Below, in pieces: positions 1 to 64,000 of a stretch of DNA of 64,000 nt. The notes beneath the pieces were generated by a model. That model ran no database searches. It saw only the letters and a list, made by a program, of their open reading frames with translations, and was not told the origin of the DNA. The translations under genes and the position numbers were made by a program. Source of the DNA: Polyangia bacterium (GTDB lineage Bacteria > Myxococcota_A > Polyangia > Fen-1088); NCBI GenBank assembly GCA_035696125.1, contig DASRQZ010000036.1, positions 11,110 through 75,109 on the forward strand, in the 5' to 3' direction. The number at the start of each line of letters is the position of its first letter. Position 1 is the stretch's first letter.

Positions 1-144
1 CACGAGGTCGAGCGCCACGTGGTGTGCGAGGTCAAGGTCAAGGAGCTGCACGTCGAGCGCATGGTGCGGCTGCTGTTCGTGAAGGCGCGCACCTTGAGCC
101 ACGCGGCGCAGGCTTTTCTCGACGTGGTGCAAGGCCAGGCCTGA
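1..144 (+). CDS. LysR-family transcriptional regulator, C-terminal fragment (gene starts upstream of the window)
   Basis: Frame 1 is open from the window edge to TGA at 142-144. It reads ...VRLLFVKARTLSHAAQAFLDVVQGQA*, a tail typical of LysR-type regulators. Only 47 codons are visible, so the family call is tentative. Confidence 0.4.
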   Translation, partial: HEVERHVVCEVKVKELHVERMVRLLFVKARTLSHAAQAFLDVVQGQA

Positions 145-323
145 AACCTGAACGAAGGCAAGGCCCGCCCCCCGCAGCGCGACTGCGTCGCCAGGCCGAC
201 CCACGCACGCTAGAGCTGCCGTGGCCGGCGCACTGCATGGCAGCGACCGGCCCGCTTGACGTGCGAGTGATCATCGCCAGTTTTCCTGGTGAGGGACCTG
301 AAACTACACGGAGGGAGGTCGAG

Positions 324-473
324 ATGCTCTGGACTATCGCTGTGATTCTGCTGGTGCTGTGGGCCCTGGGGTTGGTGAGCTCGTTCACGATGGGGGGATT
401 CATTCACCTCCTGCTGGTCGCGGCGGTCGTCGTCGTCGCGGTGCGCCTGATCCAGGGACGCTCGCCGGTCTGA
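324..473 (+). CDS. lmo0937-family small membrane protein (49 aa)
   Basis: ATG at 324 follows a GGAGGGAGG RBS. The product MLWTIAVILLVLWALGLVSSFTMGGFIHLLLVAAVVVVAVRLIQGRSPV fits the conserved two-helix lmo0937 family pattern. The upstream part of ORF 24..473 is Arg/Pro-rich and non-protein-like. Confidence 0.8.
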   Translation: MLWTIAVILLVLWALGLVSSFTMGGFIHLLLVAAVVVVAVRLIQGRSPV

Positions 474-728
474 CCAAGACCCAGGGAGATGGCGGGCGCT
501 CGTGCGCGCAGGTGTCAGGCGCGCGCATGAGCGCGCCGCGCTCCGCTGGTCAGCGACGGAGTCGGCGAAAAACTCCGCTGCAAATTGCGAAGCGGCGCGG
601 TAAGCTCAACCACTTTCGTGCGTCGAGTACCACCGACCGTCGACGATGTCGTCGCGTACGCCGCCCGCCGGGCAGCGGTCGCGAAACGGGCGGATGCTGA
701 CCTGGCCTTGCCACGCAGCGCCGCTTCA

Positions 729-1664
729 ATGCTCCATCGCATCGAGCTCCGGCGTTTCGCCGGACCGGTTGCGTACCTGGAGCAGATTTCCCACCTTCGC
801 ATCGCGCACCTCACCGACCAGCACGTCGGTCGAGTCACGCCGATGGAGGTGCAGCGCACGGCGGTGGCGATGACCAATGCCGAAAAGCCGGACCTGGTCC
901 TGCTCACCGGAGACTTCGTCTGTCACAGCCAGCTTTATCTCGACGAGCTCACCGAGCTGGTGCGCGGCTTCGAGGCGCCGGCCATCGCGGTGCTGGGCAA
1001 CCACGATCACTGGTCGGGCGCCGACGAGGTCCAGCACGCCCTCGAGCGCGGCGGCGTCGAGGTGCTGCGCAATCGGCACACGACGATCACGCTGCGACAC
1101 GAGCGGCTTCAGGTGGTGGGGCTCGACGACGCCTATACCGGGCACGCGCGCCGAGACGAGGCGGTCAAGGGACTGCGCCACGACCTGCCGTCGATCGGGC
1201 TCTCGCACATCGCCGAGGAGGCCGACGGCCTGTGGCGCCACGGCGTTCCTCTGGTGCTCTCGGGACACACGCACGGCGGTCAGGTCACATTGGCGCGCCT
1301 GCACGAGCTGGCGCTCGGCATGATCGCCGGGCACAAATATGTCCATGGCCTGTACGGCTCGCGTCGCGGTTCCGCGCGCGCGGGCGGCAGCAACGGCAAG
1401 ACCCGGGCGGACGGGCCCGAGGGCGCGGTCTACGTGGGTGCCGGGATCGGCGCCGCCGTGGTGCCGTTGCGGCTCGGCGATCGCGGTCGGCGCGAAGTCA
1501 CGGTCTTCGAGCTTGGATGCGAGCCTGGCGACTTCGTCGAGCACCACAGCGAGCAAGAGGCCCTGCGCGGCCGCAAGCCGACCAAGGCGCTGATGGCCAA
1601 GCGTGCGGCGGCCGTGATTCGCAAGCGACTGTCGCGCGAGCGCAAGCGGCTGCGCGCAGGCTAG
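729..1664 (+). CDS. Metallophosphoesterase (calcineurin-like)
   Basis: The motifs AHLTDQHVG, LTGDFV, GNHDHW and SGHTHGGQ occur in canonical order. ATG 729 is in frame with ORF 585..1664 and is the first start just upstream of the conserved core. The start is uncertain. Confidence 0.85.
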   Translation: MLHRIELRRFAGPVAYLEQISHLRIAHLTDQHVGRVTPMEVQRTAVAMTNAEKPDLVLLTGDFVCHSQLYLDELTELVRGFEAPAIAVLGNHDHWSGADEVQHALERGGVEVLRNRHTTITLRHERLQVVGLDDAYTGHARRDEAVKGLRHDLPSIGLSHIAEEADGLWRHGVPLVLSGHTHGGQVTLARLHELALGMIAGHKYVHGLYGSRRGSARAGGSNGKTRADGPEGAVYVGAGIGAAVVPLRLGDRGRREVTVFELGCEPGDFVEHHSEQEALRGRKPTKALMAKRAAAVIRKRLSRERKRLRAG

Positions 1665-1748
1665 TACGACGCCATTGCGCCAGAGCACCGAACGGTTCGG
1701 GCCGCCGGCGGTTTTGATCGCCGCGCCGATGCGGGTTACCATGCGCGC

Positions 1749-1949
1749 GTGAGACGCATGCTCGCGGCGATGGCCTTGTTCCTCGGGGTCACTGGAGCGG
1801 CGATGCCCGCGTGTGAGGACGACAGCGTCTTCCGCAGCGGCGACCCGCCACCCAGCATCGACCCCGACAGCGGGACGGTCGGAGGCGGGGCGGACGACGC
1901 CGGTGATAGCGGAGGGGCGCCGGGTACTCCCGACGCTGGCAACGACTAA
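1749..1949 (+). CDS. Small secreted Asp/Gly/Pro-rich protein, possible lipoprotein
   Basis: GTG start and an N-terminal hydrophobic signal MRRMLAAMALFLGVTGAAMPAC, followed by an acidic low-complexity tail. I recognise no family. Confidence 0.4.
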   Translation: MRRMLAAMALFLGVTGAAMPACEDDSVFRSGDPPPSIDPDSGTVGGGADDAGDSGGAPGTPDAGND

Positions 1950-1962
1950 GGAGACCAAGACC

Positions 1963-2268
1963 ATGATCGCGATCCGAAAAAAGCTCTGTGCCTCCACCTT
2001 CGCCCTGGCGCTCGGCGCCTTGACCTTCACCAGCGCGGGCTGCATCGACAACAGCGGCAACAAGACCTACCCGCGCCCCGACGCCGGAACCGACGTCGCC
2101 GCTACCGACACCGAGGCCGACACGCCCACCTCCAGCGACGCGCCCGCCGGCGATATCACGCCCGGAGAAGATCTGGCCGGCGACCGCCCCGGGGACACCA
2201 CCGTCGGCGGCGACGCTGGCGACGCGCTCCGCAGCGACCTCCGGGTGGACCTACCCGCCGCCGGCTAG
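1963..2268 (+). CDS. Small acidic lipoprotein
   Basis: AAGGAG RBS at 1948-1953 and ATG at 1963. The signal peptide has the lipobox LTFTSAGC, followed by an Asp/Thr/Gly-rich tail. Confidence 0.6.
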   Translation: MIAIRKKLCASTFALALGALTFTSAGCIDNSGNKTYPRPDAGTDVAATDTEADTPTSSDAPAGDITPGEDLAGDRPGDTTVGGDAGDALRSDLRVDLPAAG

Positions 2269-2341
2269 GAGGAGAGGGCCAGGTGTCGCCAGTCGGCGGC
2301 GCGACGAGCAGGAAGCGCAGGTCTCAAGCGGCGCCCACTCC

Positions 2342-4087
2342 CTACTCGACGATGGGGGCGCCGTTTGCGATGGTGCCCGACGGCTTTGCCGACGGCGCGG
2401 CGGGCGGCGCGAGGATCTCGGCCGCGGGCGTGGGCGCGGCGGGCACGGATGGCGGCACCGCGTTCGGCTCCTGACGGAACAGGGTCGGCGCGATTCTGGG
2501 CGCCGGCACCACCACCACCGGCACCGAGGTCACCCGCGCCCCCGGAACGGCCAGCGGCTCGGCCGGCGCACGCGGCGCAATCTGTCGCCGTACCAGCTCG
2601 GATCCCGCCGGCACCGGCGTTGACGGCGTCACCATCGGCTCGGCCGGCGTCACGTTCTGGCTCCCAGTGGACGCTGGCGCGGTCGGGGACACCACCGCCG
2701 GCGCCGTCGGTTCGGCTTCGGGGGCGCGAGCCGTGGCCGATGACTCGCCCCGCCCCCACCGCCCATGCAGCGCCGCCGCGCTGATGGCCACGGCGATGAT
2801 CACGATGCCCGCCAGCGCCACCAGGGTGACCGCGGCGGCGCGCGACCGGCGCCAGCCACCTCGAACCTGCGCGGTGGTGACATCGCGCCCACCGGTTGGA
2901 GGGCGACCCGACCCGACCGCCGCTCGCGCCATGGTGCGGGTCTCGATCTCGCTGGCCAGCGCCACCTCCCCGCCGCGCAGCTCGCCCGCCACTGCCCCCC
3001 TACCCGCCCGCGCCGCGCGCCCCGCGCCCTTGCGGGCTCCCGGGCCGCGGACCGGTGCCGGCAGATTGACCGTCGACGCGGGTCCCAGGCTGGAGCGATG
3101 GAAGAGCGTGCGCACCAGCTCGCCAAGCCCGACCCCGTCGCCGGTGTACCCGGGCAGCGCCAGCAGCGCCGACAGCGCGTCGGCGGTGGTCGAGAACCGC
3201 TCCTCGCGGCGCGCCGACAACATCTTGCGCACGAAGCCCTCGACGGGCGCCGGGATCTTGCGCTCGCGGTTGATGAGGCCGAGCGGCGGAATGTCGCAGC
3301 GCATGACCTTGCCGGCGATCTCGACCTCGTCGTTGCCGTCGAACAACGGCCGCCCCGCCAGCAGCTCCCACAGGGTGATGCCCATCGCGAACTGGTCGGT
3401 GCGATGGTCGACGCTCTCGCCGTTCAATTGTTCGGGGGACGCGTAACTGAGCTTGCCGCGAATGGTGCCGGTCTTGGTGCGCGTGCTGTGGGCCAGCGAC
3501 TTGGCGATGCCGAAGTCCGACAGCTTGACCTCGCCCGAGAAACCGACCAGCACGTTGTGGGGCGAAACGTCGCGGTGGACCAGACCCAGCAGCTGTCCGT
3601 GCTCGCGCCGCTCGTGTACGTAGCGCAGCCCCTTCATCACCTCGCCGGCCAGGTACAGCGACAGCGGCACCGGAAAGACGTAGCCGGCGTGTTTGGCGGC
3701 CTCGGCGACGCGCCGGACGTCGTGGCCCTCGATGTGCTCCATCGCGATGTAGTAGCGGCCTCCGTTGCCGCGCTCCGGATCGACCACGACCTTGTCGAAG
3801 TCGAAGACGGAGACCAGGTTGGCGTGCTGCAGCTGCGCCGCGATCCGCGCCTCCTTGACGAACAGCTTTTCCAGATCGGCGTCGCCGCTGAACGACTCCA
3901 GGATGAACTTCAGCGCCACCGGCTTGACGAACCCCTCCGGACCCTCGGCGCGCGCGGCCCACACCTCAGCCATGCCTCCCACGGCGATGCGCTCGCCTAG
4001 GACGTACTTGCCGATGCGCTGGCCTGGGTGCACCAGATCTATACGCCGGCCAGCCCGCCTGAAGTCAAGCGCCACCCTTCTCCACAC
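2342..4087 (-). CDS. Ser/Thr protein kinase with TM segment and Pro/Ala-rich C-terminal region
   Basis: Hanks kinase motifs are present: GGMAEVW, VALKFI, HRDVSPHNVL, DFGIAK and SYASPEQ. They are followed by the TM helix VTLVALAGIVIIAVAISAAAL and a P/A-rich tail. The start is uncertain. GTG 4087 follows a purine-rich stretch, and ATG 4129 is the alternative. Confidence 0.9.
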   Translation of the reverse strand: MWRRVALDFRRAGRRIDLVHPGQRIGKYVLGERIAVGGMAEVWAARAEGPEGFVKPVALKFILESFSGDADLEKLFVKEARIAAQLQHANLVSVFDFDKVVVDPERGNGGRYYIAMEHIEGHDVRRVAEAAKHAGYVFPVPLSLYLAGEVMKGLRYVHERREHGQLLGLVHRDVSPHNVLVGFSGEVKLSDFGIAKSLAHSTRTKTGTIRGKLSYASPEQLNGESVDHRTDQFAMGITLWELLAGRPLFDGNDEVEIAGKVMRCDIPPLGLINRERKIPAPVEGFVRKMLSARREERFSTTADALSALLALPGYTGDGVGLGELVRTLFHRSSLGPASTVNLPAPVRGPGARKGAGRAARAGRGAVAGELRGGEVALASEIETRTMARAAVGSGRPPTGGRDVTTAQVRGGWRRSRAAAVTLVALAGIVIIAVAISAAALHGRWGRGESSATARAPEAEPTAPAVVSPTAPASTGSQNVTPAEPMVTPSTPVPAGSELVRRQIAPRAPAEPLAVPGARVTSVPVVVVPAPRIAPTLFRQEPNAVPPSVPAAPTPAAEILAPPAAPSAKPSGTIANGAPIVE

Positions 4088-4127
4088 TTGCCTGTAACCT
4101 TTTCCTTCCCCATCGATCAAAGCAACC

Positions 4128-4847
4128 ATGGAAACCGCCCGCCGCGCCCGCGTGGATCCCTTGTCATCGACGCTGTCGGACGAGGAGATCGTGGCGCGGG
4201 TCAGCGCGGGGCAGGTCGACCTCTTCGAGGTCCTGATGCGGCGGCACAACCAGCGCGTTTTCCGCGCGGCCCGCGCCATCGTGCGCGACGACGCCGAGGC
4301 CGAGGACGTCATGCAGGAGGCATACGTCCGGGCCTACGCCCAGCTCGGCCAGTTCGAGGGGCGGGCCCAGTGGTCGACCTGGGTGACCCGCATCGCAGTC
4401 AACGAAGCCCTGGGACGACTCCGGCGTGGCGGGCGATTCGTCCACACCGATCTCGACCGTGAACAGGAGGCCAAGGTGGATCGAAGCGACGAGGCCTGGC
4501 GGAACGCGAACGGAGGCTCGGCGCCCTTCCCGGTGGGCCCCGAAGATCAGGCCGCCGCGCGCGAGCTGGGCGGATTCCTGGAGCACGCGATGGACTCGCT
4601 GCCCGACATCTACCGGACCGTCTTCGTGCTGCGCGAAGTCGAGGAGATGTCGACCGCCGAGGCGGCCACCACCCTCGACATCAGCGAGGAGCTGGTCAAG
4701 GTGCGCCTGCACCGCGCGCGCGCCGCGCTCCGCCAGCGCCTGGACGAGCGCGTCGGCTCGGCGCTACGCGGCGTTTACGACTTCCACTTGACCCGCTGCG
4801 ACCGGGTGGTCGCGGCGGTGATGGCCAGGATCGGCCCGCGACGGTAA
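4128..4847 (+). CDS. ECF-type RNA polymerase sigma factor with short C-terminal extension
   Basis: The sigma-2 region (RRHNQRVFRAARAIVRDDAEAEDVMQEAYVRAY, WSTWVTRIAVNEAL) and the sigma-4 region (VFVLREVEEMSTAEAATTLDISEELVKVRLHRARAAL) are both present. There is a ~45-aa extension. No anti-sigma gene is adjacent. Confidence 0.9.
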   Translation: METARRARVDPLSSTLSDEEIVARVSAGQVDLFEVLMRRHNQRVFRAARAIVRDDAEAEDVMQEAYVRAYAQLGQFEGRAQWSTWVTRIAVNEALGRLRRGGRFVHTDLDREQEAKVDRSDEAWRNANGGSAPFPVGPEDQAAARELGGFLEHAMDSLPDIYRTVFVLREVEEMSTAEAATTLDISEELVKVRLHRARAALRQRLDERVGSALRGVYDFHLTRCDRVVAAVMARIGPRR

Positions 4848-4866
4848 GGGCGTGCAGTTCGGTTAA

Positions 4867-5203
4867 GGGCCTCGGGCCTCGGGCCTCGGGCCTCGGGCTT
4901 CAGGCCTCGGGTAAGTTGAGGATTACGAGTGCCTGCAGAGCCCCTGATCATACGGCTGTAGCCAGCCCCGCGGCGGATTTGGCTCTGCAGACCGAATCGC
5001 GCGGCGATGGGGAAACCCGCCGTCGCTCGATAAGCGTCGGGGACGAGGTCGTCTGCCAATAGCAACGTCCGTAGGCGGTACGGTTCTCTGCTCATGCCCA
5101 GACTCATCGGCCGTGGCGTCGCAAGAGTTTCCCCCGCAGTCCAGGTCCGACGCCCCCGAAGTCCGAAGTCTGAGGCCTGAGGCCTGAGGCCCGAGGGGCT
5201 TCG
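4867..5203. repeat. Hairpin element E1: (GGGCCTCG)n arm, 240-bp interior, complementary (CTGAGGCC/CCGAGG)n arm
   Basis: The left arm 4867-4911 is gggcctcg x4 plus ggcttcaggcctcggg. The right arm 5153-5203 is ccgaagtccgaagtctgaggcctgaggcctgaggcccgagg. The arms are reverse complements in type. Confidence 0.8.
4925..5107 (-). pseudogene. Four-helix-bundle protein (23S rRNA intervening-sequence protein family) remnant
   Basis: The minus-strand translation is SREPYRLRTLLLADDLVPDAYRATAGFPIAARFGLQSQIRRGAGYSRMIRGSAG. It fits the family consensus A..L...VY..T..FP..ER.GL.SQIRRAA.SI..NIAEG.G for the first ~55 residues. The second half of the family is missing. Confidence 0.5.
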
Positions 5204-5234
5204 ATCGGAGGCTTGCCTCCGCAAGGCCTCCCGC

Positions 5235-5403
5235 CTGACGAATCCCCGCGAATCTCGTTCGCGAGTCCGTCCTGCGCCGTCTTCCCGTCGGCGTCAGCGT
5301 CGGCGTCAGCGTGGGCGACTCGAACGGGGACAGAGCCAGAATCGCCGACGCCGACGCCGACGCTGACGCCGACGGATGAATCGTATTCGTGGGGATTCGT
5401 CAG
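5235..5403. repeat. Hairpin element E2 (169 bp), arms of GGCGTC / GACGCC hexamer repeats
   Basis: The outer stem pairs ctgacgaatccccgcgaat (5235-5253) with attcgtggggattcgtcag (5385-5403). The inner stem pairs ccgtcggcgtcagcgtcggcgtcagcgtgggcgac (5285-5319) with tcgccgacgccgacgccgacgctgacgccgacgg (5342-5375). Confidence 0.8.
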
Positions 5404-5451
5404 CCTGCCCCCTGCCGGGCTCTCCCCCGCGTCCATCTCGGTGGCCGGCCC

Positions 5452-6516
5452 TCAGGGCATCTTGAGATACTGCTCGGGTACGTCGGCGAAACCCCACTTG
5501 GCCAGCTGACGCGCCCAGGTGCCCAGGTTCTCCTTGGTGACCCGCACCGGCTCCATCGGGATGATCGTGGGCACGTTCTTCTTGAAGTAGATCTTGTCGA
5601 TCACGGTGGTGACGCCGACCTGGCCCCACAGGTAAGGCGCCTGTGCGATCAGCACCGGCGTCAGCCCCTTCTCGACGTAGGACAGCTCGGGCGCCAGCGC
5701 GTCGGCCGCGACGATCTTCACCTTCCTGGGATCGAGATCGGTGAGCAAGGTCTTGGTGTAGAGCGCCCAGCCGCCGACCATGGCCCAGCCCTTGATGTCG
5801 GGGTAGGCGTTGTTGACCCGGATGACCTCGGAGACGGCGTCCTGCGGGGTCTCGATGTGATAGAAGGTGCCGACGATCTGGATACCGGGGTGCTTGGCCG
5901 CCTCGGCCTTCACCGCATCGACGCGGCGGCGCAGGTTGGGCGCGTTCTGGTTGCCGGCCAGGATCGCGACCCGCCCGCGGCCGTCGAGCTGCTTGACCAG
6001 CTCGACCATCACGTCCTGCCCCATGCGCCGATCATCGACGCCGTAGAACGAGAAGCGCTTGGACTGAGGCGCGTCGCTGTCGAAGGTCATGACCGGCACA
6101 CCGCGCGCGACCGCGTCGTCGATCGCGCCCGTCACCTTGCCGGCATCGGAGCACGACACCAGGATGGCGTTCGCGCCTTCGTTGACCGCCTGGGCGATGC
6201 GCTGCGCCTGGATCTGGCCATCCTCCTGCGGCGGCGTGAGCCAGGCGATCTCGATCGGCACGCCGAGCTTGAGCGACAGCTCCTTGGCGGTGGTCTCGGC
6301 GCCGGTGCGCGCCGAAAGGAATACCGGGTTGGTCGAGCTCTTGGCGATCATCGCGATCCGGATCGGGTGCGCCGCCTCCGGTACCGGCTCGGCGCCGCCG
6401 CCGGGCGTCGTCGGGCCGCCGCCGGGGCCGCGTCCCCGGTTGCAGGACGCGAACATCAGCGAGACCGACAGCGTGGCGGCCCAGACAACCAGGAAGTCAA
6501 TGGCCGGCACGGCCAT
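5452..6516 (-). CDS. Sugar ABC transporter substrate-binding lipoprotein (RbsB/LacI-type periplasmic binding fold)
   Basis: ATG 6516 sits directly after GGAGG. The signal has the lipobox LMFASC. The body (IRIAMIAKSSTNPVFLSARTGAE, ILVSCSDAGKVTGAIDDAVARGVPVMTFDSD) is typical of type-I sugar-binding proteins. Confidence 0.85.
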   Translation of the reverse strand: MAVPAIDFLVVWAATLSVSLMFASCNRGRGPGGGPTTPGGGAEPVPEAAHPIRIAMIAKSSTNPVFLSARTGAETTAKELSLKLGVPIEIAWLTPPQEDGQIQAQRIAQAVNEGANAILVSCSDAGKVTGAIDDAVARGVPVMTFDSDAPQSKRFSFYGVDDRRMGQDVMVELVKQLDGRGRVAILAGNQNAPNLRRRVDAVKAEAAKHPGIQIVGTFYHIETPQDAVSEVIRVNNAYPDIKGWAMVGGWALYTKTLLTDLDPRKVKIVAADALAPELSYVEKGLTPVLIAQAPYLWGQVGVTTVIDKIYFKKNVPTIIPMEPVRVTKENLGTWARQLAKWGFADVPEQYLKMP

Positions 6517-6575
6517 CCTCCCGCCGACTCGGCGGGGCTTGCAACCGGACCCGCGCGGGGGCGCGCCCAGTATCG

Positions 6576-6946
6576 TCACCCTGGCTCCCTTGCTCGCGGG
6601 CCACGCGCACCGCTCGCCGTCAGGCGGCGCGCCGCGAAGCGGGTGCTCGACTGATCCAACCTGACGGCGATGGCGATGGCGCAGCCGATGACGATCCATT
6701 CGTAGTTCTGGTCGAAGTGCAAGGTGCGGATCGATGGCGGATGAGAACGATCAGGATCGCCCCCAGCATGGCGTTGATCGCGCTCCCTCATCTCCGCTGA
6801 GGCTGCCCCCCCGCACCACGGCGGAGGCCATGACGTATAACTCATATGCGGTGGCGTCTCCACAGGGCGCCGAGCGTCGTCGCGAGCCCGACGATGACCA
6901 GCAGGAGCCCGGCCTGCTGCGAGCCGAGCAGGCGGCGGGCGCCCAT
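6576..6946 (-). pseudogene. Ribose-type ABC permease remnant (internal deletion plus frameshift)
   Basis: The minus strand from ATG 6946 reads MGARRLLGSQQAGLLLVIVGLATTLGALWRRHRI*, which is a permease N-terminus. Further downstream, AINAMLGAILIVLIR in one frame continues as LHFDQNYEWIVIGCAIAIAVRLDQ in another, which is a permease C-terminus. About 250 residues of the middle are absent. Confidence 0.5.
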
Positions 6947-6970
6947 GAGAGAATGTCGTTCGGATAGGGC

Positions 6971-7049
6971 TAACCGCCAAGACGCCATGACGCCAAGATC
7001 CGGATTATCAGTGGTCCGGGCTTGGCGTCTGCGGCGCCTTGGCGGTTAA
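6971..7049. repeat. Hairpin element E3, GCCAAGAC / GTCTTGGC type
   Basis: taaccgccaagacgccatgacgccaagatccgga pairs with tccgggcttggcgtctgcggcgccttggcggtta. The apex contains gatccgga. Confidence 0.8.
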
Positions 7050-7244
7050 CCGACCCGCATTGGGCCATGAGACGCAGTTAGTATACGTGCGCGCCGCCGA
7101 GGAAAATGATCTGGGGCTGGGGCAGAAAACCAGTAACTCCGCGAGGTTCCCATGACGTCGCAGGCCACCTGGCTGAGCTGGTTCCTGGCCCCTCCGCTAC
7201 TGCTATGGTGGCGCCGCCATAGCGACAAGCCCCCTGGAGGATGC

Positions 7245-8576
7245 ATGACCGACTGCCCACCTGCCTGCTCGCCAGTTTCAGCCTCCGACCGAACCCGCCG
7301 CCGCCCCTTTCGCGATGACCAGGCGGCTGGCTCGAGTGGAGCCGGTCTTCCAGTTTTGTTGCTGGCGGCGATGGGGTTGGCGGCCTGTCAGGGCAGCGTT
7401 CTGTCGGCAGACGCCGGCCAGCAACCGGGAACCGGCGGCGGCAACCAGACCGGGGAGGGTCAGGGCGGATCGTCGGGCCTGGGTGGCGCCACCGGCGGTG
7501 TTGGCGGCGTGCGCGCCGGAACCGCTGGCGCGACCGGCGGTGTTGGCGGCGTGCGCGCCGGGATGGGCGGGCGCACGGGCATGGGCGGGCGCACGGGCAT
7601 GGGCGGGCGCGACGGCGGTGGTCCCAGCGGCGCGGGCGGCACGCCGATCGTGGTGCCGCCAAACTGCGGGTCGACCCAGGCCAACCTCAACCCGTTCGGG
7701 TGCAGCATGGCCTGGGGGATGAACAGCCCCGGCGGAACCTTGACCGGCTACAACTACCTGCAGTTCATGTCCTACTGGATCGGGGCGGAGGCGCGCGCCG
7801 ACGGAACCCTGAACGGTTGCAACGGATGCAACTGGCTGACCCGGAACGTGACGCCCACCAACCTGATCCCGGTCTACTACGGCTATATCATCGGGTTCTA
7901 CGGACACGTCAACGGCCTGCCCGATGGTAACGTGGCGCCCAACGGTCCGAACCTCACTACCGGCGGCGCCAACCTGATCCGGAACAACCGCGCCAAGATC
8001 ATTGCGATGTACGGCAGCTACGCGGCGCAGAGCCACGCGGTCTGGGGCAGCAAACCGCTGGTCTGGCTGCTCGAGGGCGACTTCGTGCAGTACACCGCGA
8101 CCTCGCAGGCCAACCCGCTGACCTACGGTGAGCTCGCGCAGCTGGCCGAGGACATCAGTTGCGCGATCAAGGCCAACATGCCCAACGCGGTGGTGGCCAT
8201 CAATCACTCGACCTGGAACCCCAACGCCGTCACCAACGCCTACTGGGCGGCGATGTCGGGGGTGAATTACGACATGGTGTGGACCAGCGGCGTCGGCGAC
8301 GCCAACGGGTTCTTCGCCGCGGGCACCACGGCGACGTCGTACAACGGCGGCACCGCCACCTATGCCTACGTGCATGGCATCACCGGGCGCACCATCCTGG
8401 TCGACACCAGCTTCGGCCTGTCGGCGACGGGCGACTCCTGGTCGGACATCGGCGCGGCCAACCTCAACGCGCGCATCGCCGACGGCGTCATCGCCGTCAA
8501 CGTCACCACCCAGGAGCCGGCGTATGCGGGCAACATCGCGTCGCTGGGAACCCTGTCGATGACCTGCGCGCCCTGA
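7245..8576 (+). CDS. Secreted lipoprotein: Gly-rich tether plus ~330-aa globular domain (possibly a TIM-barrel glycoside-hydrolase-like fold)
   Basis: GGAGG RBS and ATG 7245, with the lipobox LAAMGLAAC. A Gly-rich repeat region spans 7440-7640. The C-terminal domain has alternating beta/alpha-like motifs (VWLLEGDFVQY, VVAINHSTWN). The function call is weak. Confidence 0.7.
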   Translation: MTDCPPACSPVSASDRTRRRPFRDDQAAGSSGAGLPVLLLAAMGLAACQGSVLSADAGQQPGTGGGNQTGEGQGGSSGLGGATGGVGGVRAGTAGATGGVGGVRAGMGGRTGMGGRTGMGGRDGGGPSGAGGTPIVVPPNCGSTQANLNPFGCSMAWGMNSPGGTLTGYNYLQFMSYWIGAEARADGTLNGCNGCNWLTRNVTPTNLIPVYYGYIIGFYGHVNGLPDGNVAPNGPNLTTGGANLIRNNRAKIIAMYGSYAAQSHAVWGSKPLVWLLEGDFVQYTATSQANPLTYGELAQLAEDISCAIKANMPNAVVAINHSTWNPNAVTNAYWAAMSGVNYDMVWTSGVGDANGFFAAGTTATSYNGGTATYAYVHGITGRTILVDTSFGLSATGDSWSDIGAANLNARIADGVIAVNVTTQEPAYAGNIASLGTLSMTCAP

Positions 8577-8750
8577 CCAGCTCACCTTCGTCAAATACCT
8601 CGGGCGGGGTCGACCGGCCGACGCGCCGTGACCTCGGCCGCGTCGAAACGCGAGACCACATGTGGCTGCATCGCGGCAAGCAGGGGGCGACACGATGAGC
8701 TGAATCCGGGACGGGATGCTACTGTCAAAACGAGGTAGAGTCCTTGCGCG

Positions 8751-9407
8751 ATGGGCGAAAAATCAATGGCCGCTGACCGAGGTAGAATGCCGCTTTCGGT
8801 CGTGCCGGCCGGCCCCGCGGCCGATCCCACCGACGCCGAGCTGGCGCGCGCGCTCACCGGAGGTCAGCCGTGGGCGGCGGCCGCGACCTGGAACCGATTT
8901 GCGCCCGTGGTCTACGGAATCGTGCGCCGCGCGCTGGGCAGCCAGAGTGACGCCGAGGATGTGACCCAGGAGGTCTTCTTTCACCTGTTCGCGCGCGTGG
9001 GCACGCTGCGCGACCCGGCGTCCTTCCGCAGCTTCGTGGTTTCGTTCGCGCTGCGCATCGTGAAGTGGGAGCTGCGGCGCCGCCGCGCGCGCCGCTGGTT
9101 GATGCTGTCGCCGTCCAATTTGTTACCGGACGCGCCGGGCCTCGATAGCGATCCGGAGTCCCGCGAGGTCTTGCGCCGCTTCTACGTCGTGCTCGATCAG
9201 CTCGCGGCGCGCGACCGGCTGGTGTTCGCGTTGCGCTATCTCGAGTCGATGACGCTCGAAGAGATCGCGGTCGCGCTCGACATCTCGCTGTCGACGGTCA
9301 AGCGCAACCTGAACCGCGCCTCGGCGCGGGTCTCGCGCTGGATCGCGGCCGACCGAGATCTGGTGACGTTCTTCGAAGGGAGAAGACGAGGCGATGGGGC
9401 GTACTGA
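8751..9407 (+). CDS. ECF-type RNA polymerase sigma factor
   Basis: The sigma-2 region (FAPVVYGIVRRALGSQSDAEDVTQEVFFHLF) and the sigma-4 region (LVFALRYLESMTLEEIAVALDISLSTVKRNLNRA) are present. The gene overlaps the next gene by 14 nt. Confidence 0.9.
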   Translation: MGEKSMAADRGRMPLSVVPAGPAADPTDAELARALTGGQPWAAAATWNRFAPVVYGIVRRALGSQSDAEDVTQEVFFHLFARVGTLRDPASFRSFVVSFALRIVKWELRRRRARRWLMLSPSNLLPDAPGLDSDPESREVLRRFYVVLDQLAARDRLVFALRYLESMTLEEIAVALDISLSTVKRNLNRASARVSRWIAADRDLVTFFEGRRRGDGAY

Positions 9408-10782
9408 GGGGGATGGGGACCCCGGATCGATGAACGGGGATCTCGATATCGTGGCCGCGCTGGCGCGCGCGGCGGCGCCGCCGATGGCGCCGCTGCAACG
9501 CATGCGCGGCCTGGAGGCGGTCGTGCGCCGGGGTGAGGCGCGCCAGCGCAAGCGCCTCGTCTTCTCGGTCGCGGCCGGGCTGGCGGCGTGCGGGCTGGTG
9601 GCGGCGGGGCTGATCGGCGTGCACGCGGTGCGCGGCTCCTCGCGCAGACCGGCCGGCGCCCCCGAGGGCAGTCCGATCTCCTACCGTGTCGAGCACGGCG
9701 AGATCGGAGACGGCGGCTATCTGCGTGCGCACGATCGAGAGCGTGATCGAGTCGGCGTCGGGTTGCGCTTTGCCGAGGGCAGCGAGCTGCGGTTGGCCGC
9801 GGGCGCGCGCGGCCGGCTGACCAGCGTCGACGCCCAGGGCGCGCGCTTCGCGATCGAACAGGGCGAAGCGCAGGTCAGCGTCACGCCGCGCCCAGCAGCG
9901 CGCTGGCTGATCGACGCCGGTCCCTTCCTGATCACCGTGCAGGGCACCCGCTTCAGCGCGGCCTGGGACGGCGCGACCGAGCGGCTGGACATCCGGATGA
10001 AGCACGGGCTGGTCTCGGTGACCGGGCCGGTCGCCGACGGCAAGATCGCGGTGCGCGCGGGCCAGCGTCTCACCATCAACGTGCAGAAGCGCGAAGTGCT
10101 GCTGCGTCCAAGCGAGGATCTGCCGCCCGACACGGCCGACGAGGAGGCCCCGCGCGCCAGATCCGGCACCGAATCCGACAACGAATCCGGCAACAAGTCT
10201 GACAAGTCTGACAAGTCTGAAATGATGTCCAGCGGCGCGACCGGGGCCAGCGCACCACCCGCCCGCGCCGCCCGTGCCACGCGCGCGACCGCCGGGGCGG
10301 TCGCCGCCCTGCGCCGGCGCGGCTGGACGGCGGCGCTGGCCGCCGGCGATTTCCAGACCGTCCTGGAGGAGGCCCAGCATCGCGGCTGGCGGCGCTCGCT
10401 GGCGGAAGCGCGCAGCGAGGATCTGGCGGCGCTGGCCGATGCGGCCCGCTATCTGCGCCGCGACGATCTGGCGCGTCAGGCGCTGATCACCCAGCGCCAT
10501 CGCTTTCCCCGCACCGATCGCGCGCACGAGGCGGCCTTCCTGCTCGGGCGGTTGAGCGAGACCGGCCGCGACGGCGATCTGCCGGCGCTGTCCTGGTACG
10601 ACCGCTACCTCGACGAGGTACCCCGCGGGGCCTACGCCGCGGAGGCGATGGGGCGCAAGATGACCGCGACCGAGAGGCTCAAAGGTGTGACAGCGGCGCG
10701 GGAGATCGCGCAAGAGTACCTGCGCCGGTTTCCGCATGGCACCTACGCGGGCACCGCCCGCGCTCTGGCGGGAACGCGCTAG
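9394..10782 (+). CDS. FecR-like anti-sigma factor with TM helix and C-terminal TPR-like domain
   Basis: It has an N-terminal cytoplasmic segment and the TM helix FSVAAGLAACGLVAAGLIGV. The FecR-type beta domain reads LRLAAGARGRLTSVDAQGARFAIEQGEAQVSV...ITVQGTRFS. A KSDKSDKSE linker leads to a helical-repeat C-terminus. Confidence 0.85.
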   Translation: MGRTEGDGDPGSMNGDLDIVAALARAAAPPMAPLQRMRGLEAVVRRGEARQRKRLVFSVAAGLAACGLVAAGLIGVHAVRGSSRRPAGAPEGSPISYRVEHGEIGDGGYLRAHDRERDRVGVGLRFAEGSELRLAAGARGRLTSVDAQGARFAIEQGEAQVSVTPRPAARWLIDAGPFLITVQGTRFSAAWDGATERLDIRMKHGLVSVTGPVADGKIAVRAGQRLTINVQKREVLLRPSEDLPPDTADEEAPRARSGTESDNESGNKSDKSDKSEMMSSGATGASAPPARAARATRATAGAVAALRRRGWTAALAAGDFQTVLEEAQHRGWRRSLAEARSEDLAALADAARYLRRDDLARQALITQRHRFPRTDRAHEAAFLLGRLSETGRDGDLPALSWYDRYLDEVPRGAYAAEAMGRKMTATERLKGVTAAREIAQEYLRRFPHGTYAGTARALAGTR

Positions 10783-10943
10783 TCCCCTGGAATGGTGAAG
10801 GCTTCCAAATGTCGGCGAAGCATCTTCGTTTCTGGCAAGGCGCGACGAGGGCGAATACTAGACGTATTTAACCGAGGAGCAACGCAGCCAGGGACGAAGA
10901 GGACCGGCGAGATTTGGAAGAATTCACCTTTCCAGGGGACTAG
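10779..10943. repeat. Hairpin element E4a (165-bp imperfect palindrome)
   Basis: ctagtcccctggaatggtgaaggcttccaaat... pairs with ...atttggaagaattcacctttccaggggactag. Inner pairing: cttcgtttctggc with gccagggacgaag. The left end overlaps the anti-sigma stop codon. Confidence 0.8.
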
Positions 10944-10949
10944 GAGTCT

Positions 10950-11137
10950 GGTGTCAAACCGGCTTCAGGCTCCGGGCTTCAGGCTTCGGGATGGACAGGG
11001 GCGCCCATTTCCGTCGAAAGAGCGTCTTTCCGTCGCTGTAAATAGTGCCCTCCTTACACCACCGGTGATCGGCGCCCCGCGCGGGTGGAGTCTGAAGCCT
11101 GAACCTGGGGCCCGAAGCCCGAAGCCCGTTTGACACC
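10950..11137. repeat. Hairpin element E4b (188 bp), GGCTTCRGG type with perfect 10-bp termini
   Basis: The termini are ggtgtcaaac and gtttgacacc. The arms are ccggcttcaggctccgggcttcaggcttcggg and cctgaagcctgaacctggggcccgaagcccgaagccc. Confidence 0.8.
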
Positions 11138-11169
11138 ACCCTCCTAGGCACGACCGGAGCGAAACCCTG

Positions 11170-12213
11170 GTGACCCGAACCCATCTGGCGCTGGCGTGGG
11201 TCGTGGCGCTGCTGGGATTCTCGACGACCGCGCGCGCCGCCACGGTGGTGCTGGTGAAGAGCGCTCGGCCCAGCGCGCTGGCCAGCGAGGCGGCGGTCCG
11301 CCTGCGCGGCGAGCTGGTCGCCGAAGGGTTCCGGGTGCGGGTGGTCGAGACAGCCGCGGGCGCCGATGTGCGCGGCGCGCTCGCGGAAGCGGCGGCCGGC
11401 CCCGACGTCGACGCCGTGGTTGCCCTGCTGGCCGAAGGCCCCGACGACGCGATCGAGCTGCGGGTGATCGATCGGGTGACCGGCAAGACGCTGATCCGCA
11501 GCGTCCCGGTCGAGCCCGAGTCGGACCGTTCCGCCGAGGTGCTCTCGATCCGGGCCCTGGAGCTGCTGCGCGCCAGCTTCCTCGAGATCGCGCTCGGCAC
11601 CAGCCGCGTGCCGCCCGTCCCCGAGCTGCCGCCACCACCTCCGCCCGGGGTCGCGCGCATGGCCCGGGTCGCCCAGGAGCGCGAGGTGTCCAGGACCTGG
11701 GCGGTCGAAGTCGGCGGCTGTCTGCTGCGCAGCTTCGAAGGCGTGCCGCTGTCACTCGCACCGCTGGTGCGCGTCGAGCGCGCGCTGGGCGAGCGCCTGG
11801 TGACCCGCCTGACCATGGCGGGTCTGGGCACGCACGCGCGCGTCGAGGGCGTCGCGGGCAGCGGGAACAGCGCCAGCGTGGCGCAGGACTTCGCCCTGGT
11901 CGAGCTCGGGATCAAGCTGCGGCCGGGCCGGAGCTTGCGACCCTTCTTCTCGCTGGGCGCCGGCGCGCTGCATGTCACGTCCGAGGGGCAAACCGCCTCG
12001 CCCTACCGAGGTGACAGGGTGACGCGGTGGGCGCTGACCGCCGACGCCGGGGTGGGCGCGCGTCTGGCGCTCGGTGGCCGGTTCGAGGTGGCGCTGGAAG
12101 CGCACGTCCAGGTGGCGGAGCCATATCCGACCATCCGCTTTGAAAAGGAACCGGTGGCGCGCAGCGGGCGGCCGACCATGATGGGCAGCCTGACCCTGCT
12201 GGCCTGGCTATGA
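11170..12213 (+). CDS. Secreted protein: N-terminal alpha/beta domain, Pro-rich linker, C-terminal beta-barrel-like domain
   Basis: GTG start and the signal peptide ALAWVVALLGFSTTARA. A PPVPELPPPPPPG linker is present. The C-terminal half has alternating amphipathic strands and ends in the aromatic-containing tail SLTLLAWL, as in outer-membrane barrels. Confidence 0.7.
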   Translation: MTRTHLALAWVVALLGFSTTARAATVVLVKSARPSALASEAAVRLRGELVAEGFRVRVVETAAGADVRGALAEAAAGPDVDAVVALLAEGPDDAIELRVIDRVTGKTLIRSVPVEPESDRSAEVLSIRALELLRASFLEIALGTSRVPPVPELPPPPPPGVARMARVAQEREVSRTWAVEVGGCLLRSFEGVPLSLAPLVRVERALGERLVTRLTMAGLGTHARVEGVAGSGNSASVAQDFALVELGIKLRPGRSLRPFFSLGAGALHVTSEGQTASPYRGDRVTRWALTADAGVGARLALGGRFEVALEAHVQVAEPYPTIRFEKEPVARSGRPTMMGSLTLLAWL

Positions 12214-12220
12214 TGTCAGC

Positions 12221-13051
12221 GTGAGCGTGAGCGTGCCGACCGCACCCGGAGCCGTTCTCTTGCGTGCTGCCGCCATCCTGTTGGCGGGGCTCTCCGCCTG
12301 CACGTCAGGCCCACTGGATGTCATCGATCTCGATCCGGGCAACGCGAACGACGACCTGGTCGCACACTGGTCGTTCGATGAAGGCGCGGGGACCGTTCTG
12401 CTTGATTCGTCGGGCAATCTCCACCACGGGCAGATCCAGGGCAGCTACGCCTGGATCCCGGGCCGTTTCGGGACGGCGCTGCATTTCACGAACGGAGAGG
12501 TGCGCGTCGATGCGTTCCCCCAGCCAGGCATGGACAGCTGGAGCGTCCTGGCCTGGGTGCGAACGTCTTCCGACCTCGTGACCGGTAGCACCTACGCGAC
12601 CGTCATCAGCAACGAGCTCCTGCGCAGCGGCGGCTGGCAGATGAATATTCGCACCACGGTGGCGCCGCCCGTCTACCAGTTCGCGTACTGGAAAGGCCCG
12701 TCCGAGAATGACAACGTGTTCCAGAACTACGAGCAGGTCCTTCCCGACGAGTGGGTCCACCTCGCCGGGGTGTACGACAAGAATTCACTCACCATCAGGA
12801 TCTACCGCGATGGGGTGCCGGTGATGGTAGGCGGGATGGCGGTGTCCGAGCCGGCCGACCAAGCGATCAAGCAGGGCACGACCGCCCTTTACATGGCGCG
12901 CTGGCCGCCCGAATCCAGCACGGTGGCAAACAACACCAGCGAGGAGCGGCGCTTGATCGGCGACCTCGACGAGATCGCGGTGTACAACCGCGCGCTGAAC
13001 GCCAAGGAGGTCGCCGCGCTGGCGCGCCGCCCCATCCCGCCGAAGCCGTAG
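12221..13051 (+). CDS. LamG-domain (concanavalin A-like lectin fold) lipoprotein
   Basis: The lipobox is LLAGLSAC. The typical LamG_3 pattern is present: LVAHWSFDEGAGTVLLDSSGN.HHG, FGTALHF, WVHLAGVYD, IRIYRDG and GDLDEIAVYNRALNAKEV. Confidence 0.85.
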   Translation: MSVSVPTAPGAVLLRAAAILLAGLSACTSGPLDVIDLDPGNANDDLVAHWSFDEGAGTVLLDSSGNLHHGQIQGSYAWIPGRFGTALHFTNGEVRVDAFPQPGMDSWSVLAWVRTSSDLVTGSTYATVISNELLRSGGWQMNIRTTVAPPVYQFAYWKGPSENDNVFQNYEQVLPDEWVHLAGVYDKNSLTIRIYRDGVPVMVGGMAVSEPADQAIKQGTTALYMARWPPESSTVANNTSEERRLIGDLDEIAVYNRALNAKEVAALARRPIPPKP

Positions 13052-13106
13052 CAGGCTTCGGGCTTCGGGCTTTCGGGCTTCGGGCTTCGGGCTTCGGGCG
13101 TCGGGC
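13040..13106. repeat. Element E5: small hairpin over the stop codon followed by (GGCTTCGG)x6 tandem repeat
   Basis: The hairpin is ccgaagcc gtagca ggcttcgg, followed by gcttcgggctttcgggcttcgggcttcgggcttcggg. It lies between convergent genes. Only a single-unit opposing arm is present. Confidence 0.75.
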
Positions 13107-14588
13107 TCAGATGCGGGGATGCTTCGAGGAGATCGCCTTGCTCCCAGCTTTCACCCTCGCGCCCCCCTTGACCCTGGCCTTGCCCTTCGCGCCCGCGATC
13201 GACAGCGCCGGACGCGTGCACTGCCGCATGATCTCCGCTTGCGCGGCGGGCGGCGGTAGCGCCGGCGCCGACCAGCCGCGGCACAGTTGACCGACCGCGC
13301 CCGGATCGGCGTCCGCGCCGGCGGCGCAGTAAAGGCCGACGCCGTCGGGCCGGGCCGCGAACAGCGCGCGCGTCGTTTCGGGCCGGGCGATCGTCGGGTC
13401 GTCGAGTCGCGCGCTGAGCAGGTTCACCACCTCGATGCGGCGCGCCGCCTGCCCCGGATCGGGGAACGGGGCCGGCTGCCGGTGCATGTCGCGGATAGGC
13501 ACGATCTCGATCGCGCGCAGCACCAGGCGCCCACCCGGCGCCATCCGTTTCAGATGCAGGCGCGCCAGCAGGCCGTAGTCGCGACAGCCGGCGAACTCGG
13601 GCACGGCGCCCATGTCGCGCGCGCCGCGCAGCATGAAGTTGCCCAGGCCATAGAAGATCGGCACGCCGTGGCGGATCTCGACGCCGCGCACGACGTGGGC
13701 GTGATGGCCCACCACCAGGTCGGCGCCGTAACGGTCGGCGGCGGCCCGCCATTCCGTCAGCTGGCGGTCGTCGGCGCGCACGTCTTTCTCTTCGCCGTAG
13801 TGAATCGACAGGATCCGGTAGTCGGCCTTGGTCTCGCCGAGACGGCGCGTGACCTCGCGCCAGTCCTCGTCGATGCGGTAGGCGACGGTGCCCGGCTTGT
13901 CGGCCGTCGCGCGGTGGGCGTTGATGTTGTTGGTGACGATCCCGATCGCCGAGAAGGCGACCCGCCCCACCGGCAGCAGCAGCTCGACCGGGCGGCTGGC
14001 CTGCTCGCGGTTGAGGCCGATGCCGCTGAAATGCAGGCGGCCCTCGGCGGCCAGCGCGCCGAGGTGGCGCACCGTCTCGCGCGCGCCGTCGGCGCCAAAG
14101 TCGTAGGCGTGGTTGTTCGCGGCCGACACCAGATTGAACCCCAGCGTGGTCAGCGCGCGCACGCCAGCGGGGTGCGAGCGGAAACCGAACGGCACCGCCT
14201 GCCCCTTGTCGGCGGCGTGCAGGTCGTTGCGGTCGGTGACCACGGTCTCGAGGTTCATGAAGTTGAGATCCCCGTCGATCAGCGTGGCCACCTTGGCCGA
14301 CAGCTCGGTCCACGGGGTGGGCGTCGGGCCCTCGAGCACGCCGCGCGCGTCGACGGCGGTGCCGCTGCGGTTGAGCCCGACGTCACCGACCAGCACCAGC
14401 GTCAGCGTGTCAGGAACCGGCGCGACCACCACCGACGTTGGCGCGCCGACCCGGACGCCGGTGTCAGCCCCGGACACGGAGACGCCCACGCCGACGCCGC
14501 CACCGACGCCGCCACCGACAACGACGCCGACGCCGACGATCAGGATGCCGAGAGCGCGGGCGGCGCGCGCGCGGATCCGGCCCTTCAC
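13107..14588 (-). CDS. CapA-family protein (poly-gamma-glutamate capsule synthesis-type metallophosphatase)
   Basis: The PGA_cap motifs are LVLVGDVGLNR, LNFMNLETVV, FNLVSAANNHAYDFG, SIHYGEE, LVVGHHAHVVRGVE and IFYGLGNF. The GTG start overlaps the OsmC stop as GTGA. Confidence 0.9.
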   Translation of the reverse strand: MKGRIRARAARALGILIVGVGVVVGGGVGGGVGVGVSVSGADTGVRVGAPTSVVVAPVPDTLTLVLVGDVGLNRSGTAVDARGVLEGPTPTPWTELSAKVATLIDGDLNFMNLETVVTDRNDLHAADKGQAVPFGFRSHPAGVRALTTLGFNLVSAANNHAYDFGADGARETVRHLGALAAEGRLHFSGIGLNREQASRPVELLLPVGRVAFSAIGIVTNNINAHRATADKPGTVAYRIDEDWREVTRRLGETKADYRILSIHYGEEKDVRADDRQLTEWRAAADRYGADLVVGHHAHVVRGVEIRHGVPIFYGLGNFMLRGARDMGAVPEFAGCRDYGLLARLHLKRMAPGGRLVLRAIEIVPIRDMHRQPAPFPDPGQAARRIEVVNLLSARLDDPTIARPETTRALFAARPDGVGLYCAAGADADPGAVGQLCRGWSAPALPPPAAQAEIMRQCTRPALSIAGAKGKARVKGGARVKAGSKAISSKHPRI

Positions 14589-15007
14589 TCGGGCGTCGCC
14601 GCGACCACCGTGGTCGCGATCGGCACGGCGGCGGTGATCGACCTGGTCACCGGAGTCTTGTCGGCGATCTCGCCCAGGCGGGCGCGCTGCTCATCGGTCA
14701 GCGGCGCGCCGACGCGGATCTCGCGATCGATACGCTCGCGCCCGTCCTTGGATTTCAGCATGCGCAGGGCCACGTCGATGGTCCCCAGCGTCCAGCCCTT
14801 GCGGTCGGCGTACATACGCAGGGTGATCGACGTGCAGGCGCCCAGCGCCGACAGCAACAGCGCATAGGGAGCCGGGCCGGTGCCGGTGCCGCCGTTGGAT
14901 TCCGGTTCGTCGGCGGTCAGCTGGTGCTTGCCGGCGCTGATGGTCTGGGCGTAGCCCGCGCCGCTTTGAATCTTGACCCCGGCGATCAGCTTCATCGCGT
15001 CGTCCAT
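14585..15007 (-). CDS. OsmC-family peroxiredoxin-like protein
   Basis: AAGGAGG RBS before ATG 15007. The OsmC core is GKHQLTADEPESNGGTGTGPAPYALLLSALGACTSITLRMYADRKGW. Confidence 0.9.
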   Translation of the reverse strand: MDDAMKLIAGVKIQSGAGYAQTISAGKHQLTADEPESNGGTGTGPAPYALLLSALGACTSITLRMYADRKGWTLGTIDVALRMLKSKDGRERIDREIRVGAPLTDEQRARLGEIADKTPVTRSITAAVPIATTVVAATPE

Positions 15008-15062
15008 CAGATCCTCCTTGCTGACATTAACCGGCAGCGCGCGGCCAGCCAAGAATCAACCG

Positions 15063-16037
15063 TCAATCACCCGGAAAATCCCGCCGCGCACCGAGAAAAT
15101 CCAGCACCGGCGCCAGCGCCTCCTCGGGCGCCTCCAGGTGCGGCGAGTGGCCGCCCGCCAGGGCCAGGTAGCGCGCCCGCGGCAGCGACGGCTGCGCGCC
15201 GGTGGCGTTGGCGGGCGGCAGGGCGGCGTCGTGCTGCCCCCAGAGCAGCAGCACCGGCAGGTCCAGCTCGCCCAGCCGCTCGCGCCGGTGAAACACCGGG
15301 CCGCGCAGGGGGCACAGCGCATCGAAGGCGCGCGCCGCCGCCGCGCGCGCCGACCGGGGAACGGTCAGCAGCTCATGCTCCAGCGCGGCGACCCGCCGGC
15401 CGAGCGGCGTCGGCGGCGACGGATTGAGCCAGCCGAAGATCCGAGCGCCCAGCACGCGCGCCAGTCGCTCGGGATGCAGCCGGAAGAACAGCCGGCCGGC
15501 CAGTGTCATCTCGGGGCCAAGGCCCATGCCGTCGATCAGCACCAGACGCCGCACCGGCAGCCGCCCGCGCAGCGCCAGCTCCAGCGCCACCAGCGCGCCC
15601 AGCGAGTGTCCCATCAACGCCAGCCCCGCGCCGCCCGGGCCGACCGCGACCTCGGCCGCGAGAAAAGCCTCGACAGGATCCGCGAAGAAGGCCAGCGCGC
15701 GCTCTGCGCCTGCGTCGGGCGCGCCGCCGGGTGGCGCCCCACGCTCGGCGGCCCCGAAGCCCGGCAGATCGACGGCAAGTATTCGATGGCGCTGCGCCAG
15801 GCCCGGCCAGCAGGGGAACCAGACCGAGGCGGCGTGGCCGCGCCCGTGCAACAGCACCAGCGTATCGCCGCCCGGCGCGCCCGCGCCGCCGCGCAGGATG
15901 CGCAGCCGCCCGCCGCTGTCCGCCAACCAGTTCCAGTGGTCGGCGCGCAACCCGCCCGGCACGTCGCGCGCCAGCTCGTCCAGGATCGCCGTCTCGACCG
16001 GCCCGGCTGCCCACGCGCCGCCGGCTGACGCCACCAT
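15063..16037 (-). CDS. Alpha/beta-fold hydrolase
   Basis: It carries HGRGH, LAVDLPGFG, the nucleophile elbow GHSLG, and a late HSPHLE His. The ATG overlaps the DUF1552 stop as TGATG. The upstream part of ORF 15063..16655 is a shadow of the DUF1552 gene. Confidence 0.85.
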   Translation of the reverse strand: MVASAGGAWAAGPVETAILDELARDVPGGLRADHWNWLADSGGRLRILRGGAGAPGGDTLVLLHGRGHAASVWFPCWPGLAQRHRILAVDLPGFGAAERGAPPGGAPDAGAERALAFFADPVEAFLAAEVAVGPGGAGLALMGHSLGALVALELALRGRLPVRRLVLIDGMGLGPEMTLAGRLFFRLHPERLARVLGARIFGWLNPSPPTPLGRRVAALEHELLTVPRSARAAAARAFDALCPLRGPVFHRRERLGELDLPVLLLWGQHDAALPPANATGAQPSLPRARYLALAGGHSPHLEAPEEALAPVLDFLGARRDFPGD

Positions 16038-17413
16038 CAGGCCGCGAGACCGGGCAGCGGCGTCTTGTACGCCGCCGCCAGGTCGGGATCGCCGAAGCCG
16101 CGGTAGTCGGTGATCCCCATCGCGTCGAGCACGCTGAGCAGCACCCGCTCGTGGCGGTTGGGCGCGCCGGTCTTGTCGCCGTTGGTGCTGCCCATCGCCC
16201 GCAGATCGAGATAACGCCCATTGGGATGGGTCTTGAGGTAGCCCGCCCCGCCGGCCAGCACGAAGCGCATCGACCGCTGATTGTGCAAGGTGGCGTCGCC
16301 CATGTCGCGCGCCCAGACCATCAGCGTGTTGTCGTAAAGGCTGGTCGACGGATCGGTGGGCTCGGGGCGAGCCTTGAGCTTGGTGATCAAGCCCGCGAAC
16401 TGCTGCGCCAGAAAAGTCTCGAACCTGGTCAGGTTGGTGAAGTCGGTCTGGCTGCCGTGGATGAAGCTGCTGTGCTGATCGCCCTGCAGGCCCGGGAGAT
16501 CGACCTCGAACTTCTGGTCGGCGCCGAATTGGATGGCCGCAATCCGGGTCACGTCGCAGGCGAAGGCGTTGACGATGATATCCATGTGCACCAGATCGTT
16601 GGCGACGCCGGGGTGGGCGCTGGTCGAGTCGGTCACGCTGCTCAGCTCGCTGCAAGCGCCGGCGACCATGCCGCTGCGGACCAGCTTGTTCTCCAGCTGC
16701 CGGATCGAGTCGAGGTGCAGGTCCAGCTTGCTGCGATCGACCGCGCCGGCGCGCGCGCGCATCGCCTGCGCCTCCTTCCTCACCAGATCGACCACGCTGC
16801 GCCGGCGCCGCAACAAGGTCGCGGGCGCGGTCCCGGTCGGCACCATGGCGCCGAACACGGTGTTGTAAGCCGAGGACGGCGAGGCGATGGGCAGGATGTT
16901 GTTGCCGCGCCAGAACATGGAATTGCCGCCCGGGGCGGTGTCCGATCCAAGCAGCAAGGTGGCGATCGGGCGGTTGATCCCGGCGGCCGCCAGGCCGTCG
17001 GAGGCAAACTGGTCCAGCGACTTGAAGATCTTCGAACCGTAGTAGACGCCGCCCGCCTCCGAGCCCATGCCGGTGATGGCGCCGGGGTCACCGTGACCGT
17101 TGTCGGGGTTCTTGCTGGGCAGCCCCTCGATGAGCACGATGCTGTCCTTGTGGGCCGCCAGCGGCGCGGTCGCGGGCGTGAAGGTGAAGCTGTTCTCGCC
17201 GACGACGTTGGTCGGGCTCCAGAGATCGGGCTTGGTGCCCATGGTGCAGAACAGCAGCAGCCGCTTGACCCGCGGTGGCGCGGCGGCGCGCAGCGGCCGG
17301 CGCTGCAGCAACGACGACACGAACGGCAGCAGGAGCCCGGCCCCGGCGCCGGCGGCGAACTGTCGGCGGGTGATGGTGCGGCTGATCTTTCGGGTGATCT
17401 TGGGCATCGTCAT
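16037..17413 (-). CDS. DUF1552 domain protein with Tat-type signal
   Basis: The twin-arginine leader is ITRRQFAAGAGAGLLLPF. The body is typical of DUF1552 (HGDPGAITGMGS, WARDMGD, NRHERVLLSVLDAMG). There is a 4-nt ATGA overlap with the upstream gene. Confidence 0.9.
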   Translation of the reverse strand: MTMPKITRKISRTITRRQFAAGAGAGLLLPFVSSLLQRRPLRAAAPPRVKRLLLFCTMGTKPDLWSPTNVVGENSFTFTPATAPLAAHKDSIVLIEGLPSKNPDNGHGDPGAITGMGSEAGGVYYGSKIFKSLDQFASDGLAAAGINRPIATLLLGSDTAPGGNSMFWRGNNILPIASPSSAYNTVFGAMVPTGTAPATLLRRRRSVVDLVRKEAQAMRARAGAVDRSKLDLHLDSIRQLENKLVRSGMVAGACSELSSVTDSTSAHPGVANDLVHMDIIVNAFACDVTRIAAIQFGADQKFEVDLPGLQGDQHSSFIHGSQTDFTNLTRFETFLAQQFAGLITKLKARPEPTDPSTSLYDNTLMVWARDMGDATLHNQRSMRFVLAGGAGYLKTHPNGRYLDLRAMGSTNGDKTGAPNRHERVLLSVLDAMGITDYRGFGDPDLAAAYKTPLPGLAA

Positions 17414-19176
17414 GGTCTCGGCTCAGGGGGCTGCACGCGCCGGGTGAAGTGGGGAGCATGGAGGATCGCCTTCAGTGTGCTGCGCAGGCCAAAGCCGACC
17501 GGCGCGGCCTCGTCTCGGATGGCGGCGTAGGTGCAGGCGTCCTCGGACCAAGTCGCGCTGCCGTAGGCGTAGAACGACCAGTAGCGCGCAAGGCAGCTCT
17601 TCACGTCGGCGTTGCCGGCCAGGTAGGTCTCGAGCGCGGCCACGCCGTCGAAGGCAACGTCGCCGTCGGTGGCGTTGGCCTGCACGACGGTGCCGGTGGC
17701 GTCGATGGGGTACGGCCCCTCGCTGTCGCGCCAGCGGCCGAAGGCATCGTAGTGCTCGAAGCCAAAGCCGATCCTGTCCATCATGCGGTGGCAGCTGGCG
17801 CATCCGCCCACCGAGTGCGAGCTCTCGTAGTGCGCGCGGGTGGTGGTGGGGTTGGTCACCGGCTTGAAGGTGGTGTCGAGCACCGCCGGGGGCGGGTCGA
17901 TGTTCTGGCAGAGGAGGCGCGTGCGCACCAGGTGCCCGCGCTGGGTCGGCGACGACAGGTCGGCGCGCGCGTAGCCGGTGAGCAGGCTGGCGTGTGCCAG
18001 GATACCGCCGTCGCGCATGCGGGCGCCTGGGTAGGGCACCCGCACGAACTCGCTGCCGAGCCCGCTGGCATCGAACCCGTAGTAGGTCGCGAGCTCGGCG
18101 TTCAAGAACGAGTGATCGGCGGTCAGCAAGTCGCCGAAGCTGCCGTCGGCGCTGAAGGTGTCGAGAATCAGGCGGCGGGTTTCCTCGCTCATCGCGGCGC
18201 GCAGCGAGCTGGGCAGAACGAACACGGCATCGTCCTTGACCGTCGTGTAGAGCTTCTCCAGTCCCAGCCAGCTGGTCATGAAGTCCATGAGCGCAGGCTG
18301 GCTGCGCGGGTCGGCGAGCAGCCGGTCGGCCTGCCGATCGATCATGTCGCGCATGGCCAGCGTGCCGCCCGCGACGGAGTCGGCGGCCGCCAGCAAGTCG
18401 GCGTCGGGGGCGCGGCCGGTCAAGAGGTACGACAGGCTGGAGGCGACCTCGAACGGCGTGAGATCGACCGGCGCGCCCGCGGCGGCCGGCCCACCCGCGG
18501 CGCCGAGCTCGGAGCGATAGAGGAAGCGCGGCGACTGCAGCATGGCGGCGATCACCAGCGCGACGCCGTCATTGAACACGGGCTCGCTGTCGAACAACGC
18601 CCGGTAGTCGGCGACGACGTCGTCCGCCAGAGTCTGGCGGAACGCGCGCCGGCCGAAGCTGCGGATGAACGACTCGGGACAGCCTGCGTCGCTGCTGGCG
18701 CAGCCAGTGACCTGGGCCAGCTGGCTAGCGACCGCCCAGCCGGCGATCGCCTCGGCGTTGGTCATCAACTGATCGGCGTTGAGACCCTGGACCACCAGCG
18801 CAGTGGCGTCGGTGGAAAAGCCCAGCACCACCGGGTCGTTGAAGACCGGCGCCAGCGGGACCGCGGGATCGCCGAAGAGGTCGACGATCGACGCCACGAA
18901 CTGCGCGGCGCTCAGGCGCCGGATCATCGTCGGGCCGGGGCTCCCGGAGGTGCAGGCCTGCTCGGCGGGTAGCGCCGTCGGCGGCGGCGGTAGATTGATC
19001 ACCCCGCCGCCACCGCCAACCCCCGCGCCATCTCCGACAGGGCCGTTGCCGCCTGGTCCTGGCCCGCCGCTGATCGCTCCGGTGCAGGCCGGCGCGACGG
19101 CCAGCAACGGCAGTGACACAAGAAGCAACCTACGGGCAAACGAGCTAAGCGATGGGCTAGGCGAACACTGAACCAT
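17410..19176 (-). CDS. DUF1592/DUF1588/DUF1585-family protein (partner of DUF1552)
   Basis: The signal has the lipobox-like AVAPAC. The characteristic CASCHRMMDRIGFGFEHYDAFGRWR block lies near the C-terminus. The overall layout matches the planctomycete/myxobacterial PSD family. Confidence 0.9.
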   Translation of the reverse strand: MVQCSPSPSLSSFARRLLLVSLPLLAVAPACTGAISGGPGPGGNGPVGDGAGVGGGGGVINLPPPPTALPAEQACTSGSPGPTMIRRLSAAQFVASIVDLFGDPAVPLAPVFNDPVVLGFSTDATALVVQGLNADQLMTNAEAIAGWAVASQLAQVTGCASSDAGCPESFIRSFGRRAFRQTLADDVVADYRALFDSEPVFNDGVALVIAAMLQSPRFLYRSELGAAGGPAAAGAPVDLTPFEVASSLSYLLTGRAPDADLLAAADSVAGGTLAMRDMIDRQADRLLADPRSQPALMDFMTSWLGLEKLYTTVKDDAVFVLPSSLRAAMSEETRRLILDTFSADGSFGDLLTADHSFLNAELATYYGFDASGLGSEFVRVPYPGARMRDGGILAHASLLTGYARADLSSPTQRGHLVRTRLLCQNIDPPPAVLDTTFKPVTNPTTTRAHYESSHSVGGCASCHRMMDRIGFGFEHYDAFGRWRDSEGPYPIDATGTVVQANATDGDVAFDGVAALETYLAGNADVKSCLARYWSFYAYGSATWSEDACTYAAIRDEAAPVGFGLRSTLKAILHAPHFTRRVQPPEPRP

Positions 19177-19351
19177 GGAGCCTTTCGTGTTGCGGGCCAG
19201 CTCGCGATGACGCTCCGATCGGGAGAGGCGGATCGGGATACGGAAAAGTAAAAGCAGCCACCCCGTTGCGGGACCACCAGCGCCGAGTGACTATTTATAC
19301 TCGACGCGGGCGGCCAGGCGACCAGAAAGCTCGAGCTCTGCCCGGGTCGGT

Positions 19352-20368
19352 TCAGAGCACCCGTCGCGCCTCTAGCCAGCGGCGCGCGCGCCCCACCGAT
19401 CCTCCGCCCAGTGTCATCGTGATCACGGCGGCGATGATCAGCGTCGCGCCGGCCAGCGCGCGCGGGGACAGCCGCTCATCCAGGAGCAGCCAGCCCAGGA
19501 TCACCGCGACCACCGGGTTCACGTAGGCCGTGGTGGAGATCAGTGCCGGCGAGGTGCGCGCCACCAACCAGCCGAAGGCGCTGAAGGCGACCAGGGAACC
19601 GATCAACACCAGGTACGCGAAGGCCAGCACGCTGTGCGCGCTCATGGCCGCCCACGACACGCGCGCCGCTTCGCCACGCGCGAGCGCGACCAGCAGCAGC
19701 GCCGCGCCGCCCGACATCATCATCTGCGCGCTGGCCATGACGCTGTTGGAATGCCGGCGCCCGTAGCGCGCGCGCAGAGTCCCTATCGACCAGCCGAGCG
19801 CCGAGACCAGTATGGCGACGACACCGATGCCCCGCGGCGCCGCGAAAGCACCGCGCTCGGGTAGCACCAGCAGGAGCATGCCCGCGAAGCCGACGGTGAT
19901 GCCGACCAGCACCGCGCGCTGCGGACGCGGCCCGCCCGGTCGCGCCCAGTCGAGCAACGCGGTGTAGATCGGCACCGCCGCCACCAGCAGCGCAGCCAGG
20001 TTCGAGGGAACGGTCTGCTCGGCCCAGGTCACGAGACCATTGCCGACGCCCAGCATCAGCAACCCGGCGATGGCCGCGTGGCGCCACTCGGTGGCCGTGG
20101 GCGCGGCCACCCCGCGCGCGCGCAGCAGCGCGAACAGGATCAGGCCGGCCATCAGATTTCGGCAGCCGGCCATCAGGAAAGGAGGGATAGACTCCACGGC
20201 GATGCGAATCGCGAGATAGGTCGAGCCCCAGATGAGGTAGATCGCGGCGAAGGCCAGCGCGACCAGCAGCCGGTGACGGGCCCGGCGCGATTCGCCCTCC
20301 GGGTCGCCGGCGCTGGTCCGCGCACGCTCTCGCGTTTCAACCTCTCTTCGATCTTCGGACTCGCTCAC
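19352..20368 (-). CDS. EamA-family (DMT) transporter
   Basis: There are ten hydrophobic segments and a duplicated EamA pattern (IWGSTYLAIRIAVE and LVARTSPALISTTAYVNPVVAVILGW). Confidence 0.9.
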   Translation of the reverse strand: MSESEDRREVETRERARTSAGDPEGESRRARHRLLVALAFAAIYLIWGSTYLAIRIAVESIPPFLMAGCRNLMAGLILFALLRARGVAAPTATEWRHAAIAGLLMLGVGNGLVTWAEQTVPSNLAALLVAAVPIYTALLDWARPGGPRPQRAVLVGITVGFAGMLLLVLPERGAFAAPRGIGVVAILVSALGWSIGTLRARYGRRHSNSVMASAQMMMSGGAALLLVALARGEAARVSWAAMSAHSVLAFAYLVLIGSLVAFSAFGWLVARTSPALISTTAYVNPVVAVILGWLLLDERLSPRALAGATLIIAAVITMTLGGGSVGRARRWLEARRVL

Positions 20369-20807
20369 GGGGCCTCTCCTTTGCGGGGGGCCGGCGGGGG
20401 GAGTCCATCACGAACCCACCCGGTCGGCCGGGGGGTTCGTTCCTTGCGTCGGTGCTACCCGAAGTACGAACCCCCGCGTGGCGCAATGAGCTTGCGCGCG
20501 GCCGCCTGCCAGCGCGCACGCCGACGCGCCGCCCGCAAGGCGGGTGCCGAGACGGGGGCGGCGGCGATCGACGCGGGCGCGTGCGGCGTGCGGGGTTTCG
20601 GGTGCATGGAAAGTCGCGCAAACATAGGGCCGCCGCAGGACGGTGTCAAAGGTTTGGCGCGCCCGGTCTTCGGCTGCGTGGACTGGCGCCGACGATGCGC
20701 TGCGGTCAGGCTGTTTTGCGGACGCGACCCGCTTTACAGGCCGATCTCAAACGCGATAAAAACGCGGTTGCTGCGTCGGCTACATCGCCCGCGAGTCGCC
20801 CCGTCAA

Positions 20808-22496
20808 ATGATGAAATATCGGCTCACGGAGAAGATCGGCAGCGGCGGAATGGCGGAGGTTTTCCGGGCGGTCGGCGAGGGCCCCGAAGGCTTCGAGCGT
20901 CCGTTCGTCATCAAGCGCATACACCCGCGCCTGTCGGAGTCGCCGGAGTTCGTGCGCATGTTCGTCGACGAGGCGAAGATCTCCGCGCGGCTGGTGCACC
21001 CCAACATCGTCCAGGTCTTCGACTTCGCGCCCCAGGACGGTGGCTATTACATCGTCATGGAGCCGGTCGAAGGCTTCGACATGGGCTGGCTGCTGCGCGG
21101 CCGCCTGGAGAGCCGACACGAGGTGCCGCCGCCCGCCTTCGTCGCCGAGGTCGGACGCCAGGCCTGTCGCGGGCTCGACTTCGCGCACACGCTGGCCGGT
21201 CCGGACGGCAAGCCGCTGGGCATTGTTCATCGCGACGTCACGCCGCCCAACATCATGGTGACCTGGACCGGCACCGTGAAGGTCGTGGACTTCGGCATCG
21301 CGCGCGCGGTCGAGGCGTTGCGCCGCAGCGTCACCGACGCCGGCATGGTCAAGGGCAAGATGTCGTATATCGCGCCCGAGCTGCTCGATGGCAAGACCGC
21401 GACGGCGCGCTCCGACGTCTTCTCGCTGGGCGTCGTGCTGCACGAGTTGCTGTCGGGCCGACAGCTCTTCGCCGGCTTGCACGACCTCGACACCTTGCGC
21501 CTGGTGCGCGAGATGGAGATCCCGCCGCCCTCGGCGCGCAACCCGGGCGTCAAGCGCACGCTCGACGCGGTGGTGATGCGCGCGCTCGAGCGCGATCCCG
21601 ACAAGCGCTTCACCAGCGCCGGCGAGATGGGCGACGCGCTGGAGACCATCGTGATGCGCGAGCGCTACTCGACGCGCGCGCTGGCCCGCAAGGCGCGCGA
21701 GCTGGCCGACCATCACGTGCCCGGGCAATCCTCGGCGACGGGTCCCATTGTCGAGGAAACCATCGAGGTGGTCGACAGCGGCAGCCTGCTGCTGTCGCAG
21801 TCGGGATCGGTTGCGGTCCCGGCGCCAGTGGCGCGCACCGGATCGACGCCGATCGTCGACGAGGTGGCCAGAAAGCACCGCCCCACCCCGCCGCCCCGCG
21901 TGCCGGCGACGGCCAGCGCGCCGGCCCCGACCGCGGCCGCGGCGCCAGCGCGCGCTCCCCGCTGGGCCTGGATCGCGCTCGGGCTGCCGTCGGCGCTGGC
22001 GGTCGTGCTGTTGCTGCTGCTGGCGCGCCCGCCGATCGCGCCCGCCCTGCCGCCGCCGGCACCCTCGCCCACGGTGCGCGCCATGATCGATTCGGCGCCG
22101 CAAGGGGCGACGGTGGCGGCCGCCAACGCCGCGGCGGCCGGTCTCGCCGCCGGCGCGCTGGGCGAGACACCGCTGATGCTCGAACTGCCGCGCGGGCGCG
22201 CCCCCATCGAGCTGCTGCTCACCAAGACCGGCTACACGCCTCTGGTGTTCAAGGTGCTGCCGCACCAGGACCGGGAGGTGCTGGCGCACCTGGAGCCGCT
22301 GCCGCCATCGCCACCGCCGGTCGCCATCGCACCGGCCGCGTCGCTGCGCCCGGTGCGCTCGCGTCGGTCGCAGATGGGCCTGTCGACGGTGCGCCCGCCC
22401 GGCGCCGTCGTGGCGCCGGCGCGCGCCGGGGCACCGGCGCTGGTACCGGCGGGGGGACGGCCCGCAACCGGAAGCGCCCCGCTGCTGCGCCGGTAG
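20808..22496 (+). CDS. Ser/Thr protein kinase with TM segment and C-terminal PEGA domain
   Basis: The kinase motifs are GSGGMAEVF, FVIKRI, HRDVTPPNIMV, DFGIAR and SYIAPE. The TM helix is WAWIALGLPSALAVVLLLLLA. The PEGA-like module is IDSAPQGATV...TPLMLELPRG...LTKTGYTPLVFKV. Confidence 0.9.
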   Translation: MMKYRLTEKIGSGGMAEVFRAVGEGPEGFERPFVIKRIHPRLSESPEFVRMFVDEAKISARLVHPNIVQVFDFAPQDGGYYIVMEPVEGFDMGWLLRGRLESRHEVPPPAFVAEVGRQACRGLDFAHTLAGPDGKPLGIVHRDVTPPNIMVTWTGTVKVVDFGIARAVEALRRSVTDAGMVKGKMSYIAPELLDGKTATARSDVFSLGVVLHELLSGRQLFAGLHDLDTLRLVREMEIPPPSARNPGVKRTLDAVVMRALERDPDKRFTSAGEMGDALETIVMRERYSTRALARKARELADHHVPGQSSATGPIVEETIEVVDSGSLLLSQSGSVAVPAPVARTGSTPIVDEVARKHRPTPPPRVPATASAPAPTAAAAPARAPRWAWIALGLPSALAVVLLLLLARPPIAPALPPPAPSPTVRAMIDSAPQGATVAAANAAAAGLAAGALGETPLMLELPRGRAPIELLLTKTGYTPLVFKVLPHQDREVLAHLEPLPPSPPPVAIAPAASLRPVRSRRSQMGLSTVRPPGAVVAPARAGAPALVPAGGRPATGSAPLLRR

Positions 22497-22576
22497 CTAG
22501 ATCGGTAGGCGTCAGCGAAGACGGCGCCGGGCTGGCCCGCGAACGGGTTGGCGAGGGCATCGCAACCGCGATCGCC

Positions 22577-23383
22577 TCACGGCAGGCCGGCGGCTTTGCG
22601 GGTCCGGTCCAGCTCGCGGCGGTAGCGGGCCTGGCTCTCCAGCTGGGCCTCACCGCGCAGGCCGTGGCCGCTCAGCAGCTCGGCGATGTCGTGGCCGCCC
22701 AGCATGCGCACCGCCGCCAGGATCTGCGGGCGCTGAGGGGGCGCGGCCCCGGCGTAGAGATCGATGAAGTCGGAGGTCAGACCGCCGCGCTGGCCGTCGT
22801 CGAGCGCGGCGCTGCGATCGGAGAGCGCGAGCGCGATGAAGGAGTCGATGACCACCTCCCTGGCCTTGGGGCGCGATCCCGCGAACATCAGGTCGCGCCC
22901 CTTGCGCAGCAGGTCTCCCTGCCACAGCGCCGAGACTGCGGCGACGATCTCGGGCTGTAGCGGATCCGAGGCAGGCGCCAGCGGCGAGGCATCGACCGCG
23001 GCCAGCAGCGTCGTCAGCCGCGCGCCCGGCTGCGGCAAGGCCGCCATCGCGCCCACCACCACCTGGCGCGCCGCGCGCGCCTGTGGATCGGGCGCCCAGG
23101 CGGCGAACGCGGTGACCAGTAGACCCGGGTTGGCGCGCGCGCGGCGCAACAGATCGGGCAGCTCGCCGAGGTGGGCGCCCGCGCCCGCGACGACGCTCGC
23201 CGGCGCCTCGGCCACGGCGGGTGACGCGCGCGCGCCGGCCCGCGCCGCCCTGCCCTCACGACGAGCGCGCGCGGCCACCACGACCAGCGCCAGCGCGACC
23301 ACCAGCGCCAGCAGGACCGCGGCCCGCCCCGCGGCGACCACCCTCCCGCCTGCTCGACGCCTGGCATTGGCCGGCGCCGGCAT
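22577..23383 (-). CDS. Membrane-anchored hypothetical protein
   Basis: The ATG overlaps the stop of the upstream di-heme gene as TGATG. There is a single TM helix, AAVLLALVVALALVVVAA, then a helical domain. I recognise no family. Confidence 0.6.
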   Translation of the reverse strand: MPAPANARRRAGGRVVAAGRAAVLLALVVALALVVVAARARREGRAARAGARASPAVAEAPASVVAGAGAHLGELPDLLRRARANPGLLVTAFAAWAPDPQARAARQVVVGAMAALPQPGARLTTLLAAVDASPLAPASDPLQPEIVAAVSALWQGDLLRKGRDLMFAGSRPKAREVVIDSFIALALSDRSAALDDGQRGGLTSDFIDLYAGAAPPQRPQILAAVRMLGGHDIAELLSGHGLRGEAQLESQARYRRELDRTRKAAGLP

Positions 23384-24981
23384 CACTCCAGATCGCGGGG
23401 ATTGACGAACAGCGACGTCAGCGCGATGGCGCCGTGCCCGGTCTGCGGGAACCCCCCGGCCATCGGATTGGCGGGCTGCAGGTTCGACGCCGTGTCCTCG
23501 GGCGGAAACAGCTGCAGCGTGTTCAGGAAATCGAGCAGCCACAGACGGGTCTCCGCCGTCAACGCCGCGAACCCATCGCGCGCGATCTGGGCCTCGCCGC
23601 CGTGGCGCAGGATAGCCTGCTCGATGGTGGCACTGCGCCCGTCGTGACCGTAGGGCGCTGTGCTCGCCAGGCCCCACAGCGGCGCGGTCATGAAGGTCCG
23701 GTGCAACGAACCGTCGAAGTTTCGCTCGTGATAGGCCGGGCCCAGGTCGTGTCGCTTGAAATCGGTGAACAGGTTGCGCACCAGGAAGGCATCTCCGGCC
23801 GGCGGCTGCAGCGGCGGCACTCGCGTGGACGGAGCGGGGCTTGCCCCCGCCGCGACCAGCGAGGTCACGGTGGCGAACAGCCCATTGAACGGACCGCCGT
23901 TCACGGGGTCGAACGCCGTGTCCACGTCGACCACGCGCCGATCCCGATCGATGGGCAGGTTGGCCAAGTGGCAGCCCTGGCAGCCAAGCTGCGAGAAAAT
24001 CGCCCGCCCCACCATCACCTCGGGGGTGTCCGCGCGGCCCGTGCCCGGCGAAAAGCTGTTGAGCAAGAAGCTCTCCAGGTAGTCGACGATGGCCAGCGGG
24101 ATCTCGTTGGCCTTGCCGTCACCGTCGCCGTCCTGCGCGGGCGTCGTCACCGGCGGCCCCGCGATCCGATCCGCGCGCCCGTCGAGCAGCATACCCGACG
24201 GCGTGGTCACCCGGCCCCCGCGTGCCGCGATGAAGAGGTCGGCGTCGGGCGCCTCGAGCCCCATCTCGGCCTTGAGCTCACCGACCACCATCTCCCGGAT
24301 CGCGAACGATCCGCCCTGGGCCTGGAACGGGCGCACGCGCAGGTCGGAGTCGACACCCTCCAGCTCAGACACGTCGACGTGGCCGTTGGGAAGCGCGGTG
24401 ATCGCCCCATAGCGGGGACCCTTCGAGCTATCCAGATTCACGGTTTGCGGGGTGTGGGTTCTGCGCGCCAGCGCCAGCGCGTCGGAGCGGATCGCGCGCA
24501 GCTCCGCCGTGATCTCGTCGGCCAATATCTCCTGCAGGCCGAGACCGAACAGGTGGCGCGCGTCGCGGCTGTCGGGACGGGTGAAGGTATTGCCGCCATG
24601 GCCGGGCGACCCGCGCGGGCGGCCGTGACAGCCGGCGCAGGAGTCGGCCAGCCCGGCGCCGATGTCCGGATCGGCGGCGATAGCGCCCTCGCGCCGCTCG
24701 TCCCACAGGCCCTCACGCAGCAGAAACTTGCGCTGGAACACCTGCCGGCCGCGCCGGATCGCTCGAAAGGGATCGCGACCGATGATGAACAGCGACGAGC
24801 CCGGCGTTGACACGTCGCCGCGCCCGGCGCCGATCTCCGCGATGAAGATCTTGTGGATACCTTCGTCGACCGGGTTGGGAGCCTGGAAGATGTCCTTGAG
24901 CTGCGCACGGGTCGGGCTGGCGAGCATCGCCATGGTCGCCGCACCGCACGTCAATCCGATGAAGGATCTGAAGACCCGCAT
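23383..24981 (-). CDS. DUF1111-family di-heme oxidoreductase (cytochrome c peroxidase-like)
   Basis: It has a signal peptide and two CxxCH sites (CAGCHGRP and CQGCHLAN). The family-typical C-terminal block is TAPLWGLASTAPYGHDGRSATIEQAILRHGGEA. Confidence 0.85.
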   Translation of the reverse strand: MRVFRSFIGLTCGAATMAMLASPTRAQLKDIFQAPNPVDEGIHKIFIAEIGAGRGDVSTPGSSLFIIGRDPFRAIRRGRQVFQRKFLLREGLWDERREGAIAADPDIGAGLADSCAGCHGRPRGSPGHGGNTFTRPDSRDARHLFGLGLQEILADEITAELRAIRSDALALARRTHTPQTVNLDSSKGPRYGAITALPNGHVDVSELEGVDSDLRVRPFQAQGGSFAIREMVVGELKAEMGLEAPDADLFIAARGGRVTTPSGMLLDGRADRIAGPPVTTPAQDGDGDGKANEIPLAIVDYLESFLLNSFSPGTGRADTPEVMVGRAIFSQLGCQGCHLANLPIDRDRRVVDVDTAFDPVNGGPFNGLFATVTSLVAAGASPAPSTRVPPLQPPAGDAFLVRNLFTDFKRHDLGPAYHERNFDGSLHRTFMTAPLWGLASTAPYGHDGRSATIEQAILRHGGEAQIARDGFAALTAETRLWLLDFLNTLQLFPPEDTASNLQPANPMAGGFPQTGHGAIALTSLFVNPRDLE

Positions 24982-25234
24982 GACCGCTCCTTTCGACGCC
25001 GATGTCTTCCCCGATGAACCTCCGCCGCGCCTGCTTCTCGACGGTGCGTGCGGACTTTAACCCGATTCACCGACAGCCGAAAGGACGCCGCGCACCCGCG
25101 TGGCTCGCGCACCCTCGCCGGGTCCACGACGCCTGAGCTCTCAGGTCAAATACTCAAGTTTTCAGGGGTGCCACCGAGATGCCTGTCTGGCGCTGCGTCG
25201 TCGCCCGCCCACCACTTCGAAGAGAACCCGTCGT

Positions 25235-25747
25235 ATGCCCAAGTTACCCGACTCGCAAACCCTGGCCGGTCTGGTCTCGAACGTGACCCGCACGATGTGC
25301 GGCGTCAGCTTCGCGCCGGGCGACGCCATGGCACGCGGCGAATCGATCTGCCGGCGCATGGCGATGATCTCGCTGCGGGGCGATCCCAACGTGGTGGTGG
25401 TGGTGGCCTCGGACGCCCGGGGCAGTCGCGCCCTGGGCGCGAAGTTCTTCGGGCGCAAGCTGACCGACATCACCCAGCAGATGGCCGACGACGCCATCGC
25501 CGAGCTCCTCAACATGGTGGCGGCGCAGATCTCCAACGCGCTCGGCTCGACACACCAGCTCGGGCTGCCCTCGCAGACCACGCTACCGGAGATCACGGCC
25601 GGCGGCGGCTTCCGTCTCGACGACGCCGCACTCCTGCACAGCGAGGGCGATATCGACCTTGGCCTGTGGATCCTCGAGAGCCCGGCGGCCGATGCGCGCG
25701 CCCCCGCGCCCCGCGGCCTGCGCTCATTGTTGCATCGGTTCCGCTGA
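25235..25747 (+). CDS. CheX-like protein (tentative)
   Basis: ATG 25235 is in frame with ORF 25100..25747. The size (~170 aa) and the DDAIAELLNMVAAQISNALG segment resemble the CheX helix motif. The family call is weak. Confidence 0.55.
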   Translation: MPKLPDSQTLAGLVSNVTRTMCGVSFAPGDAMARGESICRRMAMISLRGDPNVVVVVASDARGSRALGAKFFGRKLTDITQQMADDAIAELLNMVAAQISNALGSTHQLGLPSQTTLPEITAGGGFRLDDAALLHSEGDIDLGLWILESPAADARAPAPRGLRSLLHRFR

Positions 25748-25807
25748 CAATCAGTTCTCAGTTGTCAGTTTCAGTACTGCCGACTGATGACTGATGACTG
25801 ATGACTC
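25745..25807. repeat. Hairpin element E6, CAGT-TCA / TGA-CTGA heptamer-repeat type
   Basis: gacaatcagttctcagttgtcagtttcagt faces actgccgactgatgactgatgactgatgactc, between convergent genes. Confidence 0.65.
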
Positions 25808-25811
25808 TTCT

Positions 25812-26975
25812 TCAGAGCCCGCTCCAGCCGAGGCCGACGCCCAGCAGGCGGGAGATCGAGATGCCGAGCGCGACGTGCGCGTGCTTGTCGATCACCGTCC
25901 ACGCTCCCAGCGCGGGGCCGCGCTGCACCACGGCGCGCGGATACAAGTTGAAGGTCATGAAGTAGTCGTTGACGTCGGTGATCTGCACCGAGGCCAGCAG
26001 CGAATCGCGCCGGTCGAGGTACGCGCCCGCGGTCGGAGTGAATGTGACGGTGTTGGCCACTCGCCTGGTCGACTCGTTGACCAGCCGCGTGGCCGCGCTG
26101 CCGGCGGCCGCCGACAGCGAATACTCGTCGTCGATCAGGAACGACAGTCCGACTTCGGTCGCCAGGCCGAAGTAGGTGAAGAGCCGCAGCCGCGGGTAGA
26201 ACGGCAGCGCCCATCTGGCGGCGAAGTTATTGCCCTGGTCGTGCAGCTCCCCGCGCGGAAAGGTGAAGGACGGTTGCAGTGACCAGTCGGACACGACCAG
26301 CACCCGACTGAAGAAGCGGTTGGGCGCGTCGAAGCTGAAAAGGATCATCGCCGCGATGTCGAAGACATAGATGTCAGCCAGCGCGTCGGTGTTGGGCCCG
26401 ACCACGCCCTTGTTCTCGATGGTCTCGTTGACCAGCGCGGCCGCCAGCAGGGTCAGGCCCGACCACAGGTGCGGCAACGGAACGGCCCGATCGTCGAACC
26501 ACTCTGCCAGCGCGGTGTAGGTCACGCCGCCGCCGATCAGGTGCAGGGTGTAGTTCGGCACCCAGCGCGCGCTCTGCCCGCCGAATCTGAGCGGAAAGAT
26601 CTCCTCGGTGAGGAAGGGTTTCCAGCCCACCGCGGAGATGTTGGCGAAGGGGTGCGCCAGGTTATCGAGCACGTTGCCGCTGTTGACCCGGTAGCGTTGC
26701 TCGAAGATGTTGCGGCTGGCGACGTGGTCCTGCAACACGTCGTAGCCGCGGTTGAGAAAGACCCACAGCGGGCTGAACAGCGACTGGCTACCGTAGTCGA
26801 GGCCGAAGTAGAAGTAGCGCGGCCGCGTGGGCGCGACGGGCGGCGCCGTGGGCACGCTGACCACCGACGCGGGCGGGACCGGCGGCCCGGCGGCGACGGC
26901 CGCGCGCGCCGCGATCAGACAGCCGCAGAACACCGCGGTCCGCCCGCCGGCGAGGGTGCGTCCAGACCGCGTCAT
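25812..26975 (-). CDS. Secreted hypothetical protein (possibly membrane-associated)
   Basis: It has a signal peptide and protein-like composition, and is rich in aromatic residues. Its start is directly adjacent to the stop of the upstream histidine kinase. I recognise no family. Confidence 0.7.
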   Translation of the reverse strand: MTRSGRTLAGGRTAVFCGCLIAARAAVAAGPPVPPASVVSVPTAPPVAPTRPRYFYFGLDYGSQSLFSPLWVFLNRGYDVLQDHVASRNIFEQRYRVNSGNVLDNLAHPFANISAVGWKPFLTEEIFPLRFGGQSARWVPNYTLHLIGGGVTYTALAEWFDDRAVPLPHLWSGLTLLAAALVNETIENKGVVGPNTDALADIYVFDIAAMILFSFDAPNRFFSRVLVVSDWSLQPSFTFPRGELHDQGNNFAARWALPFYPRLRLFTYFGLATEVGLSFLIDDEYSLSAAAGSAATRLVNESTRRVANTVTFTPTAGAYLDRRDSLLASVQITDVNDYFMTFNLYPRAVVQRGPALGAWTVIDKHAHVALGISISRLLGVGLGWSGL

Positions 26976-28169
26976 CTACGGCGCGTCGTCGGAACCGATC
27001 ACGAACGAGAAGGTCGAACCATGGCCGGGCGCGCTCTCGACGGCGATGCGCCCGCCGTGGGCCTCGACGATGGTCTTGCAGATCGACAGGCCCAGGCCCA
27101 GCCCGCGAGGGTCCGACGCGTCGGCCTGCCAGAACCGGTCGAAGGCGCGCGCGGCGTCGGCGGCCGGCATCCCCGGGCCGTGATCGCGCACGGAGAAGCA
27201 GACGCCGTCGCGCGCGCGCGTGACCCCCAGCGTGACCCGCGGCTCGGCGCCGCCGAATTTGCCGGCGTTGGTCAACAGATTCAGGATCACCCGCACGATG
27301 CGCGTCCGGTCGATCTGGATCAAGGGCAGGTCGGCGTCGGTCTCGATGCGCAGGTCGACGCGATCGCGGCCGGCGATCGGGCGATACACCGCCACAACCT
27401 CGTCGATGACCGCGAGCGGAGGTTCGGGCGAACGTGACAGCAAGAGGCGATCGCTCTCGACGCGGGCGATGTCCATGAGGTCCTGGATCATGCGATCCAT
27501 ATGACCGATCGACACGCGGATCGCCTCCAGCGAATTGCGCGACGAAGCGTCGCCGCCGTTGCACAGGGCGTCGACACGCAAGAGCACTCCGTGCAGTGGA
27601 TTGCGAAGGTCGTGGGCGACCACGGTCAGCACCTCATTGCGCGCGGCGATGGCGAGCTGGGTCTTCTGATCCAGCTCCCGGATGCGCGCCTCGGCGCGGC
27701 GCAGCTGCGTGACGTCGCGCAGGGCCGCGCCCAGGTACAGTCGTCCGCCGCTCTCGATGCGGGCGATCGATGTCTCGACGATCAGCTCCTCGCCATCGGC
27801 GCGCAGCCCCACCAGATCCACGCCAGGCGCGAGGCGGCGCGTGGCGTCGCCACTGGCGGCGAACCGCCGCACGTGCTGGCGATGGGGCTCCCGGTGGCGG
27901 GCCGGAATCAGGATCTCGAGGGGGCGGCCCAGCACCTCGGAGGCCGGGTAACCAAACAAACGTTCCGCCCCCTCGCTGAACAGGGCGATCAACTGATTTT
28001 CATCGATCGTGATCAGCGCGTCGGAGCTGATGCGGCACATGGCCGCCAGCAACGCCGCCGGCGGGGCCGCCGGTCCCGGGGTCACCTCGCGGGAAGTCAG
28101 CGCCTCCGGGGAAGGCGTCTTTTCGAGCTCGGCATCCGCCAAAGCCCCCCCAGTCTGCCCCCGCGTCAC
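26976..28169 (-). CDS. Cytoplasmic PAS-domain sensor histidine kinase
   Basis: The PAS region is DALITIDENQLIALFSEGAERLFGYPASEVLGRPLEILIP. The H-box is VVAHDLRNPLHG. The N, G1 and G2 boxes are LLTNAGKF, VRDHGPGM and GLGLGLSICK. No TM helix is present. Confidence 0.9.
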   Translation of the reverse strand: MTRGQTGGALADAELEKTPSPEALTSREVTPGPAAPPAALLAAMCRISSDALITIDENQLIALFSEGAERLFGYPASEVLGRPLEILIPARHREPHRQHVRRFAASGDATRRLAPGVDLVGLRADGEELIVETSIARIESGGRLYLGAALRDVTQLRRAEARIRELDQKTQLAIAARNEVLTVVAHDLRNPLHGVLLRVDALCNGGDASSRNSLEAIRVSIGHMDRMIQDLMDIARVESDRLLLSRSPEPPLAVIDEVVAVYRPIAGRDRVDLRIETDADLPLIQIDRTRIVRVILNLLTNAGKFGGAEPRVTLGVTRARDGVCFSVRDHGPGMPAADAARAFDRFWQADASDPRGLGLGLSICKTIVEAHGGRIAVESAPGHGSTFSFVIGSDDAP

Positions 28170-28284
28170 ATCAAATCATACAAATTGCGCCTGCAAATTT
28201 TGCGCTGGGGGCCGTTGTGGGAAAGTCGCCGAACAAACCCGGCCCCGGGCTCCGATGAAGAAATTCTCGCGCGGCGCCGCGAGA

Positions 28285-28587
28285 TCAGGAGCGGAAAATC
28301 GACCCGATGGCGATGACCGTGGCACCGCTACGCGGGCTGGCGGGGCGCCGAGTTCCTAGAAGGTCACGGAACCGCAGGACCTTGGCGTGCATGACGGCCA
28401 GGTCTTCATCGGAGACCGAGCTCCAGCCATTCTGCAAATCCTGGGCGGTGGGAAGCCGGGAGCGCAGCTCGCGCCACTCGCCGCGGGCCGCGGCGCTCAC
28501 CTGATCCAGCCGCGGCTCTATCTCTCCACCGAGGCGGTTCAGATCGTTGAGCAGCTGGGCGGTCGTCTCGGTAATTCTGAAGTGCAT
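28285..28587 (-). CDS. Small helical hypothetical protein (100 aa)
   Basis: GAGGAGG RBS lies 7 nt before ATG 28587. The product is MHFRITETTAQLLNDLNRLGGEIEPRLDQV.... I recognise no family. Confidence 0.5.
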   Translation of the reverse strand: MHFRITETTAQLLNDLNRLGGEIEPRLDQVSAAARGEWRELRSRLPTAQDLQNGWSSVSDEDLAVMHAKVLRFRDLLGTRRPASPRSGATVIAIGSIFRS

Positions 28588-28690
28588 CTTCCAGCCTCCT
28601 CGATCGATCTCGCAGGGTGGGGATAGAGCGGCAAGATTGTACCAGCATCTATCGCGACGATCACGTGACACGTGTCCGAATTTTCTGTCT

Positions 28691-28769
28691 CGGCCCCGAG
28701 GGGCCTCTGGCTTCGGGCCTCGGACCTCCAGTGAAGAGTCCTCCAGAGGTCCGAGGCCCGAGGCCCTCG
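28691..28769. repeat. Hairpin element E7, GGCCTCGG type with CCTCCAGTGAAGAGTCCTCC apex
   Basis: ggggcctctggcttcgggcctcggacctccag tgaagagtc ctccagaggtccgaggcccgaggccctcg. It is the same family and orientation as E8. Confidence 0.8.
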
Positions 28770-28868
28770 ATTGGCTGATGACGCTTCATTCAAACCGCTC
28801 GCAGCCGCTCGCAGACCGCTCGGTGTTCTAGCTGCAGCCGCGCCGCAAATGGCGTACTCTCGGCAGCG

Positions 28869-31487
28869 ATGGGTCGGACGCCCCCGTTTTTGGCTGGCTT
28901 TTTGTCTACGCGGATCTGGTGGGTGGCGCTCGTGGCAGCCCTGGCAGCCACCGCCTGCGGGCGATCAGATTTGTTCAGCGCGCGCCGCTGTCCGCCCGGC
29001 CAGACCGGTTGCAACTCACCCGACGGCGGGATCGGACCCGGGGGATCAGCGGGCGGCGGCGGGCTCGGCGGCCCCGGCGGGTTCGGTGGCCCGGGCGGCG
29101 CCGGCGGATCCGCCGGTGCCGGAGGGCGCGGCGGCTTCGGCGGCTTCGGCGGCTTCGGCGGTATCGGCGGCCGCGGCGGCGGCGGGGGGCGCGGAGCGGG
29201 CGGATTCGGCGGCTTCGGAGGCGTCGGTGGCGCGGGCGGCGGCGTTGGCGGGCGTGGCGGCGCCGGTGGCTGCGGACCGGGCCTGCCCGAGCTCTGCTCC
29301 GACGGTGTCGATAACAACTGCAATGGTTTCGTCGACTGCGGCGATCCCGGCTGCTTCGGTAGCCGCGCCTGCATCGTCCCCGGCCGGGAGATTTGCAACA
29401 ACGGCATCGACGACGATGACGATCGCCTGATCGACTGCGCCGACCCCGACTGCATGGGCAGCGTCGCGTGCATCCCGGTCATGGGCACCGAGATCTGCGA
29501 CAACGGCGTCGACGACAACCGCGACAACCTGGCCGACTGCGCCGATCCCCAGTGCGTCACCTTCCCCGGCTGCCTCACGGTCGCTTGTCAAGCTGACGTC
29601 GACTTCGGCACGCTGGCAGCGCGTGGCGCCGACGTCAAACAGATCGTGAACACCAGCGGCGCCCCGAACAGCTACGCCAGCTGCGTGCCGCCGGGTGGCC
29701 GCGGCCGGGTGGGCCGCTTCCGGCTGGGGGCGTCCGCCGACGTGCGGGTCGACGTCACCAGCCAGGCCGCCGGCTCCGCCCACGGGGTCTCGGTCTTCCG
29801 GGCCGGCGTCAATCAAGCCTGTGACCAGAACCTGGTGGCCTGCTTCGACGCGGGCGATGGCTCCGCGACCCACACCTTCGCCGGCCTCACGCCGGGGACG
29901 TACTGGGTGATCGTGGAATCGCGACCGGGTCTGGCCGGCGCCGTCGTCGTCCGGCTGTCGACCGGATCGGCCACCGTGAACGAGGTATGCAACAACGGTG
30001 TCGACGATGACGGCAACGGGCTCACTGACTGTCAGGACCTGAGCTGTCAGACGTCCCCGCTGTGCTCGGTGCGGCAGTGCGTGGCCGACGTGGCGCTGGG
30101 CGCGCTGGTGATGGACGGCCCGGGGCGCACCGCCAGCCTGGACACCACCGCGGGCGCCAACCGCTATCACCCGACCTGCGTGGGCGCCTCCGACGGGGGC
30201 GACGCGACGGTCGGCTTCACCCTGCCGGAGGCGGGAGGCATCCTGCTGAACTACATGCAGACCGGAAGTGCAAGCCACGGCTTTGCGCTGTTCCCGGCGG
30301 CGGGTCCTGGCCTGCCCTGCGACACCAACGAGAACGGCTGCGTCTTCCCGGCGCCGGCGCCGGGCGGCAGCGGGGGTGGGATTGCGTTCTCCAACCGTCC
30401 CGCGGGCCGTTACATTTTGATCATCAAGGCGCGCAGCCGGGCCGGCGAGGGTGCGGTCACGGTTCAGCTGTCGGCGTTCTCCAACCGCCGGGTCGAGCTG
30501 TGCAACAACCGCATCGACGACGACGGCAACGGCCTCACCGATTGCTCCGATCCCGCCTGCTTCGGCGTGGCGGGCTGCCCGGCGACGGCGTGTGTCCCGG
30601 ACATCGATCTCGGCACCATCGCTCCCGGCACCATCGTGAACCAGATGGTCGACGTCAGCGCCGGTCGTGACCTGTACCGGACCCGCTGCGGGCGCGGCAA
30701 CGGCAAGGAGCAAGTGCTGCGCTTCCACGCGACGTCCCCCATGGGCCTTTTCATCTCCTGCACCGAGACCGGCTCCCAGGTCCTGCAGCTCACCCAGCAG
30801 ATCGGGGTGCTCGACGCCTGCGACGCCAACCCCTTCAATTGCGCCGATCCCAGCGTGCTGAGCTTCGGGTGCAACTTCGTGATGCCGGGGCTGCAACCGG
30901 GCGACTGGAATCTGATAGTCGAAGGTTTCCAGCTCGGCAGCGAGGGCACGGTGAATCTCACGGTGGGCGGCGTCGCTCCCACGACCACCGAGATCTGCAA
31001 CAACGGCGTCGACGACGACAACGACGGCGCCACCGACTGCGCCGATCGCAAGTGCGTGACCTCCCCACTGTGCACGCCGTTCGCCTGCCGGGCGGACACT
31101 CTCCTCGGCGTGCTGCCGCTCAACGGGACACCGACCGTGGCCAGCGCCACGACCACCGGCGCGGGCGATGATCAACAAGTCAGCTGCTCCTCGGCTCCAG
31201 GCGGCCAGGACCAGGTGATCGATTTCGAGCTGCCCGGGACCGCCGACCTCACCATCCGCTGGGCCCAGATCGGCACCCACGACTTCGAGCTGTTCGCCAA
31301 CGACGGCGCGTTGTTCGCGTGCGACGCCGGCGCGTCGCTGGCGTGCATCGCGACCACCGACCAGCTCCCCGGAGAGCAGGTCCTGAGGCGGCTTCCGGCC
31401 GGCCGCTATCACCTGGTCATCAACGCCGACGCCGCCACACGGGAGGGCGTCGTCGGTCTGCAGCTCATCGGCGTCCTGTCGCCCTAG
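28869..31487 (+). CDS. Modular lipoprotein: Gly/Arg/Phe-rich tether, six Cys/Asp-rich CxNGxDDDxxGxxDCxDxxC motifs, four ~140-aa beta-sandwich-like domains
   Basis: The lipobox is LAATACG. The GGFGG/RGG low-complexity region is encoded at 29040-29280. An example of the repeated motif is ICNNGIDDDDDRLIDCADPDC. Four related domains each start C(Q/V/R)(A/P)D..(F/L)G. Confidence 0.85.
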   Translation: MGRTPPFLAGFLSTRIWWVALVAALAATACGRSDLFSARRCPPGQTGCNSPDGGIGPGGSAGGGGLGGPGGFGGPGGAGGSAGAGGRGGFGGFGGFGGIGGRGGGGGRGAGGFGGFGGVGGAGGGVGGRGGAGGCGPGLPELCSDGVDNNCNGFVDCGDPGCFGSRACIVPGREICNNGIDDDDDRLIDCADPDCMGSVACIPVMGTEICDNGVDDNRDNLADCADPQCVTFPGCLTVACQADVDFGTLAARGADVKQIVNTSGAPNSYASCVPPGGRGRVGRFRLGASADVRVDVTSQAAGSAHGVSVFRAGVNQACDQNLVACFDAGDGSATHTFAGLTPGTYWVIVESRPGLAGAVVVRLSTGSATVNEVCNNGVDDDGNGLTDCQDLSCQTSPLCSVRQCVADVALGALVMDGPGRTASLDTTAGANRYHPTCVGASDGGDATVGFTLPEAGGILLNYMQTGSASHGFALFPAAGPGLPCDTNENGCVFPAPAPGGSGGGIAFSNRPAGRYILIIKARSRAGEGAVTVQLSAFSNRRVELCNNRIDDDGNGLTDCSDPACFGVAGCPATACVPDIDLGTIAPGTIVNQMVDVSAGRDLYRTRCGRGNGKEQVLRFHATSPMGLFISCTETGSQVLQLTQQIGVLDACDANPFNCADPSVLSFGCNFVMPGLQPGDWNLIVEGFQLGSEGTVNLTVGGVAPTTTEICNNGVDDDNDGATDCADRKCVTSPLCTPFACRADTLLGVLPLNGTPTVASATTTGAGDDQQVSCSSAPGGQDQVIDFELPGTADLTIRWAQIGTHDFELFANDGALFACDAGASLACIATTDQLPGEQVLRRLPAGRYHLVINADAATREGVVGLQLIGVLSP

Positions 31488-31506
31488 CTGCCAGGGCGTC
31501 CCCCTT

Positions 31507-31667
31507 GGAACACCGAACGGTTTGAAGTTGGGCCATCGCTGGTTAGGGGCCTCGGACCTCGGGCCTCGGACCCTCCAGTGAAGAGTTCTCCTGAGGCCTG
31601 AGGCCCGAAGCCAGAAGCCCCTTGAGCGCGATGGCCTAGCTTTCAAATCGTTCGGTGCTCTAGTTCC
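31507..31667. repeat. Hairpin element E8 (161 bp), GGCCTCGG type with the same apex as E7
   Basis: The inner part is ggggcctcggacctcgggcctcggaccctccagtgaagagttctcctgaggcctgaggcccgaagccagaagcccc. The outer stem pairs ggaacaccgaacggtttgaagttgggccatcgc with gcgatggcctagctttcaaatcgttcggtgctctagttcc. Confidence 0.8.
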
Positions 31668-31771
31668 CCCCGCGCTTCTCCTCCCGGCTGCGTGCGAGCA
31701 TCCGAAGAAATTGCGGTGGGGTCAAAATTGCTCGTGGCGAGGAATGTGCATACCTTGCCAGCGGGCATACA

Positions 31772-34700
31772 ATGAGTCACGGACCACCCCGGCGATGGGC
31801 GAGGCGCGTCGCCGTGGGCGGGACGGGGCTGGTCTGCCTGCTGCTGCTGCTGGCGGCGCTGGCGCCGATCATCGTGCGCGGCGCGCGCTTCGGGCGGGTG
31901 GTGGGCTGGTTGATGCCGGCCACGCGCGGGGCGATCTCTGTCGCGGGCGGGAGCTGGAGCTGGAGCGGGGCGTGGGCAATCTGGCGCGGGCGTCCGGCGA
32001 CCTTGAGCCTCGACGGAATCCGGATCGTGGATCCGGAAGGCGTCGATGTGCTGCGCGCCGAGCACGTCGAGGGGACCGTCGAGCTGTCGCGCGACCGCGC
32101 CCGGCTGGTGCTGCGCGACCTGCATATCCGGCATGCCTTCTGGCGCTTCGCTCAGATGAAGGCCGGACGCGACGTCGGCTTCCTGGCGGCGATGCAACCG
32201 TTGCGGCGCGTGGCTGCGCGCCCGCGCGCGCGCGGCGGCGGACTGGCTTCGCTCGCGATCGCCGGCGCGCAGCTGGACGGGGTCGACGTCATTTTCGACC
32301 TGCCGGCCTGGGGGTTGTCCCTGACCGATGTGCACGCGCGCGGGCAGCTGGCACTGACCGCCGCCGCTGGCGACGCCGGCACCGGCACCGGTACCAGCGC
32401 GGATGGGCGCGGCCGGACGGCACGAGCCGCTTTCACCTTCGAGGTCGCGGACGCCGACCTGCGCGGCGGCGGTCTGCTGCGCGTGCTGGGCGGGCAGGCG
32501 CGCAGCGAGCTGCCCTTCTCCAGCGGGCGCATCGACCGCGTGGCGACGACGGCGGCGCGACCCGACAGGCTGGAGCTGGCGGCCAGCGGCGTCGCGACCG
32601 GAGCAGCGCGGCTGACGCTGAACGCCTGGTTCGGCGGTGTCTACGGCGGCAGCGGCGATCGAGCGCACGGCTCGAAGGCCGGCGCCGGCGCCGGTCACGG
32701 CGGCGCCATCGAGCTGCACGCGCATTTCACCGATGCCGCCGACGCCGTGCGCGCCGTGCTCGCGCGCCGCTTCCGCGCGGGCGCGGCGCCGGTCACGGTC
32801 GCGGGCCCGGGCGCGGTCCTGGATCTCGGCGTGCTGGGACCCTTCGATCAGGTCCGCGTCGAATCGTCGCTGCGCGGCTTCGATCTTGGCGCGCGCGGGC
32901 TATCGTTCGCCGGCGTCGCCGGCACGCTGACGGTCGAGCCGGCGGCCGGCCGCGCGCGCCTGGTCGGCCTCACCTTCGCCTCGCCCGCCGGCGGGCGGCT
33001 CGCGCTCGACGCCGAGGTGGATCGCCTGCTGATACAGGGCACGCTCGCCCTCGACCACTTCGCGACCGCCCCCTACCTGCCGCCGTTCCTGCGCCCGCTG
33101 GCGGGCGGCGCGCTCGACGGACGGGTGCGCGCCGCGCTCGACCTGGTGGGACGCACCGCCTCGCTCGAGCGGGTGGACCTCACCTTCACGCCGCCCACGC
33201 GCGCGCCCGGGGCGCGATTGCCGGGCCACCCGCTGCGCCTGGTCGCTGGCGCCGGTACGCGCGTCGCCCGCGCGCCGAAATCCAGGGCCCAGATCGTACA
33301 GCTCGACGGAGCGCGCTTCGCGCGCGGGACGTTGGTGCTGCCCGAGGTCGCCTTCGAGCTGGCCGGCGGCCGCGTCAGCGGGCGCGCGCGCCTGACGCTG
33401 ACCGACGACCAGGGACACCTGCGACCGCCGATCATCGACGTCGACGCGCGCGCGCGGCGCATCTCCTTTACCCAGCTGGCCGGCGCCACCTTCGCCACCG
33501 GCGATCTCGACTTTCGCGCGCGCGCGAAAGGCGCGCTCGACGATCTGACGCTCACGATCGACGTGCCGGCGGACCAGTCGCTGCGGGTCTTCGGCGAGGT
33601 ATGCCAGCTGCCAGCGTCGACCACCCTGCGCTTCGATGGTCGCGCGCTCACGCTGCCCGATTTTCGCCTGCGCGGTCGCAGCGGCTCCGAGCTGGCATTC
33701 GACGGGCGCATCCAACGCGATGGCGAAGTCGCCGTCACCCTGGAGGTGCGCGGCTTTCCGCTCGGGAAGTTACCCGGCGTCGCCGACGCCGAGCTGCCCA
33801 TCTCGGGGACGCTGTCGGGGCGGCTGCGCGCGTCGGGCCCCGCGCGCGAGCCGCGGCTCGAGGGTCAGATCACCATCGCGCACACCCAACTTCAGGGCCG
33901 CCCCATCGGAGGTGGAATGCTGACGATCCGCCCTGGCCCGGGCGGCGCCGGCGCAATTTCGGGCACCGGTCAGGTCATGGAAGGCGTCGCGTTCGACGGG
34001 ACGATGGCGCCCGCCGGCGGCAGCGTGCGAGGAACGGCGAAGCTGCAGCTCCGCGCGGTGCGGCTCGATCCGTTCCTGGCGCTGCTGTTGCCTGGCGGGG
34101 CGCGCGCGTCCGGCGTGGTGTCCGGGACGCTCGAGGCGCGCGTCGCGCCGCACGCGCCGCCCGAGGTCGAAGGCCGGATCAGCGAGCTGGCGCTCACGGT
34201 GACCGGCGCGACGCCGCACGCGTCGCGTCCGGGCGGGCCGGCGGCGCCGCCGCCCACGCTCGAGCTGCACGCCCTGGACGAGGTGCGCCTGTCGGCGCGC
34301 GCGGGAGGCGGACCGATCCGGATCGAGGCGGCGCGCTTCGCGGGTACGGCCGGCTCCGTCGAGCTCGCGGGCGAGAGCGTGGCCGGGAACGCGCGCGCCT
34401 GGGTGCGCGGCCGGCTCGCGCTGGGCGCGATCGCGCCGGTGGTGATGCCGTGGAGCCGCGGAACGCTGACGCGGCTGGCAGGAGACCTGGACTTCGACAT
34501 CGCCGCCCAGGCCGCGCGCGATGCCGTCCCGGTCGTCACTGGTACGGTCAGGGTCGCCACTCCCGTCTCGCTGCGGGTGGCCGGCCTGCCCTTCGACGCC
34601 AGGCTGGCCTCGGGGTCGCTGCGACTCGACGGCGATGGAACCACCCACCTGGATCTGCCGGTGACCCTGGGCGCGGGCACGTTGCGGCTCACCGGCGTCG

Positions 34701-35551
34701 TGACCTCCCCGATGGACGGCGACCCGCGCGTCACGGTCGATCTCGACGGCGATCTCGACGCGGGCTTGCTGGCGCTGGCCGCGCCAACCACCGTCGCCTG
34801 GGCCACGGGCGGCGCGCGCCTTCACGCCCACGTCGAGGGACGGCCGCTGTTCGCCGGCGCCGCCGCCGGCGACGACCTCCGGGTTCGCGCGCGCCTCTCG
34901 CCGGCGCCGCTCACCCTGGCGCTGCGCGCCTGGCCCGGGGTCGCCATCCAGGTCGCGGGCGGACCGATCGACCTCGATCAACACTCATTGTCGGCGCGCG
35001 CGCTGCGCCTGACGGTCGCGGGCACGGCCGACCTGACCATCGGCGCCCCGGTCGACGGCGCGGCGGTCGTCGAGCTCGGGTCGCTGCAGCGGCCGCGCCC
35101 CGGACGCGTCACCCTGCCGGTGCGCGGCCGCGTCACCGCGTCGCCGGTCGCGCCGCTGGTCGTCGACGACGCCAGCCTGGCGCTGCGCCTGGACGGCGAC
35201 CTCACGCGCCGCGCCCGCCTGACCGGCGAGGTGACGGTGACGGCCGCGCACGTTCCCCCTGGCAAGGCGCGACGCAAGGCCACGCCCGCGGCCGGCAAGG
35301 CCACCGGCATCAGATCGGCCGCGACCTCGTCCTGGCTGCGCCGTCCCGAGCTCGCGCGCATCGACCTGGACGTGCGGGCGCGCGCGCGGCGCGGCGCGGT
35401 CACCGTCGAGCTCGACAACCTGCCCGACGTGCACGTCGGCGTGGACTACCGGGTGCGGGGCACCCCGCTCGCACCGCAGATCTCGGGCGACCTGCAAGGC
35501 GCCGATCTGTTCAGCTCGTTCGCGCTGTTCTTGCGGCGGATTTTTCAGTAA
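31772..35551 (+). CDS. TamB/AsmA-like translocation-and-assembly-module protein (1259 aa)
   Basis: It has an N-terminal TM anchor (LVCLLLLLAALAPIIV) and a very long repetitive beta-rich body. The DUF490-like C-terminus is VDYRVRGTPLAPQISGDL. The overlapping 31711..35670 ORF is an Arg-rich frame shadow. Confidence 0.8.
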   Translation: MSHGPPRRWARRVAVGGTGLVCLLLLLAALAPIIVRGARFGRVVGWLMPATRGAISVAGGSWSWSGAWAIWRGRPATLSLDGIRIVDPEGVDVLRAEHVEGTVELSRDRARLVLRDLHIRHAFWRFAQMKAGRDVGFLAAMQPLRRVAARPRARGGGLASLAIAGAQLDGVDVIFDLPAWGLSLTDVHARGQLALTAAAGDAGTGTGTSADGRGRTARAAFTFEVADADLRGGGLLRVLGGQARSELPFSSGRIDRVATTAARPDRLELAASGVATGAARLTLNAWFGGVYGGSGDRAHGSKAGAGAGHGGAIELHAHFTDAADAVRAVLARRFRAGAAPVTVAGPGAVLDLGVLGPFDQVRVESSLRGFDLGARGLSFAGVAGTLTVEPAAGRARLVGLTFASPAGGRLALDAEVDRLLIQGTLALDHFATAPYLPPFLRPLAGGALDGRVRAALDLVGRTASLERVDLTFTPPTRAPGARLPGHPLRLVAGAGTRVARAPKSRAQIVQLDGARFARGTLVLPEVAFELAGGRVSGRARLTLTDDQGHLRPPIIDVDARARRISFTQLAGATFATGDLDFRARAKGALDDLTLTIDVPADQSLRVFGEVCQLPASTTLRFDGRALTLPDFRLRGRSGSELAFDGRIQRDGEVAVTLEVRGFPLGKLPGVADAELPISGTLSGRLRASGPAREPRLEGQITIAHTQLQGRPIGGGMLTIRPGPGGAGAISGTGQVMEGVAFDGTMAPAGGSVRGTAKLQLRAVRLDPFLALLLPGGARASGVVSGTLEARVAPHAPPEVEGRISELALTVTGATPHASRPGGPAAPPPTLELHALDEVRLSARAGGGPIRIEAARFAGTAGSVELAGESVAGNARAWVRGRLALGAIAPVVMPWSRGTLTRLAGDLDFDIAAQAARDAVPVVTGTVRVATPVSLRVAGLPFDARLASGSLRLDGDGTTHLDLPVTLGAGTLRLTGVVTSPMDGDPRVTVDLDGDLDAGLLALAAPTTVAWATGGARLHAHVEGRPLFAGAAAGDDLRVRARLSPAPLTLALRAWPGVAIQVAGGPIDLDQHSLSARALRLTVAGTADLTIGAPVDGAAVVELGSLQRPRPGRVTLPVRGRVTASPVAPLVVDDASLALRLDGDLTRRARLTGEVTVTAAHVPPGKARRKATPAAGKATGIRSAATSSWLRRPELARIDLDVRARARRGAVTVELDNLPDVHVGVDYRVRGTPLAPQISGDLQGADLFSSFALFLRRIFQ

Positions 35552-35653
35552 CCGGGCTCGGCCCGCGTACATGCCCGAACATCGCGGCGCAAAGCCGTGC
35601 AGGCGCCGGCCCGGTAGCGCTCGTGCAAATTGCCCCCATACTTCCATCCATAA

Positions 35654-37498
35654 ATGGAGAAGCTTCGTAAACGCCAGTTCACTTTCTCGACCTGGTACCT
35701 GCTGCTGGCGTTCGCCATCTTCTGGGCGGTCAACGCCTACCTGGCCCACGAGAACGCCCCGCGCCGCGTCCCCTACAGCGAGCTCATGACCTTGATCGAG
35801 TCGGGCCGGGTCAAGGAGGCGAACGTGCGCGCCGACGAGATCGTCGCGCAGCTCAAAGGCGCCAAGCCCGGCGATCCGGACGAGGCGGTGGCGGCGACGC
35901 GCCTGCCCGGCATCGACGACAACGCGCTGCCAGAGAAGATGCGCGCCAGGGGCATCGTCGTGTCAGGCAAGATCGAGAAGACGTCCTGGATCAACACCGT
36001 GCTGGTCGGCTGGCTGTTGCCTTTCATGCTGCTGTTCGGCCTGTGGAGCTTTGCGATGCGGCGCATGGGCAAGGGCGCCGGGCCGCTCAACGTCGGCAAG
36101 GCCAACGCGAAGATCTACGATCTCAACGAGAAGGAGCGCGTCACCTTCGAAGACGTCGCCGGCGTCGACGAGGCCGAGGCCGAGCTGGTCGAGATCGTGG
36201 GCTACCTGAAAGAGCCGGCGAAGTACCAGGCCATCGGCGCGCGCGCGCCGCGCGGCGTCCTGCTGGTCGGCCCGCCCGGGACCGGCAAGACCCTGCTGGC
36301 GCGCGCGGTCGCCGGCGAGGCGGGCGTGCCCTTCTTCTCGATGTCGGGCTCGGAGTTCGTGCAGATGTTCGTGGGCGTGGGCGCCGCGCGCGTGCGCGAC
36401 CTGTTCGAGGAGGCCAAGCGGCGCGCGCCCTGCATCGTCTTCATCGACGAGCTGGACGCCATCGGCCGGTCACGCGCCGGCGTCGCGGGCGGCTTTGGCG
36501 TGCATGAAGAGCGCGAGCAGACGCTGAACCAGCTGCTGGTCGAGATGGACGGCTTCGATTCATCCAAGGGTGTGGTGATCCTGGCGGCCACCAACCGGCC
36601 CGAGGTGCTGGATCAAGCGCTGCTGCGCGCCGGGCGCTTCGACCGTCAGGTCCTTGTGGACCGTCCCGACGTGCGTGGGAGGGAGGCGATCCTGGCCGTG
36701 CACGTACGCAAGGTGCAGCTCGGCCCCGACGCCGATCTGCACGTGGTCGCGCAGCGCACGCCGGGCATGGCGGGCGCCGACCTGGCCAACGTGGTCAACG
36801 AAGCGGCGCTGGCGGCGGCACGCGCCGGCCGCACGCGCATCGAGCTGCGCGACTTCGAGGAGGCGGTCGACCGCATCCAGCTCGGGCTCAAGAAGCAGGG
36901 GCGGGTCATGACCAGGGAGGAGCGTCGCCGCGTCGCCTACCACGAGTCGGGCCACGCGCTGGTGGCGCTGTCGGTCGAGCACGCCGACCCCGTGCACCGG
37001 GTCACCATCATCCCGCGCTCGATCGGCGCGCTGGGCGCGACGCTGCAGTTACCGGCCGAGGAGCGTTATTTGATGACGCGCGGCGAGCTGCGCGACCGCA
37101 TCTGCGTGATGATGGGCGGCCGCGCCGCCGAGGAGATCGCCTGCCAGGACATCTCGACCGGCGCGCAGAACGACCTCGAGCGCGCCAGCGAGACCGCGCG
37201 CCAGATGGTGTCGCGCTTCGGCATGAGCGAGAAGCTCGGCCCGCTGACCTACGGCCCACCGTCGTCGTCCCGCCACCTCGAGGGGGCGGTCGTGTTCCCC
37301 GACGCGCGCAACTTCAGCGAGGAGACGGCGCGCTCCATCGACGAGGAGGTGCGCGGCATCGTCGAGGCGGAGCGCGCGCGCGCGCGACGCATCCTGGAGA
37401 GCCGGCGCGAGGTGCTGGAGACCATCGCTCAGCGCCTGCTGGTCGACGAGACCATCGAGCGGGCGACGCTGGAGGAGCTGACCCGCAAGGCCGCGTAG
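35654..37498 (+). CDS. ftsH: ATP-dependent zinc metalloprotease FtsH
   Basis: Two N-terminal TM helices are present. The AAA motifs are [23 protein letters not shown] and IVFIDELDA, with the SRH region. The Zn site is HESGHAL. Confidence 0.97.
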
Positions 37499-37513
37499 AC
37501 CCAAGGCGGTCTG

Positions 37514-37576
37514 GTTAACGCCAAGACGCCAAGACGGGATCCGGATCATGGCGTCCTTGGCATCTTGGCGTTTGAC
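37514..37576. repeat. Hairpin element E9, GCCAAGAC type
   Basis: gttaacgccaagacgccaagacgggatcc faces ggatcatggcgtccttggcatcttggcgtttgac. It lies 16 nt after the ftsH stop, and the apex contains gatccgga. Confidence 0.8.
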
Positions 37577-37664
37577 TTTGTCTGGCACTGGCACCCTCCC
37601 AGGTTGACAGCGCGCCCCGCTGCCTCTAGTAAAGCGGCAAGCGCACGCGCGGTGAACGGAGGTC

Positions 37665-39380
37665 ATGGAACGTTTCGGGCTCAAGCAGGTCGCTGGCGGA
37701 CAGTTTCGGATCGAGTGTCCTTATCGAGGGCTGGTCTTGCTGCGCCACGCGATGTACTCGAAGGGATCGGCGTTCTCCCGGCAGGAGCGCGCGACGTTCG
37801 GAATGGAGGGGCTGCTGCCCGCCCACGTCACCACGCTGGACCAGCAAGCGCGCCGCGCCTACCGCGCCATCCAGCGCAAGACCGACGCGCTGGAGAAGTA
37901 CATCGGCCTCGCGGCACTGCAAGACCGCAACGAGTACCTCTTTCATCGTGTGCTGCTCGACCACCTGGACGAGCTGCTGCCCGTGGTGTACACGCCCACG
38001 GTCGGGCGCGCCTGCCAGGAGTTCAGCCACATCTTCCGGCGCGCGCGCGGCCTGTGGATCACGCCCGAGCATCGCGGGCGCGTCCACGACGTGCTGGGCG
38101 GCGCGCCCTTCGAAGACGTGCGCCTGATCGTGGTCACCGACAACGAGCGCATCCTGGGCCTGGGTGACCAGGGCGCTGGCGGCATGAGCATCCCGGTCGG
38201 CAAGCTCGCGCTCTACACCACGGCGGCCGGCATCCCCCCCTGGCAAACGCTGCCGATCAGTCTGGACGTCGGCACCGACAACCGCCAGCTGCTCGACGAC
38301 GAGCTCTACCTCGGCTATCGCGCGCCGCGGCTGCGCGGCTCGGAGTACGCGTCGCTGGTTGATGAGCTGGTGCAAGCGATCAAGCGCCGCTTTCCGCGCG
38401 CCCTGCTGCAGTGGGAGGACTTCAAGAAGAGCAACGCCTTCCGGCTGCTGGACCGCTACCGCCACCAGCTGCCCTCGTTCAACGACGACATCCAGGGCAC
38501 CGCGGCCGTCGCGGTGGCGGGGATCATGGCGGGCACGCGGGTCAGCGGCGTGCCGTTGACCGAGCAGCGCGTGGTGCTGCTGGGCGCGGGCGCCGCCGGC
38601 ATCGGCATCGCGCGCCTGCTACGCCGCACGCTGGCGCGCGCCGGCCTCGCGGGTGATTCGCTGCTGCAGGCGATCGCCTGCTTTGACAGCAAGGGGCTGC
38701 TGGTCGACGACGAGCCGATCACCGACGATCACAAGCGTGACTTCACCTGGCCGGCGGGGCTGGCGGCCCGCCTGGGCCTGGGCGCGGGGCGGCCGCGCGA
38801 CCTTTTGACCGTGGTGCGCGCGCTCAAGCCGACGGTGCTGCTGGGAACCACCGGCGAGCCCGGCGCCTTCAGCGAAGAGGTGGTGCGCGAGATGGCGCGG
38901 CACGCGCGCCGGCCGCTGGTGCTGCCGATGTCGAACCCGACCAGCAGCTCGGAGGCGCGGCCCTCCGACGTCATCGCCTGGAGCGAGGGACGCGCGCTGG
39001 TGGCGACCGGCAGCCCCTTTGATCCGGTCGAGTTCGACGGACGGCGCATCGCGATCGGCCAGGGCAACAACGTCTTCGTCTTTCCCGGCGTCGGTCTGGG
39101 CGCGATCGTCGCCGAGGCGAGCGAGGTCACCGACGAGATGTTCGTGGCCGCCGCCGATCGCCTGGCGGCCGAGGTCAGCGCCGACGACCTGGCCAGCGGC
39201 AGCATCTTCCCCTCGGTGTCGCGCATCCGCGGCGTCACGGCGCGCATCGCCGAGGGGGTCGTGCGCGAGGCGCGGGAGGCCGGCGTCGCGCGGCGCCCGC
39301 TCAGCGACGCGGACATCCCGGGCGCGATCGCCGCGGCGATGTGGGAGCCGGTCTACCTGCCGATGGACCCGGCGCCCTGA
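37665..39380 (+). CDS. maeA: NAD(P)-dependent malic enzyme
   Basis: GGAGG RBS. The canonical blocks are present: VYTPTVG, VVTDNERILGLGDQGAGGMSIPVGKLALYT, FNDDIQGTAAV, LLGAGAAGIGIA, SNPTS and GQGNNVFVFPGVGLG. Confidence 0.95.
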   Translation: MERFGLKQVAGGQFRIECPYRGLVLLRHAMYSKGSAFSRQERATFGMEGLLPAHVTTLDQQARRAYRAIQRKTDALEKYIGLAALQDRNEYLFHRVLLDHLDELLPVVYTPTVGRACQEFSHIFRRARGLWITPEHRGRVHDVLGGAPFEDVRLIVVTDNERILGLGDQGAGGMSIPVGKLALYTTAAGIPPWQTLPISLDVGTDNRQLLDDELYLGYRAPRLRGSEYASLVDELVQAIKRRFPRALLQWEDFKKSNAFRLLDRYRHQLPSFNDDIQGTAAVAVAGIMAGTRVSGVPLTEQRVVLLGAGAAGIGIARLLRRTLARAGLAGDSLLQAIACFDSKGLLVDDEPITDDHKRDFTWPAGLAARLGLGAGRPRDLLTVVRALKPTVLLGTTGEPGAFSEEVVREMARHARRPLVLPMSNPTSSSEARPSDVIAWSEGRALVATGSPFDPVEFDGRRIAIGQGNNVFVFPGVGLGAIVAEASEVTDEMFVAAADRLAAEVSADDLASGSIFPSVSRIRGVTARIAEGVVREAREAGVARRPLSDADIPGAIAAAMWEPVYLPMDPAP

Positions 39381-39564
39381 CCCGGGGCGCGCGGCGTGCG
39401 CCGGGGCTCTGCCCGGACCGGGTGCGAGCGGGTAGGAAATCAGCAGCTCACGAACCGTCGCACTTGCCCGAGACGCAACCACGGGGTCACGGGGCTGTTT
39501 CCTCACGGCAGTTGCGCGCAACCGCAGGCGGAGGGCGGCCTCGCAGGCGCGCTCGTCCGCGCCG

Positions 39565-40902
39565 CTACGGCAGCGTGATTCGCCCGGGGGCTCCGTTGGT
39601 GCCGTTCTGGGTGTGGCAGCTGTTGCAGGCGCCGTTGGTCTGGGCGACGGGCATGATGCGTTCCCGGCCCTGGTAGGTCACCTTGGCGCGATAAGGAGGG
39701 GTGATCCCCGTCGAGCTCGTGAAGTTGCCGGCGGCGTTGGGGGTCAGGGTGATGGTGCGGTTGGCGGCGTCGACGATCACCACGCGCGCGCCGGTCGAGC
39801 CGTTCACGCCGTTGCACAGGTTGGGCTCGTGCCCGGTGGGATAAAGCGTGCCCGCGATCGTGAAGCGAGGCGCGTCCTCCTCGCCGGCGTGGCAGCCGAT
39901 GCAGTCCCGTCCCGGGTTCATCGACGAGCTGCCGTTGTTGCCGCCGGTCCACATCGTGCCGCTGGTGCAGCGGGCGGTCGCGTTCAGCGGGTCGGCGGTG
40001 CCGCCGCCTCCGCCCGTGCCACAGGTCGTGGTGCCGGCGGGATAACCGGCCAGGATCCAGTTGTTGACCGTGGTGATCTCGGCCGTGGTCGCGCGCGTCC
40101 CCGGCGCCGGCGGCATCGGGTTGGTCGTGCTCTGCATACGCACCACCGTGCGCTGCGCGAACGTCTGCGCCGCATCGACAATCGACTTTGCCATGAGGTT
40201 CGCGCGCGTCACCAGCGGCATGGGCGCGCCGTTGACCGGCATCGCCGCGTGGCAGGTGGTGCACTTCGACTGATACACCGACTGCACGTCGCAAGGAACA
40301 CTGCCGGTGGTGCTCACGCCGCCCGCGCCACCGGTGCCGGTGCCGGTGCGGCCGCCCACGCCCGAGGCGCCGCCCACGCCGCCTGCCGTCGCGCAGGTGG
40401 TCGCCGGATAGCCAGCGCCGATCCAGTTGTTGAGGCCCTGGATCTCGGCCGCGCTGGCGCGGGCCGCGGGCGCCGGCGGCATCTGACCCGCGGTCAGCTG
40501 GACGCGGGCCAGCGCGCGCTGGGCGAAGGTCTGTCCTGGATAGGCGGCGGACAGCGCCGTGAGATTTGCGCGCGTCACCAGCGGCATGGGCGCGCCGTTC
40601 AACGGCGTGGCGGCGTGGCAGCCCTGGCAGCGGCCCTGCACCAGTCCCTGCACGTCACACGGCAGACCGCTCGAGGGAAGCGTGACCGACCCTCCGCCGC
40701 CACCCGTGCCGCCGGTTCCGCGGCCGCCCGTGCCCGTCCCCGAGGAGCCGCCGCTTGAGCTGCCGAAGCTGCCGCCGTTCCCGACCGGGTCGGGACCACC
40801 ACCCGCGTCAAAACCGTCGACCTCGCCGAGGATCCCGGTACAACCGGTGAAAAGGAAAGACCAAAGCAATGCCCGGGGATGGAGGCGAGACGCAACCTTC
40901 AT
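39565..40902 (-). CDS. Lipoprotein with four CxxCH haem-binding motifs (two tandem planctomycete-type cytochrome c modules plus a C-terminal domain)
   Basis: ATG 40902 and the lipobox LFTGC, with Gly-rich tethers. The motifs are CQGCH, CTTCH, CIGCH and CNSCH. Two ~85-aa modules share NGAPMPLVTRANL...QTFAQR...MPPAP...AEI..(L/V)NNWI.AGYP. Confidence 0.8.
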   Translation of the reverse strand: MKVASRLHPRALLWSFLFTGCTGILGEVDGFDAGGGPDPVGNGGSFGSSSGGSSGTGTGGRGTGGTGGGGGSVTLPSSGLPCDVQGLVQGRCQGCHAATPLNGAPMPLVTRANLTALSAAYPGQTFAQRALARVQLTAGQMPPAPAARASAAEIQGLNNWIGAGYPATTCATAGGVGGASGVGGRTGTGTGGAGGVSTTGSVPCDVQSVYQSKCTTCHAAMPVNGAPMPLVTRANLMAKSIVDAAQTFAQRTVVRMQSTTNPMPPAPGTRATTAEITTVNNWILAGYPAGTTTCGTGGGGGTADPLNATARCTSGTMWTGGNNGSSSMNPGRDCIGCHAGEEDAPRFTIAGTLYPTGHEPNLCNGVNGSTGARVVIVDAANRTITLTPNAAGNFTSSTGITPPYRAKVTYQGRERIMPVAQTNGACNSCHTQNGTNGAPGRITLP

Positions 40903-41077
40903 GTATGTGGGGAGTACCCGCGCGTATCCCGGAGCAGGCAGGACAATCACTCTCTTCTCGCGAGCCGGGCGGCGCAGCCCTTCTCCCAACGCTGCGCGTG
41001 ACACCGACGCTCAGGGACGCCGGCATGCTGACGCGGGCCAACACGATCACGTCACGATCACGTCGTCTGCCGCGGCC

Positions 41078-41764
41078 TCACACGACCAGATGCTGTCGGA
41101 CCAGATCGTCGTCGAGCTCGGAGATGGCGCCGGTCGCCACCGTGCGCCCGCGGTCCATCATGCAGAAGGTGCGGGCCACCCGGCGTGCGAAGGGCAGCTT
41201 CTGCTCGACCAGCAAGACCGCGATCCCCTCGCCGTTGAGCCGGGTGATCACGTCGCCGATCTCATGCACGATGTTGGGCTGGATCCCCTCGCACGGCTCG
41301 TCGAGGATGATCAGCTTGGGGTCGCTGGCCAGCGCGCGCCCGATGGCCAGCTGCTGCTGCTGGCCGCCGGAGAGGTCGCCGCCGCGCCGGCCCAGCATCT
41401 TCTTCAGCACCGGAAACAGCGCGAAAATTTTCTCGGGCAGGCCGCGCGCTCCCCCGGCCGCCAGGCCCACGCGCAGGTTCTCCTCGACGGTGAGGTCGGC
41501 GAAGATCTCGCGCCCCTGCGGCACGTAGCCGATGCCGAGGCGCGCGCGCCGCTCCGGCTTCCACCCCGCCATCTCCTGCCCGCCGAACTTGATGCTGCCC
41601 GACCGGCTAGGCAAAAGGCCCATGATCACCTTGAGCAGGGTGGTCTTGCCGACGCCGTTGCGCCCCATGAGGCAGACGCAGCCGGCGTCGGGCACCGAGA
41701 GCTCGGCGTCCCACAGGGTGTGGCTGCCACCGTAGAACTGATTGACCTGCGCGATCTCCAGCAC
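41078..41764 (-). CDS. urtE: Urea ABC transporter ATP-binding subunit UrtE
   Basis: The N-terminus MLEIAQVNQFYGGSHTLWD and the Walker A GRNGVGKTT are present, with LSGGQQQQLAIGRAL and ILDEP. Its position is last in the urt operon. Confidence 0.92.
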   Translation of the reverse strand: MLEIAQVNQFYGGSHTLWDAELSVPDAGCVCLMGRNGVGKTTLLKVIMGLLPSRSGSIKFGGQEMAGWKPERRARLGIGYVPQGREIFADLTVEENLRVGLAAGGARGLPEKIFALFPVLKKMLGRRGGDLSGGQQQQLAIGRALASDPKLIILDEPCEGIQPNIVHEIGDVITRLNGEGIAVLLVEQKLPFARRVARTFCMMDRGRTVATGAISELDDDLVRQHLVV

Positions 41765-41792
41765 GTCGTCAGCTGTCCTTCCTGCTTGCTGC

Positions 41793-42581
41793 TCAGGCCC
41801 CCAGGTAGACTTCTCGTACCCGCGGGTGCGCCTGGACCTCGTCCATCGACCCCTCGAACAGCACGGCGCCCTCGTGCAGCACCGTCACCTGGCGCGCGAT
41901 GCTGCGCACGAACCCCATGTCGTGCTCGACCACCACCACCGTGTGCTGCCCCGCCAACCCGCGCAGCAACTCCGCGGTGTGCTCCATCTCGGGCTGGGTC
42001 ATGCCCGCCACCGGCTCGTCGATCAACAAGACCTGAGGCTCCTGCGCCAGCAGCATCCCGATCTCCAGCCACTGCTTTTGCCCGTGCGCCAGCAGGCCCG
42101 CCGGCCGGTGCCGGTGCTCGCCGAGGCCGACGATCTCCAGGACCTCGTCGATGCGCGCGCGCTGGGCGCCGGACATGCGGGTGAACAAGTTGCGCCAGAC
42201 CCCCTTGGGGGCGCGCAACGCCAGCTCGCAGTTCTCGAACACCGTGTGCCCCTGAAAGACCGTGGGCCGCTGGAACTTGCGACCCACGCCCATCTGGGCA
42301 ATCTGGCACTCGGCCAGCGTGGTCAGATCATTGAGGCGGCTGCCCAGGTAGACGTTGCCGACCGTGGGCCGGGTCTTGCCGGTGATCACGTCCATCAGCG
42401 TGGTCTTGCCGGCCCCGTTGGGCCCGATGATGCAGCGAAGCTCGCCACGGTCCAGCATGAGGGTGATGTCGTTCAACGCCTTGAACCCGTCGAAGCTGAC
42501 GGTGACATTCTCGACCCACAACGCCAGATCGCGCGGGCCGGGCACCGCCGTGGCTTCCGCTGCGTCGTTCTCCATCACCAT
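41793..42581 (-). CDS. urtD: Urea ABC transporter ATP-binding subunit UrtD
   Basis: It carries VSFDGFKALNDITL, GELRCIIGPNGAGKTTLMDVITGKTRP and LLIDEPVAGM. The start MVMEND at 42581 is in frame with ORF 41793..43130. Confidence 0.92.
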   Translation of the reverse strand: MVMENDAAEATAVPGPRDLALWVENVTVSFDGFKALNDITLMLDRGELRCIIGPNGAGKTTLMDVITGKTRPTVGNVYLGSRLNDLTTLAECQIAQMGVGRKFQRPTVFQGHTVFENCELALRAPKGVWRNLFTRMSGAQRARIDEVLEIVGLGEHRHRPAGLLAHGQKQWLEIGMLLAQEPQVLLIDEPVAGMTQPEMEHTAELLRGLAGQHTVVVVEHDMGFVRSIARQVTVLHEGAVLFEGSMDEVQAHPRVREVYLGA

Positions 42582-42586
42582 CGCCG

Positions 42587-43804
42587 TCACGGGTGGGCCA
42601 CGGGCACCGTCGAAGGATCCCCCTCCCCGCGCGCCGTCGTCGATCGCAGCGACGGAGCGGTCGACGGAGGAGGCGACGCCGACGCCGACGCTGACGCCGC
42701 GCGCCGGTGCCTGCCTGCGCCGCTCACCAGGCGCGCCAGCCCCACCAGCCCGCGCGGCAAGAACAGCGTCACGATCACGAACAGCGCGCCCAGCACATAC
42801 AGCCAGGCCGACGGGATGGCCGCCGTGAGCCAGCTCTTGGCGCCGTTGATGAACCAGGCGCCGACCAGCGCGCCGACCAGCGTGCCGCGCCCGCCGACCG
42901 CGACCCAGATCGCCATCTCGATCGAATTGGACGGCTGCATCTCGCTGGGATTGATGATGCCGACCTGCGGGACGTAGAGCGCGCCCGCCAGCGCGCACAT
43001 CACCGCTGACAGCGTCCAGACGAATGCCTTGTAGTTGATCGACTCGAATCCACAGAAGCGGGTCTTGAGCTCGGCGTCGCGGATCGCGGCCAGCACCCGC
43101 CCGAGCTTGCTGGTCACCACGAACCGGCACGCCAGGTACACACCGAGCAGCGCGATCGCCGACACCACGTAAAGGGCCAGCTTGGTCGACGGCGCCTGCA
43201 GCGGGTATCCGATGATGCGCTTGAAGTCGGTCAGGCCGTTGTTACCGCCGAACCCGGTGGCGTTCTGGAAGAACAGCAGCATCGCCGCGTACGTCAACGC
43301 CTGGGTCACGATCGACAGGTAGACGCCCTTGATGCGCGAGCGAAACGCGAAGTAACCGAAGACAAACGCCAGGAACCCCGGCGCGGCCAGCGCCATGAAC
43401 ACGGCGAACGGAAAGCTCTGGAAGCCGTGCCAGTACCAGGGCAGCTCTTTCCAGTCGAGGAACACCATGAAGTCGGGCAGCGAGCTCCGGTACACACCCT
43501 CGCCCGCGATCGAGCGCATGAGATACATGCCCATCCCGTAGCCGCCCATGGCGAAGAACAGCGCGTGGCCCAGGCTGAGGATACCGGCGTAGCCCCACAC
43601 CAGGTCCATGGCCAGCGCCGCGATGCCAAAGCAGATGAACTTGCCGAACAGCGGCACCAGGTAGTCGGGAAAGTGCAGCGCCGACGACTCCGGCAACACG
43701 TTGAGCGCCGGGATCAGCACCCCGCCAGCCAGAAAAGCCACCGCGACCGCCAGCCAGGCGCGCCGCGAGTGAATCTGACCCAGCCGTTCTCGCAGCGCGC
43801 TCAC
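42587..43804 (-). CDS. urtC: Urea ABC transporter permease UrtC
   Basis: GTG 43804 overlaps the urtB stop as GTGA. The body is a LivM-type permease (LVWGYAGILSLGHALFFAMGGYG). An Ala/Ser-rich C-terminal tail is present. Confidence 0.9.
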   Translation of the reverse strand: MSALRERLGQIHSRRAWLAVAVAFLAGGVLIPALNVLPESSALHFPDYLVPLFGKFICFGIAALAMDLVWGYAGILSLGHALFFAMGGYGMGMYLMRSIAGEGVYRSSLPDFMVFLDWKELPWYWHGFQSFPFAVFMALAAPGFLAFVFGYFAFRSRIKGVYLSIVTQALTYAAMLLFFQNATGFGGNNGLTDFKRIIGYPLQAPSTKLALYVVSAIALLGVYLACRFVVTSKLGRVLAAIRDAELKTRFCGFESINYKAFVWTLSAVMCALAGALYVPQVGIINPSEMQPSNSIEMAIWVAVGGRGTLVGALVGAWFINGAKSWLTAAIPSAWLYVLGALFVIVTLFLPRGLVGLARLVSGAGRHRRAASASASASPPPSTAPSLRSTTARGEGDPSTVPVAHP

Positions 43805-45435
43805 GCCTCCACCCGCCCCTTGATCGCGAACAGCCCCTGCGGGCGTCGCTGGATGAAGATGATGATGATCCCCAGCACCGCGATCTTGCCCAGCACCGCG
43901 CCCGCGACCGGTTCGAGGATCTTGTTGACCACGCCCAGCCCCAGCGCCGCCGCCACCGCGCCCGCCAGCCGCCCGACGCCGCCCAGCACGACGACCATGA
44001 ACGAGTCGATGATGTAGCCCTGGCCCAGCTCCGGGCCGACGTTGCCCAGCTGGGAGAGCGCAACTCCACCCAGCCCCGCAATCCCCGAACCGAGCCCGAA
44101 CATCCAGGCGTCGATGCGCGCGGTGGGGATCCCGCAGCAGGCCGCCATGCCGCGGTTCTGGGTCACGGCGCGTACATACAGGCCCAGGCGCGTGCGCTGC
44201 AGCAGGAACCAGACGCTGGCCGCTACCAGCACCACGAACACCACCACCCCGATGCGGTTGTAGGGCAGCACCAGCCCCTGCGCCAGCAGGACGCCGCCCG
44301 CCAGCCAGTCCGGGTTGGCGACCGCGACGTTCTGCGCGCCGAAGATCAGGCGAACGGTCTGGATCAGGATCAGGCTGATGCCCCAGGTGGCCAGCAGGGT
44401 CTCGAGCGGGCGCCCGTACAGGTGGCGGATGACGGTGCGCTCCAGCAGCACGCCGACCAGGAAGGTGACCGCGAAGGCGACCGGGATCGCCACCAGCGGG
44501 TAAAGCCACAACGCCCCCGGAGCCACGCTCTGGAACACGGTCTGCACACTGTACGTGGCGTAGGCGCCCAGCATCAACATCTCGCCGTGCGCCATGTTGA
44601 TCACACCCAGCAGGCCGAAGGTCACGGCCAGTCCCAGCGCCGCGAACAGGAGGACGCTGGCCAGGCTGATCCCGTAGATCAAGCTACCCGCGGCGCTGAT
44701 CAGCCGCTGCTTCGACACCACCGCGTCGACCGCGTGGGAGGCCGCCGCGCGCACCCGCGGGTCCGGCTCGGCGAAGCTGCCGTCGCTGTTGCGGCCCGTC
44801 AGGCGCTGCAGCTCGGACAGGAAGGTGTCGCTGCTGGTCTTGTTGATGAGCTCGATGGCCGCCAGCCGGTCGTCGGCGTTGGCGCTCTGCAGATCCGCGT
44901 GCGCCACGGCCAGCGCCAGCGCCTTGCGCACCGACTCGACCTGCTCCTTGCGCAGGGCCTGGCGCAGCAGCGCCGTCGCCTCGGGGGAGCCGCGCTTGGC
45001 CAGCTCCTCGGCCGCCGCCAAACGCAGCGCCTGGTCGGGTGAGCCGAGCTGCAGCTGCGCCACCACCGGCAGCGCCAGCCGCCGGATCGAGTTGCTCGAC
45101 TCGACCTCGTGCAGTCCCGCGGGCCGCGGGTGCAGCGGCTGCAGGGTCAGCGGGTCGCACACCTCGCGCTGCTTGCTATCGTAGACATACACTTGCCCGT
45201 CGGCGCCCGCGCGCAGGCGGTCGTCGGTCAGCGCCTCCAGCGCCGGCACCGCGCGCGCGTCACCCAGCACGGCCAGCTTGTGGATGCTCTCCTCGACGCG
45301 CTCCTCGGCCGGCGCCGCCAGCCCGCGCAGGGCATCCTCGAGCTCGCCGCCCCGCGCGACGGCGGCGCCGAGGACGGTCGTCACGACGACCGCCCCCAGC
45401 GCCCACTTCTTCTGATTGAACCGCCCGGTCTTCAC
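43801..45435 (-). CDS. urtB: Urea ABC transporter permease UrtB with ~240-aa N-terminal HEAT-like extension
   Basis: GTG 45435 overlaps the urtA stop as GTGA. The N-terminal repeats include GDARAVPALEAL. The LivH-type core is GVINMAHGEMLMLGAY. Confidence 0.9.
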   Translation of the reverse strand: MKTGRFNQKKWALGAVVVTTVLGAAVARGGELEDALRGLAAPAEERVEESIHKLAVLGDARAVPALEALTDDRLRAGADGQVYVYDSKQREVCDPLTLQPLHPRPAGLHEVESSNSIRRLALPVVAQLQLGSPDQALRLAAAEELAKRGSPEATALLRQALRKEQVESVRKALALAVAHADLQSANADDRLAAIELINKTSSDTFLSELQRLTGRNSDGSFAEPDPRVRAAASHAVDAVVSKQRLISAAGSLIYGISLASVLLFAALGLAVTFGLLGVINMAHGEMLMLGAYATYSVQTVFQSVAPGALWLYPLVAIPVAFAVTFLVGVLLERTVIRHLYGRPLETLLATWGISLILIQTVRLIFGAQNVAVANPDWLAGGVLLAQGLVLPYNRIGVVVFVVLVAASVWFLLQRTRLGLYVRAVTQNRGMAACCGIPTARIDAWMFGLGSGIAGLGGVALSQLGNVGPELGQGYIIDSFMVVVLGGVGRLAGAVAAALGLGVVNKILEPVAGAVLGKIAVLGIIIIFIQRRPQGLFAIKGRVEA

Positions 45436-46829
45436 TGCTTGGCCGCCACCTCGCCCGCCGCGCCGAACTTCGGCGCCGTGCAGTTGCCGCACACCCAGGG
45501 ATAGGTCCAGTCGGCCACCTTCTTGGCGCTGTCCGGGATGAACGGGCTCCAGGCCTGGGCGCGGATCGGCGCGTCGGTCTTCCAGACGACGTGGAACTGA
45601 CCGTCGGCCTTGACCTCGCCGATGTAAACCGGCTTGTGCAGGTGGTGGTTCTTGGCGTCCATCTGGATGTCGAAGCCCGACGGCCCCTTGAAATGCTGGT
45701 AGCCGATGGCCTGGCGGACGGCGTCGACGTTGGTCGACTTGGCCTGCTCGACCGCCTGCGCCCACATGTGAATGCCGATGTACGTCGCTTCCATCGGGTC
45801 GTTGGTGACCCGCTTGTCGCCGCCCGGCAGGTTGTTCTTCTTCACGTACGCCATCCACTTGTCGATGAAGGCCTTGTTGACCGGGTTGTCGATCGACTCG
45901 AAGTAGTTCCAGGCCGCCAGGTGACCGACCAGCGGCTTGGTGTCGATGCCGCGCAGCTCCTCCTCGCCGACCGAGAAGGCGACGACCGGGATGTCCTCGG
46001 CCTTGAGGCCCTGGTTGGCGAGCTCCTTGTAGAAAGGAACGTTCGAATCGCCGTTGATGGTCGAGATGACCGCGGTGCGCTTGCCGGTCGCGAACTTCTT
46101 GATGTCGGCGACGATGGTCTGATAGTCGCTGTGACCGAAGGGCGTGTACTTCTCCATGATGTCGGCGTCGGCGACCCCCTTCGAGTGGAGGAAGTAGTTG
46201 AGGATCTTGTTGGTGGTGCGCGGGTAGACGTAGTCGGTGCCCAGCAGCACGAAGCGCTTGGCGCCGCCGCCCTTCTTGCCCATCAGGTACTCGACGGCGG
46301 GGATGGCCTGCTGGTTGGGCGCCGCGCCGGTGTAAAAGACGTTGAACGACGACTCTTCACCCTCGTACTGCACCGGGTAGAAGAGCAGGCCGTTCAGCGA
46401 CTCGAAGACCGGCAGCACCGACTTGCGCGACACGGAGGTCCAGCAGCCGAAGGTCACGGCGACCTTCTTGTTCTGGATCAGGTCGCGGGCCTTCTCGGCG
46501 AACAGCGGCCAGTTCGACGCCGGGTCGACCACCTCGGCCTCCAGCTTGCGGCCAAGCACGCCGCCCGCGTCGTTGATCTCCTCGATGGTCATGAGCGCGA
46601 CGTCCTTGAGCGAGGTCTCGCTGATGGCCATGGTGCCCGACAGCGAGTGCAGGATGCCGACCTTGATCGGGCCCTTGTCGTCGGCCGGCGCCGCCGCCGG
46701 CGCCGCGGGCGCGCTCGCGGCCGGCGCCGCCGCCGGCGCCTCCGCGGGCTTCTGACAGGCCACGAGCGTCCCCAGTGACGTCATGGCCAAGGAAACGTTG
46801 AGAACAACGTTGATTGAAATTCGCATCAT
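45432..46829 (-). CDS. urtA: Urea ABC transporter substrate-binding lipoprotein UrtA
   Basis: GAGGTG RBS before ATG 46829, with ATG 46868 as the alternative. The lipobox is TLVAC. The UrtA-typical blocks are IKVGILHSLSGTMAISE, VFYTGAAPNQQ and WSPFIPD. Confidence 0.92.
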   Translation of the reverse strand: MMRISINVVLNVSLAMTSLGTLVACQKPAEAPAAAPAASAPAAPAAAPADDKGPIKVGILHSLSGTMAISETSLKDVALMTIEEINDAGGVLGRKLEAEVVDPASNWPLFAEKARDLIQNKKVAVTFGCWTSVSRKSVLPVFESLNGLLFYPVQYEGEESSFNVFYTGAAPNQQAIPAVEYLMGKKGGGAKRFVLLGTDYVYPRTTNKILNYFLHSKGVADADIMEKYTPFGHSDYQTIVADIKKFATGKRTAVISTINGDSNVPFYKELANQGLKAEDIPVVAFSVGEEELRGIDTKPLVGHLAAWNYFESIDNPVNKAFIDKWMAYVKKNNLPGGDKRVTNDPMEATYIGIHMWAQAVEQAKSTNVDAVRQAIGYQHFKGPSGFDIQMDAKNHHLHKPVYIGEVKADGQFHVVWKTDAPIRAQAWSPFIPDSAKKVADWTYPWVCGNCTAPKFGAAGEVAAKQ

Positions 46830-46886
46830 CTTCACCTCTCTGCGTGTGTTTGTTGAAAAACGTTTCATGACCGCGCTCGTCGCTTG

Positions 46887-48194
46887 TTAGAAGAAGATCG
46901 CCTGCGCGCCGAGCTGAATGGAGTTGGCGCTGGTGACCGTGCCGGCCATGAAGGCCGTGGTCAGGTCGGTATGGCTGTACGTGGCGATGACCCGCAGCGC
47001 AGGGCCCTTCACGAGGTAAGACACCCCCACGTCGAGGTTCCAGGGCTTGGTGCCCCCCGGACCTTTGATCTTTTCCCACTGGTAGCGAACCATGGGTTGA
47101 ATGCTGCCGACGCCGATGGTGGGCGTCGCGTAGGCCGCGAGCAGATAGAATGTGTCACTGAACCCGCCGTCGAGGACGTTGTAGTGGTAATAGGCGCCCT
47201 CTCCGGTGACGAAGCTGCCACGACCGAGCTTCTTCTCGACCAGGACATCGACGTTGATGTCCGTCCAGTCCTTGTCGGCGGTCATGCTAGCGCTGCCGTG
47301 CTTCTGGAACTGCGCGCCCACGCCGACGGAAAGGATGTCCTTGTCGCCGAAGAAGCTGGCATTGCCCCAGAACCCGCCCTCGGGATCCCAGAGGTCCAGC
47401 CGCAGCCGCCCCGAGAAAAGCGGGCTCGAGGCGACGTTGGCGTTGTCGAAGGCCCCGGCCAGGTAGGTGAGCTTGCCGCCCATGAGATCGCCCCAGATCA
47501 CCACGCCGTTGTTGCGCCCGAATGGCCCCTCGAGCGGCGCCGAGACACCGGAACCATTCGGTTGGGCCGTGAAGAAGCCCGGGTAGTTCCAAGGAATCAT
47601 GAAGAAGGGACCCGACGCGTTGGCGCGGTCGACGGGAACCAGCAGGTGGCCGCCCCATACGTGGAACTCGTCCATGAAGTCGAAGGAGATGATGGCGTCC
47701 TCGACGGCGACGTAACTCCCGCCCTCAGCCGGGTCGTTGCCGGGCTGATTGAAGAGGCTCAGCATGTTCGAGACCAGGTTCAGGGTGACGCCGACGTTCT
47801 TGTGGATCTTGCCGCCGGCATGCAGCTCCACGAGAGCGTTGTCCATGTGCCAGTCGTTCATCTTGCTGGGATCGGTGCCACTCTTGAAGATGCCGCCCAC
47901 GCGTGTCCAGGCGCCGACGTCGATCGGCGGGAGCACGTCAGGACGGCTGGCCGGCATGGCCTCGGCCGAGGTCGGCGGCTTGGCCTCGGTGGCGACCGCC
48001 GCTGGCGGGGCCATGGGGGGCGCGGCGGCGGCGGGCGGAGGTGGGGGCGGCGGCGGGGGGGGCGGCGCCGCGCTGTCTTGAGCCAGGGCCGAAGTGGGCG
48101 CTGCCCACAGGGCCAGGGCCATCACCATGCTAGTTGTCAGCGTTGTCCAACGGATATTTGCACCTGCACCTGCACCTGCTCTGCCGTCTCTCAT
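46887..48194 (-). CDS. Outer-membrane porin-like beta-barrel protein heading the urt operon
   Basis: AGGAAG RBS before ATG 48194 and the signal MVMALALWAAPTSALA. An 11-residue poly-Pro tract is present. The body has alternating beta strands and the C-terminus ...SIQLGAQAIFF ends in Phe. Start is uncertain (48128 and 48224 are alternatives). Confidence 0.75.
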   Translation of the reverse strand: MRDGRAGAGAGANIRWTTLTTSMVMALALWAAPTSALAQDSAAPPPPPPPPPPPAAAAPPMAPPAAVATEAKPPTSAEAMPASRPDVLPPIDVGAWTRVGGIFKSGTDPSKMNDWHMDNALVELHAGGKIHKNVGVTLNLVSNMLSLFNQPGNDPAEGGSYVAVEDAIISFDFMDEFHVWGGHLLVPVDRANASGPFFMIPWNYPGFFTAQPNGSGVSAPLEGPFGRNNGVVIWGDLMGGKLTYLAGAFDNANVASSPLFSGRLRLDLWDPEGGFWGNASFFGDKDILSVGVGAQFQKHGSASMTADKDWTDINVDVLVEKKLGRGSFVTGEGAYYHYNVLDGGFSDTFYLLAAYATPTIGVGSIQPMVRYQWEKIKGPGGTKPWNLDVGVSYLVKGPALRVIATYSHTDLTTAFMAGTVTSANSIQLGAQAIFF

Positions 48195-48212
48195 GCTCTT
48201 CCTGTCTCGTGA

Positions 48213-48240
48213 TTGCCGGGACACACGACGGCCGTATAAT
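48213..48240 (+). promoter_or_regulatory. Candidate sigma-70-type promoter (TTGCCG-16 nt-TATAAT) facing the BMP ABC operon
   Basis: A perfect TATAAT at 48235-48240 is rare in this GC background. TTGCCG lies 16 nt upstream. This would give a ~280-nt leader before ATG 48525. There is no experimental support. Confidence 0.2.
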
Positions 48241-48524
48241 CGACGCCCTCCCGGTTGGCCGGCGTGCCTCCCTCACCACCGGCCCACGGCAATCACGTCA
48301 TCGTCTGGCCGGCGAATCGTCTTCCGACGTCTGTCTGACTGCGGTCTGTCTGACTTGCGGCGACGATATCCGACCCGTGTAGCCGAAATGTTTCCGCCTC
48401 AACTGGGTTTTGTTAAATCGACAGTCGAGCTATTTTTACCCCTTGCGAACCGCGCCGTCGAAGTTACGCACAATTCTCGCCCGCGAAAAGTTCAGGAAAC
48501 GCGCGCGACCCTATAAGGGGCGGC

Positions 48525-49679
48525 ATGATGAGACCCACTCTCCGTCGTGCCGCACCTCAGCTCCGATCTCGCTCGTTTCGCTTTCCCCTGCTCGCCGCGT
48601 TCGCCCTGGCGGCGACCGCCGTGCCCTCGGCCGCGCTGGCCCCGCGCGCGGAGGCCGGACCACCCATCACCGTTGGCTTCATCTATGTCGGGCCCAAGAC
48701 CGACTACGGCTACAACCAGGCGCACGCCGAAGGAGCGGCCGCGCTGGCCAAGCTGCCGGGCGTGAAGATCCGCGAGGAGGAGAAGGTTCCCGAGACCGTC
48801 GCCGTCCAGAAGACCATGGAGAGCATGATCAACCTCGACGGCGCCTCGCTGCTGTTCCCGACTTCGTTCGGCTACTTCGATCCGCACATCCTGAAAGAGG
48901 CGCAGAAGAACAAGAAGGTCACCTTCCTCCACTGCGGCGGCCTCTACACTGAGGGCAAGCATCCCGAGAACGTCGGCAGCTACTTCGGCTACATCGACGA
49001 GGCCCAGTACGTGTCCGGGATCGTGGCCGGTCTCACCACCAAGTCGAACAAGCTCGGCTTCGTCGCCGCCAAACCGATCCCCCAGGTTCTGCGCAACATC
49101 AATTCGTACACCCTGGGCGCGCGCTCGGTGAACCCCAAGGCGACCACCACGGTGATCTTCACCGGTGACTGGGCGCTGCCGGTCAAGGAGGCGGAGGCGG
49201 CCAACAGCCTGATCGACCAGGGCGTCGACGTGCTGACCTCGCACGTGGATTCGCCCAAGGTGATCGTCGAGCTGGCCGAGCGGCGCGGGGCCTTCGTCAC
49301 CGGTTATCACGCCAACCAGAGCGCGCTCGCCCCCAAGGGCTACCTCACGGGCGCCGAGTGGAACTGGGGCAAGGTCTACAAGGACTACATCGAGTGGATC
49401 CAGGCCGGAAAGAGCTACCCGCACCTCCTGCGCGGCGGCCTCAAGGAAGGCTTCGTCAAGGTCTCGCCCTACGGCAAGGCGGTCTCGGCCGAGGCCAAGA
49501 AGAAGGCCGACGAAGCCAAGGCCAAGTTCATGGCCGGTACAATGGTCATCTACAAGGGGCCGCTCAAGGACAACACCGGCAAGACTGTCATCGCCGCCGG
49601 CAGCGAGGAGAAGCAGACCGACGTCGCGCTGGAAAAAATGGACTACCTGGTAGAAGGCGTGGTCGGAAAAACGCACTGA
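48525..49679 (+). CDS. BMP-family (PnrA/Med-like) ABC transporter substrate-binding protein
   Basis: It has a signal peptide. The BMP pattern is ITVGFIYVGPKTDYGYNQAH, FPTSFGYFDP, LGFVAAKPIPQVLRNINSYTLGAR and FTGDW. Confidence 0.9.
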   Translation: MMRPTLRRAAPQLRSRSFRFPLLAAFALAATAVPSAALAPRAEAGPPITVGFIYVGPKTDYGYNQAHAEGAAALAKLPGVKIREEEKVPETVAVQKTMESMINLDGASLLFPTSFGYFDPHILKEAQKNKKVTFLHCGGLYTEGKHPENVGSYFGYIDEAQYVSGIVAGLTTKSNKLGFVAAKPIPQVLRNINSYTLGARSVNPKATTTVIFTGDWALPVKEAEAANSLIDQGVDVLTSHVDSPKVIVELAERRGAFVTGYHANQSALAPKGYLTGAEWNWGKVYKDYIEWIQAGKSYPHLLRGGLKEGFVKVSPYGKAVSAEAKKKADEAKAKFMAGTMVIYKGPLKDNTGKTVIAAGSEEKQTDVALEKMDYLVEGVVGKTH

Positions 49680-49698
49680 ACGCCCCGGGAGACTGCCC

Positions 49699-50889
49699 AT
49701 GGGGGTTGGCGTCAGCATGAAGTCCGGCGCCGAGATGACCTCGGCGTCGCCGGCCGTAGCTCCGGTATCGCCCGGGCGACCACAGGTCGTGGGCGCGCAC
49801 CGCCGTGACGGGTTCGTCGCGGCCGTGCGCGCCGCGCTGGCGTCACTGGTGGTGCCGGGGGCTGCGTTCACGGTCGCGCTGATCCTGTTCGGGATCTTCA
49901 TCGCGCTGACCGGGCACAACCCGCTGGCGGTCTACTATCAGATGTACCGCGGGTCGTTCGGGACCGCCTTCTCGTTCCAGAACACCCTGGTGCGCGCGGC
50001 CCCGCTGATGCTGACCGCGCTCGCCACCGCGCTGCCGCTGCGCCTGGGCCTGGTGGGCCTGGGCGGCGAAGGCGCCATGGTGCTGGGCGGGTTGGGCGCG
50101 GCGGCGACGGCCACGGCGCTGGGTGGGCACGGACCGATGGCGATCAAGACCTGGATGCTGATCGCGGGCGGTCTGGTCGGCGGCGGCTGGATCGCGCTCG
50201 CCGGCGCGCTGCGCGCCTACCGCGGCGTCAACGAGACCATCAGCACCCTGCTGCTCAACTACATCGCGATCGCGCTGCTCAACCACCTGGTCGAGGGTCC
50301 GCTGCGCGATCCCAGCAGCCTCAACAAGCCGTCGACGCTGCCCATCGGCGACGACAACATGATCGGCAACCTGCCGGGCATCGACGTGCACTGGGGGCTG
50401 GCGTTCGGCGTGGGCGCGTGCCTGCTGACCTGGGTGCTGATGGATCGCACCACCTTCGGGTTTGCGGCGCGCATGGTGGGCGGCAATGTGCGCGCGGCGC
50501 TGCTCAACGGCCTGCCCGTCGGACGCCTGATCGTCATCGCCACCTTCATCGGCGGCGTGTGCGCCGGGCTGGCCGGATCGATCGAGGTGGCGGCTATCCA
50601 CGGCACCGCCAACGCGTCGCTCATCACCGGCTACGGCTACACGGGCGTGCTGGTGGCCTTTCTGGCGCGCAGCAACCCGCTGGCGGTGATACCGGTGTCG
50701 TTGATCCTGGGCGGCATCGGCGCCAGCGGCGGACTCTTGCAGCGTATCTTCGACCTGCCCGACGCCACGGTGAACGTGCTGCAGGGCATCCTGTTCATCT
50801 CGATCCTGTTCTCCGAGACCTTCTACGGCCAATCGCCGCGTCAGCTGTGGCGCGGGTTGCGCTCGTTCAGGCGGGGGGCGGCCGGGTGA
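49699..50889 (+). CDS. ABC transporter permease (BMP/ribose-type)
   Basis: It is a multi-TM protein with GGEGAMVLGGLGAA and GYTGVLVAFLARSNP blocks. Its stop overlaps the next start as GTGA. The exact start is uncertain. Confidence 0.85.
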   Translation: MGVGVSMKSGAEMTSASPAVAPVSPGRPQVVGAHRRDGFVAAVRAALASLVVPGAAFTVALILFGIFIALTGHNPLAVYYQMYRGSFGTAFSFQNTLVRAAPLMLTALATALPLRLGLVGLGGEGAMVLGGLGAAATATALGGHGPMAIKTWMLIAGGLVGGGWIALAGALRAYRGVNETISTLLLNYIAIALLNHLVEGPLRDPSSLNKPSTLPIGDDNMIGNLPGIDVHWGLAFGVGACLLTWVLMDRTTFGFAARMVGGNVRAALLNGLPVGRLIVIATFIGGVCAGLAGSIEVAAIHGTANASLITGYGYTGVLVAFLARSNPLAVIPVSLILGGIGASGGLLQRIFDLPDATVNVLQGILFISILFSETFYGQSPRQLWRGLRSFRRGAAG

Positions 50890-51827
50890 GCGCCGGCACC
50901 GACATGGCGGTCAGCACGGGAGCGGCCGGCGTGGCGCTGGCGGTGCTGGGCGGCGCCATCCGCATCAGCACGCCGTTCCTCTTCGTCAGCCTGGGCGAGT
51001 GCCTGACCGAGAAGAGCGGCCGGGTGAACCTGGGCCTCGAGGGGACGCTGGTGATGGGCGCGATGGGCGGGTACGGCGTCTCGTACCTCACCCAGTCGGC
51101 CTGGCTGGGCGTGCTGGCCGCCGGCCTCCTCGGCGTGCTGCTGGGCGCGCTGCACGCCTGGCTGTGCGGCCGCCCGCGCGTCAACGACATCGCGGTCGGC
51201 ATCGCGCTGATGCTGTTCGGCGTCGGGCTGGCCTTCTTCCTGGGCAAGCCGCTCATCGGTCCCTCGGCCCCGCACCTGCCGTCGATCGCGCTCGGCTGGT
51301 GGAGCCGCTCGGCGCAGGTGCGCTCGGCGCTGCAGATCAACGTGCTGTTCGTGGTCGGCATCGGCATGGCCTGGGCGGTGCTTTACTTGTTGAACCGCAC
51401 GCGCTGGGGCCTGGTGATCCGCACCGTGGGCGAGAGCGCCGACGCCGCGCGCGCCATGGGCTACCAGGTCGGGCGGGTACGCATGCTGGCCACGATGGCG
51501 GGTGGATTCCTGGCCGGCGTGGGTGGATCCTTCCTGTCGCTGTTCTACCCGGGCAGCTGGAACGAGGGGCTGTCGAGCGGCCAGGGTCTGATGGCGGTCG
51601 CGCTGGTGATCTTCGCGCGCTGGGATCCGATCCGCTGCCTTTTCGCCTCGCTGTTGTTCGGCGGCGCCAGCGCGCTCGGCCCGGCGCTGCAGTCAGTGGG
51701 CATCACCTCCGGCTACTACCTGTTCAACGCCGCGCCGTACGCGCTGACCCTGGGCATCATCATCGCCACCAGCTCGCGCGATCGCGCGCTGGCCGGTCAA
51801 CCGGCGGAGCTGAGAATCGCGCGCTAA
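50886..51827 (+). CDS. ABC transporter permease (BMP/ribose-type), second subunit
   Basis: GTG 50886 (or ATG 50904) is in frame with ORF 50418..51827. It carries STPFLFVSLGECLTEKSGRVNLGLEGTLVMGAM and a multi-TM body. Confidence 0.85.
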   Translation: MSAGTDMAVSTGAAGVALAVLGGAIRISTPFLFVSLGECLTEKSGRVNLGLEGTLVMGAMGGYGVSYLTQSAWLGVLAAGLLGVLLGALHAWLCGRPRVNDIAVGIALMLFGVGLAFFLGKPLIGPSAPHLPSIALGWWSRSAQVRSALQINVLFVVGIGMAWAVLYLLNRTRWGLVIRTVGESADAARAMGYQVGRVRMLATMAGGFLAGVGGSFLSLFYPGSWNEGLSSGQGLMAVALVIFARWDPIRCLFASLLFGGASALGPALQSVGITSGYYLFNAAPYALTLGIIIATSSRDRALAGQPAELRIAR

Positions 51828-51835
51828 CGGAGGGA

Positions 51836-51933
51836 TGAAACGCCATGACGCCAAGGACGCCAAGATCGGGATTCCCAAAAATCCAGATCCGGACTCCAAC
51901 TCATCTTGGCGCCTTGGCCTCTTGGCGTTTTCA
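51836..51933. repeat. Hairpin element E10, GCCAAGAC type, inside the ABC operon
   Basis: tgaaacgccatgacgccaaggacgccaagatcggg faces tcatcttggcgccttggcctcttggcgttttca. The interior contains gatccgga. Confidence 0.8.
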
Positions 51934-51999
51934 ACACTCCGGTCGCGGGAACGAACTACCATCCGTCGCGCTAGCGCCGTCTGAGAAGGGAGTCTGCAC

Positions 52000-52706
52000 A
52001 TGACCATCCCCACCATCGCGCCGAAGTACGTGCCCGCCGATCCCTACCGGTGGCCGTGGAACGGAGATCTGAAACCCGCCAACACGGTGCTGATCGTGAT
52101 CGACATGCAGACCGACTTCTGCGGCAAGGGCGGCTACATCGATCAGCTGGGCTACGACATCAGCCTGACCCGCGCTTGTATCCAGCCGATCCAGCGCGTG
52201 CTGGAGAAGATGCGCGCGCTCGGCTACCCGATCATGCACACCCGCGAGGGCCACCGGCCCGATCTGTCGGACCTGCCCGCCAACAAGCGCTGGCGATCGC
52301 GGCAGACGAAAGGCAACCAGGGGGTGGGGATCGGTGATGTCGGGCCGTGCGGGCGCATCCTGGTGCGCGGTGCGCCGGGCTGGGACATCATCCCCGAGCT
52401 GGCGCCGCGCGCGGGCGAGACCATCATCGACAAGCCGGGCAAGGGTTCGTTCTGCGCGACCGACCTCGACCTCATCCTGCGCCAGCGCGGGATCGCCAAC
52501 ATCATCCTGACCGGCATCACCACCGACGTGTGCGTGCACACGACGATGCGAGAGGCCAACGACCGCGGCTATGAATGCCTGCTGCTGGAAGATTGCTGCG
52601 CGGCCACCGACGCCGGCAACCACGCGGCGGCGCTGAAGATGGTCAAGATGCAGAACGGCGTGTTCGGCGCGGTCACCAGGTCGAGCGCGCTGCTGGAGGC
52701 GCTGGC

Positions 52707-52710
<4 letters not shown>
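52000..52710 (+). CDS. Isochorismatase-like cysteine hydrolase (amidohydrolase of the BiuH/TrtA/GuuH/RutB/CSHase superfamily)
   Basis: The catalytic-triad contexts are visible: Asp in [11 protein letters not shown], Lys in [10 protein letters not shown], and Cys in [17 protein letters not shown]. The stop overlaps the ATPase start as GTGA. Confidence 0.9.
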
Positions 52711-54242
<1,532 letters not shown>

Positions 54243-54271
54243 TCGCGCGACCGACTGCTCAGGGGTTCACT

Positions 54272-54375
54272 CCCGAATACGGACGCCGACGCCGAAGCCG
54301 ATGCCGACGGGTCCGGATCCGGATCTGACGTCGGCGTCGGCGTCGGCGTGGGCGTCGGCGTGGGCGTCCGGGATC
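54272..54375. repeat. Hairpin element E11, GACGCC / GGCGTC type
   Basis: cccgaatacggacgccgacgccgaagccgatgccgacgggtccgga faces tccggatctgacgtcggcgtcggcgtcggcgtgggcgtcggcgtgggcgtccggg. The apex is ggatccggatc. Confidence 0.8.
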
Positions 54376-54424
54376 AGGTGCCCCGGGTGAAAGGCCTCGG
54401 GGCTGTGATATCAAGTAGTCCACC

Positions 54425-54787
54425 GTGTTGCCCGAACCTCTGGTCATCCGCGATCTCATCGAGCGCGCTCTCCGTGGTGACTTCGCCTTCCAGCCGTACT
54501 TTCCTGGCGTCGAGATCCATCGCATCTACGGCGACGAGAGCGCGGGGCCGAGCGCGATCCTGCTGCGTTATCAACCCGGCGGGCGCGCTCACCAGCACAC
54601 CCATCCCGGATACGAGCACATCTACGTGCTCAGCGGCGAACAGTCCGACGAGCGCGGCAGCTACCCGGCCGGCACGCTGGTCATCAACCCGCCGGGCAGC
54701 CACCACGAGGTTCACAGCGCGCGCGGTTGCCTGGTCCTGGTCATCAAGGAACAGCCCGTTGTCTTCACTGGGCCTGCCGTCGGCTGA
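54425..54787 (+). CDS. Cupin-domain protein (ChrR-like cupin)
   Basis: GTG start. The cupin metal motifs are GGRAHQHTHPGYEHIYVLSGE and PPGSHHEV. The 3' end overlaps the probable ureD start. Confidence 0.8.
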   Translation: MLPEPLVIRDLIERALRGDFAFQPYFPGVEIHRIYGDESAGPSAILLRYQPGGRAHQHTHPGYEHIYVLSGEQSDERGSYPAGTLVINPPGSHHEVHSARGCLVLVIKEQPVVFTGPAVG

Positions 54788-55685
54788 CGACGCCGACGCC
54801 GACGCCGGCGCCGGCCCGCGCGGCTGGGAGGCGGCGCTGGACATCGCTTTCACCGCGGCCGACGGCGGCGCCACGCTGCTGGCGCGCCACCGCCAGCTGG
54901 GACCGCTGGCGGTGCAGCGTGCCTTCGCGCCCGAGGGTCCCTCGGTCGCGCACGTCACCGTGCTGCACCCGCCCGGCGGCCTGGTGGGCGGCGACCAGCT
55001 GCGCATCACAGTCTCCGTCGAGCGCGGCGCCCACGGCCTGTGCACCACGCCGGCCGCCGCCAAGCACTATCGCAGCGCCGGAGCCACGGCGCGCCAGCAG
55101 CAGCACCTGACGGTGGCGGCGGGTGGCACGCTGGAGTGGCTGCCACACGAGAACATCTTGTTCGAAGGCGCGATCTCCGAGCTCAGCACCCGCGTCGATC
55201 TCGAGGCCGGGGCGCGCTTCATCGGCGTCGACCTCATCTGCTTCGGCCTGCCGGCGCGCGACGAGCGGTTCACGCGCGGCCGCTGCCGGCAACGCCTGGA
55301 GCTGTGGCGCGTCGGCGCCGGCGCCGGCGCCACCGCCCGCCCGTTGCTGATCGAACGGGGCTGCTTCGACGGCGGCGCAGCCGTACATCGGGCGCGCTGG
55401 GGCCTGGCTGACGCGCCGGTGCTGGGGACGCTGGTAGCGACGCCGGGCCTGCAGGCCGATCACCCCGCGCTGGCCGCGATTCGCGCGCGCGCCGGCGATC
55501 TGCCCGACGGCGACCTCGCGGTGGTCACGCGCCTGCAACCCGAGCCCGGCGATTCGCTGCTGTGCGCCCGCTACCTCGGCGCCAGCGCCGAGCGCGGCCT
55601 GGCCTTCCTGCGTGACGCCTGGCGCCTGTTGCGCCCGCCGATCCTGGGCCGCGAGGCCGTGACCCCGCGAATATGGGCGACCTAG
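54759..55685 (+). CDS. ureD: Urease accessory protein UreD
   Basis: The UreD blocks are GPLAVQRAF, VLHPPGGLVGGDQL, TTPAAAKHYRS and LEWLPHENILFEGA. The start is unresolved: TTG 54759 or CTG 54774, both in frame with ORF 54348..55685. Confidence 0.85.
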   Translation: MSSLGLPSADDADADAGAGPRGWEAALDIAFTAADGGATLLARHRQLGPLAVQRAFAPEGPSVAHVTVLHPPGGLVGGDQLRITVSVERGAHGLCTTPAAAKHYRSAGATARQQQHLTVAAGGTLEWLPHENILFEGAISELSTRVDLEAGARFIGVDLICFGLPARDERFTRGRCRQRLELWRVGAGAGATARPLLIERGCFDGGAAVHRARWGLADAPVLGTLVATPGLQADHPALAAIRARAGDLPDGDLAVVTRLQPEPGDSLLCARYLGASAERGLAFLRDAWRLLRPPILGREAVTPRIWAT

Positions 55686-55732
55686 ATGGCTAGCCCCCAG
55701 TGCCAGATGGACCTGGACGCTCACGCGAAGGG

Positions 55733-55858
55733 TTGTCAGTCATCAGTCATCAGTCATCAGGAACAGGGGGCCTGACCCAATGCCTGCCCGATTCCACCTG
55801 AAGTCGAAGTCCGAGTCTGAAGTCCGAACTGAAGACTGAAAACTGACGACTGAAAACA
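55733..55858. repeat. Hairpin element E12, CAGTCAT / CTGAAGT heptamer-repeat type, between ureD and ureAB
   Basis: ttgtcagtcatcagtcatcagtcatcagg faces ctgaagactgaaaactgacgactgaaaac. The interior adds ctgaagtcgaagtccgagtctgaagtccgaa. Confidence 0.7.
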
Positions 55859-55926
55859 GTCCGCTTCACAGCCATGCACCAGATCTCCACCAACGGTCGG
55901 TTAGAAGCTGAAGGAGCAACAACGAG

Positions 55927-58286
<2,360 letters not shown>

Positions 58287-58315
58287 TTGCTGTTCCCAGC
58301 GAGGAGGACGAAGGC

Positions 58316-58864
58316 ATGTTGCACCTCAACGAGTTACTGGGCCCCGACCCAGGGGCGCGCGCCACTTCCGGGCGTGCCCGTGACGCTGTGTTGACCCTCA
58401 GCTACGACGAGCGGCGGCGCAGCCGGCTGCTGGCCACGCTGGACGACGGGCGCGAGGTCGCGCTCATGCTGCCGCGCGGGACCATCCTGCGCCACGGCGA
58501 CCAGCTGCGCGGCGATGGCGGTCTCACCGTCGAGGTGCGCGCCGCCGCCGAGAGCCTGTCGATCGCCGCCACCGGCGACCCGCATCTGCTCACGCGCGCC
58601 GCCTACCACCTGGGCAACCGTCACGTGCCGCTGGAGATCGGCGGCGGCTGGGTCGCTTACGCGCACGATCACGTGCTGGACACCATGGTGCGCGGCCTGG
58701 GCCTGGAGGTCTCGCCGCGCGTCGCCCCCTTCGAGCCGGAGGCGGGCGCCTTCCAGCACGACGGCGGTGGCGGGCACTCGCACGGCGGCGGACGCGCGCA
58801 CCACCACGACCACGACCACGACCGCGACAGCGACCGCGGTCCCGACCACGGCCGCGGGCCATGA
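58316..58864 (+). CDS. ureE: Urease accessory metallochaperone UreE with His/Asp-rich tail
   Basis: GAGGAGGA RBS and ATG 58316. It carries [14 protein letters not shown], and the C-terminus is [20 protein letters not shown]. Confidence 0.9.
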
Positions 58865-59535
58865 GCGATCCGGTCGCGTCCCTGCGCCTGTTGCAGCTGG
58901 TCAGCCCGGCGCTGCCGATCGGCACCTTCGCCTATTCGCAGGCGCTCGAGGCCGCCGTCGCCGCCGGCTGGATCGATGGCGAGCCCGGCGCGCGCGACTG
59001 GATCGGCGGCTTGCTGGCGGGCACGGTGGGCGGCCTCGACCTGCCGGTGCTGCTGCGCCTGCACGGCGCCTGGACGCGCGACGACCAGGACGCCGTCGCC
59101 GCCTGGTCGCGCTTCCTGCTCGCCGCGCGCGCCGCGGGCGAGCTGCAGACCGAGGAGCGCCAGCTGGGCGGCAATCTGGCGCGGCTGCTGGGCGGCCTTG
59201 GCGTCGGGGAAGCGCCGGCGTGGATCGCGCGCGCCGACGTCAGCTACGCCGCGATGTTCGCGCTCGCCGCCGTGCGCTGGCAGATCCCGCTCGCCAGCGC
59301 CTTGCAGGGTCATGCCTTCGCCTGGGTCGAGGCCCAGACCAGCGCCGCCGTGCGCCTGGTCCCGCTGGGCCAGACCGCGGGCCAGCGCATCTTGCTCGAG
59401 CTCGGCGCGCTCATCCCCGCCGTGGTCGCGCGCGCGCTGGCCGTGGCCGACGACGACATCGCCGCCGCCGCCCCCTCGCACGCCATCGCCAGCGCGCGGC
59501 ACGAAACCCAGTACTCGCGCCTGTTCCGATCCTGA
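58861..59535 (+). CDS. ureF: Urease accessory protein UreF
   Basis: There is an ATGA overlap with ureE. The blocks are [21 protein letters not shown] and [14 protein letters not shown]. Confidence 0.9.
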
Positions 59536-59564
59536 GCGCACCCCGAGCCAGGAGCACCACCACC

Positions 59565-60182
<618 letters not shown>

Positions 60183-60225
60183 TCACAATGCCGGTCACCT
60201 GGCGGAATCTTCCTATCTGTCTTTA

Positions 60226-60255
60226 GGGTCCTTGCGGGTCCTTGCGGGTCCTTGC
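60226..60255. repeat. Tandem repeat E13: (GGGTCCTTGC)x3 after ureG
   Basis: There are three exact 10-nt units, and I found no complementary arm nearby. Confidence 0.7.
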
Positions 60256-60286
60256 GAGCGCCGGCGCGCGTCGTTAACGTCCGGGC

Positions 60287-60700
60287 ATGATCCAGGGCCA
60301 CTGTTTTTGTGGGTTCGTTCGCTATGAAGCGGATGGGCCGCTCTCGAACGAAACACTCTGCCACTGCTCGATCTGCCGGCGGGTGAGCGGCGCGCCGGTG
60401 GTGGCGTGGGCGACGGTTCCGCGCGCGGGCTTTCGTATTGTGTCGGGGGCACCGGCCAGCCTCCGCTCCTCGGATCACGGCACCCGCGCTTTCTGCCCGC
60501 GGTGCGGGACGGCGCTCACCTTCCAGTCCGCCCGACTGCCCGACGAGATCGACGTCACCATCTGTTCGCTGGACGATCCGGCGGCGGTGGCGCCGCGCGA
60601 TCAGACCCGCGTGAGCTCGCGCCTACCGTGGATGCGGGCCGCCGATGCGCTGCCGGCTTTTGCCGAAGCACGAACGCCGGAGCCGGGCCAGAAGCGCTAG
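60287..60700 (+). CDS. GFA-family (CENP-V/glutathione-dependent formaldehyde-activating-like) zinc protein
   Basis: The family Cys pattern is present: GHCFCGFVRY, CHCSICRR and FCPRCGTALTF. Confidence 0.85.
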   Translation: MIQGHCFCGFVRYEADGPLSNETLCHCSICRRVSGAPVVAWATVPRAGFRIVSGAPASLRSSDHGTRAFCPRCGTALTFQSARLPDEIDVTICSLDDPAAVAPRDQTRVSSRLPWMRAADALPAFAEARTPEPGQKR

Positions 60701-61383
60701 CCCACGGCGTCCAGCGCGACGACGTGCTCTTGCACCAGATAGAGTGGCGACCAGGGTGCGGCGACGAAGGCGCGGCGCAGGCGGGCGTCGCGGTAGGGAT
60801 GCGGGCCGGGCGCTGGGGGATCGGGATTGGCTTCGTAGCTGGCGCGACCGTAAACCGTGAGGATCTCGCCAGGCACCACGGTCAGCTCGCGGTACTCGAG
60901 CTCGAGGTCGGCGCTGGGCGTCTGGTTGGTGCGTGGCGCCAGGAACTGGGTGCGGTTGGCCGACAGCGACACCCTCCAGTTGCCCAGCAGCGACAGGTGG
61001 GCGTGCGCGATGCGCACGCGCGCGCGGCCGGTGCCGTCGTCCAGGATAAGGTCGCGGCCACCGGTCTCGCGCGCCAGATCCGTCGACGGCCAGTCGGGCC
61101 AAAGGTAGCTCCGGTCGTCTCGGTGCCATTCTTCCGACGGGGCACGCTGCAGCGGGATCCAGCTCAGAGCGCGGCGCACCAGCTTGGCGTCGACACTGTA
61201 GACCGCGCACGGCGCGCCGGTCACCGGGGCCGCCACGGGCGGGCGGTCCAGCGCCACGAAGCCGCGCACCTTGACCAGCGCGTCGGCCTGCACGGCGCGG
61301 ATGGGCGTACGCGCGATGCGTCTCAGCTCCAGGCGGAGGCTGGTCGCTTCCTTGTCGTCCATCAACGACGGAGCGTCGGCCAT
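60697..61383 (-). CDS. Hypothetical protein, possibly GIDE-like beta domain
   Basis: ATG 61383 is in frame with ORF 60697..61599. The segments VKVRGFVA...APVTGAPCAVY, LILDDGTGRARV and ELTVVPGEILTVYGRA resemble the GIDE pattern. No TM helix is present. The family call is weak. Confidence 0.55.
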   Translation of the reverse strand: MADAPSLMDDKEATSLRLELRRIARTPIRAVQADALVKVRGFVALDRPPVAAPVTGAPCAVYSVDAKLVRRALSWIPLQRAPSEEWHRDDRSYLWPDWPSTDLARETGGRDLILDDGTGRARVRIAHAHLSLLGNWRVSLSANRTQFLAPRTNQTPSADLELEYRELTVVPGEILTVYGRASYEANPDPPAPGPHPYRDARLRRAFVAAPWSPLYLVQEHVVALDAVG

Positions 61384-61616
61384 CCCTGACAGTGTGCCAC
61401 GCCAACCGGCCCGCCGCCGACGGCTCAGGGGATGTAAATCGCGCACTCCCAGAGCAGCGACCCGTCGCTCTGCATGAGGCAGCGCGACATATTGGTTCCA
61501 CCCCGCCGGAGAGGCAACGCTGAGGCGACACGGTCGCTCAGCGGCGCGCCGGAGGAGCCGAGGAGGCACCGGGCTCCGATTCCTCGGCTCTCCGTGCACC
61601 GAAATGCGGGGCGTTT

Positions 61617-62339
61617 CTATGGCGTGGAGTTGTTCCCCGACGCCGCGCCCGAGCCCGTTCGGCCGGCGCCGGACTTCTCCATGCTTCCGGTGCTGTCCGT
61701 GCCCTGGCGCTGGGTATCCGCGCCGCTTCCTGACTGGCTGCGCCGGCTCTTGCCTTTGCGGTTCGACGAGGACGAGCTGCCGGACCCCGTAGTGGAATCG
61801 CCACGCTCGGAGCCGGTTGCGCGTGAACCGCTGGTGTCGGTGCCGGTGGCGTTGCCGGTCGTCGAGCCGCTGCTGCCGGTCCCGATACCGGTCGGGTCCG
61901 AGGCACTGCCGGCATTCAAGCCAGTGGTCGAGCCGCTGTTGCCGGCGCCGGTCCTGCTACTCCCCGCGCTGGTGCCACTGCTTCCAATCGTCGAGCCGCT
62001 GGTGCCGGACCCGGTGGTCCCGGTCCCGTCGCTGCCGGCACCTACGCTGGGCACCGTCGACCCGCTGCCGCTACCGCCGGTGCGGGTGGGATTGTTGGTG
62101 TCGTAGATGTCGGAACCCGGACCGCCGTACGGATCGGAAGCTTTCGGGGCGGGCGTCAGGCCGGCGCCCGGGGTCGAAGGAGCCGAAGCTGTGGTTCCGG
62201 GCGCGCTGCTGCCCGTGCCGCTGGGGGTGGCCGCGGATGCCTGAGCCAGTACACGCTGCGGAACGGCGCGCGCGCCCGACGACTGAACCGGAGTCGGCAA
62301 GGTTGCCAACGTAAACGTCAAGAACAGCGTAGTCATCAT
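61617..62339 (-). CDS. Secreted Gly/Ser/Thr-rich low-complexity protein
   Basis: GGGAGGA RBS before ATGATG at 62339 and the signal MMTTLFLTFTLATLPTPVQS. The ~200-aa body is dominated by G/S/T with a basic patch, NRKGKSRRSQ. Confidence 0.6.
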   Translation of the reverse strand: MMTTLFLTFTLATLPTPVQSSGARAVPQRVLAQASAATPSGTGSSAPGTTASAPSTPGAGLTPAPKASDPYGGPGSDIYDTNNPTRTGGSGSGSTVPSVGAGSDGTGTTGSGTSGSTIGSSGTSAGSSRTGAGNSGSTTGLNAGSASDPTGIGTGSSGSTTGNATGTDTSGSRATGSERGDSTTGSGSSSSSNRKGKSRRSQSGSGADTQRQGTDSTGSMEKSGAGRTGSGAASGNNSTP

Positions 62340-62754
62340 GAGCGTAATCCTCCCTGGGGGAGCAACTTGAGACCACCCTCGAGACAGTCCAGGGGGAGAC
62401 GCTGGAATCGGGTTCACCCCAAATTTTGCGGAAACTCGCAGCGCCAGCCCTTGCGCGCCAAGGTCCAGTTGTCCGCGCACCTCAGCGGTGCCATTGGCTC
62501 CTGGCCTCCAGATGACAATCTCCGCAAACCCGTCCGAATGCACCGCGGCGGCAAGAATATCCGGTCACGCTGCAGCCGGTTCACGCGGGGGTCGCGCCGC
62601 CGCCCGTGCTATCCCGACCCGGCCCGGCCTGTGACCTGAACTCTACAAAGGTTGGTCGGATCCCAGCTTGCCACGTGTAGGGTAGTTCGGGAGAATGCGG
62701 CTTGTGGGGACCGCTCGCCCCCCACAAGGCGTTCTCAATCTTGGGGGATATCAC

Positions 62755-63777
62755 ATGAAGGCATTTCTCTGCATCGTCTCGGTAGTTCCCCTGTTCATCG
62801 CTGGCGCCTGCGCGCCAACGACGAGCGCTCCTCCAACGGATAGCGCCGTCTCGGGTACAGGTGGAACAGCCGAAACGGGCACCGGTGGTGCGGTCGGCAC
62901 CGGTGGTGCGATCGGCACTGGTGGTGCGATCGGCAGCACCGGCGGCGCAAACGGCGACGCTGGCATGGTCGGCATCGGTGGTGCGAACGGGACCGGTGGT
63001 GCGGTCGGCACGGGTGGTGCTGGCGTCACTATCGCCTCCATCGCTGGCATTCCGAACACCTTTGGGGAGCGTTTGATGGATTCCTTCATCATGTTCCCGT
63101 GCTTGAGCACGGCAAACCAGGACTGCGTCACTGCCGTCCAGTGTCCAAATCAGAACACCTCGTTGCCGTTTGAACAGCAAGGCCTGATCACAAATGAGGT
63201 CTTCACGATCGGCGGCACACCCGGTGCAATGTACAGGCTTACAGTCAGGGTGAACGGCATAGCCGAGGCGAAGTACTACACTGGTGGCACCAGGTTTGCC
63301 GGGAACGGGATCCTGCCAAACTCCGACCCCATCGGTGGCGTCGACACATTCTACACGGGCGGCACGCCAGTGAACGTCGAGAACTACAACGTCTACAAGT
63401 TCATCGTCAAGAACGCCGCGGGGACCGAGTTGCAGCACTACTACCTGAACTCTTTCCCCCAGGTCGCCACCCCGTACGAGAACCACCAGACGTTCCCGAT
63501 TGCGTTCACCCACGACATTCCCGTCGTCGGCGGCGGAACGTTCACCTTCTTCTCTTCGGATCGTAATTGCCGCGCCATCGACAATTGCGGAATCGGATTC
63601 CGGGCCACTTCATGCGCGGTTAGTGACGGACGGCCGGTTCCGAACGAGCCGAACCTGGTGATCCCGACCATGTATATGGGCCAGTCGGTGGCCTCGATAA
63701 ACACGCGCAACCAAAACGCCCAGCCGTTCCACTCGCAGATCTTCCATATCGTAGTGACCGCAGTAACACCGATGTAA
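62755..63777 (+). CDS. Lipoprotein with (TGG.xG)n tether and unknown ~260-aa Cys-containing domain
   Basis: ATG 62755 and the lipobox LFIAGAC. The tether is GTGGTAETGTGGAVGTGGAIGTGGAIG.... The globular part has protein-like composition and no family I recognise. It lies in a lower-GC stretch. Confidence 0.75.
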   Translation: MKAFLCIVSVVPLFIAGACAPTTSAPPTDSAVSGTGGTAETGTGGAVGTGGAIGTGGAIGSTGGANGDAGMVGIGGANGTGGAVGTGGAGVTIASIAGIPNTFGERLMDSFIMFPCLSTANQDCVTAVQCPNQNTSLPFEQQGLITNEVFTIGGTPGAMYRLTVRVNGIAEAKYYTGGTRFAGNGILPNSDPIGGVDTFYTGGTPVNVENYNVYKFIVKNAAGTELQHYYLNSFPQVATPYENHQTFPIAFTHDIPVVGGGTFTFFSSDRNCRAIDNCGIGFRATSCAVSDGRPVPNEPNLVIPTMYMGQSVASINTRNQNAQPFHSQIFHIVVTAVTPM

Positions 63778-64000
63778 GCGGGGCGGCGCTCCGCGTGCGA
63801 GAGGCGACGGAGAGGCGCTGAGACCGAGGGCTCCAGGCCGGGTCTGTTGCCAACCTGCATCGGGAGGTCGTCTGTTGTTGTGGCGTGGTGGAGGACCGCT
63901 GTTGATGAGCTGCCCCGCAGGGCCGCTATTCTGGAAACCCTTCACCGCACGGAAAGGGAGCGAAACGTGAGGCACATCCACTCAATCAAATCGTCCCGAC

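Follow-up and report, generated by a model that had tools for sequence, protein, structure and literature searches.

We interpret positions 4856–5213 of the analysed stretch of Polyangia DNA (64,000 nucleotides, hereafter the window) as a dead copy of a compact, selfish-type cassette, in which a gene for a protein of ~125 residues from the PF05635/TIGR02436 (S23p/Avd-like) family lies within inverted arrays of 7-nt, sometimes 8-nt, repeats. To this reading, which includes the spread of such cassettes, their emptying and their release by RNase III, we assign a probability of about 0.6. The small proteins of PF05635/TIGR02436 form a very large family that includes solved structures and, to our knowledge, has a role known only in diversity-generating retroelements. 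Tandem heptamers have been on record in the intergenic regions of bacteria since 1990 without an origin or a function, and for thirty years the ORF-bearing intervening sequences (IVSs) of 23S rRNA have been suspected of mobility. A single conserved architecture now connects these three subjects, and it becomes testable whether the protein binds the stem, whether RNase III excises the cassette from mRNAs, and whether empty hairpins descend from cassettes.

The decayed gene and its arms in the window

Two complementary tandem arrays enclose the gene. Arm A (4867..4911) is a (GGGCCTC)x6.4 array, identified by Tandem Repeats Finder (period 7, 6.4 copies, 89% matches) and as one half of an inverted-repeat pair; arm B (5155..5201) is the complementary array, composed of CCGAAGT (two copies) and CTGAGGC (3.9 copies). 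The unit is GGGCCTC, 7 nt and not 8 nt as given in the preliminary description of this DNA. The inverted-repeat search found 47-nt arms, 81% complementary, with 243 nt between them, and the region folds more stably than its shuffled versions (z of -4.8 on the plus and -4.5 on the minus strand; none of 100 shuffles equalled it). In the orientation of the gene, which is encoded on the minus strand, arm B lies upstream and arm A, the C-rich one, downstream; the ancestral stop, TGA at 4902..4900 (minus strand), is located in arm A. Outside arm A, the terminal motif TTCGGTTAAGG (4856..4866) matches the terminus CCGTTCGGYTAAGGGCC of an intact relative, L172, where it is itself part of the inverted ends.

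The minus strand between the arms translates into ...SREPYRLRTLLLADDLVPDAYRATAGFPIAARFGLQSQIRRGAGYSRMIRGSAG.... The 5' part of the gene (4964..5095, minus strand), recognised by profile, by tblastn and by its identity to a Polyangia protein, P0001, begins with the ATG at 5095..5093 and runs for 44 codons (MSREPYRLRTLLLADDLVPDAYRATAGFPIAARFGLQSQIRRGA), with an alternative ATG upstream at 5107..5105 (minus strand). A global alignment to L172, with the 48-nt insertion peculiar to L172 taken out, revealed that the middle of the gene has lost 168 nt (56 codons) in frame, at the junction 4963..4964 (minus strand). One additional G in the run 4941–4944 shifts the frame of the 3' remnant beyond this junction (GYSRMIR...; 4900..4963, minus strand); in the frame of the ancestor, the remnant translates as ALQALVILNLPEA and terminates at the TGA inside arm A. 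The start, the first 44 codons and the last ~20 codons are retained, small indels are also present, and the 56 lost codons together with the frameshift leave no complete frame of ~110–130 residues for the four helices. The 5' leader from arm B to the start codon (5096..5154, minus strand) is near-identical to the L172 leader GGACCTGGAC.GCGGGGGAAACTCTTGCGACGCC.CGGCCGATGAG.CTGGGC, and outside the deletion the whole window copy is ~90% identical to L172 at the nucleotide level in the alignment.

The generic family models scored the fragment, in which about 44 of the 106 PF05635 profile positions survive, below their cut-offs: 18.2 bits for PF05635 (cut-off 33.8; E 0.003; profile positions 8–39 of 106) and 16.6 bits for TIGR02436 (cut-off 24). 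NF008911 gave an E-value of 5e-4. Three Polyangia proteins annotated as 'four helix bundle' match the fragment at E-values from 1e-15 to 2e-8 and identities of up to 89%, P0001 being the best (89%, E 1e-15); exact-sequence look-ups of the three returned no contigs. With the intact relative P0004 as a query, tblastn recovered residues 1–48 (E 5e-26) as well as residues 112–132, which correspond to the 3' remnant (E 0.003). A subfamily profile built from 32 intact relatives aligned over positions 1–44 with an E-value of 2.8e-19, the sole significant match when the whole 64 kb was translated in six frames, and the intact relatives themselves pass the curated models (92–96 bits for TIGR02436, 89–95 bits for PF05635). 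Because the close relatives (E 1e-15) and the subfamily profile (E 2.8e-19) match where the generic models fell short, we consider it settled that the interior is a PF05635/TIGR02436 pseudogene, a non-working member of the family. The preliminary description had proposed a repeat-flanked, decayed four-helix-bundle gene and an HMM search as the check. Homologues and the subfamily profile bear out the gene, the standard models alone did not reach their thresholds, and 'degenerates' was an imprecise term for one 168-nt in-frame deletion and one additional G.

The hairpin region is flanked by convergent genes, a sigma-factor gene (4128–4847, plus strand) and a sugar-binding-protein gene (5452–6699, minus strand), and the neighbours of the cassette are a kinase, a sigma factor and a binding protein. 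The window has a G+C content of 70% and contains numerous GC-rich repeats. An Rfam scan of 4700–5550 returned no rRNA or other family at threshold, only sub-threshold chance matches, and promoter and terminator scans of the hairpin region found no promoter-like or terminator-like site, a T-tract being absent. When the orthologous locus was sought in metagenomes via the sigma factor, L092 was the only syntenic match. Its gene order differs from that of the window, with an ABC ATPase gene at the position of the window hairpins, and it is therefore not a clean empty site.

Inverted tandem arrays around intact relatives in at least six phyla

The preliminary description predicted inverted tandem-repeat flanks for intact members of the family, and an ORF held in a stem between protein genes is indeed the rule among them. 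Neither of the two findings named there as refuting, the lack of a significant HMM match for the interior and intact members in the same genome without inverted tandem-repeat flanks, was made. Inverted tandem-repeat arms (inverted-repeat score of at least 30) flank the relatives in 63 of 78 independent loci versus 4 of 433 shifted controls; arms that also have a period of 7 or 8 were found in 54 of the 78 loci and in none of the 433 controls. The period is 7 in 46 of these 54 arm pairs and 8 in the remaining 8. The repeat units amount to 32 different consensus sequences, yet within each pair the arms are complementary: in 34 of 75 loci, no right flank complemented the left flank better than that of the locus itself, and the threshold was reached by 84% of own flank pairs versus 11.7% of cross pairs. 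In L001 and L011 the layout was read directly from the sequence. About 10% of the relatives have no arms within 220 nt; the arms of L049 appear to be missing only because its record contains masked Ns.

Conservation of the layout extends over Myxococcota, Acidobacteriota, Planctomycetota, Gemmatimonadota, Cyanobacteriota and Alphaproteobacteria (at least six phyla). On complete plasmids, this layout was observed in Anabaena, Nostoc, Pseudanabaena, Calothrix, Picosynechococcus, Gemmatirosa and Azospirillum, with further units such as GGTGACA, GGGAGTA, AGCTAAA, GGGCAGGA and GGACAGA. Like the window cassette, each of the 90-odd relatives examined is located between or next to protein-coding genes, and some cassettes are inserted inside operons, including cyanobacterial CRISPR-cas operons.

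Gene and arm frequently overlap, with the last codons and the stop codon within the downstream array. Of 57 intact copies, 23 have their stop inside the right arm and 9 more have it at most 10 nt before that arm, and dozens of homologues end C-terminally in PEARGPRPEA, which is translated arm. The G-rich array comes first in 50 of the 63 loci. An apparent polarity rule, with the G-rich arm always upstream of the gene, was dropped: an inverted repeat reads alike on both strands, and such a rule therefore says nothing about gene orientation. The proteins are well preserved, 57 of 63 copies being free of premature stops and 31 columns being invariant in an alignment of 32 relatives. Their closest solved structure is the four-helix bundle XCC0516 (PDB 2GSC; E 6e-30). 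PF05635 is the sole Pfam match in the gene of the full element, which has no other gene, and no transposase domain was found in the protein. The neighbour gene lists examined contain no transposase, recombinase or reverse transcriptase beside the cassettes, viral contigs yielded no relatives of the protein, and the PADLOC defence models gave no match.

Gain, loss and possible emptying of cassettes

A site between convergent moeA and porin genes exists in several states. A full cassette occupies it in a clade whose MoeA proteins are at least 88% identical, its interior being inverted in L047 with respect to L033 and its gene carrying a 1-nt frameshift in L181. In L184 this position is taken by an empty (GGTCTTGA)2 hairpin, with an octamer unit as in the cassettes there, and L183, L185 and L186 lack the repeat altogether, leaving a spacer of just 7–39 nt. 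The arms abut the stop codons of the neighbouring genes in these comparisons. No target-site duplication was seen between the filled sites L058 and L181 and the empty sites L183 and L186, which are 72–90% diverged at MoeA. The interiors of L052 and L078 probably also have opposite orientations. In all three multi-copy genomes, copies from the same genome are 89–97% identical within unrelated flanks and are each other's closest relatives, for which gene conversion could be the cause. One metagenome-assembled genome (MAG) harbours four dispersed copies, three with TAG at an invariant Tyr codon and the fourth frameshifted upstream of that codon. The window copy, P0002, P0003 and L026 form a series of partial internal deletions. 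Cassettes thus decay via frameshifts and internal deletions, and they are present or absent, and in either orientation, at an orthologous site.

Some cassette sites are conserved across acidobacterial families, and movement is therefore rare at best; a site kept across Holophagaceae and Solibacteraceae has differing arm units. Within one clade of near-identical cassettes the unit varies among GGGGCTT, GGTCTTG and GGTCTTGR, the number of repeats varies among samples of one locus (L001–L010), and the orientation at the ftsZ locus is fixed across ten samples. The term 'mobile' in the preliminary description is supported in part, by the presence and absence at an orthologous site and by the dispersed copies that are each other's closest relatives; neither a target-site duplication nor a transposase was found with them.

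The two cargo-less hairpins noted previously in the window are real structures (z between -3.3 and -5.8). The first (28691..28769) has GGGCCTC/GGACCTC arms and a 17-nt loop (fold z -4.2 and -5.3), and the second (31540..31625; fold z -3.3 and -5.8), with arms of the same type, is nested in an outer inverted repeat (31486–31663) bounded by CTAG. Both contain the loop motif CTCCAGTGAAGAGTCCTCC, and the loop is flipped relative to the arm variants. The end of the second hairpin, GGTTAGGGGCCTCGG, resembles the cassette end GGTTAAGGGCCTCGG, and such short subterminal motifs are all that the hairpins have in common with the cassette. No four-helix-bundle remnant was detected in either by the subfamily profile in the six-frame translation of the 64 kb, and a search of all fetched loci found their loop nowhere else. 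It could not be convincingly aligned to any part of a cassette, and a cassette origin of this loop is not obvious. Empty hairpins are far commoner than cassettes in the window. The earlier suggestion that empty copies are miniature derivatives is supported in part, by the deletion series and by the octamer hairpin of L184. The window hairpins may derive from cassettes.

A proposed selfish cassette and its alternatives

The cassette would be a selfish or semi-selfish element that is copied at the DNA level to new intergenic sites by a machinery that would need no intact copy in cis. Deletion between the arms would produce hairpins with shrinking cargo, some of them empty. If a host transcript ran through both arms, these could pair as a long double-stranded RNA stem and be cut by RNase III; the cut would release the cassette RNA and make the insertion tolerable in untranslated regions and inside operons. 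Insertion into 23S rRNA would then be a special case, the ORF-bearing IVS.

The IVSs of Coxiella burnetii and Leptospira resemble the cassettes in having a PF05635 ORF within terminal inverted repeats that pair into a long stem. The S23p start of Coxiella is directly preceded by two to three tandem heptamers (GACAGAT), variable among strains; the first of these is the site of the RNase III cut, and one strain has a 176-bp deletion in the ORF (PMC4990558). Both tandem heptamers and ORF decay are thus common to the two systems, the window deletion measuring 168 nt. Unlike the cassettes among protein genes, the IVSs sit in helix 25 or 45 of 23S rRNA; the cassettes have long arrays (3–10 units) on both sides. 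RNase III cutting is known for Coxiella; by analogy, window-type cassettes may be processed by RNase III, the window itself offering a potential stem of 47 bp. Arm mismatches of the G-U type (76) and of the A-C type (94) do not favour the coding strand, and there is therefore no sign of selection on a sense RNA stem as opposed to complementarity at the DNA level. The preliminary description knew of no account of the link between such hairpins and this family. Our literature searches agree in finding no general description, with one partial precedent, the passing mention of tandem heptamers in the Coxiella IVS (PMC4990558).

A resident partnership resembling that of REPs and RAYTs is the strongest competitor, although we consider it unlikely. 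Hairpins would be a genome-wide class that arises and is homogenised in place, by slippage or hairpin-templated repair, or is made by the host, with the protein as a dedicated binding or maintenance factor whose gene happens to lie in one of them and with the empty hairpins as the primary form instead of deletion products. The purifying selection on the protein evident from the invariant columns and intact frames speaks for it, as does the excess of empty hairpins in the window, and the site kept across Holophagaceae and Solibacteraceae despite differing units agrees with a long residence during which the arms evolved in concert. In Xanthomonas, the home of XCC0516, paired inverted heptamer arrays are abundant as well (PMC4692102), and in diversity-generating retroelements the related Avd binds both nucleic acid and a polymerase (PMC10053308). 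However, the unit changes within a clade of near-identical cassettes, and a protein that reads the unit is therefore unlikely; copies with a common nonsense codon are still multiple and dispersed; presence and absence with empty sites of 7–8 nt looks like insertion or precise loss of an entire cassette; and partial-deletion intermediates exist.

An invertible switch is improbable. The arms would serve as recombination substrates for flipping the interior, turning the gene, or read-through into its neighbours, on or off, and heptamer slippage would add phase variation. The opposite interiors of L033 and L047, and probably of L052 and L078, the flipped loop of the window empty hairpins, the ORF tail and stop codon within the array, and the variable repeat number in the L001–L010 samples and in Coxiella strains (PMC4990558) speak for such a switch. 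Against it, no recombinase is linked to the cassettes, general recombination inverts between any long inverted repeats without a function being required, the scan of the window region found a promoter on neither side, and orientation at the ftsZ locus is constant in ten samples. That a pseudogene fragment came by chance to lie between unrelated simple repeats forming an ordinary terminator hairpin, as the convergent flanking genes and the many GC-rich repeats of a 70% G+C window might suggest, is refuted by the counts of loci and controls, by the alignment to L172 with the same ends in another genomic context, and by own-versus-cross flank complementarity, besides the position of the gene's own 3' end and stop in the arm and the lack of a T-tract.

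Several known repeat families share features with the selfish cassette that we favour. Like REP/REPIN elements with their RAYTs, it combines a small gene within inverted hairpin-forming repeats with gene-less hairpins scattered between genes and lineage-specific repeats. However, a RAYT is a DNA-cleaving HUH/Y1 transposase and REPs are unique palindromes, whereas the four-helix-bundle protein has no catalysis known to us and the arms are tandem 7-mers; with PF05635 as the only Pfam match, no HUH/Y1 (IS200/IS605-like) transposase is encoded. The window elements resemble MITEs in being short, non-coding, multiple, bounded by terminal inverted repeats and formally derivable by internal deletion, and dispersed copies are present as the two same-loop hairpins in the window and the four cassettes in one MAG. 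Unlike those of MITEs, the parent here has no transposase, no target-site duplication was found, and the arms are tandem arrays evolving in concert.

The arms come closest to the tandem heptamer repeats of cyanobacteria (STRR) and the paired GGGAATC repeats of Xanthomonas, which are likewise intergenic, often convergent pairs of 7-mer arrays, capable of forming stem-loops and lineage-specific in their units (PMC4692102). Head-to-tail 7-nt arrays in convergent intergenic pairs are what we found, and the arrays flanking the cyanobacterial plasmid cassettes are exactly of the STRR kind. Earlier descriptions treat the STRR and Xanthomonas arrays as simple-sequence or G-quadruplex elements and connect them with no gene, whereas the cassette arms bracket a specific gene family. 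Avd of the diversity-generating retroelements shares a homologous four-helix-bundle fold and a family relationship with the PF05635 cassette protein (PMC10053308). Its context of an adjacent reverse transcriptase and template/variable repeats is unlike that of the cassettes, near which the neighbour lists examined contain neither. We know of no Avd gene bracketed by heptamer arrays.

A wider proposal, which we put forward only tentatively and think possible rather than probable, is that a cross-phylum hairpin family has the PF05635 cassette as its master form, and that both the ORF-bearing 23S IVSs and the paired heptamer repeats long on record without an explanation (STRR of cyanobacteria, Xanthomonas, myxobacteria) originate from this cassette. 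Its Avd-like pentameric protein would act on the stem, as DNA or RNA, and copy, maintain or protect the elements. On a practical note, many protein tails are translated repeats, so that cassette ends mislead gene calling.

The hairpin between two convergent genes

In the window, whose G+C content is 69.8%, a 47-nt inverted repeat (arms 4865-4911 and 5155-5201, 81% complementary, 243 nt between them) lies between the convergent genes of a sigma factor (4128-4847, plus strand) and a periplasmic binding protein (5452-6699, minus strand). Tandem-repeat analysis showed that the arms are arrays of period 7, GGGCCTC repeated 6.4 times and CCGAAGT/CTGAGGC; the 8-nt unit of the preliminary description, (GGGCCTCG)n, had been miscounted. 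The 361-nt hairpin region folds far better than its dinucleotide shuffles on both strands (z of -4.8 and -4.5). Nothing resembling a promoter or terminator was found in scans of the region, and no Rfam family explains the hairpin.

The minus-strand reading quoted in the preliminary description is correct, and its assignment to the four-helix-bundle family was confirmed by homologues and a subfamily profile, while the generic models stayed below their cut-offs (18.2 bits against 33.8 for PF05635, 16.6 bits against 24 for TIGR02436). The closest database proteins are three "four helix bundle" proteins of Polyangia (E 1e-15 to 2e-8, up to 89% identity). A second search, with the longest of these as query, returned 307 relatives, nearly all of 120-135 residues. 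Intact relatives pass both curated cut-offs with 89-96 bits, and their match to XCC0516 (2GSC), a pentameric four-helix bundle of solved structure, has E 6e-30. A subfamily profile built from 32 intact relatives was searched against all six translated frames of the window and matched at this locus alone (E 2.8e-19, profile positions 1-44).

As reference for the pseudogene we used an intact element, L172, which is about 90% identical. In the window copy, everything from the leader through the start codon (5095..5093) to codon 44 is intact; 168 nt (56 codons) are then missing in frame at the junction 4963|4964, and the last ~20 codons are still there, shifted by one extra G in the run at 4941-4944; the ancestral stop codon TGA (4902..4900) falls within the arm. 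Because this alignment finds both ends kept and 168 nt gone, the window gene is, as read from its sequence, an internal-deletion derivative and not a gene that degenerates after its first half. The gene remnant reported in the hairpin stands with these two corrections, to the repeat unit and to the mode of decay.

The gene and its inverted arms as a conserved unit

Intact genes had been predicted to lie in the same kind of hairpin. Direct reading of the locus L001 revealed an intact gene upstream of ftsZ with (GGCCTCR)n before and (YGAGGCC)n after it, and L011 has the same layout in another genomic context. A scan at one genome per species yielded 80 loci from Myxococcota, Acidobacteriota (Vicinamibacterales, Holophagaceae, Solibacteraceae), Planctomycetota and others. 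For each gene, we compared by alignment the 220 nt on its upstream side with the reverse complement of an equally long downstream stretch; as a control, the "gene" was moved by 900-1900 nt inside the same loci. In agreement with the prediction, 63 of 78 loci reached an arm score of at least 30, as against 4 of 433 shifted controls. When a period of 7 or 8 was also required, 54 of 78 loci remained (46 with period 7 and 8 with period 8) and none of the 433 controls. Some loci failed through artefacts, such as the Ns that mask the right arm of L049.

The arms comprise 32 consensus units, including GGCCTCG, GGCTTCA, GGCTCAA, GTCCTTG, GGGGCTT, CGTCGTC, GTCAGTT and GGTCTTGG. Despite this diversity, the complementarity of a left flank is specific to its own right flank, which ranked first of 75 candidates for 34 loci and within the first three for 47; the threshold was reached by 84% of own flank pairs versus 11.7% of cross pairs. 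From the left arm to the start codon the median distance is 49 nt. Of 57 intact copies, 23 have their stop codon within the right arm and 9 more have it at most 10 nt before that arm. Almost all of 45 aligned homologues end in PEARGPRPEA, which is the arm translated. The conserved unit is the gene together with its inverted tandem arms, with compensatory arm change. The core interpretation of the preliminary description is supported and extends well beyond the window.

The same layout recurs on complete plasmids with quite different units: GGTGACA in Anabaena sp. 90, GGGAGTA in Nostoc edaphicum, AGCTAAA in Pseudanabaena and Calothrix, GGGCAGGA in Gemmatirosa and GGACAGA/GGACGGA in Azospirillum; it is also present on a Picosynechococcus plasmid. 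The cyanobacterial plasmid cassettes (L173, L175, L180, L174) occupy the cas6-cas4 gap in two genera and the cas10-cmr3 gap in a third, and one is antisense between the two genes for ribonucleotide reductase. In an earlier survey, "23S rRNA IVP" figures among the genes associated with CRISPR (PMC10910872); this association may reflect cassette insertion rather than CRISPR function.

Previously, ORF-bearing 23S intervening sequences and their suspected mobility were put on record (PMC4990558), and Avd is a relative of the protein family (PMC10053308). Heptamers were described in Nostoc, and in Xanthomonas as paired inverted arrays, without a gene link (PMC4692102); TAACTGA repeats are known from Beggiatoaceae (PMC4679880). 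Our full-text search, which is no proof since most subscription journals were outside its reach, turned up no publication that connects the gene family with inverted tandem repeats outside rRNA. What appears to be new is the intervening-sequence-type cassette as a general, extra-rRNA form with tandem-repeat arms and deletion derivatives.

Copying, decay and residence

In all three multi-copy MAGs, each copy is closest to the others of its own genome (89-97%, versus at most 82% to any other genome), yet the flanks are unrelated. Three dispersed copies in MAG PNBO01 (L030, L040 and L090, at ~2560 in each locus) all carry TAG for an invariant tyrosine codon, and a fourth (L077) has a frameshift upstream of it; copying or homogenisation therefore needs no intact gene in cis. 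Immediately beyond their right arm, the PNBO01 copies also have in common a small stem-loop, GCGGGCGAAGCCCGC.

Decay of the cassettes is common, and the window copy with its internal deletion is one case. In the related proteins P0002 and P0003 the N-terminal part runs straight into the arm translation, at different points, and the interior of L026 is shortened. The otherwise intact gene of L172 contains a 48-nt in-frame insertion (945-992) that copies its own left end (arm plus ~14 nt of leader). The right end of L172 has three copies of GAGGGCCCTTAACCGA.

Flank comparison revealed both stable and variable sites. At one stable site, with tryptophan dioxygenase and short-chain dehydrogenase genes on one side and a luciferase-like monooxygenase gene on the other, the cassette occurs in Holophagaceae, Solibacteraceae and other Acidobacteriota with differing arm units, which implies that it has long resided there while both arms changed in concert. 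For the convergent moeA/porin site, we gathered ten orthologous loci. A clade with at least 88% MoeA identity (L058, L181, L049, L033, L047) carries the full cassette with GGTCTTG, GGGGCTT or GGTCTTGR units, its arms directly abutting both neighbouring stop codons; the interior of L047 lies the other way round between its flanking genes, and the gene is one base short in L181. No repeat is present in L183, L186 and L185 (stop-to-stop gaps of 8, 7 and 39 nt, respectively), L182 has unrelated small hairpins, and L184 has an empty (GGTCTTGA)2 hairpin right after the moeA stop, with a unit identical to that of L033. In L184 (3713-4316), a cNMP-binding-domain gene follows this octamer hairpin between direct repeats of its right half (GCTACGGCGGGCARGCAAGACCTCA) and looks as if different cargo had been captured or inserted there.

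Presence and absence at this site, and copying within genomes, give partial support to the mobility proposed in the preliminary description. No target-site duplication was seen among the orthologous moeA/porin loci compared, and the neighbouring gene lists linked no transposase, recombinase or reverse transcriptase to the cassettes. The main rival is a resident partnership, as between REP sequences and RAYT; here the hairpins would come first, with the protein acting in their service. Judged from its sequences, the four-helix-bundle protein is clearly under selection.

The 23S intervening sequence of Coxiella has the same architecture as the cassette: two or three tandem heptamers (GACAGAT) precede an S23p ORF, a genuine member of the protein family, RNase III cuts at the first heptamer inside a 28-bp stem, and the ORF is decaying, with a 176-bp deletion in one strain (PMC4990558). 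From this likeness, the rRNA intervening sequence appears to be a special case among the cassette's insertion sites. RNase III cuts long double-stranded RNA with little sequence preference. In a read-through transcript, the arms would pair into a long double-stranded stem that RNase III would excise, leaving insertions harmless in untranslated regions and operons. An indirect test by strand counted 76 transition mismatches in the arms that would be G-U on the coding strand versus 94 that would be so on the other; this lack of excess gives no support for such processing, and arm complementarity may therefore be maintained in the DNA itself or in both transcripts.

Gene-less hairpins and other repeats in the window

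Two stably folding hairpins with GGGCCTC/GGACCTC arms (28691-28769 and 31540-31625) share a 19-nt loop, CTCCAGTGAAGAGTYCTCC (28726-28744 and 31573-31591), not found elsewhere in the fetched loci. The loop has the same strand orientation in both, yet the arm variants are mirror images, so from one copy to the other the loop seems to have been flipped against its arms. Each hairpin has one short subterminal motif in common with one cassette end (GGTTAGGGGCCTCGG with GGTTAAGGGCCTCGG; CCAATCGAGGGCCTC with CCGATCGAAGCCCCTC). Descent of these empty hairpins from the cassette, as had been proposed, is plausible because it fits the deletion series and L184, although the subfamily profile on the six-frame translation detected no gene remnant in either.

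A second nested hairpin (5235-5403) adjoins the cassette, with an outer unique inverted repeat (CTGACGAATCCCCGCGAAT / ATTCGTGGGGATTCGTCAG) and, inside it, arms of (CGTCGGCGTCAG)n tandem 6/12-mers (5285-5321 and 5339-5375; complementarity 92%, fold z of -10). In the nearest syntenic relative (L092, 960-2611), the binding-protein and sigma-factor genes are separated by the gene of a sugar ABC transporter ATPase; the window lacks it and has the two hairpin elements in its place (4848-5451). A GACGCC/CGTCGG hairpin similar to the nested one at 5235-5403 lies at 54271-54373. An intact gene with CGTCGTC-type arms is found in a Kofleriaceae MAG (L019).

Two adjacent inverted-repeat elements (10779-10943 and 10940-11147) are each bounded by CTAG; in the latter, unique repeats (CTAGGAGTCTGGTGTCAAAC...) on the outside enclose heptamer arms of GGCTTCR, and the 120-nt interior shows no similarity to the four-helix-bundle family. 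Directly after a stop codon, at 13054-13107, lies a single array of (GGCTTCG)x7.6 that has no inverted partner. A small hairpin at 25751-25806 has TCAGTTN/GACTGAT heptamer arms, and units of this type also flank intact genes in L034 and L088.
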